Origin: Thermoplasmata archaeon
GTDB taxonomy: Archaea > Thermoplasmatota > E2 > JACPAO01 > JAHFTW01
NCBI GenBank assembly: GCA_034667725.1
Contig: JAXDQS010000010.1
Location: 192,001 to 256,000, forward strand
DNA length: 64,000 nt
Reading direction: 5' to 3'
Shown one piece after another: positions 1-64,000 of this stretch; position 1 is the first letter of the stretch; each line of letters starts with the position of its first letter. The notes below the pieces were generated by a model. It was not told the origin of the DNA. It did no database searches and worked only from the letters and a program-made list of their open reading frames with translations. Position numbers and translations under genes: made by a program.

Positions 1-97
1 GGTTGCGGTCGGCGTGGTGGACCTTGGCGTCCCACCAGCGGGACTGCCACTTGTCCGTGATGGCGGCCAAGTCCCAGCCGCGCTCGTCCTCAACCAT
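1..97 (-). CDS. leuS: Probable leucyl-tRNA synthetase, N-terminal fragment (runs off left edge)
   Basis: My translation from ATG 97: MVEDERGWDLAAITDKWQSRWWDAKVHHADRN. This resembles the 'IE.KWQ.RW...K.F.AD' N-terminus of archaeal LeuRS. ValRS is not excluded. Confidence 0.55.
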   Translation of the reverse strand, partial: MVEDERGWDLAAITDKWQSRWWDAKVHHADRN

Positions 98-145
98 GGG
101 CGGCCTGCGACCTGCGAGACAGGCTTGAAGGTTGGGGGCGAGGGG

Positions 146-388
146 CTAGCGCGCGTCCTGGTCCGGCCCGAAGGCCTCGAAGAGGGCGAACCCCAAGCCC
201 ACCGCCAAGGCAACGACCACCAAGGCGATGCCGCCCAGCGCCGCCAGCCCCGACTCCGGGCACCCGGAGAAGAACAGCCCGCCAGGCCGCCCGCAGTCGG
301 CCAAGGTGTTGGCCCAAACGAGCACCCCGACCCCGGCGCCAAGGAGCGCAAGGACAACGGCCAACCCGATCCAGAGGGCCGTGCGCAC
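146..388 (-). CDS. Small membrane protein (two TM helices, Cys pair in loop)
   Basis: 80 aa ORF with two hydrophobic segments flanking C-x9-C. Confidence 0.6.
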   Translation of the reverse strand: MRTALWIGLAVVLALLGAGVGVLVWANTLADCGRPGGLFFSGCPESGLAALGGIALVVVALAVGLGFALFEAFGPDQDAR

Positions 389-406
389 GAGGCCGCGACG
401 ACCGGC

Positions 407-733
407 TCAGGCTTTGGCCTTGCGGGCCTGCTTGGGCCTCGCCGTCCGCGCCCGCTTCGGCCGCGCCCCCGCCTGCCGGCGGGCCGCCGTGCGCTTGCGG
501 GGCCGCACCATGGAGCGGGTCTGCTGGTACTCGGCGCGGGCCGTCGCCACCACGGCGCGGGCCGCCTCGCCCGCCTCGTGGAGCGAGGCCATCGCGGCCT
601 CGGCCACCCGGGCGGCGTGGGCCAGGCCGTCCATGGCGCCGGCGACGGCGGCCATGCCCTGCTCGACGCCGGCGGCGACGCGCTGGCGGGTCTTGGCGGC
701 CTTGCCGCGGGTCGTGGAACTCTTGGTCGTCAT
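407..733 (-). CDS. Basic Ala/Arg-rich hypothetical protein
   Basis: MTTKSSTTRGK... start at 733, with an AAGGAG-like SD upstream and an ATGA overlap with the stop of the upstream gene. Confidence 0.6.
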   Translation of the reverse strand: MTTKSSTTRGKAAKTRQRVAAGVEQGMAAVAGAMDGLAHAARVAEAAMASLHEAGEAARAVVATARAEYQQTRSMVRPRKRTAARRQAGARPKRARTARPKQARKAKA

Positions 734-1308
734 GCGGTCACCTTCTTGGAACGGGAGCTGGAGGGGGAAGGGCGCTGGTGGCGCGCAAGCTCCCGCCGGA
801 CGGGGCGCGCCACCTCGAGGGCCGCGGCCTTGACGTCGGCGATGCGCTCGCCCGCCTCGCGCCGCCCGTCCGCCATCGCCTTGCGGCCTTGGACCGCGGC
901 CACGGTGGCGCCGACGGCGTAGAGGCCGGCGACGACGAAGGCGCCGCGGGGCGCGCCGCCCAGCAAGGCGTCGAGCACGACGGCGACGGCGACCGTCAAG
1001 GCCGCCAAGGCGAGGAAGGCGAGGCCGCCGGCGATGGCGTAGGCGACGGCCGCCCGGCGGGCGCCCCGGAAGCCGGCCGCCACGGCCAGCCGGACGTCGG
1101 CCAGCATCCGGGCCGGCGCGTGCCGGGCGCGCTCGGCGACCTCCTCGACGGCGGCGACGGTGCGGCCGAGCGACCTCAGCGTGCCATGCGCCGTCTCGGC
1201 GGTGGCGAGCACGGCGTCGGCGGCGTGCGCGAACGCCGGGTCGGACGGGGCGGCGCGGCCCTTGCGGCGCACGGGTCTGGGCGGCCGGGACGGCCTGGTC
1301 GTCGGCAT
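730..1308 (-). CDS. Phage-holin-family (YqjE-like) two-TM membrane protein
   Basis: Helical N-terminus, two TM segments (YAIAGGLAFLALAALTVAVAV / AFVVAGLYAVGATVAAV) and a charged tail, as in holin_3_6/YqjE. Confidence 0.55.
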   Translation of the reverse strand: MPTTRPSRPPRPVRRKGRAAPSDPAFAHAADAVLATAETAHGTLRSLGRTVAAVEEVAERARHAPARMLADVRLAVAAGFRGARRAAVAYAIAGGLAFLALAALTVAVAVVLDALLGGAPRGAFVVAGLYAVGATVAAVQGRKAMADGRREAGERIADVKAAALEVARPVRRELARHQRPSPSSSRSKKVTA

Positions 1309-1397
1309 CTGCGTCGAGCTTGGGTCGGCCGGCCAGGGTCATGAAGCTGGCCCGCGCCGTTCGCGGCGGCCTCCTGGGACGGCCCGAAGCGAAGGCG

Positions 1398-1769
1398 CTA
1401 GTGCCCCACGCCGGGGGCGGAGTCGAACGGCCGGGCGCGGCGGGCCACGGTGGCCGCCTTGGCGACCTTGACGAGGTGGGGGTCGAGCTCCATCTCCTTG
1501 CCGTCCGCCAGGAGGCCCTGCACGAACACGACCACGACGTCGTCGTTGTTGGCGACCTCGAACTCGTCGCGGATCTTGACCATCTTGGCCGTGAGCGCCT
1601 TGTCCTGGGCGGCGGTGAGGTGCTTGCGGAGGGTGTGGCCGCCGAAGCGCCGGCGCTCCGTGTTCTCGCGGGTGTACATCTCCCGGAGGTCGTGCGTGTT
1701 GTGGTACGCCTTGGCCAGCTCGGCGTCCGGGATGTCGTTCGGGCGGAACGGGGCGCGGTCGCCGGGCAC
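1398..1769 (-). CDS. Hypothetical protein
   Basis: Protein-like sequence with host codon usage from GTG 1769 (PGDRAPFRPNDIPDAELAKAY...). Confidence 0.6.
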   Translation of the reverse strand: MPGDRAPFRPNDIPDAELAKAYHNTHDLREMYTRENTERRRFGGHTLRKHLTAAQDKALTAKMVKIRDEFEVANNDDVVVVFVQGLLADGKEMELDPHLVKVAKAATVARRARPFDSAPGVGH

Positions 1770-1843
1770 GCGGCGCGACTTGGCGGGCGCTATATGGAGG
1801 TAGTGCCGGCGGGGCTTTTGCGCGTGCCCCCGGTGCGCGGCGC

Positions 1844-2284
1844 GTGGCGATCTTGCGGATGGACAACGTCCTCGTCGTGGTGGACGACCTGGAGGCCGCG
1901 AAGGCGTTCTTCGTCGCGCTGGGCATGGCGCTCGAGGGGGAGACAACCGTCGAGGGCGCGTGGGCCGACCGCGTCGTCGGGCTCGAAGGAATCCGTTGCG
2001 ACATCGCCATGATGCGGACGCCGGACGGGCACGGCGGGGTCGAACTCTCCAGGTTCCACGCGCCTGCCGCAATCCGGTTCGGCCCCGTCGATGCGCCTTC
2101 GAACACCTTGGGGATGCGCCGCATCATGTTCGCCGTCGACGACCTGGACGCGACCCTCGGCCGGCTTCGCGCCGTCGGCGGGTCCTTGGTGGGCGAGGTC
2201 GCGCAGTACCAGGACGTGTACCGGCTCTGCTTCGTCCGCGGCCCCGAGGGAATCCTGGTCGGGCTGGCCGAGGAACTCGGCTAG
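1844..2284 (+). CDS. VOC/glyoxalase family protein
   Basis: MDNV.VVVDDLEAAKAFF..LG, VELSRF, RIMFAVDDLD and RGPEGILVGLAE motifs. Confidence 0.9.
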   Translation: MAILRMDNVLVVVDDLEAAKAFFVALGMALEGETTVEGAWADRVVGLEGIRCDIAMMRTPDGHGGVELSRFHAPAAIRFGPVDAPSNTLGMRRIMFAVDDLDATLGRLRAVGGSLVGEVAQYQDVYRLCFVRGPEGILVGLAEELG

Positions 2285-2290
2285 GAGGTC

Positions 2291-2986
2291 CTACAGTTCC
2301 AGGATGCTCGCCTTCTGCCGGCGCACCAGCAGGTTGGCGATCGACGGCGGCACGGTGGCGATGTCGCCGGTCTTCAGCAAATAGGTCTGCATGTCCGGCC
2401 CCACGAAGGGCGGGATGTCGCCCAAGGCGCGGATCGTCACCATGCCCTCGCCGGCGTTCGCCTTGGAGTCGTGCGGCACCTGCACGGGCGTCGGGGCGGG
2501 CTCGACCACCGGCATCTGGACGGGCGCGGCCGGGGCGGGCTCCGGGGCAGGAGGCTGCGCGGCCGGGGCGGCGGGCGCGGGCGGCGGCAGGGGCAGCGCC
2601 CCGTCGAACAGCCGGCCGCGGGCCGAGTCCAGCGTCTCCAGGAACGCCTGGTAGAGCTGCGCCTCGTCGGGGGTCAGGCCTTCCGGGCGCTTGCGGTCCT
2701 TGGTGGCGGCGAGGGCCAGCATGGCCAGCTTGCGCTCGCGCACCGCCCACAGCGACTCGGCGGCGTGGCGGGCGTTCTTGACCTGGTCCGTCAGCAGCAT
2801 GACCTTCCGGCTGAAGGGGTCCTTGGCCTGCTCCGCCTGGAACGCGGCGGTGATGGTGGCGAGGAACTCGCGCACCTGCGGCCAGAACCGCGCCGGCACC
2901 ACCATCATCTTGTTGCTGCGGCGCTCGGCGCGCAGGAGGTCCTGGAGCATCTCGTACGAGACGTTGTCCCTGGCCTCCTCCGCCAC
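2291..2986 (-). CDS. DNA replication complex GINS subunit (Gins51/Gins15 type)
   Basis: Helical A domain (RERKL, LTPDE..LY), Pro/Ala linker and C-terminal B domain (IRALGDIPPFVGPDMQTYLLKTGDIATVP..IANLLV). Start set to GTG 2986. Confidence 0.85.
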   Translation of the reverse strand: MAEEARDNVSYEMLQDLLRAERRSNKMMVVPARFWPQVREFLATITAAFQAEQAKDPFSRKVMLLTDQVKNARHAAESLWAVRERKLAMLALAATKDRKRPEGLTPDEAQLYQAFLETLDSARGRLFDGALPLPPPAPAAPAAQPPAPEPAPAAPVQMPVVEPAPTPVQVPHDSKANAGEGMVTIRALGDIPPFVGPDMQTYLLKTGDIATVPPSIANLLVRRQKASILEL

Positions 2987-3047
2987 GGCCGTTTCGAAGC
3001 CCGTGCCGCACTTGAACGTTCTTTGGACAGGGACCGTTCTTGGGGCC

Positions 3048-3689
3048 GTGACCCAGCGCACCCAGGTCCGCCGCCTGCCCCAGCGCGCCGCCTACGACAC
3101 GGCCACCCTGCACGCCATCCTGGACGAGGGCATCGTGGCGCACGTCGCCTTCCAGCACGAGGGCCAGCCCGCCGTCGTCCCCACCGGCTACGTCCGCGAC
3201 GGCGACCGCGTCCTGCTGCACGGCTCCGCCGCCAGCCGCATGATGCGCGCCCTGGCATCCCAGCCCGTCTGCGTCGCCGTCACCCTCCTGGACGGCCTGG
3301 TGCTGGCCCGCAGCGCCTTCAACCACTCGATGAACTACCGCAGCGCCGTCGTCTACGGCCAGGCCCGCCAACTGGAAGGGGACGCCAAGCTGGAGGCGCT
3401 GCGCGTCTACATGGACCGCCTCGTGCCCGGCCGCTGGGACGCCGCCCGCCAGCCCAACGCCAAGGAGGTGGCCGCGACCCTTGTCGTCGAGCTGTCCTTG
3501 AAGGAGTCCTCCTGCAAGGTCCGGACGGGCCCGCCGGTGGACGACGCCGAGGACCTGACGTTCCCGTGCTGGGCCGGCGTGGTGCCGCTGCGCCTGAGGG
3601 CCGGGCCGCCGGCCCAGGCCGCCGGCCAGGCGCCCATGCCCGTGCCGCCCGCCGTCGAGGCGTGGCGGCCGGAGCGGCGCAAAGCGTGA
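3048..3689 (+). CDS. Pyridoxamine 5'-phosphate oxidase-like flavin-binding protein (NimA-like)
   Basis: RRLPQRAAYD, HVAF, LHGS.ASRM, TLLDGLVLARSAFNHSMNYRSAVVYG and WAGVVPL motifs. Confidence 0.9.
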   Translation: MTQRTQVRRLPQRAAYDTATLHAILDEGIVAHVAFQHEGQPAVVPTGYVRDGDRVLLHGSAASRMMRALASQPVCVAVTLLDGLVLARSAFNHSMNYRSAVVYGQARQLEGDAKLEALRVYMDRLVPGRWDAARQPNAKEVAATLVVELSLKESSCKVRTGPPVDDAEDLTFPCWAGVVPLRLRAGPPAQAAGQAPMPVPPAVEAWRPERRKA

Positions 3690-3714
3690 AATCCCCCGCG
3701 TCCGCTCGCTCCGC

Positions 3715-3957
3715 ATGCGCGCCTTCCCGCTCGCTGCCTTTGCCCTGCTTGCGACCGTCCTGGTGGTCCCCGCCGTCGCCGCCCAAGGCCCGCCCACTTG
3801 CACCGAGCAGGTCGGGGACGTTGGCCTGGTCTGCTTCGACCACAACAGCCACGAGTTCTGCGCCGTCTACTGGATGCCCATCACCAACGGCGGCTGCACC
3901 GAGGCGGGCACCGGCGCCGTGGACATCATCATCGACTACATCACCCGCCTCGCCTGA
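3715..3957 (+). CDS. Small secreted Cys-containing protein
   Basis: Signal peptide (AxA cleavage site) and 4 Cys in 80 aa. Confidence 0.65.
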   Translation: MRAFPLAAFALLATVLVVPAVAAQGPPTCTEQVGDVGLVCFDHNSHEFCAVYWMPITNGGCTEAGTGAVDIIIDYITRLA

Positions 3958-4002
3958 GGCCGGCATCGATGGGCTAAATCGGGAACCTCCCATCCCGCCG
4001 CG

Positions 4003-5217
4003 ATGGGCAACCCCGCCCCCCGCATCGCGTCCCCCTACGTGTCCGACCGGGTGCAGCACTTCCCCGAGTCGGTCATCCGGAGCATGAGCCGGGTCGCCAC
4101 CCAGCACGGCGCCATCAACCTCGGCCAAGGGTTCCCCGACTTCGACCCGCCGCGCGAGCTCTTGGACGCCGCCAAGGCCGCCCTCGACGCCGGCCACAAC
4201 CAGTACGCCGTCACCTGGGGCACGCCGGGCCTGCGCGCCGCCATCGCCGGCAAGCTGCGTTCGTTCAACGGCATCGACACGCACCCCGACGAAAACCTGG
4301 TCGTCACCTGCGGCGCCACCGAGGCGATGATGGCGACGATGCTCGCCACCGTCAACCCCGGCGACAAGGTGGTGCTGTTCGAGCCCTACTACGAGAACTT
4401 CGGCCCGGACGCGCTGGTGGCAGGCGGCAAGACCCTCCTGGTCCCGCTGCGCGAGCCCGACTTCCAGCCCGACCCCGACGCCCTGCGCGCCGCCATGGCC
4501 CAGTGCCCCAAGGCCGTGGTCGTGAACACGCCCGGCAACCCGACGGGGCGCGTCTTCACCGACGCCACCCTCAAGCTCATCGCGGACCTGTGCTCCGACT
4601 TCGGCGTCCTAGCGGTCACGGACGAGATCTACGAGCACATGGTGTACGACGGCAAGCGCCACCGCAGCCTCGCCACCGTGGGCGCCATGCACGAGCGCAC
4701 CGTCACCATCGGCGGCTTCAGCAAGACCTACAGCGTCACGGGCTGGCGCCTCGCCTACACCGCCGCACCCAAGCCGGTCACGGACGCCATCAAGCGCGTG
4801 CATGACTTCCTCACCGTCGGCGCGCCCCACCCGCTCCAGGTCGCCGCCGTCACCGCTCTTGGCCTGCCCGCCTCCTACTACACGGAGCTGACCCGCAGCT
4901 ACCAGGCCAAGCGCGACCTGCTGCTGGGCGCCCTCCGGTCGGCCGGCTTCCAGGCCCCCACGCCGGACGGCGCCTACTACGTCCTGGCCGACTGGACCGC
5001 GCTGGCCGGCGACGCCTTCCCCGACGACACCGCGTTCGCCATGTGGCTCACCAAGGAAGTTGGCGTCGCGTGCGTGCCGGGCTCCAGCTTCTTCGAGGAC
5101 GGCGCGCGCGGCCGCCACCTGGTGCGGTTCGCGTACCCGAAGAAGGAGGCGACGCTGCAAGCGGCGGCCGGGCGGCTGGCGACGGCGCGCGAGCGGCTGG
5201 AGCAGGTCTCCGCCTAG
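4003..5217 (+). CDS. Class I/II PLP-dependent aminotransferase (YbdL/DapC-like)
   Basis: INLGQGFPDF, NTPGNPTG, DEIYEH and SKTYSVTGWRL (PLP lysine). Confidence 0.92.
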   Translation: MGNPAPRIASPYVSDRVQHFPESVIRSMSRVATQHGAINLGQGFPDFDPPRELLDAAKAALDAGHNQYAVTWGTPGLRAAIAGKLRSFNGIDTHPDENLVVTCGATEAMMATMLATVNPGDKVVLFEPYYENFGPDALVAGGKTLLVPLREPDFQPDPDALRAAMAQCPKAVVVNTPGNPTGRVFTDATLKLIADLCSDFGVLAVTDEIYEHMVYDGKRHRSLATVGAMHERTVTIGGFSKTYSVTGWRLAYTAAPKPVTDAIKRVHDFLTVGAPHPLQVAAVTALGLPASYYTELTRSYQAKRDLLLGALRSAGFQAPTPDGAYYVLADWTALAGDAFPDDTAFAMWLTKEVGVACVPGSSFFEDGARGRHLVRFAYPKKEATLQAAAGRLATARERLEQVSA

Positions 5218-5654
5218 CCCGTGGGCGTCGTCGGCTCCGCGACCGCCTTGCCGTCGCGCATGACGAGCCGCACCGTCCCCGCCGGCGGCGCCGTCCGCAG
5301 CGGCTTGCCGACCAGGTTGATCGGGTTGCCGTCCAGGTCGCCGTAGATGAGGAAGTAGCCGACGTCGCCGGAGTGCGGCGCCCGCAGCAGCGTCCAGCCC
5401 GCCGTCTCGATGTGCTTCTGGACGTCGGCGGCGTCGCCGGCCAGCGTGAAGCCGATGGCGGTGTCGAGCATCGTGGTGGGGCGGTCGTCCCAGCGGTGCA
5501 GCACGAGCTGGAGCCCGTCGTGGTGCTGGAGGACCGCCATGTCGCCGGCGTGGCGGACCTGCGTGAAGCCCAGCGCCTCGTAGAGCGGGACGTTGGCGTC
5601 GACGTCGCGGACGTAGCGGGCGACGTTGCGCAGGGTCAGGGTCGGGGCGGTCAT
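5214..5654 (-). CDS. VOC family protein
   Basis: VRDVDA...YEALGF and DLDGNPINL motifs. Confidence 0.75.
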   Translation of the reverse strand: MTAPTLTLRNVARYVRDVDANVPLYEALGFTQVRHAGDMAVLQHHDGLQLVLHRWDDRPTTMLDTAIGFTLAGDAADVQKHIETAGWTLLRAPHSGDVGYFLIYGDLDGNPINLVGKPLRTAPPAGTVRLVMRDGKAVAEPTTPTG

Positions 5655-5685
5655 GGTTGCGTCCACTTGAGGGCCGGTCATAAGC

Positions 5686-7500
5686 TCAGGTGTAGGTGGC
5701 CTTCAGCGTCACCGTGCCCGAGCCGCTGTAGCCGTAGACGCGGACGTACCAGTAGCCCGCCGCCGGGCTGGAGTGCGTGCAGGTCTCGGTACTGCCCGAG
5801 GCGTAGGGCCGGCAGGCGTAGGTGGTGTCCGTCGGCTTGGAGCCCAGGCGGGTGTAGAGGTCGGCGTCGACGCTGCAGCTCAGGAGGCCGCAGGCGGGGC
5901 CGGTCATCTCGACCACGAGCTGCGACTTGCCGGCGGGGACGTCGATCTTGTAGAACTTCTCCTGGCCGGTGGCGATGCTGAAGGAGACGGCGGTGCCGCT
6001 CGTGAGGTTGGGCGTCCCGGGGTCGGGATCGGAGCCGCCGCCGGAGGCGACGGTGACCGACTTGGTCTGGCTGTTGCTGCCGCCGCGGCCGTCGCTCACG
6101 GTCAAGGTCACGCTGTAGGTGCCGGCGGCCGCGTAGGTGCGGCTGGCGGTGACGCCGCTGCCGGAGCTGCTGTCGCCGAAGGTCCAGCTGTAGGTCAGCG
6201 GGTCGCCGTCGGCGTCGGTGGAGCCGCCGCCGTTGACGTTGACGGTGAGGCTGGAGGTCGTGAAGGTGAACGACGCGACCGGGGGCGTGTTCGGGGGCGG
6301 GCCGCCGCCGCACACGCTGGCCACCAGGAGGTCGGCGCGGGCGAGGCCGTAGCCGTAGGTGGTGTCGCGGCCGGCGGCGCCCAGGTCCTCCGCCGTGGAC
6401 TGGAGGGCCGACCGGAGCGCCGTGTTGGTGGTGCTGGGCGCGCAGCTCAGGGCAAGGGCGAGGGCGCCGGCCACGTGCGGGGTGGCCATGCTGGTGCCGC
6501 TCATGGTGGTGTAGCTGCCGGACGACGAGGTGCTGTCGATGGCGTTGCCGGGGGCCATGACCTCCAGGTCGGCGCCCATGTCGGAGAACGAGGCGCGCGC
6601 CTTGGTGTTGGTGGTGGCGCCGACGGCGATGACCTGGGAGTAGGCCGCCGGGTAGTCGATCGAGTTGGCGGCGCCGTCGTTGCCGGCGGCGGCCACCAGA
6701 AGGACGTTGCGGGCGTAGGCGTAGGCGACGGCGCTGGAGGTGGCGGAGTCGGAGGCGCTGGCGCCGATGCTCATCGAGATGATGCGGGCGCCCTGGTCGG
6801 TGGCGTCCACGATGGCCTGGGCGATGTCGGCGGTGCTGCCGGAGCACTCGACGGAGAGGATGCCGCCGATGGGCTGGAGCGCCTTGAGGGGCAGGATGGT
6901 CGCCTGGCTCATGCCCGCCACGCCGAGGTTGTTGTTGGTGGTGGCCGCGATGGTGCCGGTGACGTGGGTGCCGTGGCCGCAGCCGTCGTCGGGGTTGCTG
7001 TCGTTGTTGACGTAGTCGTAGCCGGTGAGGATGCGGGAGGCCTGGAAGTCGGGGTGCGTCTTGTAGAGGCCGGAGTCGATGACGGCCACCTTGATGGCCG
7101 AGGAGCCGTAGCCCGCCGAGCCCCACGCCGCCGGGAAGCCCATCTGGGGCGGGCCGTACTGGCCGCTGTAGCGCGTGTCGTTGGGGACGACGGAGCCGTG
7201 CACCTTGCCGTTGTCCTCGACCGAGCGGAGGCCGGGCAGCCCCGCCACCGCAAGCCGGAGCGGCGTCAAGTCGGGGGCCGCCACGACCAGGATGCCGATC
7301 TGCGGGATGGCCTGCACGACGGGGAAGCCGAGCAGGTCGTCGCCCACGCCGAGCGCCGGCATCGTCCCGTCCTCGAACGCCAGCATGGCCTCGCCGAAGG
7401 TCGTGGGCTGGGCCAAGCCGAGCGCCTCGAAGCCGGAGGGGAGGGCCGCGGCGGGTCCCACGGTCGTCAAAGCCAGCAGCACGGCCAAGAGGCGGAGCAT
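5686..7500 (-). CDS. Secreted S8 subtilisin-like protease with PKD and PPC domains
   Basis: Signal peptide. Catalytic triad VAVIDSG / HGTHVTG / GTSMATPHV, PKD domain (WTFGD) and C-terminal PPC domain (DADLY). Confidence 0.95.
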   Translation of the reverse strand: MLRLLAVLLALTTVGPAAALPSGFEALGLAQPTTFGEAMLAFEDGTMPALGVGDDLLGFPVVQAIPQIGILVVAAPDLTPLRLAVAGLPGLRSVEDNGKVHGSVVPNDTRYSGQYGPPQMGFPAAWGSAGYGSSAIKVAVIDSGLYKTHPDFQASRILTGYDYVNNDSNPDDGCGHGTHVTGTIAATTNNNLGVAGMSQATILPLKALQPIGGILSVECSGSTADIAQAIVDATDQGARIISMSIGASASDSATSSAVAYAYARNVLLVAAAGNDGAANSIDYPAAYSQVIAVGATTNTKARASFSDMGADLEVMAPGNAIDSTSSSGSYTTMSGTSMATPHVAGALALALSCAPSTTNTALRSALQSTAEDLGAAGRDTTYGYGLARADLLVASVCGGGPPPNTPPVASFTFTTSSLTVNVNGGGSTDADGDPLTYSWTFGDSSSGSGVTASRTYAAAGTYSVTLTVSDGRGGSNSQTKSVTVASGGGSDPDPGTPNLTSGTAVSFSIATGQEKFYKIDVPAGKSQLVVEMTGPACGLLSCSVDADLYTRLGSKPTDTTYACRPYASGSTETCTHSSPAAGYWYVRVYGYSGSGTVTLKATYT

Positions 7501-7592
7501 GCGCGGCGATGCCGGGTCGGGCGCATAAGGCCTGGCGCAAAGGTCCCCGCCTGCCGAAGCCAAATGCCCGCTTTCGTGCAGCCGAAGTGGGT

Positions 7593-7943
7593 TCACAGCA
7601 GCGAAAGGTGGCCCGTGACCCGGTCGATCGCCGACTCCTTGCCGGGACCGATGCCGAGCACCGTCACCGTGCCCGCCGGAATCTCGGTGTGGCCCGCGTC
7701 CTTGATGAGCGCCGTGCACAGCCCCAGCCGCTCGGCGGCGGCCTTCAGCTCATGGAACTCCTTCTCGCTCGGCACCTTCAGCACCGCCTTCATCTGGCCT
7801 TGGCTCAACCACTCCGCCAAGTCGTCGCGGGCGTACTTCTGCGCCTTCAAGGTGCACTCCACCGCCGCGTGGCCCACCTGCGCCGCCAGCTTCCCCTTCG
7901 AAAGGTCCAGGTCCTTGCGGGCCAGGATCACCATCTTCCACAT
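7593..7943 (-). CDS. pth2: Peptidyl-tRNA hydrolase Pth2
   Basis: KMVIL.RKDL.LSKGKLAAQVGHA and DAGHTEI..GTVTVLGIGP motifs. Confidence 0.95.
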   Translation of the reverse strand: MWKMVILARKDLDLSKGKLAAQVGHAAVECTLKAQKYARDDLAEWLSQGQMKAVLKVPSEKEFHELKAAAERLGLCTALIKDAGHTEIPAGTVTVLGIGPGKESAIDRVTGHLSLL

Positions 7944-7950
7944 GCGAGGC

Positions 7951-8304
7951 TCACTTCCAGTCTGCGGCGGCCCGCTCGGCCTCCGCCCAGTCCACGGCGC
8001 CCACCAGCGCCAGCTCGCCGCCGCGCGGCTCCAGCCGCGCGACCGGCACGGCGCGGTGGACGCCGGCCTGGCGCAGGATGGCGCGCTCGCCCGCGACCGC
8101 GACCACCTCGCCGACGACGCTGCCCTCGTGCTGCACGTAGCGGCCCACGATCGGATGGACGCCCTCCGCCGGCGGAGGATGGGCGGAGATGGGGGCGGGG
8201 GCGTCGCGGGCCCGCGCGGCCCGGAGGTTGTTGTACGCAATGACCGCCAGCAGCATCCCAAGCACGCCCGCGATGGTCAGCAGCTCCTGCGCCGAGAACG
8301 CCAT
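7951..8304 (-). CDS. Membrane-anchored hypothetical protein (PRC-barrel-like soluble part)
   Basis: N-terminal TM followed by a beta-rich domain (GEVVAV.GERAIL, VDWAEA). Confidence 0.65.
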   Translation of the reverse strand: MAFSAQELLTIAGVLGMLLAVIAYNNLRAARARDAPAPISAHPPPAEGVHPIVGRYVQHEGSVVGEVVAVAGERAILRQAGVHRAVPVARLEPRGGELALVGAVDWAEAERAAADWK

Positions 8305-8358
8305 GGCCGCCGCAGCCGGGGGATTGACTTGAAGATGCCCCGCGAGGTCGCGCCTGTA

Positions 8359-8916
8359 GTGGCATGGTTCTTGTGGGCGCCCATCGCCCTTGTGGTGCTG
8401 CTCGGCGTCGTCGCGCTGTTCCAGTTCAACCGCATGGTGACACTCCGGAACCGCTGCGCCGAGTCCTGGAGCAACGTCGACACCGAGCTCAAGCGCCGCC
8501 ACGACCTCGTCCCCAACCTCGTGGCCGCCGTGCAAGGCTACGCCAAGCACGAGAAGGAGGTCCTCGCCGCCGTCACCGCGGCCCGCGCCCGCGTCCTGGC
8601 CGCCACCGGCCGCGCCGAGCTGCTCCGGGGCGAGAACGCGCTCGCCGGCAGCCTCGACCGCCTGCTCGCCGTCGCCGAGGCCTACCCCCGCCTGCAGGCG
8701 TCGCGCAACTTCCTCGTCCTCCAGCAGGAGCTGGCCGTCACCGAGGACCGCATCCAGGCCGCGCGCCGGTTCTACAACGCCAACGTCCGCGACTACCGCG
8801 ACCAGACCCGCCAGTTCCCCGGCAACCTGCTCGCCGGCCTCTACAAGATGGAGCCCATCGCGTTCTTCGAGGTCGAGTCGCCGCGCCACCTCGCAACGCC
8901 CCGGGTGTCGCTGTGA
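8359..8916 (+). CDS. lemA: LemA family protein
   Basis: WSNVDTELKRRHDLVPNLV..V.GYA.HE, AEAYP.L.AS.NF..LQ.EL..TEDRI.AARRFYN. Confidence 0.95.
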   Translation: MAWFLWAPIALVVLLGVVALFQFNRMVTLRNRCAESWSNVDTELKRRHDLVPNLVAAVQGYAKHEKEVLAAVTAARARVLAATGRAELLRGENALAGSLDRLLAVAEAYPRLQASRNFLVLQQELAVTEDRIQAARRFYNANVRDYRDQTRQFPGNLLAGLYKMEPIAFFEVESPRHLATPRVSL

Positions 8917-9659
8917 AGCCCGCCCAGGCCGCGGCGCTGGTGGCAGTCATCCTCGTGTTCGCCGGCCTCGCCGTCGGAAGCATGCTGGGCGGCGGCGTGT
9001 TCCTGCTGTTCACCGGCTTCCTCGGCCTCGGCATCGGGCTCGCCGTCTACGGCTTCCTGCACGCCAAGGCCATCCGCGACGAGCTGCGGACGCTGGCGCA
9101 GCGGCACCGCTGGGAGTTCATCGAATCGGACAAGCAGGACCGCCCCCACCGCTTCAAGGGATTCGCCCCGTTCGGGGTCGGCGGCGGCCGCACCGCGCTC
9201 AACATCCTGGCCGGCAAGTTCGAAGGGATGCCGTTCGAGGCCTTCACCTACCGCTACACCACCAGCAACGGCAAGCACCAGCAGACCCACCAGCACGAGG
9301 TCGTCGCCGTCCCCATGCCCCTGCACGGCCCCGCCCTGCGCATCAGCCCCGAGCACATCGGCCACAAGCTCGCCGACGCCCTCGGCGCCAGCGACATCGA
9401 CTTCGAGTCCGACGCCTTCTCCCGCCGCTTCTGGATCCAATGCGACGACCGGCGCTTCGCCTACGACGTCATCCCGCCCGCCACCATGGAGCTCCTGCTC
9501 CAGCACGGCGGCAACTGGACCTGGCAATGGCGCGGCACGACCCTCGTCCTCTCCCGGCAAGGCACCGTGCGCGCCGACGACGTGCTGCCCATGCTCCGGT
9601 TGGCCAACGGATTCAAGGAACGGCTGCCGCGGCATCTGCTGGCCGAACGGAGGCCTTGA
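8913..9659 (+). CDS. Membrane protein, DUF3137-like, coupled to LemA
   Basis: GTGA overlap with lemA, two TM helices and DIDFES.AFSRRF motif. Confidence 0.75.
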   Translation: MKPAQAAALVAVILVFAGLAVGSMLGGGVFLLFTGFLGLGIGLAVYGFLHAKAIRDELRTLAQRHRWEFIESDKQDRPHRFKGFAPFGVGGGRTALNILAGKFEGMPFEAFTYRYTTSNGKHQQTHQHEVVAVPMPLHGPALRISPEHIGHKLADALGASDIDFESDAFSRRFWIQCDDRRFAYDVIPPATMELLLQHGGNWTWQWRGTTLVLSRQGTVRADDVLPMLRLANGFKERLPRHLLAERRP

Positions 9660-9684
9660 AACGCACCCCGTCCTGCCGCGCCCC

Positions 9685-10893
9685 GTGCAGGCGTTCGACG
9701 TGGTGGTGGTGGGGGCCGGGCCGACCGGCTCGAACACCGCCCGCCTGCTGCGCCAGCGCGGCTGGAGCGTCCTCCTGCTCGAAGAGCATCCCACCGTCGG
9801 CATCCCGGTCCAATGCGCGGGGCTGGTGACGCCGCGCCTGTTCGACCACACGCCGTTCCCGATCGGCGACTTGTGGCAGAACGACCTGCGGGGCGGCCGC
9901 GTCGTGGCGCCCGACGGCACGGCGGTCGAGTTCGAGGCCGCCGAGGTCCATGCGCAGGCGATGGACCGGGCCCGCTTCGACCAGCGCATGGCGGAGGCCG
10001 CGGTCGCCGCCGGCGTCGAGCTGCGGGTCGCGACCAAGGCGACCGGCGCGGCGCGCGACCCGGGCGGCGTCACGGTGACGGTGCAGGGCCCCGGCGGCGT
10101 GCAGCAGGTCCGCTGCCGCCTGCTGGTGGGCGCCGACGGCCTGCGGGGCGGGGTGGCCCGCTGGTTCGGCTTCCCGCCGGTCGAGGAGATCGTGTCGTGC
10201 TACGAGGCCGAGCTGTCGGGCTGCACGCTCGACCCGCGTCCGCACATGATCCCGATGTTCGCCGGCAGCGCCCAGGCGCCCGGCTTCTTCTCCTGGATCA
10301 TCCCGGTCGGCGGCGACCGTGCCCGCGCTGGCCTCGCGGTGGCGCCCGGCATGAACCTGGAGTCCGCCAAGCGCTACTACGAGCGGATGTTCGAGGACCC
10401 GCACTCGGCGCCCTACCTCGCGGGGGCAAAGGAGGGTTATCTCATCATCGGCGGCATCCCGCTCGGCCTGCGGGCCCAAGTGGTCCAGGACCGCGTGGCG
10501 CTGGTGGGCGACGCGGCCGGCATGGCCAAGCCGACGTCGGGCGGCGGCATCTACTACGGCGTGCTGGCAAGCGAGATGCTGTGCGACGTGGCCGACAAGG
10601 GCCTGCGCACTGACCGCCTCAGCCGCGGCGACCTCTTGCCCTACGAGCGGCGCGTGCTGCGGGTGCTGGGCCGCGAGCTGCGGAAGGGCAAGGCCATCCG
10701 GCACCTCTACAAGCGGTTCGGGGACGCGGACTTCAACCGCCTTGCCCGCCTGCTGTCGAAGCCTCGCCCCAAGGCGGTCATCGAGCGGGTCGGCGACATC
10801 GACTTCCCCAGCCGCCTCGTCCTGCCGTTGCTGTGGGCCCAGCCCCGGTTGGTGCCGTTCTTCCTGCGCGTGATGCTGAGGCCCGCCCCATGA
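9685..10893 (+). CDS. Geranylgeranyl reductase family (DGGGPL reductase-like)
   Basis: VVGAGPTG, PVQCAG, DR..FD, GADG, F.WIIP and GDAAG..KPTSGGGI motifs. Confidence 0.9.
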   Translation: MQAFDVVVVGAGPTGSNTARLLRQRGWSVLLLEEHPTVGIPVQCAGLVTPRLFDHTPFPIGDLWQNDLRGGRVVAPDGTAVEFEAAEVHAQAMDRARFDQRMAEAAVAAGVELRVATKATGAARDPGGVTVTVQGPGGVQQVRCRLLVGADGLRGGVARWFGFPPVEEIVSCYEAELSGCTLDPRPHMIPMFAGSAQAPGFFSWIIPVGGDRARAGLAVAPGMNLESAKRYYERMFEDPHSAPYLAGAKEGYLIIGGIPLGLRAQVVQDRVALVGDAAGMAKPTSGGGIYYGVLASEMLCDVADKGLRTDRLSRGDLLPYERRVLRVLGRELRKGKAIRHLYKRFGDADFNRLARLLSKPRPKAVIERVGDIDFPSRLVLPLLWAQPRLVPFFLRVMLRPAP

Positions 10894-11468
10894 GGCAGCA
10901 CCGCGGCTCCCGCCTTCCCGGCGCCATCGACGTCGTCGTCTACTACACCGCCCAGGACGACCCGCGCAAGAACACGGCGCTCCGGATGCAGAAGCACGGC
11001 AAGGCCCGCGTCGTCGACAAGCTGGAGCGCACGCCCAAGCACTCCGTCCTCTTGAACCCGTTCGCCAAGAAGGCCCTGAGCCGCGAAGACCTGGAGGACA
11101 TGCGCAAGCACGGCCTGCTCGCCCTCGACTGCTCGTGGCACCACGCCGAGGAGGCCTTCCCCGTCCTCTTGGGGCAGACCCGCAGCCGCGCCCTGCCGTT
11201 CCTGGTGGCCGCCAACCCGATCAACTACGGCAAGCCGTTCGTCCTGAGCACCGTCGAGGCGGTCGGCGCGGCGCTCTACATCGTCGGCGAGGCCCGCAAG
11301 GCGCGCGACGTGCTGTCCTGCGTCCCGTTCGGCGAGCGCTTCCTGGAGCTGAACAAGAACCCGCTGGAGGACTACGCCAAGTGCGACACCTCGGCGCAGG
11401 TCGTGGCGGCGCAGGCGCTGTACCTGGACGAGGATGCGTCCTTCGTGCCCGGCGACGCCGAGGAGTAG
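10890..11468 (+). CDS. tsr3: SSU rRNA aminocarboxypropyltransferase Tsr3 (DUF367)
   Basis: QDDPRKNT, LDCSW, RALPFLVAANPINYGKP..LST.EA and FLELN motifs. Confidence 0.93.
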   Translation: MRQHRGSRLPGAIDVVVYYTAQDDPRKNTALRMQKHGKARVVDKLERTPKHSVLLNPFAKKALSREDLEDMRKHGLLALDCSWHHAEEAFPVLLGQTRSRALPFLVAANPINYGKPFVLSTVEAVGAALYIVGEARKARDVLSCVPFGERFLELNKNPLEDYAKCDTSAQVVAAQALYLDEDASFVPGDAEE

Positions 11469-11499
11469 CTTCATGCCCTGCCGCTAGGTCGCGCCCCTG

Positions 11500-12657
11500 T
11501 TGGCGGCGTTCACCTTCGACGGCCGGACGGTCCCGTTCGAGCCCGGCGACACCCTCGGCTCGGCGCTGCACCGCGCCGGCGTCAAGGTCATCTCGCGCAG
11601 CCTGCGCTACCACCGCCCGCGCGGCCTCTACTGCAACGCCGGCTCGTGCGCCTCCTGCTTCGTCGGCGTCGACGGCGTCCCCAACGTGCCCGCCTGCATG
11701 GCCCTCGCCCACGACGGCCTCAAGGTCGAGTCGCAGAACACCCTCGGCTCGGCCAAGCACGACCTGTTCGGCATCGTGGACAAGGTGTACCGCAAGGGGT
11801 TCGAGCCGCACCACGCCTTCACCAAGCCGCGCCTCCTCAACGAGGCGTTCCTCAAGGGCGTCCGCTTCATGAGCGGCCTCGGCAGCGTCCCGGCCCCGGA
11901 CGCCGAATTGCCCGCCCCGCGTCGTCACACCCTTGAGGTGCAGGAGCTCGTCGTCGGCGCCGGCCACAAGGGACTGGCCCGCGCCCACGCCGCGGCGGCG
12001 GCCGGCATCGACGTGCTGCTCATCGACGAGGCGCACCACCTCGGCGGCACCGCCGTCTATGATCCCATGGAGGACGACACGCGCAGGCTGGCCCGCAGCG
12101 CGTCCAAGGCCTGGACCGGCGCCCTCGCCTTCGGCCTCTACCGCGAGCACGGCCGCCTGGTCGCCGGCATCCGGCGCCTGCGGGACGACGGCGGCGAGGA
12201 CCTATGGGAGGTCACGGCCGCCCGCGTGACCCTCGCCACCGGCAGCCACGACGCCTGGCCGCTGTTCGTCAACAACGACCTGCCCGGCATCCTCAGCCTG
12301 CGCGGTGCCCAGCGCCTCTGGGGCGAGCACCAGGTGCTGCCCGGCAAGGCCATCGTCGTCCACGGCCCCGCGATGCCGGCCGCGCTGCAAGCCCAGCTGG
12401 AGGCGGCCGGCGCGCGCGTGCTTGCGACCGGCACCGTCCGCGCGGCCAAGGGCGGCACCGTGGTCGAGGCGGCCGAGGTCGACGGCACCTGGATCCCGTG
12501 CGACACCATCCTGTGCAACCTGCCCGGCACGCCGCGCGTCGAGCTGCACCAGCAGGCCGGCTGCGACCTCGCGTTCCAGGGCGGCGTGCTGGCGCCCGTC
12601 GCCGACGCGGCCGGCGCGACCAGCGTGCCCGGCGTCTTCGTGGGGGTGCCTGGATGA
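11500..12657 (+). CDS. Sarcosine oxidase / dye-linked proline dehydrogenase alpha-like subunit with 2Fe-2S domain
   Basis: SRS.RYHRPRG.YC..G.C..C.V.VDG.PNV.AC, VVGAG..G, LATG and NNDLPG motifs. Confidence 0.85.
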   Translation: MAAFTFDGRTVPFEPGDTLGSALHRAGVKVISRSLRYHRPRGLYCNAGSCASCFVGVDGVPNVPACMALAHDGLKVESQNTLGSAKHDLFGIVDKVYRKGFEPHHAFTKPRLLNEAFLKGVRFMSGLGSVPAPDAELPAPRRHTLEVQELVVGAGHKGLARAHAAAAAGIDVLLIDEAHHLGGTAVYDPMEDDTRRLARSASKAWTGALAFGLYREHGRLVAGIRRLRDDGGEDLWEVTAARVTLATGSHDAWPLFVNNDLPGILSLRGAQRLWGEHQVLPGKAIVVHGPAMPAALQAQLEAAGARVLATGTVRAAKGGTVVEAAEVDGTWIPCDTILCNLPGTPRVELHQQAGCDLAFQGGVLAPVADAAGATSVPGVFVGVPG

Positions 12658-12938
12658 CGACGCCCAAGACGATGGCGTGCCGCTGCGAGGACATCACGGT
12701 CGAGGACTGCACCGAGGCGATCGCGCACGGCTACGCCTGCTTCGAGGACCTCAAGCGCTTCCTCGGCGTCGGCACCGGCCCCTGCCAGGGCAAATCGTGC
12801 GTCCAGGCCTGCATGAGGCTGGTCGCCGACGCGCGCGGCATCCCGATCGACGACGTCGACGTGATGACCTTCCGCCCGCCCGTGCGACCGGTGGCGTTCG
12901 CGACCCTCGCAGCCCCCGACGCGGAGGACGCGCCGTGA
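12654..12938 (+). CDS. BFD-like [2Fe-2S] subunit
   Basis: CRCEDIT...LKR..G.GTGPCQGK.C...RPPVRPV. Confidence 0.9.
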   Translation: MTTPKTMACRCEDITVEDCTEAIAHGYACFEDLKRFLGVGTGPCQGKSCVQACMRLVADARGIPIDDVDVMTFRPPVRPVAFATLAAPDAEDAP

Positions 12939-14107
12939 TCCCCCCGCTTGCCGCCGGCCCGCGCAAGTCGCGCTACCATGTCGTCGTCATCGGCGGCGGC
13001 GCCATCGGCCTCGCCACCGCCTACCATCTCGCCAAGCTCGGCGTCACCGACGTCCTGGTGCTCGACAAGGACTCCCTCGTCAAGGGCGCCACCGGCCGCA
13101 ACGGCGGCGGCGTGCGGGCCCAATGGACCTCGAAGGAGAACATCCAGCTCGCGCAACGGAGCATCCAGCAGTTCAAGCGGTTCGCCACCGACACCGGCCA
13201 CAACTCGTTCTTCCGCCAAGGCGGCTACCTGTTCCTCACCCGCAGCGACGCGCAGCTGGCGGCCCTCGCCCGCGCCGCCGCCTTCCAGAACGACCACGGC
13301 GTCCGCACCCGTGTGATCAGCCTCGACCATGCGCGGGACATCGTGCCCGGCCTCGACACCGACGGCTGCGTCGGCGCCACCTACAACCCGGACGACGCCG
13401 TGCTGTTCCCGTGGCCCGTGGTGTGGGGCTACAAGGAGGCCGCCGAGAAGCGCGGCGCCGAGGTCGTGACCTTCACCAGCGTCACGGGCCTGCGGGTCGC
13501 GGGTGGCAAGGTCACCCACGTCGAGACGAACCGCGGCGCCATCGCGTGCGACTGGGTCGTCAACGCCGCCGGCGCGTGGAGCCGCGAACTGGCCCGCCTC
13601 GTCGGCGTGGACCTGCCCGTCAAGCCCGAACGGCACGAGATCCTGGTGAGCGAGCCCCTCAAGCCGTTTTTGGACCCGATGCTGGTGGACCTCTCGACCG
13701 GCTACTACCTCAACCAGGACATGCGCGGCGAACTGGTCGGCGGCCTCGGCACCCACACCGAGGAGTCGATGGACTGGTCGAGCAGCCTGGAGTTCCTGCG
13801 CGCCTTCAGCAAAGAGACGATGCGCCTGCTGCCCCGCCTCGGCCCCGTGCGCGTCCTTCGCCAATGGGCCGGCTCCTACGACAAGACCCCCGACGCCAAG
13901 CCCATCCTCGGTGTCGCGGAGAACGGCCCCTCCAACCTCGTGCAGGCCAACGGCTTCAGCGGCCACGGCCTCATGATCTCCCCCATGGTCGGCCAACTGA
14001 TGGCGGAGCTGGTCGCCGGCCGCAAGCCCACGCTCGACCTCCGGCCCTACGCCTTGGAACGGTTCGAGCGCGGCGAGGCCGAGCCCGACGCCATGGTCAT
14101 CGGGTGA
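12935..14107 (+). CDS. FAD-dependent oxidoreductase (sarcosine oxidase / proline dehydrogenase beta)
   Basis: IGGGAIG, GATGRNGG, WAG.YD.TPD..PILG and GFSGHG.M.SP motifs. Confidence 0.92.
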   Translation: MIPPLAAGPRKSRYHVVVIGGGAIGLATAYHLAKLGVTDVLVLDKDSLVKGATGRNGGGVRAQWTSKENIQLAQRSIQQFKRFATDTGHNSFFRQGGYLFLTRSDAQLAALARAAAFQNDHGVRTRVISLDHARDIVPGLDTDGCVGATYNPDDAVLFPWPVVWGYKEAAEKRGAEVVTFTSVTGLRVAGGKVTHVETNRGAIACDWVVNAAGAWSRELARLVGVDLPVKPERHEILVSEPLKPFLDPMLVDLSTGYYLNQDMRGELVGGLGTHTEESMDWSSSLEFLRAFSKETMRLLPRLGPVRVLRQWAGSYDKTPDAKPILGVAENGPSNLVQANGFSGHGLMISPMVGQLMAELVAGRKPTLDLRPYALERFERGEAEPDAMVIG

Positions 14108-14140
14108 ACGCCTATCAACACGGGCCCGCTTGCGTGGCCG

Positions 14141-14896
14141 ATGCCCAAGGAATCCCCCGTCGAGACCTTCGTCAAGGCGAACGTCAAGGGGTCCCTCGTG
14201 CTGGTCGCCTTCCCGTCCACGGGCTCCGCCGCCAGCATCGCCGCGCAGTACATGATCCGCCACCTCGACCTCCCGCTCGTGGGCCACATCCGCCTGCCTG
14301 AGCTGTCGGGCCTCGCGGGCATCCAGGACGGCCTCGTCACGACCGCGGTGCGCATCTACGGCGGCGAGGTCGAGTGCAAGGTCGGCCGCGACTGCCCCCG
14401 CGTCTTCATCGTCACCACCGAGATGCCGCTGCCGCCGCCGCTCTTGTCCCGCCTTGCCGAGGCCATCATCTACTGGACCTCCGCCAACGAGGCCCAGCTT
14501 CTCCTGGTGCTCGAGGGCGTGGGGCGCGAGGAGGGCGACGACCAGCCCGACGTCTTCAGCGCCTCCGCCGACGCCAAGGTCCTCAAGGTGCTCCAGCAGG
14601 CCGGCATCCCCGCGATGGAGCGCGCCCTCGTGGCCGGCATCTCGGCGCAGATCCTGCTGGACGCCCCCTTGCGCGGCGTCGAGGCGGGCGGCCTGTTCGT
14701 CGAGGCCAGCCGCGACCACCCGGACGGCCGCGCCGCGGCGGCGCTCCTGGAGGCCGTCGCGCGCCTGGTGCCCGACGTGCCCGTCAACGCCAAGCCGCTC
14801 ATGAAGGAAGCCATGGAGCTGGAGCGCGAGATCAAGGCGGCGCAGGCGCGGGCCGAGGCGGCCAACACCATCCCGCAGGCGCAGACGTTCATCTAA
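14141..14896 (+). CDS. PAC2 family proteasome assembly chaperone
   Basis: FPS.G...SIAA.Y, PDGRAAA.L and L.KEA.E.E..I motifs. Confidence 0.85.
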   Translation: MPKESPVETFVKANVKGSLVLVAFPSTGSAASIAAQYMIRHLDLPLVGHIRLPELSGLAGIQDGLVTTAVRIYGGEVECKVGRDCPRVFIVTTEMPLPPPLLSRLAEAIIYWTSANEAQLLLVLEGVGREEGDDQPDVFSASADAKVLKVLQQAGIPAMERALVAGISAQILLDAPLRGVEAGGLFVEASRDHPDGRAAAALLEAVARLVPDVPVNAKPLMKEAMELEREIKAAQARAEAANTIPQAQTFI

Positions 14897-14914
14897 AACG
14901 CCCCGCCGCGCGTC

Positions 14915-14986
14915 CTTCCCGACTGGACACAGATTCCACAGAACAATCTTGGATGGTTCTCTGTGGAATCTGTGTCTAGTGGGAGG
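14915..14986. repeat. Long palindrome between convergent genes (REP-like / bidirectional terminator)
   Basis: ACTGGACACAGATTCCACAG (14922-14941) pairs with CTGTGGAATCTGTGTCTAGT (14961-14980), 20 bp with one G-T. Outer arms CTTCCC/GGGAGG. Confidence 0.85.
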
Positions 14987-14990
14987 GGAG

Positions 14991-15803
14991 CTAGCGCTGG
15001 CACTTCTTGCACCAGAACGTGCTGCGCCCCGACTGGGTCGTGCGCACCACGGCCGCGCCGCACCGCGGGCACGGCTTGCCCTCGCGGTCGTACACCGCCA
15101 GCTGCGCCACGAACTTGCCCGGCTGCCCGATGTGGTCCACGTAGTCGTTGAAGCTGGTGCCGCCCTTCGCGATCGAGTCCCGCAGCGTGTCGCGGAGGTG
15201 CCGCCAAAGCTCGGGCACCTTGGCGGCGGGGACCGTGCGGGCCTTGCGCACGGGCGACAGCTTGGCACGCCACAGCGCCTCGCAGGCGTAGATGTTGCCG
15301 ACCCCGGCGACCTTGCGCTGGTCGAGGAGGAACAGCTTGAGCGGGCTGCCCGAGCCCTTGAGCGCGGCGGCGAGGTGGGCCTTCGAGAAGGCGGGCGCCA
15401 GCGCGTCGGGGCCATAATGCGCAAGCTCCGGGACCACGGCGTCCTTGGGGTAGAGCTTGAGGGTGCCGAAGCGGCGGGGGTCGGAGAACCGCAGCTCGGT
15501 GTCGTCGTCGAGGTGCAGCACGAGATGGGTGTGCGGCCGCTCCGCCTCGCCTGGCTCCGCGAACAGCAGCTTGCCCGTCATCCCGAGGTGCGCCAGCAGC
15601 AAGGCGCCGTCCAGGTCCACCAGGAGGTACTTGCCATGCCGCCGCACCGCCGTCACGGTCTGGCCTTCGAGCCCTTCGAGCGGAAGGCCGCCCGTGCCCC
15701 GCAGGCGCTTGGCGGGGCGGAAGTCCACGCCGTCGACGCGGCGGCCCACGAGGCGCGACGCCAGGCCGCGGCGGACCGTCTCGACCTCGGGCAGCTCAGG
15801 CAC
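14991..15803 (-). CDS. mutM: Formamidopyrimidine-DNA glycosylase (Fpg/MutM)
   Basis: PELPEVE N-terminus, RHGKY, HLGMTG, DPRRFG, GVGNIY.CE.L and zinc finger CPRC...C..CQ. Confidence 0.96.
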   Translation of the reverse strand: MPELPEVETVRRGLASRLVGRRVDGVDFRPAKRLRGTGGLPLEGLEGQTVTAVRRHGKYLLVDLDGALLLAHLGMTGKLLFAEPGEAERPHTHLVLHLDDDTELRFSDPRRFGTLKLYPKDAVVPELAHYGPDALAPAFSKAHLAAALKGSGSPLKLFLLDQRKVAGVGNIYACEALWRAKLSPVRKARTVPAAKVPELWRHLRDTLRDSIAKGGTSFNDYVDHIGQPGKFVAQLAVYDREGKPCPRCGAAVVRTTQSGRSTFWCKKCQR

Positions 15804-15888
15804 GCGGCAGGGCGCGGCGCAGGGGGTTGAAAGCGTTGCGGCCGGCGGGCGGCCAAGCCTTAACGGCGCGGCCCGAGTCGGCCCTTCG

Positions 15889-18800
15889 ATGGGAGCCGAG
15901 GCGCAGCAGCAGGTCGTGGCTGCGCCCACCGCCCCGACGGGCCCGGCGCGCAGCCCCGCGATGCAGGCGTACTTCGAGACGCTGCACGGCGAGGCGATGC
16001 GGTGCTACGCCATCGCGAAGCAGGCGCGCCGCAAGGGCAAGGACCCGACGACGGAGGTCGAGATCCCGCCCGCCGAGGACCTGGCCGCCCGCGTCGAGGC
16101 GCAGGTCGGCCCGCCCGGCGTTGCCCAGCAGGTGCGCGACGCGACGGCGCGGCTCGGCAACCGCGAGGTGGTGTCGCTGTTCGTGGCGCAGGACGTCGCG
16201 GAGCAGATGTCGCAGCGCGGCGCCAGCAAGGTGCAGGCGCTCGACCAGGCGGTGCGCACGGGCCTGTCGATCCTGACCGAGGGCGTGCTGGTGGCGCCGC
16301 TCGAAGGCATCGCCGACGTCAAGATTGGCGCCAACACGGACGGCACCGACTACGTGGACCTCTACTTCGCCGGCCCGATCCGCGCGGCCGGCGGCACGGC
16401 GCAGGCGATGTCGGTGCTGATCGCGGACCTGGTGCGGCGGCGGCTGGGCATTGGCACCTACAAGGCGACCGACGACGAGGTCGAGCGCTACAAGGAGGAG
16501 ATCGCGGCGTACAAGGTCGAGGCGCACCTGCAGTACAACCCGACGCCTGCCGAAATCGAGCTGATCGCGCGCTCCTGCCCCGTCTGCATCAACGGCGAAG
16601 GTACGGAGCGCTCCGAGGTGTCCGGCAACCGCGACCTGCCCCGCGTCGAGACCAACCAGCTGCGCGGCGGCGCCTGCCTCGTGATGGCGGAGGGCATGAT
16701 CCTCAAGGCGCCCAAGATCCTCAAGCACGTCGAGAAGCTCAAGGTCGAGAACTGGGACTTCCTCCAGAAGCTCATCAAGAAGGAGAAGGCCGCCGAGCTC
16801 GCCGCCGACGGCATCCCGGAGATTCCCGCCAACGCGAAGTTCATGCTGGAGATCCTCGCCGGCCGCCCCGTGTTCGCGCAGCCGGGGCGCGTCGGCGGCT
16901 TCCGGCTCCGCTACGGCCGCGCCCGCACCGCCGGCCTCGCCTCCAACGCCTTCCACCCGGCCACGATGGCGGTGCTGGACGACTTCCTCGCCGTCGGCAC
17001 GCAGCTCAAGGTCGAGCGGCCCGGCAAGGGCACGGTCGCGACCCCGTGCGACACCATCGAAGGCCCCACCGTCCTGCTGCAGAACGGCAACCTGCTGCGG
17101 CTGTCGACGATGGCGCAGGTCAAGGAGGTCCGCGCCGCCATCAAGGAGATCGTGGACGTCGGCGAGATCCTGATCCCGTTCGGCGAGTTCGCGGAGAACA
17201 ACGCCGTGCTCCCCCCAAGCTCCTGGTGCTGGGAATGGTGGGTCCAGGTCCACCAGAACATGACCGGCATGGCGGCCGACGTCCACCCCGCCGGCACCCT
17301 CACCGGCGCGCAGATGGTCCGCCTCGCCGAGGACACCCAGGTCCCGCTCCACCCCGACGGCACCCTCCTCTGGCACGACGCCACCGCCGTCCAGATGCGC
17401 GAGCTGGGCGACTGGCTGCTGCGCCACGCCTTCTGGGGCACCCCGCCCGACGACGCCGCCGGCACCCTTGCCAACCCCGCCGCCTCCGAGGCCGAGGCGC
17501 TGTGGATCGAGAACCAGCCCGAGGCCAAGGCCACCCTCGTCACCCTGCTCGCGCTGCACACCGCCCACGGCCGCTGGCTGCGCGTCGAGGAGCGCCTCGC
17601 CCACCCGCTCGTGCGCGGCGTCGGCCTCGACCTTGCCGACGGAAAGGTCCGCGACACGCCGCGCCGCAAGCTGCTGCACGACCCGTGCCAGCCCGACCTC
17701 ACGGGCCGCTTCCCCACGGTCGAGCTGGCCAGCCGCCTCAGCGGCTACACCGTCATGCCGCGGGCGCCCTTCCGGGTCGGCGGCCGCATGGGCCGCCCCG
17801 AGAAGGCCGACGCGCGCCGGATGAGCCCGCCACCGCACGGCCTGTTTCCCATCGGCCAGGCCGGCGGCGCCCAGCGGCTGCTGCGCGACGCCGCCGACCA
17901 AGGCGTGGTGGAGGTCGAGCTGGGCAGCCGCAAGTGCGCCTCGTGCGGCCGCAGCGAGTGGCGGACGTTCTGCGGCGGCTGCGGCGGCCACACCACGTTC
18001 CACGAGCGCAAGCAGAAGGAAGGATCCTTCACCCAGCGCGAGATGACCTCGCTCGACCTGCGCGCCGAGCTGGAGCGGGCACGGCAGTCGCTGGGCCTGG
18101 ACCGCCTGCCCGAGAAGGTCAAGGCCGTGCTCGGCGTCGTCAACGCGGAGAAGGTCCCCGAGCCGCTGGAGAAGGCGCTCTTGCGGGCCAAGCACGACGT
18201 GTTCGTGTTCAAGGACGGCACCACCCGCTTCGACATGACCGACGTGCCGCTCACGCATTTCCGGCCGCGCGAGGTCGGAACGCCGGTGGCCCGGCTGCTG
18301 GAGATGGGCTACACCCACGACCTGCACGGGGCGCCGCTGGAACGGGACGACCAACTGTTGGAGCTGCGGGTGCAGGACATCGTGGTGTCCGAGTCGTGCG
18401 GCGACTACCTCTTGGCGACGGCCAGGTTCATGGACGAGCTCTTGACGCGGTTCTACGGCCTCAAGCCGTACTACAACGCCAGCCACCGCCGCGACATGGT
18501 CGGCCACCTCACCATCGCGCTGGCGCCGCACACCTCCGGCGGCGTGCTGTCCCGCATCATCGGCTACACCCGCTCGCAATGCCACTTCGGGCACCCGTAC
18601 TTCCACGCGGCCAAGCGGCGAAACTGCGACGGCGACGAGGACGGCGTCATGCTCCTGCTGGACGGCCTCGTCAACTTCAGCCGCAAGTACGTCCCCGACA
18701 AGCGCGGCGGCCTCATGGATCTCCCCCTCGTCCTGTCGACCCGGCTGGACCCGAACGAGGTGGACAAGGAGGCGCACAACGTGGACACCCTGTTCCGCTA

Positions 18801-19380
18801 TCCCCTGGAGTTCTACCAGGCCACCCAGCGCCACGCCGCCGCCAAAGAGGTCGCCAGGAAGATGGGCCTCGTCGAAACGCGCATCGGCAAGCCCGAGCAG
18901 TACGAGCACTGGGGCTTCACCCACGACACCCGCGACATCTCCGAAGGGCCCGCCGCGTCCGCCTACAAGACCTTGGGCTCGATGATGGACAAGATGACGG
19001 CCCAGATGGAGCTCGCCCGCAAGATCCGCGCCGTCGACGAGGCCGAGGTCGGCGCCCGCGTCATCGGCACCCACCTCCTGCCCGACCTGATGGGGAACCT
19101 CAAGGCGTTCAGCCGCCAGAAAATCCGCTGCCCCAAGTGCAACGAGAAGTACCGCCGGATGCCCCTCAAGGGCACCTGCCTCGGCTGCGGCAACGCCAAC
19201 CTGACGCTCACCGTCCACGAAGGGTCGGTGCGCAAGTACCTGCAGATCTCGAAGGAGGTCGCGGTGCGCTACAAGATCGACGCCTACACCCACCAGCGCA
19301 TCCTCCTGCTGGAGCAAAGCGTGGAGTCGCTGTTCCAGAATGACAAGGTCAAGAAGGCCAAGTTGAGCGACTTTTTCTGA
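15889..19380 (+). CDS. polC: DNA polymerase D large subunit DP2 (no intein)
   Basis: AGPIRAAGGTAQA, GGFRLRYGR, GTQLK.ERPGK, catalytic HAAKRRNCDGDED, zinc fingers and C-terminal PIP-like KKAKLSDFF. Confidence 0.98.
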   Translation: MGAEAQQQVVAAPTAPTGPARSPAMQAYFETLHGEAMRCYAIAKQARRKGKDPTTEVEIPPAEDLAARVEAQVGPPGVAQQVRDATARLGNREVVSLFVAQDVAEQMSQRGASKVQALDQAVRTGLSILTEGVLVAPLEGIADVKIGANTDGTDYVDLYFAGPIRAAGGTAQAMSVLIADLVRRRLGIGTYKATDDEVERYKEEIAAYKVEAHLQYNPTPAEIELIARSCPVCINGEGTERSEVSGNRDLPRVETNQLRGGACLVMAEGMILKAPKILKHVEKLKVENWDFLQKLIKKEKAAELAADGIPEIPANAKFMLEILAGRPVFAQPGRVGGFRLRYGRARTAGLASNAFHPATMAVLDDFLAVGTQLKVERPGKGTVATPCDTIEGPTVLLQNGNLLRLSTMAQVKEVRAAIKEIVDVGEILIPFGEFAENNAVLPPSSWCWEWWVQVHQNMTGMAADVHPAGTLTGAQMVRLAEDTQVPLHPDGTLLWHDATAVQMRELGDWLLRHAFWGTPPDDAAGTLANPAASEAEALWIENQPEAKATLVTLLALHTAHGRWLRVEERLAHPLVRGVGLDLADGKVRDTPRRKLLHDPCQPDLTGRFPTVELASRLSGYTVMPRAPFRVGGRMGRPEKADARRMSPPPHGLFPIGQAGGAQRLLRDAADQGVVEVELGSRKCASCGRSEWRTFCGGCGGHTTFHERKQKEGSFTQREMTSLDLRAELERARQSLGLDRLPEKVKAVLGVVNAEKVPEPLEKALLRAKHDVFVFKDGTTRFDMTDVPLTHFRPREVGTPVARLLEMGYTHDLHGAPLERDDQLLELRVQDIVVSESCGDYLLATARFMDELLTRFYGLKPYYNASHRRDMVGHLTIALAPHTSGGVLSRIIGYTRSQCHFGHPYFHAAKRRNCDGDEDGVMLLLDGLVNFSRKYVPDKRGGLMDLPLVLSTRLDPNEVDKEAHNVDTLFRYPLEFYQATQRHAAAKEVARKMGLVETRIGKPEQYEHWGFTHDTRDISEGPAASAYKTLGSMMDKMTAQMELARKIRAVDEAEVGARVIGTHLLPDLMGNLKAFSRQKIRCPKCNEKYRRMPLKGTCLGCGNANLTLTVHEGSVRKYLQISKEVAVRYKIDAYTHQRILLLEQSVESLFQNDKVKKAKLSDFF

Positions 19381-31163: not shown

Positions 31164-32459
31164 TTGGCTGTCAATGACTTGTTTGGCCAGTTGCTCCAGG
31201 TCGAGCCCCTCTTCGTGAACAAGGAGGTCATGCGGGCCTCCTACACGCCCGACGACCTGCCGCACCGGGACACGGAGATCCGCTCGCTCGGCAGCCTGCT
31301 GGTCCCCGCCCTGCGCGGCGAGACCCCGTCGAACGTCTTCATCTACGGCAAGACCGGCACGGGCAAGACCGCCTGCGTCAAGTACGTCGGCAAGGAGCTC
31401 AGCCACAAGGGCGTCGAGCTCGGCAAGCGCGTCAACCTCATCTACATCAACTGCGAGATCGTCGACACCCAGTACCGCGTCCTGCAGAACATCGCCAACG
31501 CCTTCGTCCCCGCAGAGAACTGGAACCACCGCATCCCCTTCACCGGCTGGCCCACGGACGAAGTGTACGAGGCGCTGCGGCGCTACGTCGACGGCTGGAT
31601 GAAGGCCGACGACACCCAATGGGTCCGCGACCCCAGCCGCGTCGGCGGCGAGGTCACCATCATCGTGCTCGACGAGGTGGACAAGCTCAAGGGCGACGAG
31701 GTCCTCTACAACCTCACCCGCATCAACGGCGACCTGGCCCAGAACAAGGTCAGCGTCATCGGCATCTCGAACGACCTCAAGTTCACCGAGTTCCTCGACC
31801 CCCGCGTCAAGTCGTCCCTCGGCGAGGAATCGATGATCTTCGCGCCCTACGACGCCAAGCAGCTCGAGGACATCCTGATGCAGCGCGCCACCATGGCGCT
31901 CAAGCTGAACGTCGTCCAGGACGGCGTCGTGCCCCTGTGCGCCGCCCTGGCCGCCCGCGAGCACGGCGACGCCCGCCGCGCCCTCGACCTCCTCCGCGTC
32001 GCCGCCGAATTGGCCGAGCGCGACCGCGCCCCCAAGGTCACCGACGCCCACGTCCGCATGGCCCAGAACAAGATCGAGCTGGACCGCATCAGCGAGGTCG
32101 TGCGCACCCTGCCCACCCAGAGCAAGCTCGTCCTGCTGGCCACCATCCTCGGCGAGGAGGCCAACCGCGACCAAGGCGTCCACACCCTCACCACCGGCGA
32201 GGTGTTCGACGTCTACAAGGACCTCTGCAAGCACACCGGCAGCGACGTGCTGACCCAGCGCCGCATCACCGACCTCATCAGCGAGCTCGACATGCTCGGC
32301 ATCTTCACGGCCCGCGTCATCTCGAAGGGCCGCTACGGCCGCACCCGCGAGATCCAGATGAGCTGCCCCATCGACAGCACCAAGCGCGTGCTGGAGGAGG
32401 ACGAGCTCATCCGGACGGTCGTGCAGCACAAGCCGAAGAAGCAGCATCGTCTGACTTGA
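31164..32459 (+). CDS. cdc6: Orc1/Cdc6 replication initiator
   Basis: Y.PD.LPHRD, Walker A GKTGTGKT, Walker B LDEVD, LDPRVKSSL, GDARRALDLL and wH domain (ELDMLG...GRYGRTR). TTG start after SD GGAGGT. Confidence 0.97.
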   Translation: MAVNDLFGQLLQVEPLFVNKEVMRASYTPDDLPHRDTEIRSLGSLLVPALRGETPSNVFIYGKTGTGKTACVKYVGKELSHKGVELGKRVNLIYINCEIVDTQYRVLQNIANAFVPAENWNHRIPFTGWPTDEVYEALRRYVDGWMKADDTQWVRDPSRVGGEVTIIVLDEVDKLKGDEVLYNLTRINGDLAQNKVSVIGISNDLKFTEFLDPRVKSSLGEESMIFAPYDAKQLEDILMQRATMALKLNVVQDGVVPLCAALAAREHGDARRALDLLRVAAELAERDRAPKVTDAHVRMAQNKIELDRISEVVRTLPTQSKLVLLATILGEEANRDQGVHTLTTGEVFDVYKDLCKHTGSDVLTQRRITDLISELDMLGIFTARVISKGRYGRTREIQMSCPIDSTKRVLEEDELIRTVVQHKPKKQHRLT

Positions 32460-32556
32460 CCTGGCCGGGGGGCCGCAGGCCTTGCCGCGGGGCGACCCTC
32501 GGGGCGGAGCCCCCGGGTGCAGCACAAGCCGAAGAAGCAGCATCGCATCGTCTGAC
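32421..32556 (+). repeat. Direct repeat of the cdc6 3' end flanking a 61-bp hairpin cassette
   Basis: GTGCAGCACAAGCCGAAGAAGCAGCATCGTCTGAC (32421-32455) vs GTGCAGCACAAGCCGAAGAAGCAGCATCG-CATCG-TCTGAC (32517-32556). The spacer contains GGCCGCAGGCC and GGGGCGGAGCCCC. Confidence 0.92.
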
Positions 32557-32557
32557 G

Positions 32558-32618
32558 CCATCCACCGAGGACACCGAGACCACCGAAGTTCGGTGTCCTC
32601 GGTGCGCTCGGCGGATGG
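32558..32618. repeat. Palindrome of 9-nt CACCGAG units (REP-like / bidirectional terminator)
   Basis: CCA-TCCACCGAG-GACACCGAG-ACCACCGAA-G-TTCGGTGTC-CTCGGTGCG-CTCGGCGGA-TGG. Confidence 0.85.
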
Positions 32619-33137
32619 TCAGTCGTTGCCCCGCATCGCCGGCTTGTGGGCTCCGCCCTGCACCGGCTTCGCCTTCACCGGCGACCCGCACACGATGCAC
32701 TCCTCGCGCTTCGGCATCGTGTCGAACCAGCGGCCGCACCCGATGCAGCGCGGCCGGAAGTCCAGCGTCGCCGCGATGCCTTCGGTGTTGACCGTCTGCG
32801 TGCGCACGCCCAGGCGGCGCGCCACATCGAGGAGCGTGTAGTCGTCCGTGACCAGCGTGCCCGCCAGGTCGACGGCGAGGGCCGCGAGGCTCAGGTCGGC
32901 CGCGGACAGGCGGACCAGGTTGCCGGCCGCGGTGGCGACGTCGCGCACCCGCTCGACGGCCTCGGGTGTTGCGTCGCGGACCTGGAGGCCGGTGGCGATC
33001 CAGTTGTCGTAGCGGCGCGCGTCGCGGCCCCCCGTGGAGATTTCGGCGGCGGCCTCCGGCGTCGTGGCCCAGTTGGCAGAGCGGGGCGGGTCTTTGCCGC
33101 CAAGGAGCAGGCTGGTGTCCAGGACGAGCCAGGGCAC
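32619..33137 (-). CDS. nob1: Nob1-family PIN endonuclease with Zn ribbon
   Basis: VLDTS, LS.AD, TDDY and C..C...C..CG motifs. Confidence 0.88.
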   Translation of the reverse strand: MPWLVLDTSLLLGGKDPPRSANWATTPEAAAEISTGGRDARRYDNWIATGLQVRDATPEAVERVRDVATAAGNLVRLSAADLSLAALAVDLAGTLVTDDYTLLDVARRLGVRTQTVNTEGIAATLDFRPRCIGCGRWFDTMPKREECIVCGSPVKAKPVQGGAHKPAMRGND

Positions 33138-33226
33138 GGCGCGGGATTCAGCCCTCGCGGTGATGAGGCTGCCGGGTCGCGTGCCGCCGCGGCGCCCTTT
33201 TCAACTTCCCTCCGGTCGCCGCGCCC

Positions 33227-34144
33227 ATGGCCAAAGTCGGATTCGTCGGCGCGGGCACCATCGGCGCGAACTCCATCTATGCGACGCTGGCGCTCACCGA
33301 CCGCATCTCCGAGATCGCCGTCGTGGACGTCAACGAGGCCGCCGCCGTCGGCCGGGCCCTCGACCTCAACACCGCGTCGGTCGCCTTCGGCCGCCGCACC
33401 CGAGTCCACGGCGCCACCGATTACGCGATCCTCAAGGGCAGCCAGGTCGTCGTGGTGTCGGCGGGGATGCCCCGCAAGCCCGGCATGACGCGCGCGGACC
33501 TTCTGGGCATCAACATCAAGATCCTCAAGTCGGTGTGCGCCGAGGTCAAGAAGCACGCCCCCGACTGCATCTTCCTCCTGGTCACGAACCCCGTCGACAT
33601 CCTGCTCTACGTCTGCTGGAAGGAGCTCGGCTTCCCCCGCGAGCGCGTCCTCGGCATGACCAGCCTGCACGACTCGGCCCGCCTCACCGACATCGTCCGC
33701 GACGCCACCGGCGATCGCGAGCTGCGCGCCACCATCCTCGGCGAGCACGGCGAGACCATGTTCGTCGCCCCCAGCCTCAGCAGCCCCGAGATCAAGGCCG
33801 CCGACTGGGAGGCGCTGGAGAAGAAGACCCGCGGCCGCGCCATGGAGATCATCGAGCGCGTCGGCGCCACCGCCTACGCCCCCGGCGCCTGCACCGGCCG
33901 CATGGTCAAGGCGTTCATCGAGGACACCCACGAGGAGATTCCCACCGGCGTCATCCTCACCGGCGAGTACGGCCACCGCGATGTTGCCACCGGCGTCCCC
34001 GCCGTCCTGGGCCGCGGCGGCCTGGTGCGCGTTGTCCAGTACGAGCTGCGCCCCGACGAGAAGCAGAAGCTCGAGGTCACGGTCCAGGCGGTCAAGGACA
34101 AGATCGCCGAGGGCATGGCGATGCTGGCGGCGCCTGCGAACTGA
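33227..34144 (+). CDS. mdh: LDH-like malate dehydrogenase
   Basis: GAGTIG, AGMPRKPGMTR.DL, TNPVD, DSAR and GEHG motifs. Confidence 0.92.
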   Translation: MAKVGFVGAGTIGANSIYATLALTDRISEIAVVDVNEAAAVGRALDLNTASVAFGRRTRVHGATDYAILKGSQVVVVSAGMPRKPGMTRADLLGINIKILKSVCAEVKKHAPDCIFLLVTNPVDILLYVCWKELGFPRERVLGMTSLHDSARLTDIVRDATGDRELRATILGEHGETMFVAPSLSSPEIKAADWEALEKKTRGRAMEIIERVGATAYAPGACTGRMVKAFIEDTHEEIPTGVILTGEYGHRDVATGVPAVLGRGGLVRVVQYELRPDEKQKLEVTVQAVKDKIAEGMAMLAAPAN

Positions 34145-34226
34145 GCGGGAAGGGTCGCGCGTCAGCGCGCGCGGCCGCACGCGCAGCCGTGCGCCGCGGC
34201 CGTGATGGTCCCTGGCGCCCGCTCAG
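34141..34226. repeat. Long imperfect hairpin overlapping the mdh stop codon
   Basis: Outer arms CTGAGCGGG / CCCGCTCAG, inner arms GCGGCCGC/GCGGCCGT, and CGCACG/CGTGCG closing a C-GCA-G loop. Confidence 0.6.
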
Positions 34227-34327
34227 CCCGCCCGTCTTCTCGTCAAGATTCGGCCACGGGTTTCTTCATCACTGCGGGCAGGCCCGCCACGCCGGCCCGC
34301 TTTAAGCCGTCGCGCCTTCGGGGGACC

Positions 34328-34801
34328 ATGGACGACATCCCGGTCGTGGCCGTGCGCGACACCAAGGACCTGGCGGCGGCGCGGCAGGCGCTCGAGGACG
34401 CGGACGGCCCGGTGCTGGTGCGCATCCAGCGCGAGGGCTTGGCCGTCGTGAAGGCGCTGGCCGACGACGGCGAGCTGTGGGCGGACGCCAAGGACGTCCA
34501 TGCCGACGAGGCGCTGGACATGGCGGTGGCGGGCGCGTCGCGCATCGTGCTGCACGCCGACTCCGTCGCGCCGGACATGCTGGACGAGATGGGCGACGTC
34601 CTGGGCCCGAGCCTGGCGGTGGTGGCGCGCAAGGCCGACGCCGCGCTGGCCGAGAAGCTCATGGGCTGGGGCGCGGCCTTGATCGTGCAGGAGCGCGGCG
34701 ACGCCGGCGACGTCGAGTGCTACCTCGACCACGGCAGCCGCCTGGAGACGCTGCACGCCGCCGGCGACGGCGACGACGCCGCCGGCGACGCCGAAGAGTG
34801 A
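34328..34801 (+). CDS. Hypothetical protein, possibly a degenerate HisA/HisF-like barrel
   Basis: Acidic ORF. The LWAD...ALD.AVAGA.RIVL segment is reminiscent of HisA-like barrels. Confidence 0.6.
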   Translation: MDDIPVVAVRDTKDLAAARQALEDADGPVLVRIQREGLAVVKALADDGELWADAKDVHADEALDMAVAGASRIVLHADSVAPDMLDEMGDVLGPSLAVVARKADAALAEKLMGWGAALIVQERGDAGDVECYLDHGSRLETLHAAGDGDDAAGDAEE

Positions 34802-34803
34802 GC

Positions 34804-35256
34804 ATGGGCGACCTGGAGACGGCGCTCGCCTTCGTGGCGCGCCGCGCCGGCGCCCGCGCGATGCCGCCGGCGGCGTGGGTCCACCACCTCAGCCTGGAGC
34901 TGGCGTGGATGGCCCCCGCGCAGGCGCGCGCGTTCGTCGAGCGCGCCATGGCCGCCGGCGTGCTGCGGCTGGCTGGCGACGACGCGGAGCTGGCGTTCGA
35001 CCCGCGCGCGGTCGAGGCGCCGCGCGGCTTCCGCCCGAACCCCGACACGGGCGCCGCCCCGCCGGAGGACCCGTTCGTGGCGTGGCTCGGCCGCGTGGGC
35101 GCCGCCACCGGCAAGGACCGGGCCGCCGTGCTGGCCGACGTGGCCGCGCGCCAGCAGGCCATGGGCGGGATGCTGACGGCGTGGGCGGCGCTGCTGTGGG
35201 CGGCGGCGGACGCGGGCCTCGACGTCAGGTCGGCGGCGCAAGCGTCCGCAGGATGA
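34804..35256 (+). CDS. DUF2240 family protein
   Basis: LSL.L.WM.P..A..FV..A...G.L and FDP..V..P.GF.P motifs. Confidence 0.8.
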   Translation: MGDLETALAFVARRAGARAMPPAAWVHHLSLELAWMAPAQARAFVERAMAAGVLRLAGDDAELAFDPRAVEAPRGFRPNPDTGAAPPEDPFVAWLGRVGAATGKDRAAVLADVAARQQAMGGMLTAWAALLWAAADAGLDVRSAAQASAG

Positions 35257-36454
35257 TGGGCACCGCCAGCGCGCCCACCAAGTGGATGCGGCGCACGCCC
35301 CACGCGATTGGCAGCAGGCCGACGAGGGCCGCCGCCACCAGGATGGCCAGCCCGAGCGGCCCGGCCAGCACGCCGACGAGCGCCACCAGCAACGCGAGGG
35401 CGGCGAGCGGCACGCGGCGCGGGTCCCACTGATGGACGCGCGCCGCCACCAGGCGGTCGAGCCCGCGCACCGCGGCCCAGCCGAGCACGGCGGCGGCCAC
35501 GGTCGCGGCCAAGGCGTCGAGCATGGCCGTCGGCGGGCGGCCCGCCGTCCACGGCTGCGCCTGGCCTTGCGCGACGACGGCGAGCGCGATGCCGGTGCGT
35601 GCCTGGCCGGTCGTCCAAAGCAGCCCGAGCGACAGCGCGTGGTGGGCGGCGCCCACGGCCGCCAGCGCGGCGGCGGAGGCGCGCGCGTCGCCGCGTCCGT
35701 AGGCGAGGGTTGCGCCCATGGCTGGGGTGGCGCCCGGCGTCACCGCGGTCCAGAGGGCGGCCGCGCTGCCGCGCAGCGTCGCGGCCCAGCCGGCCAGGAA
35801 GGCGTGCCGGCTCCAGCGGCGCGGCGCCGGCTGCTGCGGCGGCAGCCGCGCCGCGCGCAGGCTGGCCAGCAGGCCGGCGGCGCCGAACAGGCCGGACAGC
35901 AGCGGCAGCAGTGGGCTGGCCGGGATTGGCAGCAGGCCGGCGGGGCGCAGGCCGAGGCAGGCCCAGCCGAGGGCGGCGCTGGCGGCCAGGACGGCGGCGG
36001 CGCGCAGCCGCTGCTGCTCGCGGGCGAGGACCCACGCGAGGGCGGCAAGGACGGTCCAGGGCGCCGCGGCCGCCGCCACGCCGCGCAGGTTGCCGGGCTC
36101 CAGCAGCAGCCACTTCAGCAGCCATCCGAGCGGGACCGCGACCAGGGTCGCCGCCAGCGTGGCGTCGGCGGCCGCGCGCACCGCCTCGCGGCCGCGGCCG
36201 GCGAGCACGAGGCGGTGGGCCGGCAGCGCGCCCAGGTCGTCGTCGGGCACGCCGAGGTAGGTGCCGGGCAGCAGGCTCGCGAACGATTGGGTGGCGGCCA
36301 TCGCGGCGAGGCCCGGGACGAGCGCTTCGTGCGGCGCGAGCGTGGCGGTCGCGACGGCGGCGAGCGTGTTGGCGTGCAGGCCCGGCAGCAGGCCGAGCAG
36401 CCCGGCGGCTGCACCGACGAGGGTGGCGGCCGCCAGGGTCGCAAGGTCGATCAT
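35225..36454 (-). CDS. TctA/DUF112-type membrane permease
   Basis: GLLPGLHAN, P..YLGVPD...LP.HRL...GRG.EA, PLLSGLFG and RTG motifs. Confidence 0.85.
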   Translation of the reverse strand: MIDLATLAAATLVGAAAGLLGLLPGLHANTLAAVATATLAPHEALVPGLAAMAATQSFASLLPGTYLGVPDDDLGALPAHRLVLAGRGREAVRAAADATLAATLVAVPLGWLLKWLLLEPGNLRGVAAAAAPWTVLAALAWVLAREQQRLRAAAVLAASAALGWACLGLRPAGLLPIPASPLLPLLSGLFGAAGLLASLRAARLPPQQPAPRRWSRHAFLAGWAATLRGSAAALWTAVTPGATPAMGATLAYGRGDARASAAALAAVGAAHHALSLGLLWTTGQARTGIALAVVAQGQAQPWTAGRPPTAMLDALAATVAAAVLGWAAVRGLDRLVAARVHQWDPRRVPLAALALLVALVGVLAGPLGLAILVAAALVGLLPIAWGVRRIHLVGALAVPIILRTLAPPT

Positions 36455-36993
36455 GGGACGGGCGCGAAGGTGTGGCAGAGGCAGGCGGGCGCGTAGCGCA
36501 CGAGGCCGGCGCCCCGGAACGGCCCAGCCGGCGCGGCGCCCGCGAGCCGGATGCGGTGGCCTTCCTGGTCGCGCAGCTGGTCGCCTTGCACGACGCCGGC
36601 CAGCACGACGGGCCGGCCGGCCCATGCGTCGGGGTCGGCGGCGAGGGCGTGCCAGCCGGGCTCGGGCAGGGCCGTGGGCGCGGCGGCGTCGACGTCGAGG
36701 GCGTCGGCCCACAGCACCAGGCTGCCGCCGAGGCGGAGGACCCGGCCCGTCGCCGTGGCCTGCGCGCCCACGGGGACCTCGGCGGCGCGCACGGCCAGCT
36801 CGACGCCGTCGCGCGCCAGCCAGACGGTGCCGTCGCGGGCGCGGACGACCGTGCCCGTCACCTGGATGGCGCCTTGGCCTTCGTAAAGCGCCGCGTCGCG
36901 CGGGTGGACCTCCGGCGGCGGGGCGTGGGCTAGCACCGAGAGCGTGCCGGCAAGCAGGAGGCCGAGGGCGGGCAGGAGGCGGGGTCCGAGCAC
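36451..36993 (-). CDS. Membrane-anchored OB-fold protein
   Basis: N-terminal TM and two V.G.V beta motifs. Overlaps the TctA start. Confidence 0.6.
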   Translation of the reverse strand: MLGPRLLPALGLLLAGTLSVLAHAPPPEVHPRDAALYEGQGAIQVTGTVVRARDGTVWLARDGVELAVRAAEVPVGAQATATGRVLRLGGSLVLWADALDVDAAAPTALPEPGWHALAADPDAWAGRPVVLAGVVQGDQLRDQEGHRIRLAGAAPAGPFRGAGLVRYAPACLCHTFAPVP

Positions 36994-37044
36994 GGGCGGG
37001 CAAGGGGCGCGTGCGGGGTTGGCCGGGAACGGACGGGCCTTGGC

Positions 37045-38499
37045 TCAGGCGAGGCGGGCCACGACGGCCGGGATGGCCTCGGCCACGTCGGTGGCAAGCG
37101 CCCCGTCGCCGCGCAAGGCGGCCGCGATCTCCCCGGCGGCCCCGAGGAGGTAGGCCGCTGCTGCTGCCGCCTCGAACGGCTTGGAGCCCACCGCGAGAAG
37201 CTGGGCGGTGATGCCCGCGAGCACGTCGCCCGTGCCGCCGACCGTGAGCGTCGGGTGGCCGCGGCGGCAGAAGCGGGCGCGGGCGCCGTCGGTGACCAGG
37301 TTGGCATGGCCCTTCCCGAGGACGCCCTTGCACATCACCACGACGCCGTGGCGGCGGGCGTAGGCTTGCACGTTCGCTGGTGTCGCCTCCCTCCCGGAAA
37401 GGTCCAGGAACTCGCGGGCGTGGGGGGTCAGCACCATGCGCCGGCCGTGGCTGCGGAACAAGGCGGGCGAGAGGGCGTCGAGGCCGTCGGCGTCCACCAC
37501 GGTCGGCTTGCGGGCCTGGGCGGCGGTGGCGAGCGCGCCGTGGGCGAGCGCGATGCTCTCCGGGTCGTGGCCGAGGCCGGGGCCCAGCAGCAGGGCGGTG
37601 GACTTCGGGAGCAGGCGGCGCAGCGGCTGGAGCGCGGTCGGCGTGAGGTGGCGGCCCGGGTTGCCGTCGTGGACGATGGCGTGCGGGCCCCAGTTGCGCA
37701 TCACGGCGGCGGCGTCGGCGGGGGCCACGCAGTGGACGAGGTCCGCCCCGGTGCGGTAGGCCGCCATCGCACTGTAGTAGGGCGCCCCCACCAACGGGAG
37801 CGAGCCGCCCACCACCAGCACGACGCCGTTGTCGCCCTTGTGCGAGTCGGCGCGGCGCGCGATCCAGCCTTCGTGCAGGTCGCCGACCCCGACGTCCGCG
37901 GCGGCCGGCGGGACGCCGATGTCCGCCACCACGATGCGCCCGGCGTTCGCGGCCGCCATGCCCTCCTTCGGGGCGTGGAACGTCACGGTCGCGTCCGGCC
38001 GGACCGCCATCGCGGTGCCCAGCCCGCTCGGCAGGTCGCAGGCGACCCGGACCGCGTCCTTGCGCGCCTTGAGCCAGCGCAGCATCGACGCGTACGGCCC
38101 GCGCGGCACGCCCTTCAGGCCGGAGCCCAGGAGGCAATCGACGACCGTCGGCGCCGCGGCCCACGCCGGGTCCGGCTTGCCGGCCCAGGTCACGACCGTG
38201 TCCTCCTGCAGGTGCCCGAGGTAGCCGGCGCCCGGCCCCTGGAACGCGGCGCGCGGCTCGGCCAGCACGGCCCAGGCGCGGCGCCCTTGGCGTTGCAGCA
38301 GCGCCGCGGCGGCCAGGCCGTCGCCGCCGTTGTTGCCCTTGCCGCACAACAGCACGATGTCGCCGGGCGGCGCGATGCGCAGCACCTCGGCCGCCAGCGC
38401 CTTGCCGGCCCGCGCCATCAGGTCGGCAACAGGGACGCCAAGCTCCGCCGCGTTGCGGTCCAGGCGCCGCGCCTCTGCCCACGGGATGGCCTTCGGCAC
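37045..38499 (-). CDS. nnr: Bifunctional NAD(P)HX epimerase/dehydratase
   Basis: GKGNNGGDG, DLPSG, DIG.P, SHKGDNG, DADGL, TPH.REF and GGTGDVLAG motifs. Confidence 0.93.
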   Translation of the reverse strand: MPKAIPWAEARRLDRNAAELGVPVADLMARAGKALAAEVLRIAPPGDIVLLCGKGNNGGDGLAAAALLQRQGRRAWAVLAEPRAAFQGPGAGYLGHLQEDTVVTWAGKPDPAWAAAPTVVDCLLGSGLKGVPRGPYASMLRWLKARKDAVRVACDLPSGLGTAMAVRPDATVTFHAPKEGMAAANAGRIVVADIGVPPAAADVGVGDLHEGWIARRADSHKGDNGVVLVVGGSLPLVGAPYYSAMAAYRTGADLVHCVAPADAAAVMRNWGPHAIVHDGNPGRHLTPTALQPLRRLLPKSTALLLGPGLGHDPESIALAHGALATAAQARKPTVVDADGLDALSPALFRSHGRRMVLTPHAREFLDLSGREATPANVQAYARRHGVVVMCKGVLGKGHANLVTDGARARFCRRGHPTLTVGGTGDVLAGITAQLLAVGSKPFEAAAAAAYLLGAAGEIAAALRGDGALATDVAEAIPAVVARLA

Positions 38500-38544
38500 C
38501 CAGCCTGCAAAGGGTCAAGCGCCATTCAAGCTTCGCCCTGGCCG

Positions 38545-38940
38545 ATGATGCCTGGAATGGGCGACACCCGCCAGATGGCCGCCATGATGAAGCGCATGGG
38601 CATCGAGATGCGCGACGTCGAGCAGGTCGAGGAGGTCGTGGTGCGCACCGCCACCAAGGAGTACCGCTTCAAGCGGCCCGAGGTGTCGATCATGAAGGCC
38701 CAAGGCCAGGAGACCTGGCAGATTCAGGGCAAGGCCGTCGCGTCCGACCGGGCCGGCGCCGCCGTGCCCCCGCCCGCCGTGCCTTCCGTGTCCTCCGCTC
38801 CTGCCGCGCCTTACGCCCCCTCGCCCGACGACGTCAAGGTCGTCATGGAGGCAGCCAAGGTCCCCGAGGCGAAGGCCTGCGAGGCGCTCCTGGCCACCGG
38901 CGGCGACCTGGCCGAGGCCATCCTGCGGCTGTCCGCCTAG
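38545..38940 (+). CDS. nac: Nascent polypeptide-associated complex protein
   Basis: MMKRMGI....V..VEEV, P.V..M...GQ...QI.G and UBA-like C-terminus GDLAEAIL.L. Confidence 0.93.
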   Translation: MMPGMGDTRQMAAMMKRMGIEMRDVEQVEEVVVRTATKEYRFKRPEVSIMKAQGQETWQIQGKAVASDRAGAAVPPPAVPSVSSAPAAPYAPSPDDVKVVMEAAKVPEAKACEALLATGGDLAEAILRLSA

Positions 38941-39165
38941 AGACGATTTCAAAATTCCAAGTGGCCTGCGCGCGCCGGTTTGCAAGGAGTGCAAGGAAGG
39001 CCGCAATCCGCCGCAAAGCGGCGCGCCCTTCGGGGCGGTTTGCCGCCCCCCAATACGGCGTCAGGGGGTCCTTGGCGGGCCTCCAGCCCGCCGGCGGACC
39101 CCCTTCCTTGGACTGCGATGGCCGGAAACCGCCGCAGGCCTTCTTGGAATTTTGAAATCATCTCT
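38939..39165. mobile_element. MITE (non-autonomous IS derivative) with 23-bp terminal inverted repeats
   Basis: AGAGACGATTTCAAAATTCCAAG (38939-38961) vs CTTGGAATTTTGAAATCATCTCT (39143-39165), one mismatch. Inserted at a TA/TAG site, with no transposase. Confidence 0.85.
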
Positions 39166-40688
39166 TAGGCCGTTTCGGCCTGGTCCGCCGCCAGCTGCCG
39201 GTCCCGGCTGCGCTGCACGAAGAACATCGGCACGCCGGCCAGGATCAGGCCGGACGCGATCAGCGCCTGCGCGAGGAACTTGAAGTAGATGATGCCGACC
39301 ACGAACGCCGAGGCCGCCATGAACAGCAGCGGCACGAACGGGTAGAGCGGCGTCTTGAACGGGCGCTCGACGTCGGCGTGGGTGCCCTTGATCCCCAGCC
39401 ATGGGACGCCGCGCATCCGGACGTGGGCCCACGAGGTCGGCACGTAGAACAGGAAGATGGCGAACACCACCATGATGACGAGCTGCTCGTAGCCGCCGGT
39501 CATCACGAGCAGGCTGGCCCAGATGGCGGTGAAGTAGATGGCCCACCCCGGGACCGAGTGCTTGTTGAGCGTGCCCATCGAGCCTAGCAGGCTGCCGTCG
39601 CGGCTGAAGGCGTAGAACACGCGGGGCCCCGTCAGCAGGAAGCCGTTGACCGTGCCGAACACCGACACGAGGGCGACGGCGCTGATGAAGTCGTAGCCGC
39701 CGATCCCCAGCACGGCGCCTGCCGCCTCGGGGGCGATGCGCTGGTTGGCGACCCCAAGCTCGACCGCCCGGTCGATGGGGATGACGTGGAAGTAGCTCGA
39801 CGCCAGCGCGATGTAGATGGCGCTCGTGATGAGCGGGCCGACGATGAGTGCCACGGGCAGGTTGCGCCGGGCGTTGCGGACCTCGGAGGCGACGTAGGTG
39901 GCCTGCGGCCAGCCGTCGAACGCGAACAGCGACAACGCAAGGGCGCCGCCGAACGCGGCCACGAGGGCGCCGCCGCCCATGCCCTCCGGCGCGAAGCCGC
40001 CGCCTTGGGCCTGGTAGGCCTGCGGGTGGGCGGTGCCGAACACGAACACGATGACGACCAGGCTGGCCAGGCCCAGCACCTTGGCGATGGTGCTGACGTT
40101 CTGGATGCGGCCGGCGATGGCGGCGCCGCGCGAGTTGATGAACGCCAACAGCAGGATGACGGCGATGGCCAAGAACGCAGGCCCGTAGGCGGGGATCGTG
40201 ATGGGGTCGATGTGGACCAGCTTGCGGGTGCAGGCGCCGGCGAGGCTCTCCTCGACGCAGGGGCCGGTGTCCACGAGGCTCGTGAGGGCGAACTTCGTGC
40301 CCGGCATCGTGCCGCCCATACGCTCGACGAAGTAGGTGGCGAACCGGCTGAACGCCACCGCGACGCCGGCGATGATGCCGCTCTGGATGACCCAGAACTG
40401 CGACCACCCGAACAGGTAGGCGCTGAACCGGCCGATGCCCTCCTTGAGGAAGTGGTACTGGCCGCCGGCGCGCGGGAACATGCTCGACAGCTCCGCGAAC
40501 GTCAAGGCACCCAGCACCGTCAGCACCGCGCCGGCCACCATCACCAAGAGGATGAGGCCCGGGCTCGGCAGCACCTCCGCCATGTCCGCGGGCAGCAGCA
40601 GGATGCCGGAGCCGATCATCGAGCCGACGATGATCGTGATGGCCTCGAACAGCCGCAGGTTCTGCTTGAACTTGATAGGCCCGCCCAT
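39165..40688 (-). CDS. APC-family amino acid permease
   Basis: IVGSMIGSGI, AELSS.FP.AGG.Y, F.FDGW, EV.N..RN.P and RPFK.P.YP motifs. Confidence 0.93.
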   Translation of the reverse strand: MGGPIKFKQNLRLFEAITIIVGSMIGSGILLLPADMAEVLPSPGLILLVMVAGAVLTVLGALTFAELSSMFPRAGGQYHFLKEGIGRFSAYLFGWSQFWVIQSGIIAGVAVAFSRFATYFVERMGGTMPGTKFALTSLVDTGPCVEESLAGACTRKLVHIDPITIPAYGPAFLAIAVILLLAFINSRGAAIAGRIQNVSTIAKVLGLASLVVIVFVFGTAHPQAYQAQGGGFAPEGMGGGALVAAFGGALALSLFAFDGWPQATYVASEVRNARRNLPVALIVGPLITSAIYIALASSYFHVIPIDRAVELGVANQRIAPEAAGAVLGIGGYDFISAVALVSVFGTVNGFLLTGPRVFYAFSRDGSLLGSMGTLNKHSVPGWAIYFTAIWASLLVMTGGYEQLVIMVVFAIFLFYVPTSWAHVRMRGVPWLGIKGTHADVERPFKTPLYPFVPLLFMAASAFVVGIIYFKFLAQALIASGLILAGVPMFFVQRSRDRQLAADQAETA

Positions 40689-40788
40689 GGACGCGGCGCC
40701 ACCGCCAGGCTTGCATAAAGGCTGGCTGAACTTGCACGTTCACTTGGGCCTGGCCAGGGCCTAAGGGCTGCACCAAAGGTGCGAGCGC

Positions 40789-41088
40789 ATGGCCGATCCA
40801 CGGCTCGACCCTGCCATCTTGGAGTTCCTGAACCTTCCAAGCAACCGAGGGCGTTGGCACTACACCCGCGACATCGCCCAGCAACTGTTTGGCACGGACT
40901 GGGCATCTCCGGAGGAGATCGTGCGGGTCCGGGCAGCCCTGAAACGCCTGGAACGGGATGAGAAGGTGGCCGGGTTCGGCTACTTCCGCGAATGGCGGTC
41001 CACCCAGCATCCTGAGGCCGAAGCCCCCGAGGCGGTTCGGGCGGTCCTTGCCATCATGCGCGAGCAGAGGACAACCCGGCCTTCGTAG
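40789..41088 (+). CDS. Small hypothetical protein, possible winged HTH
   Basis: Helix-turn-helix-like pattern (ILEFL...TRDIAQQL...VRAALKRLE...V). Third codon positions are more A/T-rich than in the neighbours. Confidence 0.55.
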   Translation: MADPRLDPAILEFLNLPSNRGRWHYTRDIAQQLFGTDWASPEEIVRVRAALKRLERDEKVAGFGYFREWRSTQHPEAEAPEAVRAVLAIMREQRTTRPS

Positions 41089-41128
41089 CTGCGAAACCCT
41101 CCTGAAGGGGTGCCTCCTCGCCGCTTCC

Positions 41129-41938
41129 ATGGACCGCGGCCGCCTTCTCTGGGAGTACCGCCCGCCGCGCGCCCATCCCATCCTCTACGCCGGCCTGCTG
41201 GTGTTCAGCTTCGTGTTCGCCACCGGCTCGCTGGAGAACCTTGCCCGCGACAACGTGCCGCGCCTGTACGCGGTCTACGCCGCCCCCGTCGCCGCCGTCC
41301 TCGTCCTCATGGCCGCCCTCTGGCCGACCCCCGTGCGCATCCACGAGAACGGTGTCGCCCCCAGCCGCGCCCTGGTGCTGCGGTGGTGGCGCCCGTTCGT
41401 CCCGTGGCCCCAGGTCGCCGCCTGCTACGCTGTCTCCTACGACGTGACCGGCGCCTTCGTGTCGCCGTTCGCCTCCTCCGACGGCAAGGTCACCCAGACC
41501 GGCATCGGGCTGGAGCTGCACGGCGGCGCCCTCGAGACGCTGCGCTTCACGCCCACCCGCTTCGCCCTCACGAGCCGCCGCAGCCGCGGCTACCGCGAGG
41601 CCATCGAGGTGGTGCGCGAGCGCTTCGCCCTGCTTGGCCGCCCGCTCGTGGCCCAGGCCGAGCGGCTCGCCCCGGCCGACCGCGAGACCCTGCTGGCCGA
41701 GGCGCGCAAGCCGTTCCTGCCGTTCTTCGCCATCGTGTTCCTGTTCGCGAGCGCCGCGCCCGTGGTGTGGCTCCTGATGGAGACGCTGCGCTGGGAGCCG
41801 CCGGGCGCCATCGCCGCCGCCCTGCTGCTGCCACTTGGCACCAGCCTCCGGAGCTACCTGCAGAGCCGGCGCCGCAACGCCATCCTCAACCGCCTCAGCA
41901 AGGCCGCCGAGTTCGAGCGCCGCACGGGGCCGGCATGA
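41129..41938 (+). CDS. Membrane protein (4 TM with PH-like soluble domain)
   Basis: Two TM pairs flanking a beta-rich domain (RIHENG, FVPW..V). Confidence 0.7.
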   Translation: MDRGRLLWEYRPPRAHPILYAGLLVFSFVFATGSLENLARDNVPRLYAVYAAPVAAVLVLMAALWPTPVRIHENGVAPSRALVLRWWRPFVPWPQVAACYAVSYDVTGAFVSPFASSDGKVTQTGIGLELHGGALETLRFTPTRFALTSRRSRGYREAIEVVRERFALLGRPLVAQAERLAPADRETLLAEARKPFLPFFAIVFLFASAAPVVWLLMETLRWEPPGAIAAALLLPLGTSLRSYLQSRRRNAILNRLSKAAEFERRTGPA

Positions 41939-42282
41939 GCAAGGTGTCGATGCCGCGGCCGCGCTACCTCGCCTTCGAGGTGGCGGCGGGCGCCCCCGTC
42001 CCGCGCAAGGCCTTCGCCAGCGCCCTGCGCGCCGCGGCGCGCGCGGGCGGCTGGGCCGAATCCGACGCGCCGCAGCTCACGCGCTACGCCTGGCCGCACG
42101 GCGTCGTGCGCGTCGAGCACCTGCACGCGGCGCGGGCGCGCGGCCTGCTGGCGGGCATCACGTGGGCGCAGGACGGGGCGGGGCCGCGCGCCGAGGTGCG
42201 GGTGCGGACGTTGGCGACGTCGGGGACCCTCAAGGCGCTCGCGGCGCGCACGGGCGTGCTGGGAAGCCGGGACGCCTCCTGA
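41935..42282 (+). CDS. rnp2: RNase P protein Rpp14/Pop5 family
   Basis: RYLAFEV, G.VRV.H and RTL.TSGTLK motifs. Confidence 0.8.
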   Translation: MSKVSMPRPRYLAFEVAAGAPVPRKAFASALRAAARAGGWAESDAPQLTRYAWPHGVVRVEHLHAARARGLLAGITWAQDGAGPRAEVRVRTLATSGTLKALAARTGVLGSRDAS

Positions 42283-42292
42283 GCCCGGCCGG

Positions 42293-43657
42293 TCAGGCCT
42301 TCCGCTTCGCCGCCGGCTTGGCGGGCACGACCATCTCCGACTCCTTCTCGAACCGGTCCTGCGCCCGCTCCTGCCGCCACACCACCAGCCCCGAGGCCGC
42401 CACCGTCAGCAGCACCAAGAGCAGGCTGAGATTGGTGAAGGCGGCCTCCCACGGGCTGAACAGGTCGTGGAAGGCGCTGCCGGGGACGTACGCGGGCGCC
42501 ACGAACGGCAGGGTCGCAAGCACGGCGGTGTCGAGGCCGCGGCCGAACACGCCGAACAGGTCGGCCTGGGCGGGGTCGCGGATGGAGGCGAGGCGGACGC
42601 TGAGGTAGCGGGCGGCGACGATGACGGCGAGGAACAGGAACGCCGCCGCCAGGAACAGGGCGCCGGGGCTGAGGCCTTGGAAGAACGCGACGGGGGTGGC
42701 GGGCCAGAGGCCGCCCTCGAAGGTGAAGCTGGCGCCCAGGAACAGGAAGAACATCGTGCGCACCAGGAACGTGATCTCGTCGTGGAACGCGACCACCTTG
42801 CCGTGCTCGTGGTCGTCCTCGCGCACGCGGGCGAAGCGGCGCAGGATGGCGGTGCGGTTGCCGACCAGGATGCCGAACAGCAGGATGCTCAAGGCGCCGG
42901 AGCCGCCCAGGAGCTCGGAGGCGCCGTAGACGCCGATCATGGTGGCGAACGTGAGCATGTAGGAGTGCGGGTGGCCGCTCAGGGTCCGGAGCGCGAACAG
43001 CCACGGGATGCCCGCCGCCAGGCCGACGGCGAGCGACACGGACAAGAGGACGGCGAACTGGCGGACGAACAGCGCGGGCGTCCCGGTGCCGTCGGCGAAC
43101 GCCAACAGCGACACGATGAGCGGGATGCACACCAGGTCGTACACCGCCATCTCGATGGTGTAGATGGCGCGTTGGCGGTCGGGGATGCGCAGGTCCCGGA
43201 GAACGCCGCTGGAGACCACCTGGTCGACGTTGGTCAGGGCGACCGCGAGGATGGCGGCGACCAGGGGCGGCATCCCCAACAGCAGGACGCCGACGCCGGC
43301 GATGCCGAGGGCGGTCAGGAAGAAGATCGGGAGGGTGTGCAGCAGCGCCGGGCGCAGGCCTTTGCGGAACGGCCCGAAGTCGAGCTGCAACCCGGCGTCG
43401 AACACCAGCACGACCAAGGCGATGCCGGCGAGCACCGGCGTGGCGGCGCGCAGGATGGCCGGGTCCAGGGCGGCGGCAAGCTGGTCGGAGCCCCAGCCGC
43501 GGCCCGCCAGCACGCGGTTGACCGGGCCCAACATCAGCCCGAGGCCCAAGAGCAGCAGGACGTCGGGGACGCGGGTGCGCTGGAAGATGCGGCCCGCCAC
43601 GAAGCCGGCGAACGTCAGCAACGCGATGGCGAGGAACCCGGCCGCCACGTCCGCCAT
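42293..43657 (-). CDS. CPA1 cation:proton antiporter (NhaP-like)
   Basis: RVPD.LLLL..G...GP, LVFDAGL, F.VRT.FF..LG and RGL..AVLA motifs. Confidence 0.9.
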   Translation of the reverse strand: MADVAAGFLAIALLTFAGFVAGRIFQRTRVPDVLLLLGLGLMLGPVNRVLAGRGWGSDQLAAALDPAILRAATPVLAGIALVVLVFDAGLQLDFGPFRKGLRPALLHTLPIFFLTALGIAGVGVLLLGMPPLVAAILAVALTNVDQVVSSGVLRDLRIPDRQRAIYTIEMAVYDLVCIPLIVSLLAFADGTGTPALFVRQFAVLLSVSLAVGLAAGIPWLFALRTLSGHPHSYMLTFATMIGVYGASELLGGSGALSILLFGILVGNRTAILRRFARVREDDHEHGKVVAFHDEITFLVRTMFFLFLGASFTFEGGLWPATPVAFFQGLSPGALFLAAAFLFLAVIVAARYLSVRLASIRDPAQADLFGVFGRGLDTAVLATLPFVAPAYVPGSAFHDLFSPWEAAFTNLSLLLVLLTVAASGLVVWRQERAQDRFEKESEMVVPAKPAAKRKA

Positions 43658-43729
43658 CGCGGGACGACAGCCGGATGGCCATTATAGCCCCGCCACAACG
43701 CTTACAGGCGCCCGGCCTGCGTCCCGGCC

Positions 43730-45169
43730 ATGCGCGTGCTTGCCGTCCTCCTCCTTGCCCTCCTGGTCCTGGTCCCCGCGGCCGACGCCCAGCACGCCCA
43801 CGAGGAGGGCGGCAGCGTGCGCATCCTTGCGGAGGGGCCGGTCCACGCCGGCGTCCTGGCCGGCTTCGCCGCCTTGGCCTTGGGCGACGACGACGCGCCG
43901 GACTTCCACCAGCAGAACCACCTGCGCGTGACGCAGGGCGGCCTGGTGCTGTTCGAGACCACGCCCGACTCCGGCCACGACTACGACGGTGTTGCCCGCT
44001 TCGCGCTCGCCTTCCCCGCCCCTGGGCCGTACCGCGTCGAGGCGCTGGACGACGCCGGCGCGGTCCTCGGCGCGCTGGAGGGCGAAGCGTTGCCCGTCCC
44101 CACCGAGGCCGGGACCTTGGCCGTCGCCCACAGCCTGGTCGACGGCATGGTGCGCTTCGACGCCATCGTGTCCGTCGGCGGCGTCCAGGTGCCGTCCCGG
44201 CTGCAGCTCGAGGCGATGGCGGACGGGAAGCCCGCGGCCCGCCTCGCGACCGTGGCCGTCGCGCACGTGGTGGAGCTTGGGCTCGACCCCGGCGTGACCT
44301 ACCGGTTCCGCCTGCTCGCGACCCCGCTCGACGCGCCGTTCGCGCCCGTCGTCCACGAGGAGACGTTCGCTGTCGAGGCCGCCCCGCGCGCCGACCCGCC
44401 CGCCCTGCCGTCCCCCAGCCCCATGCCGGGCAACGCCGTGGTGCGCGCCGGCGCGGGCAACGCCACCCTGCTCGGCACCTACGACCCCTGGACCGCGGTC
44501 GGCCCGGACACCCGCGCCCGCTTCGCCGCCGTCGGCCCCGCCGGCCCCATCGCCGTCCGGATGCACGACGCCGCCGGCCGGGTCCTGCTGGCCACCGACC
44601 AGCTCGCCGGCCCCGTCGCCGAGGTCACGACCACCCGCCCGCCCGGCGCCTACACCATCGCGTACACCGCCGGCGGCGAAACCGTCGAGCTGCCGTGGAC
44701 CGTGCTGCCGCCCAGCGACCCGTCCGCCGTCGGCCCGCAGGACCTCGTCTTCACCGCCCCCGCCGCCCAGGCCGGCGTCCCGTTCGACCTCGCGCTGGCC
44801 TCGCACGACCTCGCCGGCCGCCCGTTCGACCACACCGAGGTCGAGCTCGAGGTCGCCCGCGCCGGCGTCCCCGTCGTCCAGGCCAAGCTGCACACCCACG
44901 GCGACGGCAGCTTCCCGCTCCGCCTCGCCCTTCAGGAAGGGCGCCAGGACGTGCGCGCCCAGGTCTACCCGCTGGAGGCGCGCACCGCCCTGGCCGGCCC
45001 CGCCCTGCTGGCAAGCTTCGACGTGGCCCCCGGCGCCCCCGCCGAGCCCACCCCTGCCCCACAGGACCAAGAGGCCGAGGCGGCGCCCTTGGGCGCGCCC
45101 CTGGCCGTGCTGGCCGTGCTGGCGGCGGGCGGGCTGCGGCGCGGGGGCCGCGGCTGCAAAGGATTTTGA
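43730..45169 (+). CDS. Secreted His-motif-rich beta protein with C-terminal sorting-signal-like tail
   Basis: Signal peptide. HAHEE, FHQQNH, HDYDG, FDHTE and LHTH motifs. Tail AAPLGAPLAVLAVLAAGGLRR. Confidence 0.75.
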   Translation: MRVLAVLLLALLVLVPAADAQHAHEEGGSVRILAEGPVHAGVLAGFAALALGDDDAPDFHQQNHLRVTQGGLVLFETTPDSGHDYDGVARFALAFPAPGPYRVEALDDAGAVLGALEGEALPVPTEAGTLAVAHSLVDGMVRFDAIVSVGGVQVPSRLQLEAMADGKPAARLATVAVAHVVELGLDPGVTYRFRLLATPLDAPFAPVVHEETFAVEAAPRADPPALPSPSPMPGNAVVRAGAGNATLLGTYDPWTAVGPDTRARFAAVGPAGPIAVRMHDAAGRVLLATDQLAGPVAEVTTTRPPGAYTIAYTAGGETVELPWTVLPPSDPSAVGPQDLVFTAPAAQAGVPFDLALASHDLAGRPFDHTEVELEVARAGVPVVQAKLHTHGDGSFPLRLALQEGRQDVRAQVYPLEARTALAGPALLASFDVAPGAPAEPTPAPQDQEAEAAPLGAPLAVLAVLAAGGLRRGGRGCKGF

Positions 45170-45201
45170 GGCACCAGCGCCGTGGGCCGCTCGGTCTGTC
45201 G

Positions 45202-47319
45202 ATGCGTCCAGCGATGCTGCTTCCAGCCTTGGCCCTGGTGGGCCTGGGGCTTCTCACGATGATCCCGCACGAGGCCCAGGCCCAGGCGGTCATCGACAAC
45301 GGCTTCGTCCAGGTCGGCGTCCGCGCCGACGGCGCCCTCATCGCCTCCCCGGTCTCGACCGACGGCGACTGCACCGTCGTCGGCGGCGTCACGGTCTGCA
45401 CCGGCGGCGCCGGCACGGGCCTGGTCGGCCTGCGCCACATGGCCACCGGCTACGAGTCGACGGCCGACGGCTGCGCCTGCGAGACCTGGGGCGTGTCGTA
45501 CGACGGCGCCGTGTCGGGCTACGCCCGCAGCGGCAGCGCCGGCCCCGGCTCCGGCCTCACGCCGGTGGCGTTCTCGAACACCGCCAGCACCGCCGTGGCC
45601 ACCGTGCGCGCCGGCGACCTGCTGGTCACCCACGACTTCCACCCGACGGCACTCACCAACGACCTGTACGAGGTCAACGTCACCATCGAGAACACCGGCC
45701 CCGCCCACGTCGACCTGCGCTACCGCCGCGCCATGGACTGGGACATCCAGCCCACCGCCTTCAGCGAGTTCGTCACCATCGAGGCCAAGAGCCCGCTGCC
45801 GACCGCGCTGTCCTGCTCCAGCGACGACGGCTTCGCCACCGGCAACCCCCTCAGCGGCCTCGGCTCGATCCTGATGTACGGCCCCGGCTGCGGCTCCGAC
45901 TTCATCGACTCCGGCCCGAGCGACCACGGCGCCGCCTTCGACTTCCACTTCGGCGTCATCGCGGCCAGCGAGAAGCGCGAGTTCCGCATCTACTACGGCG
46001 CCGCCTCCTCCGAGATCGACGCCTACGCCGCCATGGCCGCGGTGGGCGCCGGCGTCTGGACCTTCGGGCAGTGCAACCCGGGCAGCAACCCCGCCTGCGA
46101 CACCAGCACGGGCGCGCCGGCCACCTTCATGTTCGGCTTCGACGACGTCGACATCATCCCGGTCAAGCCCGCCAACATCCCGCCCGTCGCCGCCGGCACC
46201 TACCTCGCCCGCACCGCCTGCGAGGACTCCCGCGTCTCGTTCGACGGGAGCAAGAGCACCGACCCCGACGGCTTCGTCCGCACCCACGCCTGGACCTTCG
46301 GCGACGGCGGCAACGCCACCGGCGAGAAGGTCGACCACCTCTACAAGGCGCCGGGCCCCTACACCGTGACGCACACTGTGATGGACAACAACGGCGCCCT
46401 CACCACCCGCACCTTCACCATCGTGAGCGCCGGCGACCCCGACTGCTGCCTCAACCTCAACCCGGTCCCGCCCATCGACGCGATGGAGTTCGACGCCGTC
46501 GGCTTCCTGCCCATCGTCTGGGACTTCGAGGACGGCCCCTACAGCTTCGACCTGTTCCCGCTGCCGACGGGCGCCACCTTCAACCCCGCCACCGGAGAGT
46601 TCGGCTGGCCCACCGCGGCCGGCGACGCTGGCGCCTACACCCTCACCCTGCTGGCCACGGACGGCGGCGGCTGCACCGTCGGCACCGAGGTCGACATCGC
46701 CGTCCGCCCGTACCCGCCGCCGCTGCCGCCCGCCGAGGACCATGACCTCGACGGCATCGCCAACGCGCAGGACAACTGCCCCGACCGCGTCAACCGCGAC
46801 CAGGGCGACGCCGACCGCGACGGCCTCGGCGACCTGTGCGACGACGACCCCGGCCTCACGGGCCCGGAGGCCGAGGCCGCGCGCCGGCTGCGCGCCGGCG
46901 GCGCGCGCGACCGCGACCGCGACGGGGTCGCCGACGTGGCCGACGTCTGCCCCGACGTGGCCGACCGCGACCAGAAGGACCTCGACGGCGACCGCCTCGG
47001 CGACCTGTGCGACCCGGACGCCGACGGCGACACGGTGCGCGACCAGCCCGCCGCCGGCATCCCGGCCGACAACTGCCTCCAACTGGCCAACGCGGACCAG
47101 GCCGACGCGGACGGCGACGGCGTCGGCGACGCCTGCGCCGCCGACCGCCTCGCCGCCGCCCAGGCGCGCAGCAGCGACGCCGAAGGCCGGCCCGCCGTCC
47201 TGGCCGCCGAGCAAGGCGGCCTCGGCTCGGGCGCCAAGGCGTTCATGCTGGCGTTCGCCGCCGCAGGCCTCCTGGGCCTGCTGGTGGTCTTGGCCATCCT
47301 GCGCCGCAACGAAGCGTAG
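45202..47319 (+). CDS. Surface protein: head shared with the 23865 protein + PKD + Ig-like + thrombospondin type-3 repeats + C-terminal TM
   Basis: IDNG, C.CE.WG..YDG, YRR.MDWDI and DHGA.FDF motifs, then WTFGDG, DNCP repeats and TM+RR. Confidence 0.88.
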   Translation: MRPAMLLPALALVGLGLLTMIPHEAQAQAVIDNGFVQVGVRADGALIASPVSTDGDCTVVGGVTVCTGGAGTGLVGLRHMATGYESTADGCACETWGVSYDGAVSGYARSGSAGPGSGLTPVAFSNTASTAVATVRAGDLLVTHDFHPTALTNDLYEVNVTIENTGPAHVDLRYRRAMDWDIQPTAFSEFVTIEAKSPLPTALSCSSDDGFATGNPLSGLGSILMYGPGCGSDFIDSGPSDHGAAFDFHFGVIAASEKREFRIYYGAASSEIDAYAAMAAVGAGVWTFGQCNPGSNPACDTSTGAPATFMFGFDDVDIIPVKPANIPPVAAGTYLARTACEDSRVSFDGSKSTDPDGFVRTHAWTFGDGGNATGEKVDHLYKAPGPYTVTHTVMDNNGALTTRTFTIVSAGDPDCCLNLNPVPPIDAMEFDAVGFLPIVWDFEDGPYSFDLFPLPTGATFNPATGEFGWPTAAGDAGAYTLTLLATDGGGCTVGTEVDIAVRPYPPPLPPAEDHDLDGIANAQDNCPDRVNRDQGDADRDGLGDLCDDDPGLTGPEAEAARRLRAGGARDRDRDGVADVADVCPDVADRDQKDLDGDRLGDLCDPDADGDTVRDQPAAGIPADNCLQLANADQADADGDGVGDACAADRLAAAQARSSDAEGRPAVLAAEQGGLGSGAKAFMLAFAAAGLLGLLVVLAILRRNEA

Positions 47320-47321
47320 CC

Positions 47322-47361
47322 GAAAAAATCGAAGGAAACGGAAGGAAAAGGGAAGAAGGGA
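47322..47361 (-). terminator. Pyrimidine-tract terminator for the minus-strand gene 47375-47977
   Basis: Purine run on the + strand (GAAGGAAACGGAAGGAAAAGGGAAGAAGGG), which is a C/T tract on the minus strand. Confidence 0.55.
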
Positions 47362-47374
47362 ATGTCAGCTTGGC

Positions 47375-47977
47375 TCAGAACAGGCTCGCGACCCCGGACA
47401 CCATGCCGGAGAAGAACGCCTCGACCTGGCCCATGAAGCTCGCGTCGGCCTCGACGTCCGCCTGGGCGTCGACCGAGGCGTCCGCCTGCAGGCCCGCGTC
47501 GAGCTGGGCGTCGGCCGCGACGTCCGCGTCGACCGCCGCGTGGGCGTCCGCGGCCACGTTGGCGGCCGCGTCGAGCGCGCCGTCGACCGTGCCGTGGACC
47601 GTCGACTGGGCGGTCGCGGTGGCGGTGCCGGCCAGGCCGAGGCCCGTGCCGAGGGCACCGGTGGCGGTCGCCTGCGCGTCCGCCGTCACGTCGGCCGCGG
47701 CGTGGGCCGCGGCGTCGAGCTGGGCGTCGGCGTCGACGCTGGCGTCGAGGGCCGCGTCGAGGTTGGCGTCGACGTTGGCGTCAAGGCTGGCGTCCGCATC
47801 CGCGGCGGCGTCCAGGCCAGCGTCCGCGGCGGCGTCGGCGGCAGCGTCCGCCGCGCCGGTCGCGCCGAGGCCGAGCATGGCCGTGCCCGGGATGGCCAGG
47901 GCCAGCAGGGCAGTCAGGGCAAGGGCAGCAAGGCCCGCCTTCTTCCAGGGTTTCTTGGGGGTGTGTTGGGGTTCCAT
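47375..47977 (-). CDS. Secreted/anchored Ala-Asp low-complexity repeat protein
   Basis: KKPWKK plus hydrophobic signal, DADASLDA-type repeats and an amphipathic C-terminus. Confidence 0.75.
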   Translation of the reverse strand: MEPQHTPKKPWKKAGLAALALTALLALAIPGTAMLGLGATGAADAAADAAADAGLDAAADADASLDANVDANLDAALDASVDADAQLDAAAHAAADVTADAQATATGALGTGLGLAGTATATAQSTVHGTVDGALDAAANVAADAHAAVDADVAADAQLDAGLQADASVDAQADVEADASFMGQVEAFFSGMVSGVASLF

Positions 47978-48188
47978 CGGGGTCACCTTGTCTCCTGGTC
48001 CGACGGCGCGGCACATAAGGCGACGCGATACGCCGGGAAACTCCCAGCACCTCCTCAGGCAGGCTTATCTACGAACCATCCTGAGCCGGCCCCCGACGCC
48101 TGTGCCGGGTCCCCCCGGGTCGGTCGTTGAAAGATGAAGGAGGGCGGGGCGCCACCGCGGCCCAAACTCCCTATGGAGACAGACAACT

Positions 48189-48557
48189 ATGGCAATGTTC
48201 GTTCGTTTTGAGACCCCCAAGGAGCTTGGGGCGCAGATCTACGAGACCATCGAGAAGGCCCGCAGCACGGGCCGGGTCGCCAAGGGCGCCAACGAGGTCA
48301 CGAAGCAGGTGGAGCGCGGCGTGGCGAAGTTCGTCGTCATGGCCGAGGACGTCACCCCCGAGGAGATCCTCGCCCACATCCCGCTTTTGTGCGAGGAGAA
48401 GGGCATCCCCTACGGCTACGTCCCCTCCAAGGCCGAGCTCGGCAACGCCGCCGGCCTCGCCGTCGGCACCGCCGCGGTCGCCATCGTCGACGCCGGCACC
48501 GCCGCCGAGTCCGTCGAGGACGTCGCCAAGAAGACCAGCGCCCTCAAGAGCGCGTAA
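48189..48557 (+). CDS. rpl7ae: 50S ribosomal protein L7Ae
   Basis: [34 protein letters not shown]. Confidence 0.97.
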
Positions 48558-48570
48558 GGAGGCAGTTCCC

Positions 48571-48909
48571 ATGGCTGAAGAAGCGAAGAAGGGCAAGGCC
48601 CCCGCCGACGACAAGCCGGCGAAGGCGGCCAAGGCCCCGAAGGACGCCGACGCGGCACCCGCCTCGGCACCCGCCACGCCCCAGGCCGGCGAGACCGACG
48701 CCTTCCCCGCGGAGGTCGTCGAGGTCGTCTCGCGCGGCGGCATGACCGGCGAGGTCACCCTCGTCAAGGTCCGCGTCCTTGCGGGCCGCGACAAGGGCCG
48801 CATCATCGCCCGCAACGCGATGGGCCCCATCCAGATGGGCGACATCCTGATGCTGCGCGAGACCGAGCGCGAGGCGCGCACCATCGGCGGCGGGGGTCGG
48901 AAGAAGTGA
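48571..48909 (+). CDS. rps28e: 30S ribosomal protein S28e with N-terminal K/A/P extension
   Basis: [30 protein letters not shown]...GDILML.ETEREAR, with SD AAGGAGG. Confidence 0.95.
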
Positions 48910-49217
48910 GCAACTGCTCCTTCTGCGGCAAGCCCGTCGAGGCCGGCACCGGCAAGATGTACATCAAGCGGGACGCGACCGTGTTCCACTTCTGCAGCAG
49001 CAAGTGCCAGCGCAACCAGGTCGAGCTCGGCCGCGTCAACCGGCACGTCGGCTGGACCAAGGCCTACGCCGAGCACAAGGGCGACCGCCAGACGACGTCC
49101 GCCCGCGCCGCCGGCAAGGGCACCGCGACCGGCAAGGCCGTCGCCGCCGCCAAGCCTGCCAAGCCCGCGAAGCCCGCCAAGGCCGCCAAGAAGACGGCCG
49201 AGGCCCAGGCCGAGTAA
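48906..49217 (+). CDS. rpl24e: 50S ribosomal protein L24e with C-terminal AKP extension
   Basis: CSFCG..VE.GTG.MYI..D.....FCSSKC and WTK motifs. Confidence 0.95.
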
Positions 49218-49229
49218 GCGCGCGCCAGC

Positions 49230-49263
49230 GCCTCCTTTTTCCCTCTCCTTCCTCCCCTCTTTT
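49230..49263 (+). terminator. Pyrimidine-tract terminator of the ribosomal protein operon
   Basis: CCTCCTTTTTCCCTCTCCTTCCTCCCCTCTTTT after the L24e stop. Confidence 0.6.
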
Positions 49264-49287
49264 GAACGCGGCCGGCTTCGGCGCCCC

Positions 49288-49842
49288 GTGGCCCTGACGC
49301 CGTCCACGATGGTGGAGCTCGGCACGCCCGCCCCCGACTTCGCGCTGCCCGACACCGAGGGCCGCGCCGTCCGCCGCGCCGACTTCGCGGGCCGGCCGCT
49401 GCTGGTGATGTTCCTCTGCAACCACTGCCCCTACGTCAAGCACGTCGCCAAGGGGCTCGCCGACGCCACCGCCAAATACCTCCAGAAGGGGCTCGCCGTG
49501 GTCGCCATCAACGCCAACGACGCCGAGCGCTACCCCGAGGACTCCCCCGCCAACATGCGTCGCGAGGCCCGCGACCGCGGCTACCGCTTCCCCTACCTGT
49601 TCGACGAGACCCAGGAAGTGGCCCGCGCCTACCACGCCGCCTGCACGCCGGACTTCTTCCTCTACGGCCGCGACCACCGCCTGGTCTACCGCGGCCAGTT
49701 CGACGACTCGCGCCCAGGCAACGGCAAGCCCGTGACCGGCATCGACCTCACGATGGCCGTGGAAGGATTGCTGGCGGGCCGGGCGCCGATCGAGCCGCAG
49801 GTGGCGTCGATGGGATGCAACATCAAGTGGAAGGCGGCCTAG
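49288..49842 (+). CDS. Thioredoxin/AhpC-TSA family redoxin
   Basis: APDF.LPD, F.CNHCPYV, DETQEVA.AY.AACTPDF and GCNIKW motifs. Confidence 0.93.
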   Translation: MALTPSTMVELGTPAPDFALPDTEGRAVRRADFAGRPLLVMFLCNHCPYVKHVAKGLADATAKYLQKGLAVVAINANDAERYPEDSPANMRREARDRGYRFPYLFDETQEVARAYHAACTPDFFLYGRDHRLVYRGQFDDSRPGNGKPVTGIDLTMAVEGLLAGRAPIEPQVASMGCNIKWKAA

Positions 49843-49930
49843 CGCGAGGACGAAGCGCCGGTCGTGCCCTTCACACCCCAAAGCCTTGCCGGTCCTTCGC
49901 ATCGGCACGCCCAAATGACGGGGCCGAATC

Positions 49931-50266
49931 GTGCAGGCCGTGGTGACGTACCGGGCGGTGGCCTTCGCGCTGGGCGCCCTGGGGCTGCTGGCGTTCGCCG
50001 CCGCCGGCGTGCTGGCCCTCACCGCGCAGCCGGACGCGTCCTGCGGCGCCATCGTCACCTGCAAGCGGGAGTCGCTGGCGAAGCAGGAGTTCCCGGTGGC
50101 GCTCGCCGCCGCGTTGGGCGCGGCGCTGATGGCGGCGGCCGTGCTGTTCCTGTTCCTGCAGTTCCGCCAGGACCGGCGCCGGCCGAAGCGGGCGGCGGCC
50201 GCGGCGCCTGCGCGCTCGCATGGGCCCATCGTCACGACGACGCGGCCGCGCCCGCCCCGGCCCTGA
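49931..50266 (+). CDS. Small two-TM membrane protein
   Basis: Two hydrophobic segments with a C-x5-C loop. Confidence 0.6.
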   Translation: MQAVVTYRAVAFALGALGLLAFAAAGVLALTAQPDASCGAIVTCKRESLAKQEFPVALAAALGAALMAAAVLFLFLQFRQDRRRPKRAAAAAPARSHGPIVTTTRPRPPRP

Positions 50267-51736
50267 TCACATCAAGGGCGGGATGTCGCCCGGCAGCCCC
50301 GACGCGGAGCCGGGCGCGTCGTCGGAGCCGCGCAGGCCGCGCTGGCTGCTGGCCCGCTTGCGGTAGCGCCCGTCGATGCGGAGCTGTTGGATCGCGGTCT
50401 CGAACGCGGCGGTGACGGCGATGCGCACCGGCGCCGCGGGGTCGAGCACGCCGTCGGCGTCGGGCAGCAGCGGCTCGACGATCGGGTCGTGGCCGGCGTT
50501 GGCCACCAGCAGGTCGGCCAGGCGGGCGAAGCCGTCGGCGGCGGCGCGCAACGCCCACGGCGTCTTGCCGGGCCCGGCGTCGGCCGCGGCGCGCAAGGCC
50601 TTGGCGAGGTGGCGCTGCCAGCGGCCGCCGCCCGGGACGCAGGAGGGGTCGCCGAGGTGGGCGCCGGCGGCGCGCAGCAGGCGCTCGGCGTCGTCCTTGG
50701 CGCGGTCTTGCGCCATGGCGTTGTGCGCCGGCACGACGAGGGTGGCGGACGGGCCGGCGCCCTGCACCATCCAGCCGGCGTGGCCGGGGCGGCGCACCAG
50801 GGTGCCTGTGCCCAAGTCGGCGGCCGTGGCCTCCTCCAGGCGCGGGACGGGGGTCGCGCCGGTGGCGCCGCGCAGGCGGTCGAGCGCGCTGCGCGGGGCG
50901 TCGTTCCACACGGTGATGCCGCGGGTGGCGGCGCGCTCGGCCAGCTCGGGGTTGACCTCGCGGGCGCAGACGACCAGGTTGACGCCGAGCCGCTGGAGGT
51001 GGCCGAGGGCCTCCGTGCGCCTGCGGTCCTCCCCGTCGGTCCAGGCCGCAAGCGCGTGGTCGGCCGTCATGCGGTAGGACATGCGCTCGTTCCATGGGCC
51101 GGGCTTCCAGTCGTCGGTCAGGAGCAGCACGCGCACCGGCGTCGCGGCGGGCACGTCGCGCGGGAGGTGCTGGGGCGCCACCGCGACGCCGGGCAGCCAG
51201 GCGGGGCCGTCGGCCTCGGCCCGCACGTCGACGGCGTCGAGCCGGATTTCGCCGTCGAGGCTGAGATGGGCGAGGCCGCGCAGCACGGTGGCGGCAAGGT
51301 CGGGCTGGCCCGGCAGCACGCTGCGCAGGCTGGCGCCGGCCGCGTCGCGGCTCGCCATGGCGTTGAGTTCCGCGCGCGCCTGGCGCAGCGCGAGCTGGTA
51401 GCCGTCGAGCAGGGCCGCGACCGGGACGCCGGCTTGCCGGGCGCGGTCGGCGGCCCGCATCAGGTGGGCCGCGAGCAGGATGGCGCCCGTCGCCTGGTCG
51501 CCCGCGTGCTCCTGGACGGCGTGCGCGAGGTCGAGGTACGGCTGCAGGTCGGGATGGCGGATGCCGGCCTCGCGCAGCGCCGAGGCGCCCGACTTGAGGA
51601 TCCGGCCGGAGCCGTCGCCCTGCTCGATGCACTTGTCCAGGCCGTGCGGCCCGTAGGTGGGCCCCGCGAAGCCGGCGACCCAGTCCGCGACCCATGCCGT
51701 GACGGCCCGCTCCTCGCCCGCTTGGCCTTCCTCCAC
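50267..51736 (-). CDS. Divergent group II chaperonin (thermosome-like) protein
   Basis: TYGPHGLDK, IRHP, GDQATG, VPGGG, VLDP and LRID, in the same order as thermosome motifs. Start set to GTG 51736. Confidence 0.8.
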   Translation of the reverse strand: MEEGQAGEERAVTAWVADWVAGFAGPTYGPHGLDKCIEQGDGSGRILKSGASALREAGIRHPDLQPYLDLAHAVQEHAGDQATGAILLAAHLMRAADRARQAGVPVAALLDGYQLALRQARAELNAMASRDAAGASLRSVLPGQPDLAATVLRGLAHLSLDGEIRLDAVDVRAEADGPAWLPGVAVAPQHLPRDVPAATPVRVLLLTDDWKPGPWNERMSYRMTADHALAAWTDGEDRRRTEALGHLQRLGVNLVVCAREVNPELAERAATRGITVWNDAPRSALDRLRGATGATPVPRLEEATAADLGTGTLVRRPGHAGWMVQGAGPSATLVVPAHNAMAQDRAKDDAERLLRAAGAHLGDPSCVPGGGRWQRHLAKALRAAADAGPGKTPWALRAAADGFARLADLLVANAGHDPIVEPLLPDADGVLDPAAPVRIAVTAAFETAIQQLRIDGRYRKRASSQRGLRGSDDAPGSASGLPGDIPPLM

Positions 51737-51795
51737 GCGGCGCCGAAGCAAGGGCTTCCCAAAGGCTTTCAGCAAGACCTGCCTCGCGCGGCCCG

Positions 51796-52827
51796 ATGCA
51801 GCTCGAGGTGGCCCTCCTGGCCGTCGTCGCTGTCGGGACCGCCATTCTGGTGGTCGCCGCCGCCGGCCTGCTGTTCCGCATGGCCCGCCGCCACGCCGAC
51901 GTCGTCCCCGCCGCCCGCGCCAAGGCCGTCGGCGCCCTCGTGGCCAGCCTGGTGCTCGGCGGCGTCGGCATCGTGGCCCTGCACGGCTTCGAGTCCGCCG
52001 GCCACGACGGCATCCACGCCACCTTCACCCAGAACCTCAACAAGACCGTCGGCGAGTCCGACTACCTCGAGGCCCAGAAGGCGCGCGTCAGCAAGACCAA
52101 CGCCATCGACAACATCCTGCCCGCCAAGATCCTGGCCGCCCAAGACGCGGTCAACGCGACCCCGGAAGGCACCAAGCAGCGCACCAACGCCGAGGGCAAC
52201 CTCACCGCCCTCCAGGCCGCCCTCGTCACCGCCCACGCCGACCTTGCCGCCGCGGAGGCCACCATGAAGCGCCTCGCCGGCAACCACCTCCTCTGGCTCA
52301 AGGTCCAGCCGCACTTGGCCAAGCACACGCCCGAAGGCGACGCCGAGGCCCACGACCTCATCGAGCGCTCCCTGCACGCCAGCACCGTCGGCGGCGTCCT
52401 CTCCATCGGCCCCGACGGCGCCTGCGCCCGCGACGCCAAGACCGGCGACTGCACCCAGCCCGTCACCGCGGCGGCGCTCGAGCACGACTTCAAGGACTCC
52501 CACCAGCAGCCGCTCACCATGGAGCAGGGCTTCGAGGACGCCTACCACCACAAGGCGGAGTTCACCCACCAGATGGAGAGCCAGATGGCCTGGTTCTTCT
52601 ACCCCAGCCTGACCGGCCTGTTCCTCGCGCCGTTCGCCTTCGTCGGCGGCCACTTCCTCAGCCGCGCCTTCGTCCCCAGCGACTCAGTCGGCTTCAAGAA
52701 GTACCCCGGCACCAGCGCCGGCTTCTTCCTGCTGCTGGGCGGGTTTGGCTTGCCGGCGCTGCCCTTCAGTGCATGGCTGCTGCGCGACTTCGCGAAGCGC
52801 AGCGCCGAAGGGCAGATCGCGCTGTAG
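51796..52827 (+). CDS. Membrane protein with large helical extracellular domain
   Basis: 2 TM + helical/coiled region + 2 TM. Confidence 0.7.
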   Translation: MQLEVALLAVVAVGTAILVVAAAGLLFRMARRHADVVPAARAKAVGALVASLVLGGVGIVALHGFESAGHDGIHATFTQNLNKTVGESDYLEAQKARVSKTNAIDNILPAKILAAQDAVNATPEGTKQRTNAEGNLTALQAALVTAHADLAAAEATMKRLAGNHLLWLKVQPHLAKHTPEGDAEAHDLIERSLHASTVGGVLSIGPDGACARDAKTGDCTQPVTAAALEHDFKDSHQQPLTMEQGFEDAYHHKAEFTHQMESQMAWFFYPSLTGLFLAPFAFVGGHFLSRAFVPSDSVGFKKYPGTSAGFFLLLGGFGLPALPFSAWLLRDFAKRSAEGQIAL

Positions 52828-52900
52828 GACACGCGGGTGTAGCCACATCGGCCGCAAGCCTGAACCCTTGCCTTGCACCTGCCGCCACGGTCGGTCGGAC

Positions 52901-53695
52901 ATGCAAAGCACCCCCATCCTTTCCAGCATCGCAACCGTCGCCTTGGCGCTCGCCTTGGCGGTGCCGGGCGCCGCGTACCACGTCACGCCGGACGCCTTCA
53001 ACAACCAGAACGGCCTCGACGCCCAGGAGTGGGGCCGGTCCCCGAGCGTGTACTTCCCGCTTGGCGACCCGTTCACCGACGACCAGCCCCTCTGCATCAC
53101 GCTGCGCGCCATCGCGAACTTCGTCCCGGACCCATCCCTGCGGACCACCCTGAACGCCCTGCTAAGCCTCGTCTGCAAGCCCTACTATGCCTGGAACGCC
53201 GCCGACGCCATCTTCGCCTTCCCCGTCTGCGAGGCGCCGCCTGCCTTCCCGGACCCGGGCCACAGCGGCTTCGGCAAGCTTTGCTTCATGAGCCCCGGCT
53301 TCGCGGGCGTCACATGCGCCTTCGTCGGCACCGGCGTCGACCAAGGCGGCTCGAACGGCTTCTACAACCCCTACACGGGCGGAGCCTGCGCCGCGGCCCC
53401 GCCCACCATGGCGCCGATGGGCGGGCCCGCCTGGTTCAGGATCACCATGCAGTCGACCCATCCCGCTACGCCAGGCAGCGACGTGCAGTTCGTCGCCTCC
53501 ATCGGCGGGATCTCCTGCCCGCCCGCCACCGCCCTCGTGTACGACGACCTCTTCGCCCAGACCGTGGCCAACGGCCACGTCACGGGCGTCCCGGACGTCG
53601 AGCCGGCGCCCGCCAGCTTCGGCGGCTACACGGTCGAGAGCGTGGCCGGCCCCGCCGGCCTCACGGCGTGCGGGGCGTCGCCGATGTACGTCTGA
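52901..53695 (+). CDS. Secreted Cys-rich hypothetical protein
   Basis: Signal peptide and 8 Cys. Confidence 0.7.
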   Translation: MQSTPILSSIATVALALALAVPGAAYHVTPDAFNNQNGLDAQEWGRSPSVYFPLGDPFTDDQPLCITLRAIANFVPDPSLRTTLNALLSLVCKPYYAWNAADAIFAFPVCEAPPAFPDPGHSGFGKLCFMSPGFAGVTCAFVGTGVDQGGSNGFYNPYTGGACAAAPPTMAPMGGPAWFRITMQSTHPATPGSDVQFVASIGGISCPPATALVYDDLFAQTVANGHVTGVPDVEPAPASFGGYTVESVAGPAGLTACGASPMYV

Positions 53696-53759
53696 CGGCG
53701 GCCACGTCGCGCGCCGCTCGCCAGAATAGTCATAAGCGACCCGCCCGTCGAAGCCCTTG

Positions 53760-53993
53760 ATGGTCCTGCGCTTCTTCCGCCGCAAGCCTGCCGCCAAGCC
53801 CCAGCCGCCTGCCGACAAGTCGCTCCCGGAGGTCTCGCGTCCCCAGCCCCCGCCCGTCGTGGCGCCCGAGCTGACCGAGTCCCCCAAGGCCCCTAAGCAG
53901 GTCAAGAAGGCCCCCGCCAAGAAGGCGGCCGCGAAGAAGGCCTCGGCCAAGAAGGCGCCTGCCAAGAAGGCGGCCGCGAAGAAGGCCAAGTAG
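53760..53993 (+). CDS. Small histone-H1-like Lys/Ala/Pro-rich protein
   Basis: KKAPA/KKAAA pentapeptide repeats, TATA-like CATAAG 29 nt upstream and a C/T tract after the stop. Confidence 0.7.
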   Translation: MVLRFFRRKPAAKPQPPADKSLPEVSRPQPPPVVAPELTESPKAPKQVKKAPAKKAAAKKASAKKAPAKKAAAKKAK

Positions 53994-54036
53994 GCCCGTT
54001 CCCCCTCCTTTTTCCCCGCTTCGTCTTCCGCAGCGC

Positions 54037-56115
54037 GTGGCCTACCAGCTCAAGGCCCCCTTCGAGCCCGCGGGCGACCAGGGGCCCGCCATCGCCGCCA
54101 TCGTCAAGGCCGTCCGAGCGGGCCAGCGCTTCATCACGCTCCAAGGCGTGACCGGCGTCGGCAAGACCTACATCATGGCGCAGGTGGTCTCGCAGGTCCG
54201 CAAGCCGACCTTGGTGATCAGCCACAACAAGACCTTGGCGGCGCAGCTCTACGAGGAGCTGAAGGCGTTCTTCCCCCAGAACGCGGTCGAGTACTTCGTC
54301 AGCTACTACGACTACTACCAGCCCGAGGCGTACGTCCCGCAGTCGGACACCTACATCGCGAAGGAGTCGGACGTCAACAAGGAGATCGAGAAGCTGCGGC
54401 ACTCGACGACGCAGTCGCTCATGACGCGCGACGACGTGGTGGTGGTGTCGTCGGTGTCGTGCATCTACGGCCTGGGCTCGCCGGAGAACTACCGCGCCAA
54501 CAACCTGCTCTTGCACGTGGGCGAGAAGATCGAGCGCCGCACCTTGACCGGCCGGCTGGTGGACATCTACTACGAGCGCAACGACGCCGAGCTGAAGCCG
54601 GGCACGTTCCGGGTCCGCGGCGACACCATCGACATCCTGCCCCCCGGCGACGAGGACCCGCTGCGCGTGGCGTTGTGGGGCGACGAGGTCGAGTCGATTC
54701 GCCGCGTCCACCGCCTCACCGGCGACACCCTGGTGGACTACCAAGGCGCGACCGTGTTCCCAGCCAAGCATTTCGTGTTGCCGCCGGACCAGCTCGAGGC
54801 CGCCATCCAGCGCATCCAGGAGCAGCTCAAGGACCGCCTGTCCGAGCTGCGCGGCCAAGGCAAGATCCTGGAGGCGGCGCGGTTGGAGCAGCGCACCCGG
54901 TTCGACGTCGAGATGCTGCGGGAAATCGGCTACTGCAACGGCATCGAGAACTACAGCCAGCCCTTGAGCGGCCGCCCGCGCGGCGACCCCGGCGCCTGCC
55001 TGATGGACTACTTCCCCGACGACTACCTGTTGATCATGGACGAGTCGCACGTGACGGTCCCCCAGGTGCGCGGCATGTACAACGGCGACCGGATGCGCAA
55101 GGAGACGCTCATCGAATACGGCTTCCGCCTGCCCAGCGCCCTCGACAACCGCCCCCTGAAGTTCCACGAGTTCGAACGCAAGTTCCGCCAAGTGGTGTTC
55201 ACGAGTGCCACGCCAGGCCCCTACGAGGCGGAGAAGGAGGAGCTGCGCGTGCAGGCCGTGGTGCGCCCCACCGGCCTCATCGACCCCGAGGTCGAGGTCC
55301 GCCCCGTCCAAGGCCAAGTCGATGACCTCTACGGCGAGATCGTCAAGACCGCCAAGCGCGGCGAGCGCATCCTCATCACGACGCTCACCAAGAAGATGGC
55401 CGAGGAGCTCACCAAGCACTACCAAGGCCTCGGCCTCAAGGTCGCCTACCTGCACTCCGACATCGACACGCTGGAGCGCGTCATCATCCTGGAGAAGCTC
55501 CGCAAGGGCGAGCACGACGTCCTCGTCGGCATCAACCTGCTGCGCGAAGGCCTCGACCTGCCCGAAGTGAGCCTGGTGGCCATCTTCGACGCCGACAAGA
55601 TCGGCTTCCTCCGCAGCCACACCAGCCTCATCCAGACCATCGGCCGCGCCGCCCGCAACGTCCACGGCCGGGTCCTGATGTACGCCGACCGGATGAGCGA
55701 CGCCATGAAGGTGGCCATCGACGCCACCAACGAGCGGCGCGCCAAGCAGGTCGCGTACAACAAGGAGCACGGCATCACCCCGACGAACGCCGTCCGCAGC
55801 ATGAAGGGCCTCGAGATCGACGGCCGCCGCATCGGCGAGAAGATCCCCGCCATCCCCAAGGAGGCCATCGCCAAGATGGGCAAGACCGACTTCGACCGCC
55901 TCATCCGCGACTTGGAGCACGAGATGCAGGCCGCCGCCAAGGCGTGGGACTTCGAGAAGGCCGCCCTGCTCCGGGACGAGATCCTGCAGCTCAAGACCGA
56001 CGCCGGGTCGCACAAGGACGAGCCTTCCGAGCGCCAGGCCGCGGCGCAGGAGAAGGTGGAGGAGCGGGTCGGGCCGCGGCGTGGGAAGGGGAAGCCGAAG
56101 GAGCCGCTGCTTTAG
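54037..56115 (+). CDS. uvrB: Excinuclease ABC subunit B
   Basis: G.TG.GKT, FVSYYDYYQPEAY, DESH, GINLLREGLD.PEV, QTIGRAARN and UVR domain. Confidence 0.97.
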   Translation: MAYQLKAPFEPAGDQGPAIAAIVKAVRAGQRFITLQGVTGVGKTYIMAQVVSQVRKPTLVISHNKTLAAQLYEELKAFFPQNAVEYFVSYYDYYQPEAYVPQSDTYIAKESDVNKEIEKLRHSTTQSLMTRDDVVVVSSVSCIYGLGSPENYRANNLLLHVGEKIERRTLTGRLVDIYYERNDAELKPGTFRVRGDTIDILPPGDEDPLRVALWGDEVESIRRVHRLTGDTLVDYQGATVFPAKHFVLPPDQLEAAIQRIQEQLKDRLSELRGQGKILEAARLEQRTRFDVEMLREIGYCNGIENYSQPLSGRPRGDPGACLMDYFPDDYLLIMDESHVTVPQVRGMYNGDRMRKETLIEYGFRLPSALDNRPLKFHEFERKFRQVVFTSATPGPYEAEKEELRVQAVVRPTGLIDPEVEVRPVQGQVDDLYGEIVKTAKRGERILITTLTKKMAEELTKHYQGLGLKVAYLHSDIDTLERVIILEKLRKGEHDVLVGINLLREGLDLPEVSLVAIFDADKIGFLRSHTSLIQTIGRAARNVHGRVLMYADRMSDAMKVAIDATNERRAKQVAYNKEHGITPTNAVRSMKGLEIDGRRIGEKIPAIPKEAIAKMGKTDFDRLIRDLEHEMQAAAKAWDFEKAALLRDEILQLKTDAGSHKDEPSERQAAAQEKVEERVGPRRGKGKPKEPLL

Positions 56116-56222
56116 CCCAGGCTTGGCCTAGGACAACCTGGGCGCAAAGACCGCGGATTCGCCCGCCTAGGCTTGTCCCAGCCCCCCATCCCGCCCGCAA
56201 CCGCGGAATCCGCGGCGAATCC
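56116..56222. repeat. Nested inverted repeats downstream of uvrB
   Basis: GCCCAGG..CCTAGG..CCTGGGC palindrome, CCGCGGATTC / GAATCCGCGG and GGATTCGCC / GGCGAATCC. Confidence 0.6.
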
Positions 56223-56289
56223 CGGGGCGCGGCTTCTGCCCTTGCCGGAGGCGGCCCCGTTCAAGCCCGCCCGCACCCAAGGGGTCGGC

Positions 56290-56475
56290 ATGGCCGACAG
56301 CTACGAGCTGCGCAAGGGTGCCCGCACCCTGAATGTCATCGAGGACGACCTGGCCGCCGAGATCGTGGCCGCCGTGGCCCGCGACCGCCTGGAGGAGGAC
56401 CTCGCGTCCCAGGCCCGCGTCGAGCGCGACCGCGAGGCGGCCGAGGCGGACGACAGCCTGGGCTGCGACTGCTGA
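56290..56475 (+). CDS. Small acidic hypothetical protein ending in CxC
   Basis: MADSYELRKG...SLGCDC, with a TATA-like TTCAAG ~30 nt upstream. Confidence 0.65.
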   Translation: MADSYELRKGARTLNVIEDDLAAEIVAAVARDRLEEDLASQARVERDREAAEADDSLGCDC

Positions 56476-56509
56476 AGCGTTTTCCCTCGCCCGCCGCTTC
56501 GCCGCCGCG

Positions 56510-56902
56510 TTGACCGACGCCACCGTGTGGTTCGACGGCGCCTGCAGCGGCAATCCCGGCCCCATGGGCGCCGGCGCCGTGGTCGAGGTCGCCGGCCGGC
56601 GCGAATCGTTCAGCCGCAACATGGGCCACGGCACCAACAACGAGGCAGAATACCACGCCATCATCCTGGGCCTGTTGCGCGCCCACGCCGCCGGGGCGAC
56701 CCGGGTGACGATCCGCGGCGACTCCCAACTGGTCCTGCGGCAACTGGAGGGCCGCTACGCCGTCAAGGCCGCGAACCTCCAGCCCTTGGTGGCCGAGGCC
56801 AAGCGCCTGTTGGGGCAGTTCGAGCGCGCCAAGCTGGAATGGGTCCCGCGGCTCGAGAACGCCGAGGCCGACGCCGCCGCCCGCCACGCCATCGGCATGT
56901 GA
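56510..56902 (+). CDS. rnhA: Ribonuclease HI
   Basis: FDGA..GNPG..G.G, TNN.AEY.A, GDSQLV..Q..G.Y.VK and WVPR..N..AD motifs. Confidence 0.93.
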   Translation: MTDATVWFDGACSGNPGPMGAGAVVEVAGRRESFSRNMGHGTNNEAEYHAIILGLLRAHAAGATRVTIRGDSQLVLRQLEGRYAVKAANLQPLVAEAKRLLGQFERAKLEWVPRLENAEADAAARHAIGM

Positions 56903-56927
56903 GCCCTCCTGGGCGCGGACGTCCCGC

Positions 56928-56940
56928 GGGGCGCAGCCCC
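56928..56940 (+). repeat. GGGGC-GCA-GCCCC mini-hairpin (same family as after polC and cdc6)
   Basis: CCGCGGGGCGCAGCCCCCGG, compared with CTCGGGGCGGAGCCCCCGG after cdc6. Confidence 0.65.
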
Positions 56941-57004
56941 CGGTTGGGGAGAAAACCAACCTCCAACCCTCTCTTATATGGGGACGGCGCCCATCGACCT
57001 ACCC

Positions 57005-58939
57005 ATGCGCCCCCTCCTCTTGGTGGCCACCGCCCTGCTGATGTTCGCGTTCGTGGCCAGCGCCCCGCACGCGGACGCCCAAGGCGCTTCCACACTTACC
57101 GTCACCATCTGCGCCCAGCCGACCTATTCCGAGTCCAAGGACACGGCCCTGTGCGAGGGCCGCGGCTTGGCGGGCGCCACCGTCCGCGTCACCCGCAACG
57201 GCCCGCTCGGCAACAACGTCGGCGCCGTCGACCGCAGCGCGACCACCGACGCCAACGGTGTCGCCGCCTTCGACGCCTTGGCGGACGGCACCTACAACCT
57301 CCAGGCGACCCGCGCCGGCTTCGCCGCGCGCACGGCCACCGTCGAGGTCGCGGGCGCCACCAAGGCGGCCTACACCCTCGCCGGCGTCCCGGTCGAGTTC
57401 CAAGGCATCGTCAAGGACGCCGCCGGCAAGCCGGTGGCCGAGGCCATCGTCACGGTGTGCTGCTCGCGCGACTCCTCGTACCAGCCGCCCGTCGCCACCG
57501 GCGAGGACGGCCTGTTCCGGGTCGCGACCACGGGCGGCTACCAGTCGGTCGGCGCCTACGACGCCCCAGGCTTCGTGCCTTACAACGCCGAGGTGCTGGT
57601 GGACGGCAGCCGCCAGGACATCACCCTGGAGCGGGTCCCCGCCCAGGACGCCGAACTCCACGGCGTCGTGCGCGACCAGGACGGCAAGCCCGTCGCCGGC
57701 CTGCGCATCGACGCCAACCCCTCGTGCTGCCACACCGAGCCGATGCCGGCCGACGAGCCGGGCGCGCCCGCGTCGTCGGTGCCCCCCAGCCCCGGCTACG
57801 CCTACTACGGCAACCACACCACGACCGCCAGCGACGGCTCCTACGCGATCCACGTCTACGGCGGCGCCACCGTCGGCCTGCGCGTCGGCTCCGAGGACTT
57901 CGCCCCGCTCTACAAGGACGTCCAGGTCGGCAAGGGCGCCTCCGTGCGCGCGGACCTCGACGTCAAGCGCTACCCGCCCCGCGACGCCCGCATCGAGGGC
58001 CGCGTCACCGACGGCGACGGCCACGGCATCGGCTCGGTCGCGATCACGGTCAACAACCCCGAGTTCGGCCGCACCGAGCAAGGCGGCCAATGGTGCGCCG
58101 CCGCCCCCGTGCCGATGATGGCAGAGGGCGACGCCATCGCCAAGCCCGCCATCTGGGCCGGCCCGGAGTGCTCCCTCAGCGTGCAGGCCGACGGCAGCTT
58201 CTCCGGCCTCGTGACCCCCGGCTACAGCATCGTCACCGTGTACTACGTCTGCATGGAGGGCGACTGCGCCGACGGCTACTACCCGTCCGTCCGCACCCTG
58301 GTGCTGCGCTCCGGCACCCAGCGCCTCGACGTCGCCCTCGTGCCCCGCCCCGGCCCCGACGCCACCCTGTCCGGCTACCTCGTGGACGCCGACCAGCGCG
58401 AAGGCATCGCCGGCCCCGACGCCCGCATCGACCTCTACAACCTCGACAACGGCGCCTGGGGCAGCGCGGTCGCCGACGCGCAAGGCTCCTACAAGATCCG
58501 GCTCCGCAGCGGCCTCCACCAGGTCACCGCCTACGCCGACGGCCACCTCCACTGGGAAGGCATCGTCAGGGTCGAGCCCGGCGACAACGCGCTCGACATC
58601 CTCATGACGGCCGGCCAGGACACCGGCTACGGCGGCTGCTGCTACCTCGCGCAGGACAGCAAGGGCATGGCCACCACCGCCACCGCCTCCCCGGCCCCGA
58701 TGACGCCGGGCGACGACGGCGGCAGCCGCGTCGCCGAGCAGGAGCTGCGCCAGAACCTCGCCGCCAACACGCCCGCCTTCGAGGACCTCAACGGCGGCCT
58801 CGGCCCGTACGACCCGGACGAGCGCCCCGCCCCGAACAACGGCACCGGCACCCGCGCCAGCCCGGCGCTGGGCCTGCTGACGGTGCTGGGCGTCGCGGCC
58901 GCGATGGTCGTGGCGCGGCGCAAGGGCCGCGAATCCTAG
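57005..58939 (+). CDS. Surface protein with carboxypeptidase-regulatory-like (CnaB-like) repeats and a PGF-CTERM-like tail
   Basis: Signal peptide, repeated G.V.D..G.PV.GA/T...G.Y units and C-terminal SPALGLLTVLGVAAAMVVARRK. Confidence 0.88.
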   Translation: MRPLLLVATALLMFAFVASAPHADAQGASTLTVTICAQPTYSESKDTALCEGRGLAGATVRVTRNGPLGNNVGAVDRSATTDANGVAAFDALADGTYNLQATRAGFAARTATVEVAGATKAAYTLAGVPVEFQGIVKDAAGKPVAEAIVTVCCSRDSSYQPPVATGEDGLFRVATTGGYQSVGAYDAPGFVPYNAEVLVDGSRQDITLERVPAQDAELHGVVRDQDGKPVAGLRIDANPSCCHTEPMPADEPGAPASSVPPSPGYAYYGNHTTTASDGSYAIHVYGGATVGLRVGSEDFAPLYKDVQVGKGASVRADLDVKRYPPRDARIEGRVTDGDGHGIGSVAITVNNPEFGRTEQGGQWCAAAPVPMMAEGDAIAKPAIWAGPECSLSVQADGSFSGLVTPGYSIVTVYYVCMEGDCADGYYPSVRTLVLRSGTQRLDVALVPRPGPDATLSGYLVDADQREGIAGPDARIDLYNLDNGAWGSAVADAQGSYKIRLRSGLHQVTAYADGHLHWEGIVRVEPGDNALDILMTAGQDTGYGGCCYLAQDSKGMATTATASPAPMTPGDDGGSRVAEQELRQNLAANTPAFEDLNGGLGPYDPDERPAPNNGTGTRASPALGLLTVLGVAAAMVVARRKGRES

Positions 58940-59685
58940 CGAAGCGAGGACGCGGCCTTCGCCAGCTCCACGAGCCCCGCCGCCGTGCGCGTGCCGAACC
59001 AGGTGAGCGCCTCGCCGTCCACCACCCGCACCCGCCCGGGCGCGCCGCACGGCCCGAGGCCGGCGGTGTCGACCGGCTTGCGGTGGAACGGGAACGGCTC
59101 CGTGGGCAGCAGCGTCCACGCCGCCCCGGCGGCGCGGACCTCGGCGTCCGTGACCTCGAAGTAGCGCGGCCCCGCGTGGTCCCCGAAGACGTTGCGCAGG
59201 CCCGCCGCCGCCAGCATCGCGCTGGGGTAGCTGGTGCCGTCGAACGTCATCCACGGATGCCAGATCGGGCAGAACACCGGCACCGGCGACGCGGGCCGGG
59301 GCAGCGCCGCGACGGCAGCGTCGAAGCCGGCCCGCCAATGCTGGGCGGCCGCCTCGGCGCCGCCGCCGACCCGCCGCGCCAGGCGCAGCACGAAGGCCGC
59401 CGCGTCGTGCGGGGTCGCGATGTCGCTCCACAGCACCTCGACGCCGTGGGCTTCCAGCGCGTCCACCAGCGCCTTGGGGTTCTCGTCCTTGTCGGCCACC
59501 ACGAGCGTGGGCCGCAGCGCGAGGATCTTGTCGAGGCTGGCGTCCTTGGTGCCGCCCACGTGCGGGACCGTCTTGGCGGCCTCCGGCGCGATGCAGAACC
59601 GGGTGCGGCCGACGACCTGGCCGCCGGCGCCGAGGTCGAACAAGGTCTCGGTGTGGCTCGGCACCAGGCTCACGATGCGCTGCAC
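58936..59685 (-). CDS. Helical-backbone metal receptor (BtuF/cobalamin-binding-like)
   Basis: RIVSLVPS.TETL..LG, GRT.FC..P, VGGTK, EN, IW.PWM, EPFPF and DGE..TW.G.R motifs. Confidence 0.88.
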   Translation of the reverse strand: MQRIVSLVPSHTETLFDLGAGGQVVGRTRFCIAPEAAKTVPHVGGTKDASLDKILALRPTLVVADKDENPKALVDALEAHGVEVLWSDIATPHDAAAFVLRLARRVGGGAEAAAQHWRAGFDAAVAALPRPASPVPVFCPIWHPWMTFDGTSYPSAMLAAAGLRNVFGDHAGPRYFEVTDAEVRAAGAAWTLLPTEPFPFHRKPVDTAGLGPCGAPGRVRVVDGEALTWFGTRTAAGLVELAKAASSLR

Positions 59686-59771
59686 GGACGGGGCAAGGCG
59701 TCGCGCGCTTGGGCCTTCCGTCGCGTCCTCCGACCACAACCGTTCTAAGGGTGGGGGAAGTGAGAACCGCG

Positions 59772-61055
59772 ATGGAGGAGGCGGCGCCCACCGAGAGCCC
59801 CTTGCCGGGCGCCGGCGCCAAGGGCAAGCCGGTGCGCGTCCACCCCTACGCGCTCGAGCTGTCCACGGCCGCCGAGCTGCGCCGCGACCCGCGCATGGTC
59901 ACCCTGTTCTGGGCCGGCCTGGGCACGGCGCTGGTGCTGCTGGGATTGGGGCTCGCCAACCGCTTCAGCCCCTGCCTGAACGGCGTCGGCCCCGAGCCCT
60001 GCGCCACCCCCGCGGCATGGACCAGCTGGGTCCAGCTTCCCCTGTTCGGCGGCCTTGCCCTGCTGGGCTTCGGCTTCGTGCAGCGCCAATGGGCCCGCCG
60101 CGTCACGCTTGCCGGCTGGCTGCTGTTCGGGTTCTACTGGGCGCTCACCGCGCAGGACCTGTTCGTGGCCGAGGGCGGCGACATCGTCAACCTCTGCTTC
60201 GCCATCGTCGGCGTCTACTTCTTCGTCTACCTGGCCTACCACCAATGGCTCTCCGAGGCGCGCGGCATCGAGAACCTCACCGTCCGGTTCCTCAACATCG
60301 CCACCTTCGTCGCCGCCGGCTCCTACTTCGTCATCGACAAGATCGAGCCGGTCCGCAAATGGCTCATCCTCACCGTCAGCCGCCACACCGAATGGATGCT
60401 GGGGCTGTTCGGGCAAGGCGCCGACGCCGGCCTCCGGGCCGTCTACAACCCCGCCGGCAGCACGAGCGACTTCCAGGCCGACCTGGCCCGCTTCTACTAC
60501 GAGGGCCACCTCAACCACTGCCCCTCGCAGCCGAGCGACTGGTTCTCCAGCCTGATGCACTGGGACCCGTTCGCCCGCCAAGCCCTCGACGCCTGCCGCG
60601 ACTTCTCGGCCCACGAGGCCGTCATCGTCCCCGTCTCGATCATCCTGGCCTGCACCGCCCTCCAGTCCATCATGCTGTTCGTCGGCCTGTTCATGGGCAC
60701 CCCGGCCCCATGGAAGCGGCGCCTGCTGGCGTCGGCCATCGTCGCCGCCGTCGTGTACGTCCTCAACCTGCTGCGGAACACCGGCATCGTGTGGTTCTAC
60801 GGCCAAGGCGAGGCCTCGTTCTGGATGATGCACGACGCCGTCGGCAAGGGCGGCAGCCTGGTCGCCATGATCCTCATCGCGTTCGCCGCCTTCGCCTGGT
60901 TCCCCGAGTTCCTCAAGGCGCTCGTCGGCGTGCTGGACCTGCCGCACCGCGACGGCCCCATCGAGCGCACGCTGCGCCTTGGCAGGCGGCGGCCCGACCA
61001 AGGCGCGCCGCCAGCGGAGCCGCCGGCCGAGACGCCGGCACCCCCCGTCCACTGA
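59772..61055 (+). CDS. artA: Archaeosortase A-type (exosortase family)
   Basis: Multi-TM protein with IILACTA.QS (catalytic Cys), NLLRN (Arg) and SF..MH...GK (His). Confidence 0.88.
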   Translation: MEEAAPTESPLPGAGAKGKPVRVHPYALELSTAAELRRDPRMVTLFWAGLGTALVLLGLGLANRFSPCLNGVGPEPCATPAAWTSWVQLPLFGGLALLGFGFVQRQWARRVTLAGWLLFGFYWALTAQDLFVAEGGDIVNLCFAIVGVYFFVYLAYHQWLSEARGIENLTVRFLNIATFVAAGSYFVIDKIEPVRKWLILTVSRHTEWMLGLFGQGADAGLRAVYNPAGSTSDFQADLARFYYEGHLNHCPSQPSDWFSSLMHWDPFARQALDACRDFSAHEAVIVPVSIILACTALQSIMLFVGLFMGTPAPWKRRLLASAIVAAVVYVLNLLRNTGIVWFYGQGEASFWMMHDAVGKGGSLVAMILIAFAAFAWFPEFLKALVGVLDLPHRDGPIERTLRLGRRRPDQGAPPAEPPAETPAPPVH

Positions 61056-61161
61056 AGGCGGGGTCGCGCCCGGCCTCCGATTTAATCATTTGCGCTCTGG
61101 GCCAGTGTTGGACATGGGCTGCAAACGGTCAAGAAGGCACGGCGGTCGCTGGGCCTTGACA

Positions 61162-64000
61162 ATGGTCGTCCACCGCTTGTCCCCGCTCGCCGCTGCCTTC
61201 ATCCTGGCAGTCTCCACCCTCGCCGCCGCGCCGGCGTCGGCCCTCATCGTCGGCCCCGTCGGCCCCATCGACCCCGACCTCATCAACGTAGACTGCGAGG
61301 ACAGTGCCGCCGTTAGGGCCGCCTGCAACGCGGTGGCCACCCTCACGGAGGACCCTGGCGAGATCACCGTCGGGTGCGGCGACGGGTACGCCGGCAACGC
61401 CTGCCGCGAAGCCTTGGACACCCTCGAGGACCCGCCCGCGGCCTGCGAGGCCGTCACGTTCGCGATCTGCGAGGCGGTGGCCCGGCTGCTGGCCGACGAC
61501 GGCGGCGACCCCGTCGGCCAGTGCCTGCACGACCTCGGCTTCGACACCGTCGTGATGCCCCAGCCCGGCACCAGCATCGTCAACCTGGACTGCTCGCAGC
61601 TTGGCGAGACCCTGGCGAGCCTCTACGTCATCCTGGACAACCTGGCGGCGCGGGGCGGCGCCACCCTGAACTCCTGCCTGGCGCTGTTGGGCGACGGCAT
61701 TGCCAACCTGGAGTCGAGCGGCCCGCCACTGGTGGATTGCGAAGGCCTCGGCGAGACCGCCCGCGACACCGTCCAGGCCGCCATGGACCTGGTGGACCGC
61801 GAAGCCGACGACGCCATGCGCACCGTCGAGGCGTGCGTCTACGGCGCGCCCCCGCCGTCCGCCGGCGCCGCGCTGTGCCGCTCCCTCTACAACACGCTCG
61901 TCCTCTACCTCGCCTTCGCCGTCCAGACCGGCCTCCAGGCGGCCAACCACCAGCTTGAGTGCCAAGGCCTCGACACCGTCTCCATCACGGCGCCCGCCCC
62001 CGAGGGCGACCCGCCCGCCACCTTCGGCCTGCCGGAGGAGTGCGTGACCGCCCACCTGCTCTTGACCGCCGTCCAGGAGGCCGTCGCCAACGTGCTGCGC
62101 ATCGCCGGCGACCTCGCGCCCTCCGTCTCGCTCTGTGTCGCCGAGGTCCCCGGCGGCCCCACCACCGTCACCCTCGACTGCCGCTACGTCGAGCGCGTCG
62201 TGCGCACCGTCGGCGACGCCGAGGCCACCGTCATGCTCGTCGTGCAGCAATACCTCGACGACTGCCAAGGCCGCGGCGCGCCCCCCGAGGGCCTGCCGAG
62301 CTGCCGCGAGCAGGTCGAGAACCTGCAGCGCATCGTGGACCGCAACTTCGCCGGCGCCTGGCGTGCCGCCCAGGAAGCCGCCGCCGACCTGCAGGCCTGC
62401 GCCGCGGCCGCCGCCGCGAGCACCTGCGCGGCCACGCAAGACTGCGCCCTGCTGCCCTGCGTCCTGCCCGGCGCCTGCGACACCGGCTGCGCCAGCAACG
62501 GCACCACCTCCTACCCGGCGCGCGCCAACGGCACCGCCACCGACGCCCGCATCGGCAACGTCTTCGAGTTCGTGGCCCCCGTCACGGGCGCCGCGGTCCC
62601 GGTCGACGTCCACGACTACGACGGGGACGGCATCCCCGACCTGCTGGACCCCGTCAACCTCCCCTCCGAGACCCTGCGCACGACCTCCGGCGCCGACAAC
62701 CTGACGCTGCTGGACGGCCTCGGCGAGCAAGGCTTCGTCCTCTTGATCGAGCCCGGCCACCGGGAGGCCCAGCTCGTGGCCGCCGACCCGCTCGGCGTGG
62801 CCCTGTCGCTGCTGCCCGTCGAGGTGCTCGACGCCGCCACCACCCTCCAGCTTTTGGGCCAGACCCACGGCGGCCACGTCGCCGACCTGCTGGCCAGCGC
62901 CCTCAACGAGAACATGACGGTGAACGTCACCTGGGTCGTCCCGCAGCTGCCCACCGTCGTCCCCCTGCATTGGGCCGGCGGCGCCATCCCCGCCGACGGC
63001 AGCTGGCTCATGGCCCGCTCCGACCCGACCCGCCGCGTCACGTTGGCGCTCTCCGGCCTTGACGTCAAGCTGGAGGCCCCCAGCGCCAGCCACGCCAGCA
63101 CCGACCCCGACCTGTCGTACCGCTGGGAGTTCCTCAACCTCTGGGGCAAGAAGGGCTTCTGCTTCGACCCCACCACCTACACCGGCGGCACCGGCCAGTG
63201 CGAAGGCAAGGCCGAGCCCGGCTGGCTGCGCGCCTACAGCGGCCGCGCCCACTACGCCCTCCAGGCCGTCGCCGAGAACCTGGAGCGCGGCCTGTCCGAC
63301 CTGGCGGCGACCCCGGCGGGCACCAACGGCACCGCCCTGGAGCCCATCCTGGCGCCGACCGAGGGCCTGCGCGGCGACGAGGTCCCCGCCGACGCCATCG
63401 ACCTGTTCGACCCCTCCTCGCTGGTGCACGCCATCGGCGACAACAGCACCTCGTTCCCGCCCGGCGTCGGCGTCGACTACCAGGTCCCGGCCCGCGAGCC
63501 GCGCTCCCTGCCGCGCCCCGCCATCCTGCAAGCCCCCGACGCCCTGCTCACGACCGACGTGGACCTGTCGGCCTACCGCCCGACGCGCACCTTCCGCTTC
63601 GACGCCCAGTTCTACGAGACCCCCGGCACGCCGCGCGACCTGCAGCTGCTGACGCTGCACATCACGCCGGCCGACGGCAACGACGCCGCCCAGACCTTCG
63701 TGCTCGACGGCCGCGCCTTCACGGAGTACCTGCGCCTGCTGCCCGGCGAGCAGCTCGCCCTCGATATCGACGCCGATCACTTGGACGGCTTCGTCCAGGT
63801 CTCCAAGGACGTCAACGCCGACGGCTGGGAGGACCTCGTCGTGCAGGTGCCCCACTTCAGCACCGTCACCATGGACGTCCACAGCGACAACTCGATCGCC
63901 TACCCCATGTGGACCATGGTCAAGATGACCAGCGCCACCGAGGGCTGGCTCACCGGCCCTTACGGCGCCATGTACAAGTACAGCGCCGGCCGCGTCTACC
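61162..64000 (+). CDS. Very large secreted Cys-rich protein (partial, open to window end, absent from ORF track)
   Basis: My translation: MVVHRLSPLAAAFILAVSTLAAAPASA signal peptide, a helical region with many Cys pairs, a beta-rich region, DxDGDG motifs and VQVPHFSTV. No in-frame stop seen. Confidence 0.85.
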   Translation, partial: MVVHRLSPLAAAFILAVSTLAAAPASALIVGPVGPIDPDLINVDCEDSAAVRAACNAVATLTEDPGEITVGCGDGYAGNACREALDTLEDPPAACEAVTFAICEAVARLLADDGGDPVGQCLHDLGFDTVVMPQPGTSIVNLDCSQLGETLASLYVILDNLAARGGATLNSCLALLGDGIANLESSGPPLVDCEGLGETARDTVQAAMDLVDREADDAMRTVEACVYGAPPPSAGAALCRSLYNTLVLYLAFAVQTGLQAANHQLECQGLDTVSITAPAPEGDPPATFGLPEECVTAHLLLTAVQEAVANVLRIAGDLAPSVSLCVAEVPGGPTTVTLDCRYVERVVRTVGDAEATVMLVVQQYLDDCQGRGAPPEGLPSCREQVENLQRIVDRNFAGAWRAAQEAAADLQACAAAAAASTCAATQDCALLPCVLPGACDTGCASNGTTSYPARANGTATDARIGNVFEFVAPVTGAAVPVDVHDYDGDGIPDLLDPVNLPSETLRTTSGADNLTLLDGLGEQGFVLLIEPGHREAQLVAADPLGVALSLLPVEVLDAATTLQLLGQTHGGHVADLLASALNENMTVNVTWVVPQLPTVVPLHWAGGAIPADGSWLMARSDPTRRVTLALSGLDVKLEAPSASHASTDPDLSYRWEFLNLWGKKGFCFDPTTYTGGTGQCEGKAEPGWLRAYSGRAHYALQAVAENLERGLSDLAATPAGTNGTALEPILAPTEGLRGDEVPADAIDLFDPSSLVHAIGDNSTSFPPGVGVDYQVPAREPRSLPRPAILQAPDALLTTDVDLSAYRPTRTFRFDAQFYETPGTPRDLQLLTLHITPADGNDAAQTFVLDGRAFTEYLRLLPGEQLALDIDADHLDGFVQVSKDVNADGWEDLVVQVPHFSTVTMDVHSDNSIAYPMWTMVKMTSATEGWLTGPYGAMYKYSAGRVY

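Follow-up and report, generated by a model that had tools for sequence, protein, structure and literature searches.

The replication-initiator gene cdc6 of this Thermoplasmata archaeon is followed by a second copy of its own last codons, and the two tails are separated by a short hairpin-forming DNA that contains no gene. The locus very likely belongs to a family of hairpin cassettes at gene ends of the same genome, the native end of cdc6 having been displaced downstream. Our reading of the whole, which we hold to be somewhat probable though by no means secure, is that a gene-less, G+C-rich hairpin cassette carrying a copy of the gene tail entered the last codons of cdc6 by single-crossover integration and pushed the native end aside. 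The genome (2.32 Mb, 71% G+C, about 90% complete) comes from soil metagenomes containing related strains, and the window, meaning the whole stretch of 64,000 nucleotides analysed here, is part of a 487-kb contig. The following features are referred to below:

19344..19496, plus strand: sister case at the gene of the PolD large subunit, with a tail at 19344-19380, a 79-nt cassette and a second tail at 19460-19496
30996..31017, plus strand: ORB-like box, so named by resemblance only, a single site with TTCCACCGGAAG at 30998-31009
31089..32459, plus strand: orc1/cdc6 gene (Pfam Cdc6_C, Cdc6_lid, AAA)
32421..32449, plus strand: tail copy 1, the exact 29-nt repeat within the working cdc6 gene
32450..32459, plus strand: end of the working gene past the repeat identity (T CTG ACT TGA), adjoining the cassette without a break
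32460..32516, plus strand: gene-less hairpin cassette with three hairpins and an outer stem
32517..32555, plus strand: tail copy 2, 13 codons in the cdc6 frame, reading VQHKPKKQHRIV and a stop
32558-32618, no strand assigned: palindrome of 30+30 nt whose arms contain CACCGAGGACACCGA, flanked by copy 2 and the stop codon of nob1
32619-33137, minus strand: PIN_6/Nob1-like gene, convergent with cdc6 and just downstream of it

The cdc6 reading frame starts either at the ATG at 31089 or at the annotated TTG at 31164 and stops at the TGA at 32457-32459, so that the protein ends in VVQHKPKKQHRLT. Its Pfam scores (4e-29 for Cdc6_C and 3e-25 for Cdc6_lid, along with AAA families) place it among the Orc1/Cdc6 initiators; 30 of 31 relatives yielded an orthologue, with 90-93% identity within the genus. 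The ORB-like box forms the left edge of a block of ~1.46 kb that can still be aligned with the cdc6 loci of relatives. We searched this edge for a direct repeat or a cassette remnant, and the best match, 16 of 19 nt, was not significant (p = 0.075 and 0.14). An origin or ORB role for the 29-nt repeat was considered and rejected, there being a single ORB-like box upstream and no GC-skew turning point here. On the other side of the locus, the 30+30-nt palindrome abuts the stop codon of the Nob1-like gene and begins 2 nt past the TGA of copy 2 (32553-32555); a preliminary description of this DNA, all of whose statements on the sequence hold, had already placed it against that TGA. The palindrome has a fold z-score of -5.9 and is a member of a second repeated family, with matches on contigs C3, C12 and C6. 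Searching the region with Rfam gave no match at gathering score; sub-threshold matches to miRNA-hairpin models fell on this palindrome only.

The duplication itself consists of an exact direct repeat of 29 nt, GTGCAGCACAAGCCGAAGAAGCAGCATCG, at 32421-32449 and 32517-32545, the two copies being offset by 96 nt. It matches twice in the window, against no match in 100 shuffles, and occurs nowhere else in the 2.32-Mb genome. Soil metagenomes with related strains could in principle lead a metagenome-assembled genome to join such a repeat artificially; we give this explanation a negligible probability. Over 6,269 nt at the cdc6 locus the genome is identical to a JGI contig of 368,946 nt, both copies lie with zero differences on a Logan contig of run X1 that covers 32331-33100, and a different strain from another sample has the same architecture with different repeat boundaries. 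Since three assemblies agree, the tail repeat is real and not an assembly quirk, and the 29 identical bases noted in the preliminary description are borne out. We also looked for the allele in which the 96 nt are deleted and found none among the contigs of runs X1, X2, X4 and X5, a search of contigs that rare alleles could escape. One contig of run X2 has the 140 nt past the cassette replaced by 115 other letters; in its length, this would fit the allele of sister strain L140 described below.

Both tails comprise 13 codons, from GTG to TGA. Copy 1 translates as VQHKPKKQHRLT and copy 2 as VQHKPKKQHRIV, each followed by a stop, so that the working gene ends in KQHRLT and the second copy in KQHRIV. 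Immediately after the repeat, copy 1 continues with TCTGAC, whereas copy 2 has CATCG and then TCTGAC. These letters, described earlier as extra in copy 2, are indeed present but may be a chance effect of two diverged 10-nt ends (4/10 identical) rather than a true 5-nt indel; they are possibly coincidental because, when the sister strain is aligned in frame and with no gaps, the stop codons stay in register, as does their distance of 7 nt from a G-run. The abrupt fall in identity between the copies, from 29/29 to 4/10, looks like a recombination junction.

To judge which of the two ends is native, one can turn to the relatives. Among 120 cluster representatives of the clade, the Cdc6 C-terminus follows the consensus x-[RK]-[LI]-[VLIFM] before the stop, for which HRIV and HRLV are normal endings. 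The preliminary description had suggested this comparison; far from ending uniformly in HRLT, the orthologues show that ending in 1 of 120 representatives, solely in the present genome. Codon usage agrees: the end of copy 1 uses rare codons (CGT, 3.4% of Arg codons; ACT, 1.3% of Thr codons), whereas copy 2 has the commonest codon of each family (CGC, 69%; ATC, 97%; GTC, 60%), which upholds the earlier remark on its host-like, C-ending codons. Moreover, the junction of tail and cassette is common to the related strains L103 and L140, with the stop codon in the same position. Because it fits both the orthologue consensus and the codons preferred by the host, copy 2 is apparently the displaced native gene end, as had been proposed at the outset, and the working cdc6 gene would end on cassette-side sequence, its last 10 nt being read as cassette-borne. 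We found no signal that the tail was imported from another genus; copy 2 matches L013 at 28/39 nt and a member of the genus at 30/39.

We then compared the locus with that of L140, a sister strain from another sample that shares the cdc6-nob1 arrangement and whose Nob1 is 88% identical. L140 carries the same cassette, with the right 33 nt identical and a longer stem on the first hairpin. Its repeat is an exact 62 nt that begins 24-28 nt further upstream than that of the present genome (29-40 nt), and its two copies differ at the stop codon alone (TAA vs TGA), so that both encode HRLV. The tails are thus identical within the present genome (29 nt) and within L140 (62 nt), while 5 of the 29 positions that they share differ from one strain to the other. 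Identity between the strains drops from 95.4% in the preceding 260 nt to 73% in the last 45 nt of cdc6; the initiator C-terminus is, in other words, 27% diverged where the part just upstream is 4.6% diverged. The duplicated stretch is thus the fast-evolving part of cdc6. Tails that are identical within each strain and different between strains suggest either concerted evolution or a separate origin of the duplication in each strain.

The allele of L140 also bears on the proposal of a programmed switch, in which the C-terminal peptide of the initiator alternates because the copies recombine or because the TGA is read through. In its favour are the differing ends (LT vs IV), copy 2 lying in frame with zero further in-frame stops between the cdc6 TGA and copy 2, and a C-terminal motif that is conserved in the clade. 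However, both L140 copies encode the same peptide, so that alternative C-termini are not conserved at the cdc6 locus, and no contig with the deletion turned up in the four runs. Read-through is further disfavoured by the spacing of the tail pairs, which is a multiple of 3 in just 5 of 11 pairs in the genome, and an open stretch of 19 codons is by our estimate expected ~70% of the time at 71% G+C. We therefore regard a programmed switch as highly improbable; the claim that recombination switches the peptide is not supported, and the HRLT end is presumably an incidental, tolerated by-product rather than a regulated alternative.

Further relatives show that the arrangement recurs at cdc6. G020, from another family of the order, has a second tail behind cdc6, whose 7 differences from the first are without exception synonymous, and more partial units come after it; G027, of the same class, also has a second tail there. 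L103 carries a related cassette with the same GGA loop directly behind the stop (TGAC), and our search for a decayed second tail in this strain gave nothing significant (p ~0.5). Comparing L103 with L140, the pairing of the first hairpin is kept by two compensatory double changes. The flanks of cdc6, nob1 and polD differ in every genome and are too diverged among relatives for an empty-site comparison. A scan of JGI metagenomes with the C-terminal half of Cdc6 returned distant loci only, at 63% identity or less.

The insert at cdc6 is 57-67 nt long and has no ORF. It contains the hairpins GGCC-GCA-GGCC (32471-32481), GGG-CGA-CCC (32490-32498) and GGGGC-GGA-GCCCC (32501-32513), of which the first and third are the two C-GNA-G hairpins seen before, and positions 32469-32475 pair with 32510-32516 as an outer stem. 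Copy 2 begins 3 nt past the GGGGC-GGA-GCCCC hairpin. GNA triloops closed by C-G, for example d(GCGAAGC), form unusually stable DNA mini-hairpins in single strands, and this stability points to a possible single-stranded DNA stage. The cdc6 cassette as a whole folds no better than shuffled sequence (z = 0.0; -0.46 in L140 and -0.8 in L103).

At five other loci of the genome, each flanked by a duplicated gene end, we noticed 27-nt matches of 89-93% identity to the 3' half of the spacer. The spacer is not a multi-copy element as a whole; that candidate was rejected, since the full 61 nt are unique in the genome and the 3' module alone recurs. The hairpin GGGGC-GNA-GCCCC occurs at 25 genome sites, where ~7 are expected from composition by our estimate. 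At 14 of the 25, sequence lying 26-108 nt upstream is present a second time, beginning 2-12 nt past the hairpin, and 13 of these 14 sites are gene 3' ends (11 protein genes and 2 tRNAs). At the 11 protein-gene sites the repeat ends between -5 and +10 nt from the stop codon, the cdc6 stop lying 10 nt past the exact identity. When the genome was scanned independently for direct repeats at short range, 8 of 47 tRNA genes and a dozen protein genes, the PolD large-subunit gene among them, turned out to have duplicated 3' ends. Repeat length in the family ranges over 19-95 nt and insert length over 51-220 nt, and sites that share the 27-nt end module have unrelated repeats, with no common att core.

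A sister case lies in the same window, 13 kb upstream of cdc6, at the gene of the PolD large subunit, and shares the cdc6 layout. Its tail reads KVKKAKLSDFF before the stop, its cassette ends in GGGGC-GAA-GCCCC and has a fold z-score of -4.4, and its two tails differ by 2 synonymous changes. Longer inserts of the family, at tRNA-Leu (two sites), tRNA-Arg, tRNA-Thr, tRNA-Pro, C2:63809 and C10:187671, include an inverted copy of the tail. We searched the cdc6 and polD inserts for such an inverted (mirror) copy and found none, the scores being below those of shuffled controls. The inverted copy may thus mark a longer subtype only, and more than one mechanism may be at work in the family.

The two copies of a tail differ, across the family, by ~27 synonymous against 2 non-synonymous changes, counts that are partly manual; both non-synonymous changes fall in the final codon, the copies are free of indels, and stop codons are retained. 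In one gene three tails form an array, each ending in GGKISLGF, of which the middle one carries 6 synonymous changes. Neutral decay of a spare copy would not give differences that are nearly all synonymous; at least some tails had evolved as parts of working genes before being brought next to each other.

This pattern bears on the main rival to tail-carrying integration, namely duplication in place. Here a hairpin would have landed just behind the stop codon and template-switching during replication would later have copied the tail across it, with no tail carried between genomes. The cdc6 locus fits: its copies are identical within each strain, the repeat begins with a palindromic 9-mer, GTGCAGCAC, that is able to pair between the copies, L103 has the cassette directly behind TGAC with the second tail absent, and at C3:517474 tail and hairpin together are truly repeated in tandem. 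Duplication in place does not fit the synonymous-only divergence elsewhere, since a neutral spare should gather non-synonymous changes and indels, nor the three-tail array, in which only the middle tail differs. Were this a plain tandem duplication, the spacer too should be repeated, and at cdc6 it is not. We consider duplication in place an unlikely source of the arrangement, although it accounts for cdc6 taken alone.

Under the preferred reading, the cassette would move joined to a short copy of the end of its target gene and would integrate, reversibly, by a single crossover within the tail homology, in a Campbell-like manner. Such a crossover would duplicate exactly the homologous stretch, which would explain repeat lengths of 19-95 nt. 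The end borne by the cassette would stay on the gene and the old end would be shifted downstream, and repeated integration would produce stacked arrays. Insertions are seen at 3' ends only, presumably because only those with a stop-containing tail leave the gene intact. Gene conversion, or else successive rounds of excision and re-integration, might keep the cdc6 tails identical. Candidate agents are the host's machinery for homologous recombination and a structure-specific enzyme that works on hairpins of single-stranded DNA.

The single-crossover step can be put forward only tentatively. The identical cdc6 tails are equally expected from duplication in place, and L103 has a cassette with no detectable second tail. 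The occurrence of the same hairpin beside different genes requires new tails, whose acquisition this mechanism leaves unexplained. No minicircle, excised allele or moving enzyme was seen, the cassette at cdc6 lacks any excess of folding (z = 0.0), and the inverted tail copy present in longer cassettes is absent from cdc6 and polD. We regard as rather doubtful, if conceivable, the wider idea that the cassettes are a new class of protein-less mobile DNA of 50-200 nt, foldable as single strands, each bearing the last codons of its target gene, pairing through that tail and so able to reside within essential genes such as cdc6, polD and tRNAs, in which the spare tail exchanges with the working tail and speeds the evolution of the C-terminus.

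Another source could be an integrase-driven integrative element that targeted the 3' end of the gene, supplied a replacement end from its attP site and later lost nearly all of its interior. The order at family sites, always intact gene, insert and partial 3' copy, is the layout of such a scar, tRNA 3' ends are among the favoured targets, and the arrays resemble tandem accretion. Yet the inserts of 51-220 nt share end modules across targets while their repeats are site-specific and hold no att core, and repeated independent decay to one and the same hairpin-only remnant is unlikely. In addition, searches of the ~90%-complete genome gave just one weak tyrosine recombinase match (PF00589, 27.2 bits). 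The same genome yielded no match to IS200-type TnpA or TnpB (PF01797, PF07282) and none to Cas1 (PF01867). The family is not explained by an integrase, a transposase or Cas1, and an integrase scar at cdc6 is in our view quite improbable.

If the reading holds, a gene-less mobile element can colonise the ends of essential genes, including those of the replication initiator, the replicative polymerase and about one sixth of the tRNA genes, and would be harmless because it brings a working gene end along. The principle on which both homing elements and integrase att sites work would then be reduced to ~60 bases of hairpin DNA, raising the questions of which host enzyme moves the cassette and whether spare ends feed variation into conserved protein termini. 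In practice, gene callers and comparative pipelines will give slightly wrong C-termini and "pseudogene fragments" at cassette sites. New in the present analysis are the orthologue and codon evidence for the native cdc6 end, the sister-strain allele that excludes a conserved C-terminal switch, and the finding of tails that are identical within a strain and diverged between strains. Our literature searches turned up no account of protein-less cassettes of this kind in archaea.

With their repeats of 19-95 nt, the cassettes depart from transposons and MITEs, which have fixed-length target-site duplications and terminal inverted repeats. The ~90%-complete genome gave no match to the Y1 transposase or TnpB of IS200/IS605-REP and TnpB (OMEGA) systems and none to the Cas1 of CRISPR arrays and casposons, whose repeats would also be of constant length. 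REP and BIME sequences are short G+C-rich hairpins that occur genome-wide behind genes; they leave their target unduplicated and depend on RAYT or IS200-type transposases. The cassettes resemble them in being repeated G+C-rich hairpins just behind genes, but they differ in that the target is duplicated and in that no RAYT or IS200-type transposase was found in the genome. In Campbell-type integration, a single crossover of a circle with a homologous fragment duplicates the homology on both sides and is reversible by recombination between the repeats; it is familiar from the laboratory and from plasmids, and is not known to be the life style of a natural element of 100-200 nt. The likeness lies in the homologous stretch duplicated on both sides of the insert, the circle being hypothetical here.

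Elements moved by tyrosine integrases come closer. They are flanked by a direct repeat with the 3' end of a gene, supply the end themselves, favour tRNA genes and accrete in tandem. The cassettes share the flanking repeats, the intact gene, the tRNA targets and the tandem accretion; unlike such elements they have no integrase and no shared att core, are 51-220 nt long, and combine repeats of 19-95 nt with one and the same end hairpin. A further parallel is offered by the WHO homing elements at FBA1 of Torulaspora and Lachancea yeasts (Coughlan et al. 2020, PMC7282813): every integration gives an essential gene a new 3' end and shifts the previous one downstream, and repeated events leave arrays of spare ends. 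WHO elements measure kilobases and encode the endonuclease behind their homing, whereas the cdc6 cassette is ~60 nt long, has no ORF, and no nuclease was found; related cassettes also occur at tRNA genes and at many different genes. As for a foreign end of the homing type, as in WHO elements and mitochondrial mobile ORFs, the cdc6 tails differ in their last 10 nt only, nearly all differences elsewhere are synonymous, and the flanks in relatives are very diverged. By analogy, the WHO homing elements, together with integrase att sites located at the 3' ends of genes, come nearest to the cassettes in behaviour.

Duplicated gene ends separated by cassettes, the short gene-less hairpin inserts at gene 3' ends, are found at further sites in the genome holding the window (G000).

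Window 19344-19496: PolD large subunit tail duplication, a 79-nt cassette between two tails
G000 contig C2:63809-64080: three-tail array GGKISLGF*, three copies of one gene end with two cassettes between
Window 56902-56943: further cassette-profile match, GGGGC-GCA-GCCCC, without flanking repeat

The duplicated C-terminal tail of the PolD large subunit is PIP-box-like (KVKKAKLSDFF*), the cassette between its copies is strongly structured (fold z = -4.4 against shuffled sequence), and the working copy carries the rare codon TTT where the spare copy has TTC. This duplication was not found in the other genus members searched; an independent PolD tail duplication, of ~60 nt, is present in a relative's genome, G022 (L139). 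In the three-tail array, the inverted tail copy (mirror) in each cassette matches the tail immediately upstream, so tail and mirror co-vary.

We also observed stacked units downstream of cdc6 in the relative L016 (G020), between the stop codon and +250. The units start with GGCC-GNA-GGCC GAAAACACGAG and finish with a partial tail (…ATYTGA), the first spare tail in the stack being the only full-length one. Separately, the Cdc6 relative P0004 (693 aa, ENA) is ~260 residues longer than others and has an unrelated C-terminus (…RFDN); the extra length may reflect read-through or fusion at the cdc6 gene end.

Two other repeat families are present in G000. The palindrome that separates cdc6 copy 2 from the convergent nob1 is a member of the second family, and it is absent 3' of nob1 both from 12 genus relatives and from the sister strain (L140). 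Copies of the very abundant third family (TCTGTGGGAATCTTCCGAATCTG / CACAGATTCCACAGA) are tandemly arrayed at many loci, repeating at intervals of 75-77 and 116-119 nt.

Window 32558-32618: 61-nt palindrome, arms CACCGAGGACACCGA
C3:609587-609616, C3:403303-403330, C3:347751-347826, C12:23792-23819, C6:66543-66570: second family, CACCGAGGACACCGA arms
C3:8146-8333, C7:17779-18071, C6:89569-89935, C10:119138-119449: examples of the third family

In L007 and L008, two of the relatives, motifs resembling the third family also occur 3' of cdc6.

In a comparison with L002-L020, L103-L105 and L140, relatives can be aligned only over the cdc6 block (window 30996-32453), which consists of an ORB-like box, the promoter and the gene. 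An upstream DUF4332-like gene is common to most genus and family members at this locus. The neighbours are carboxyltransferase and Nob1 in G000 and L140, NadA and RibA-like in L103, and SIS and TFIIS in L105, differing on both sides. Within a single 90%-identity protein cluster, the initiator gene seems to have relocated several times.
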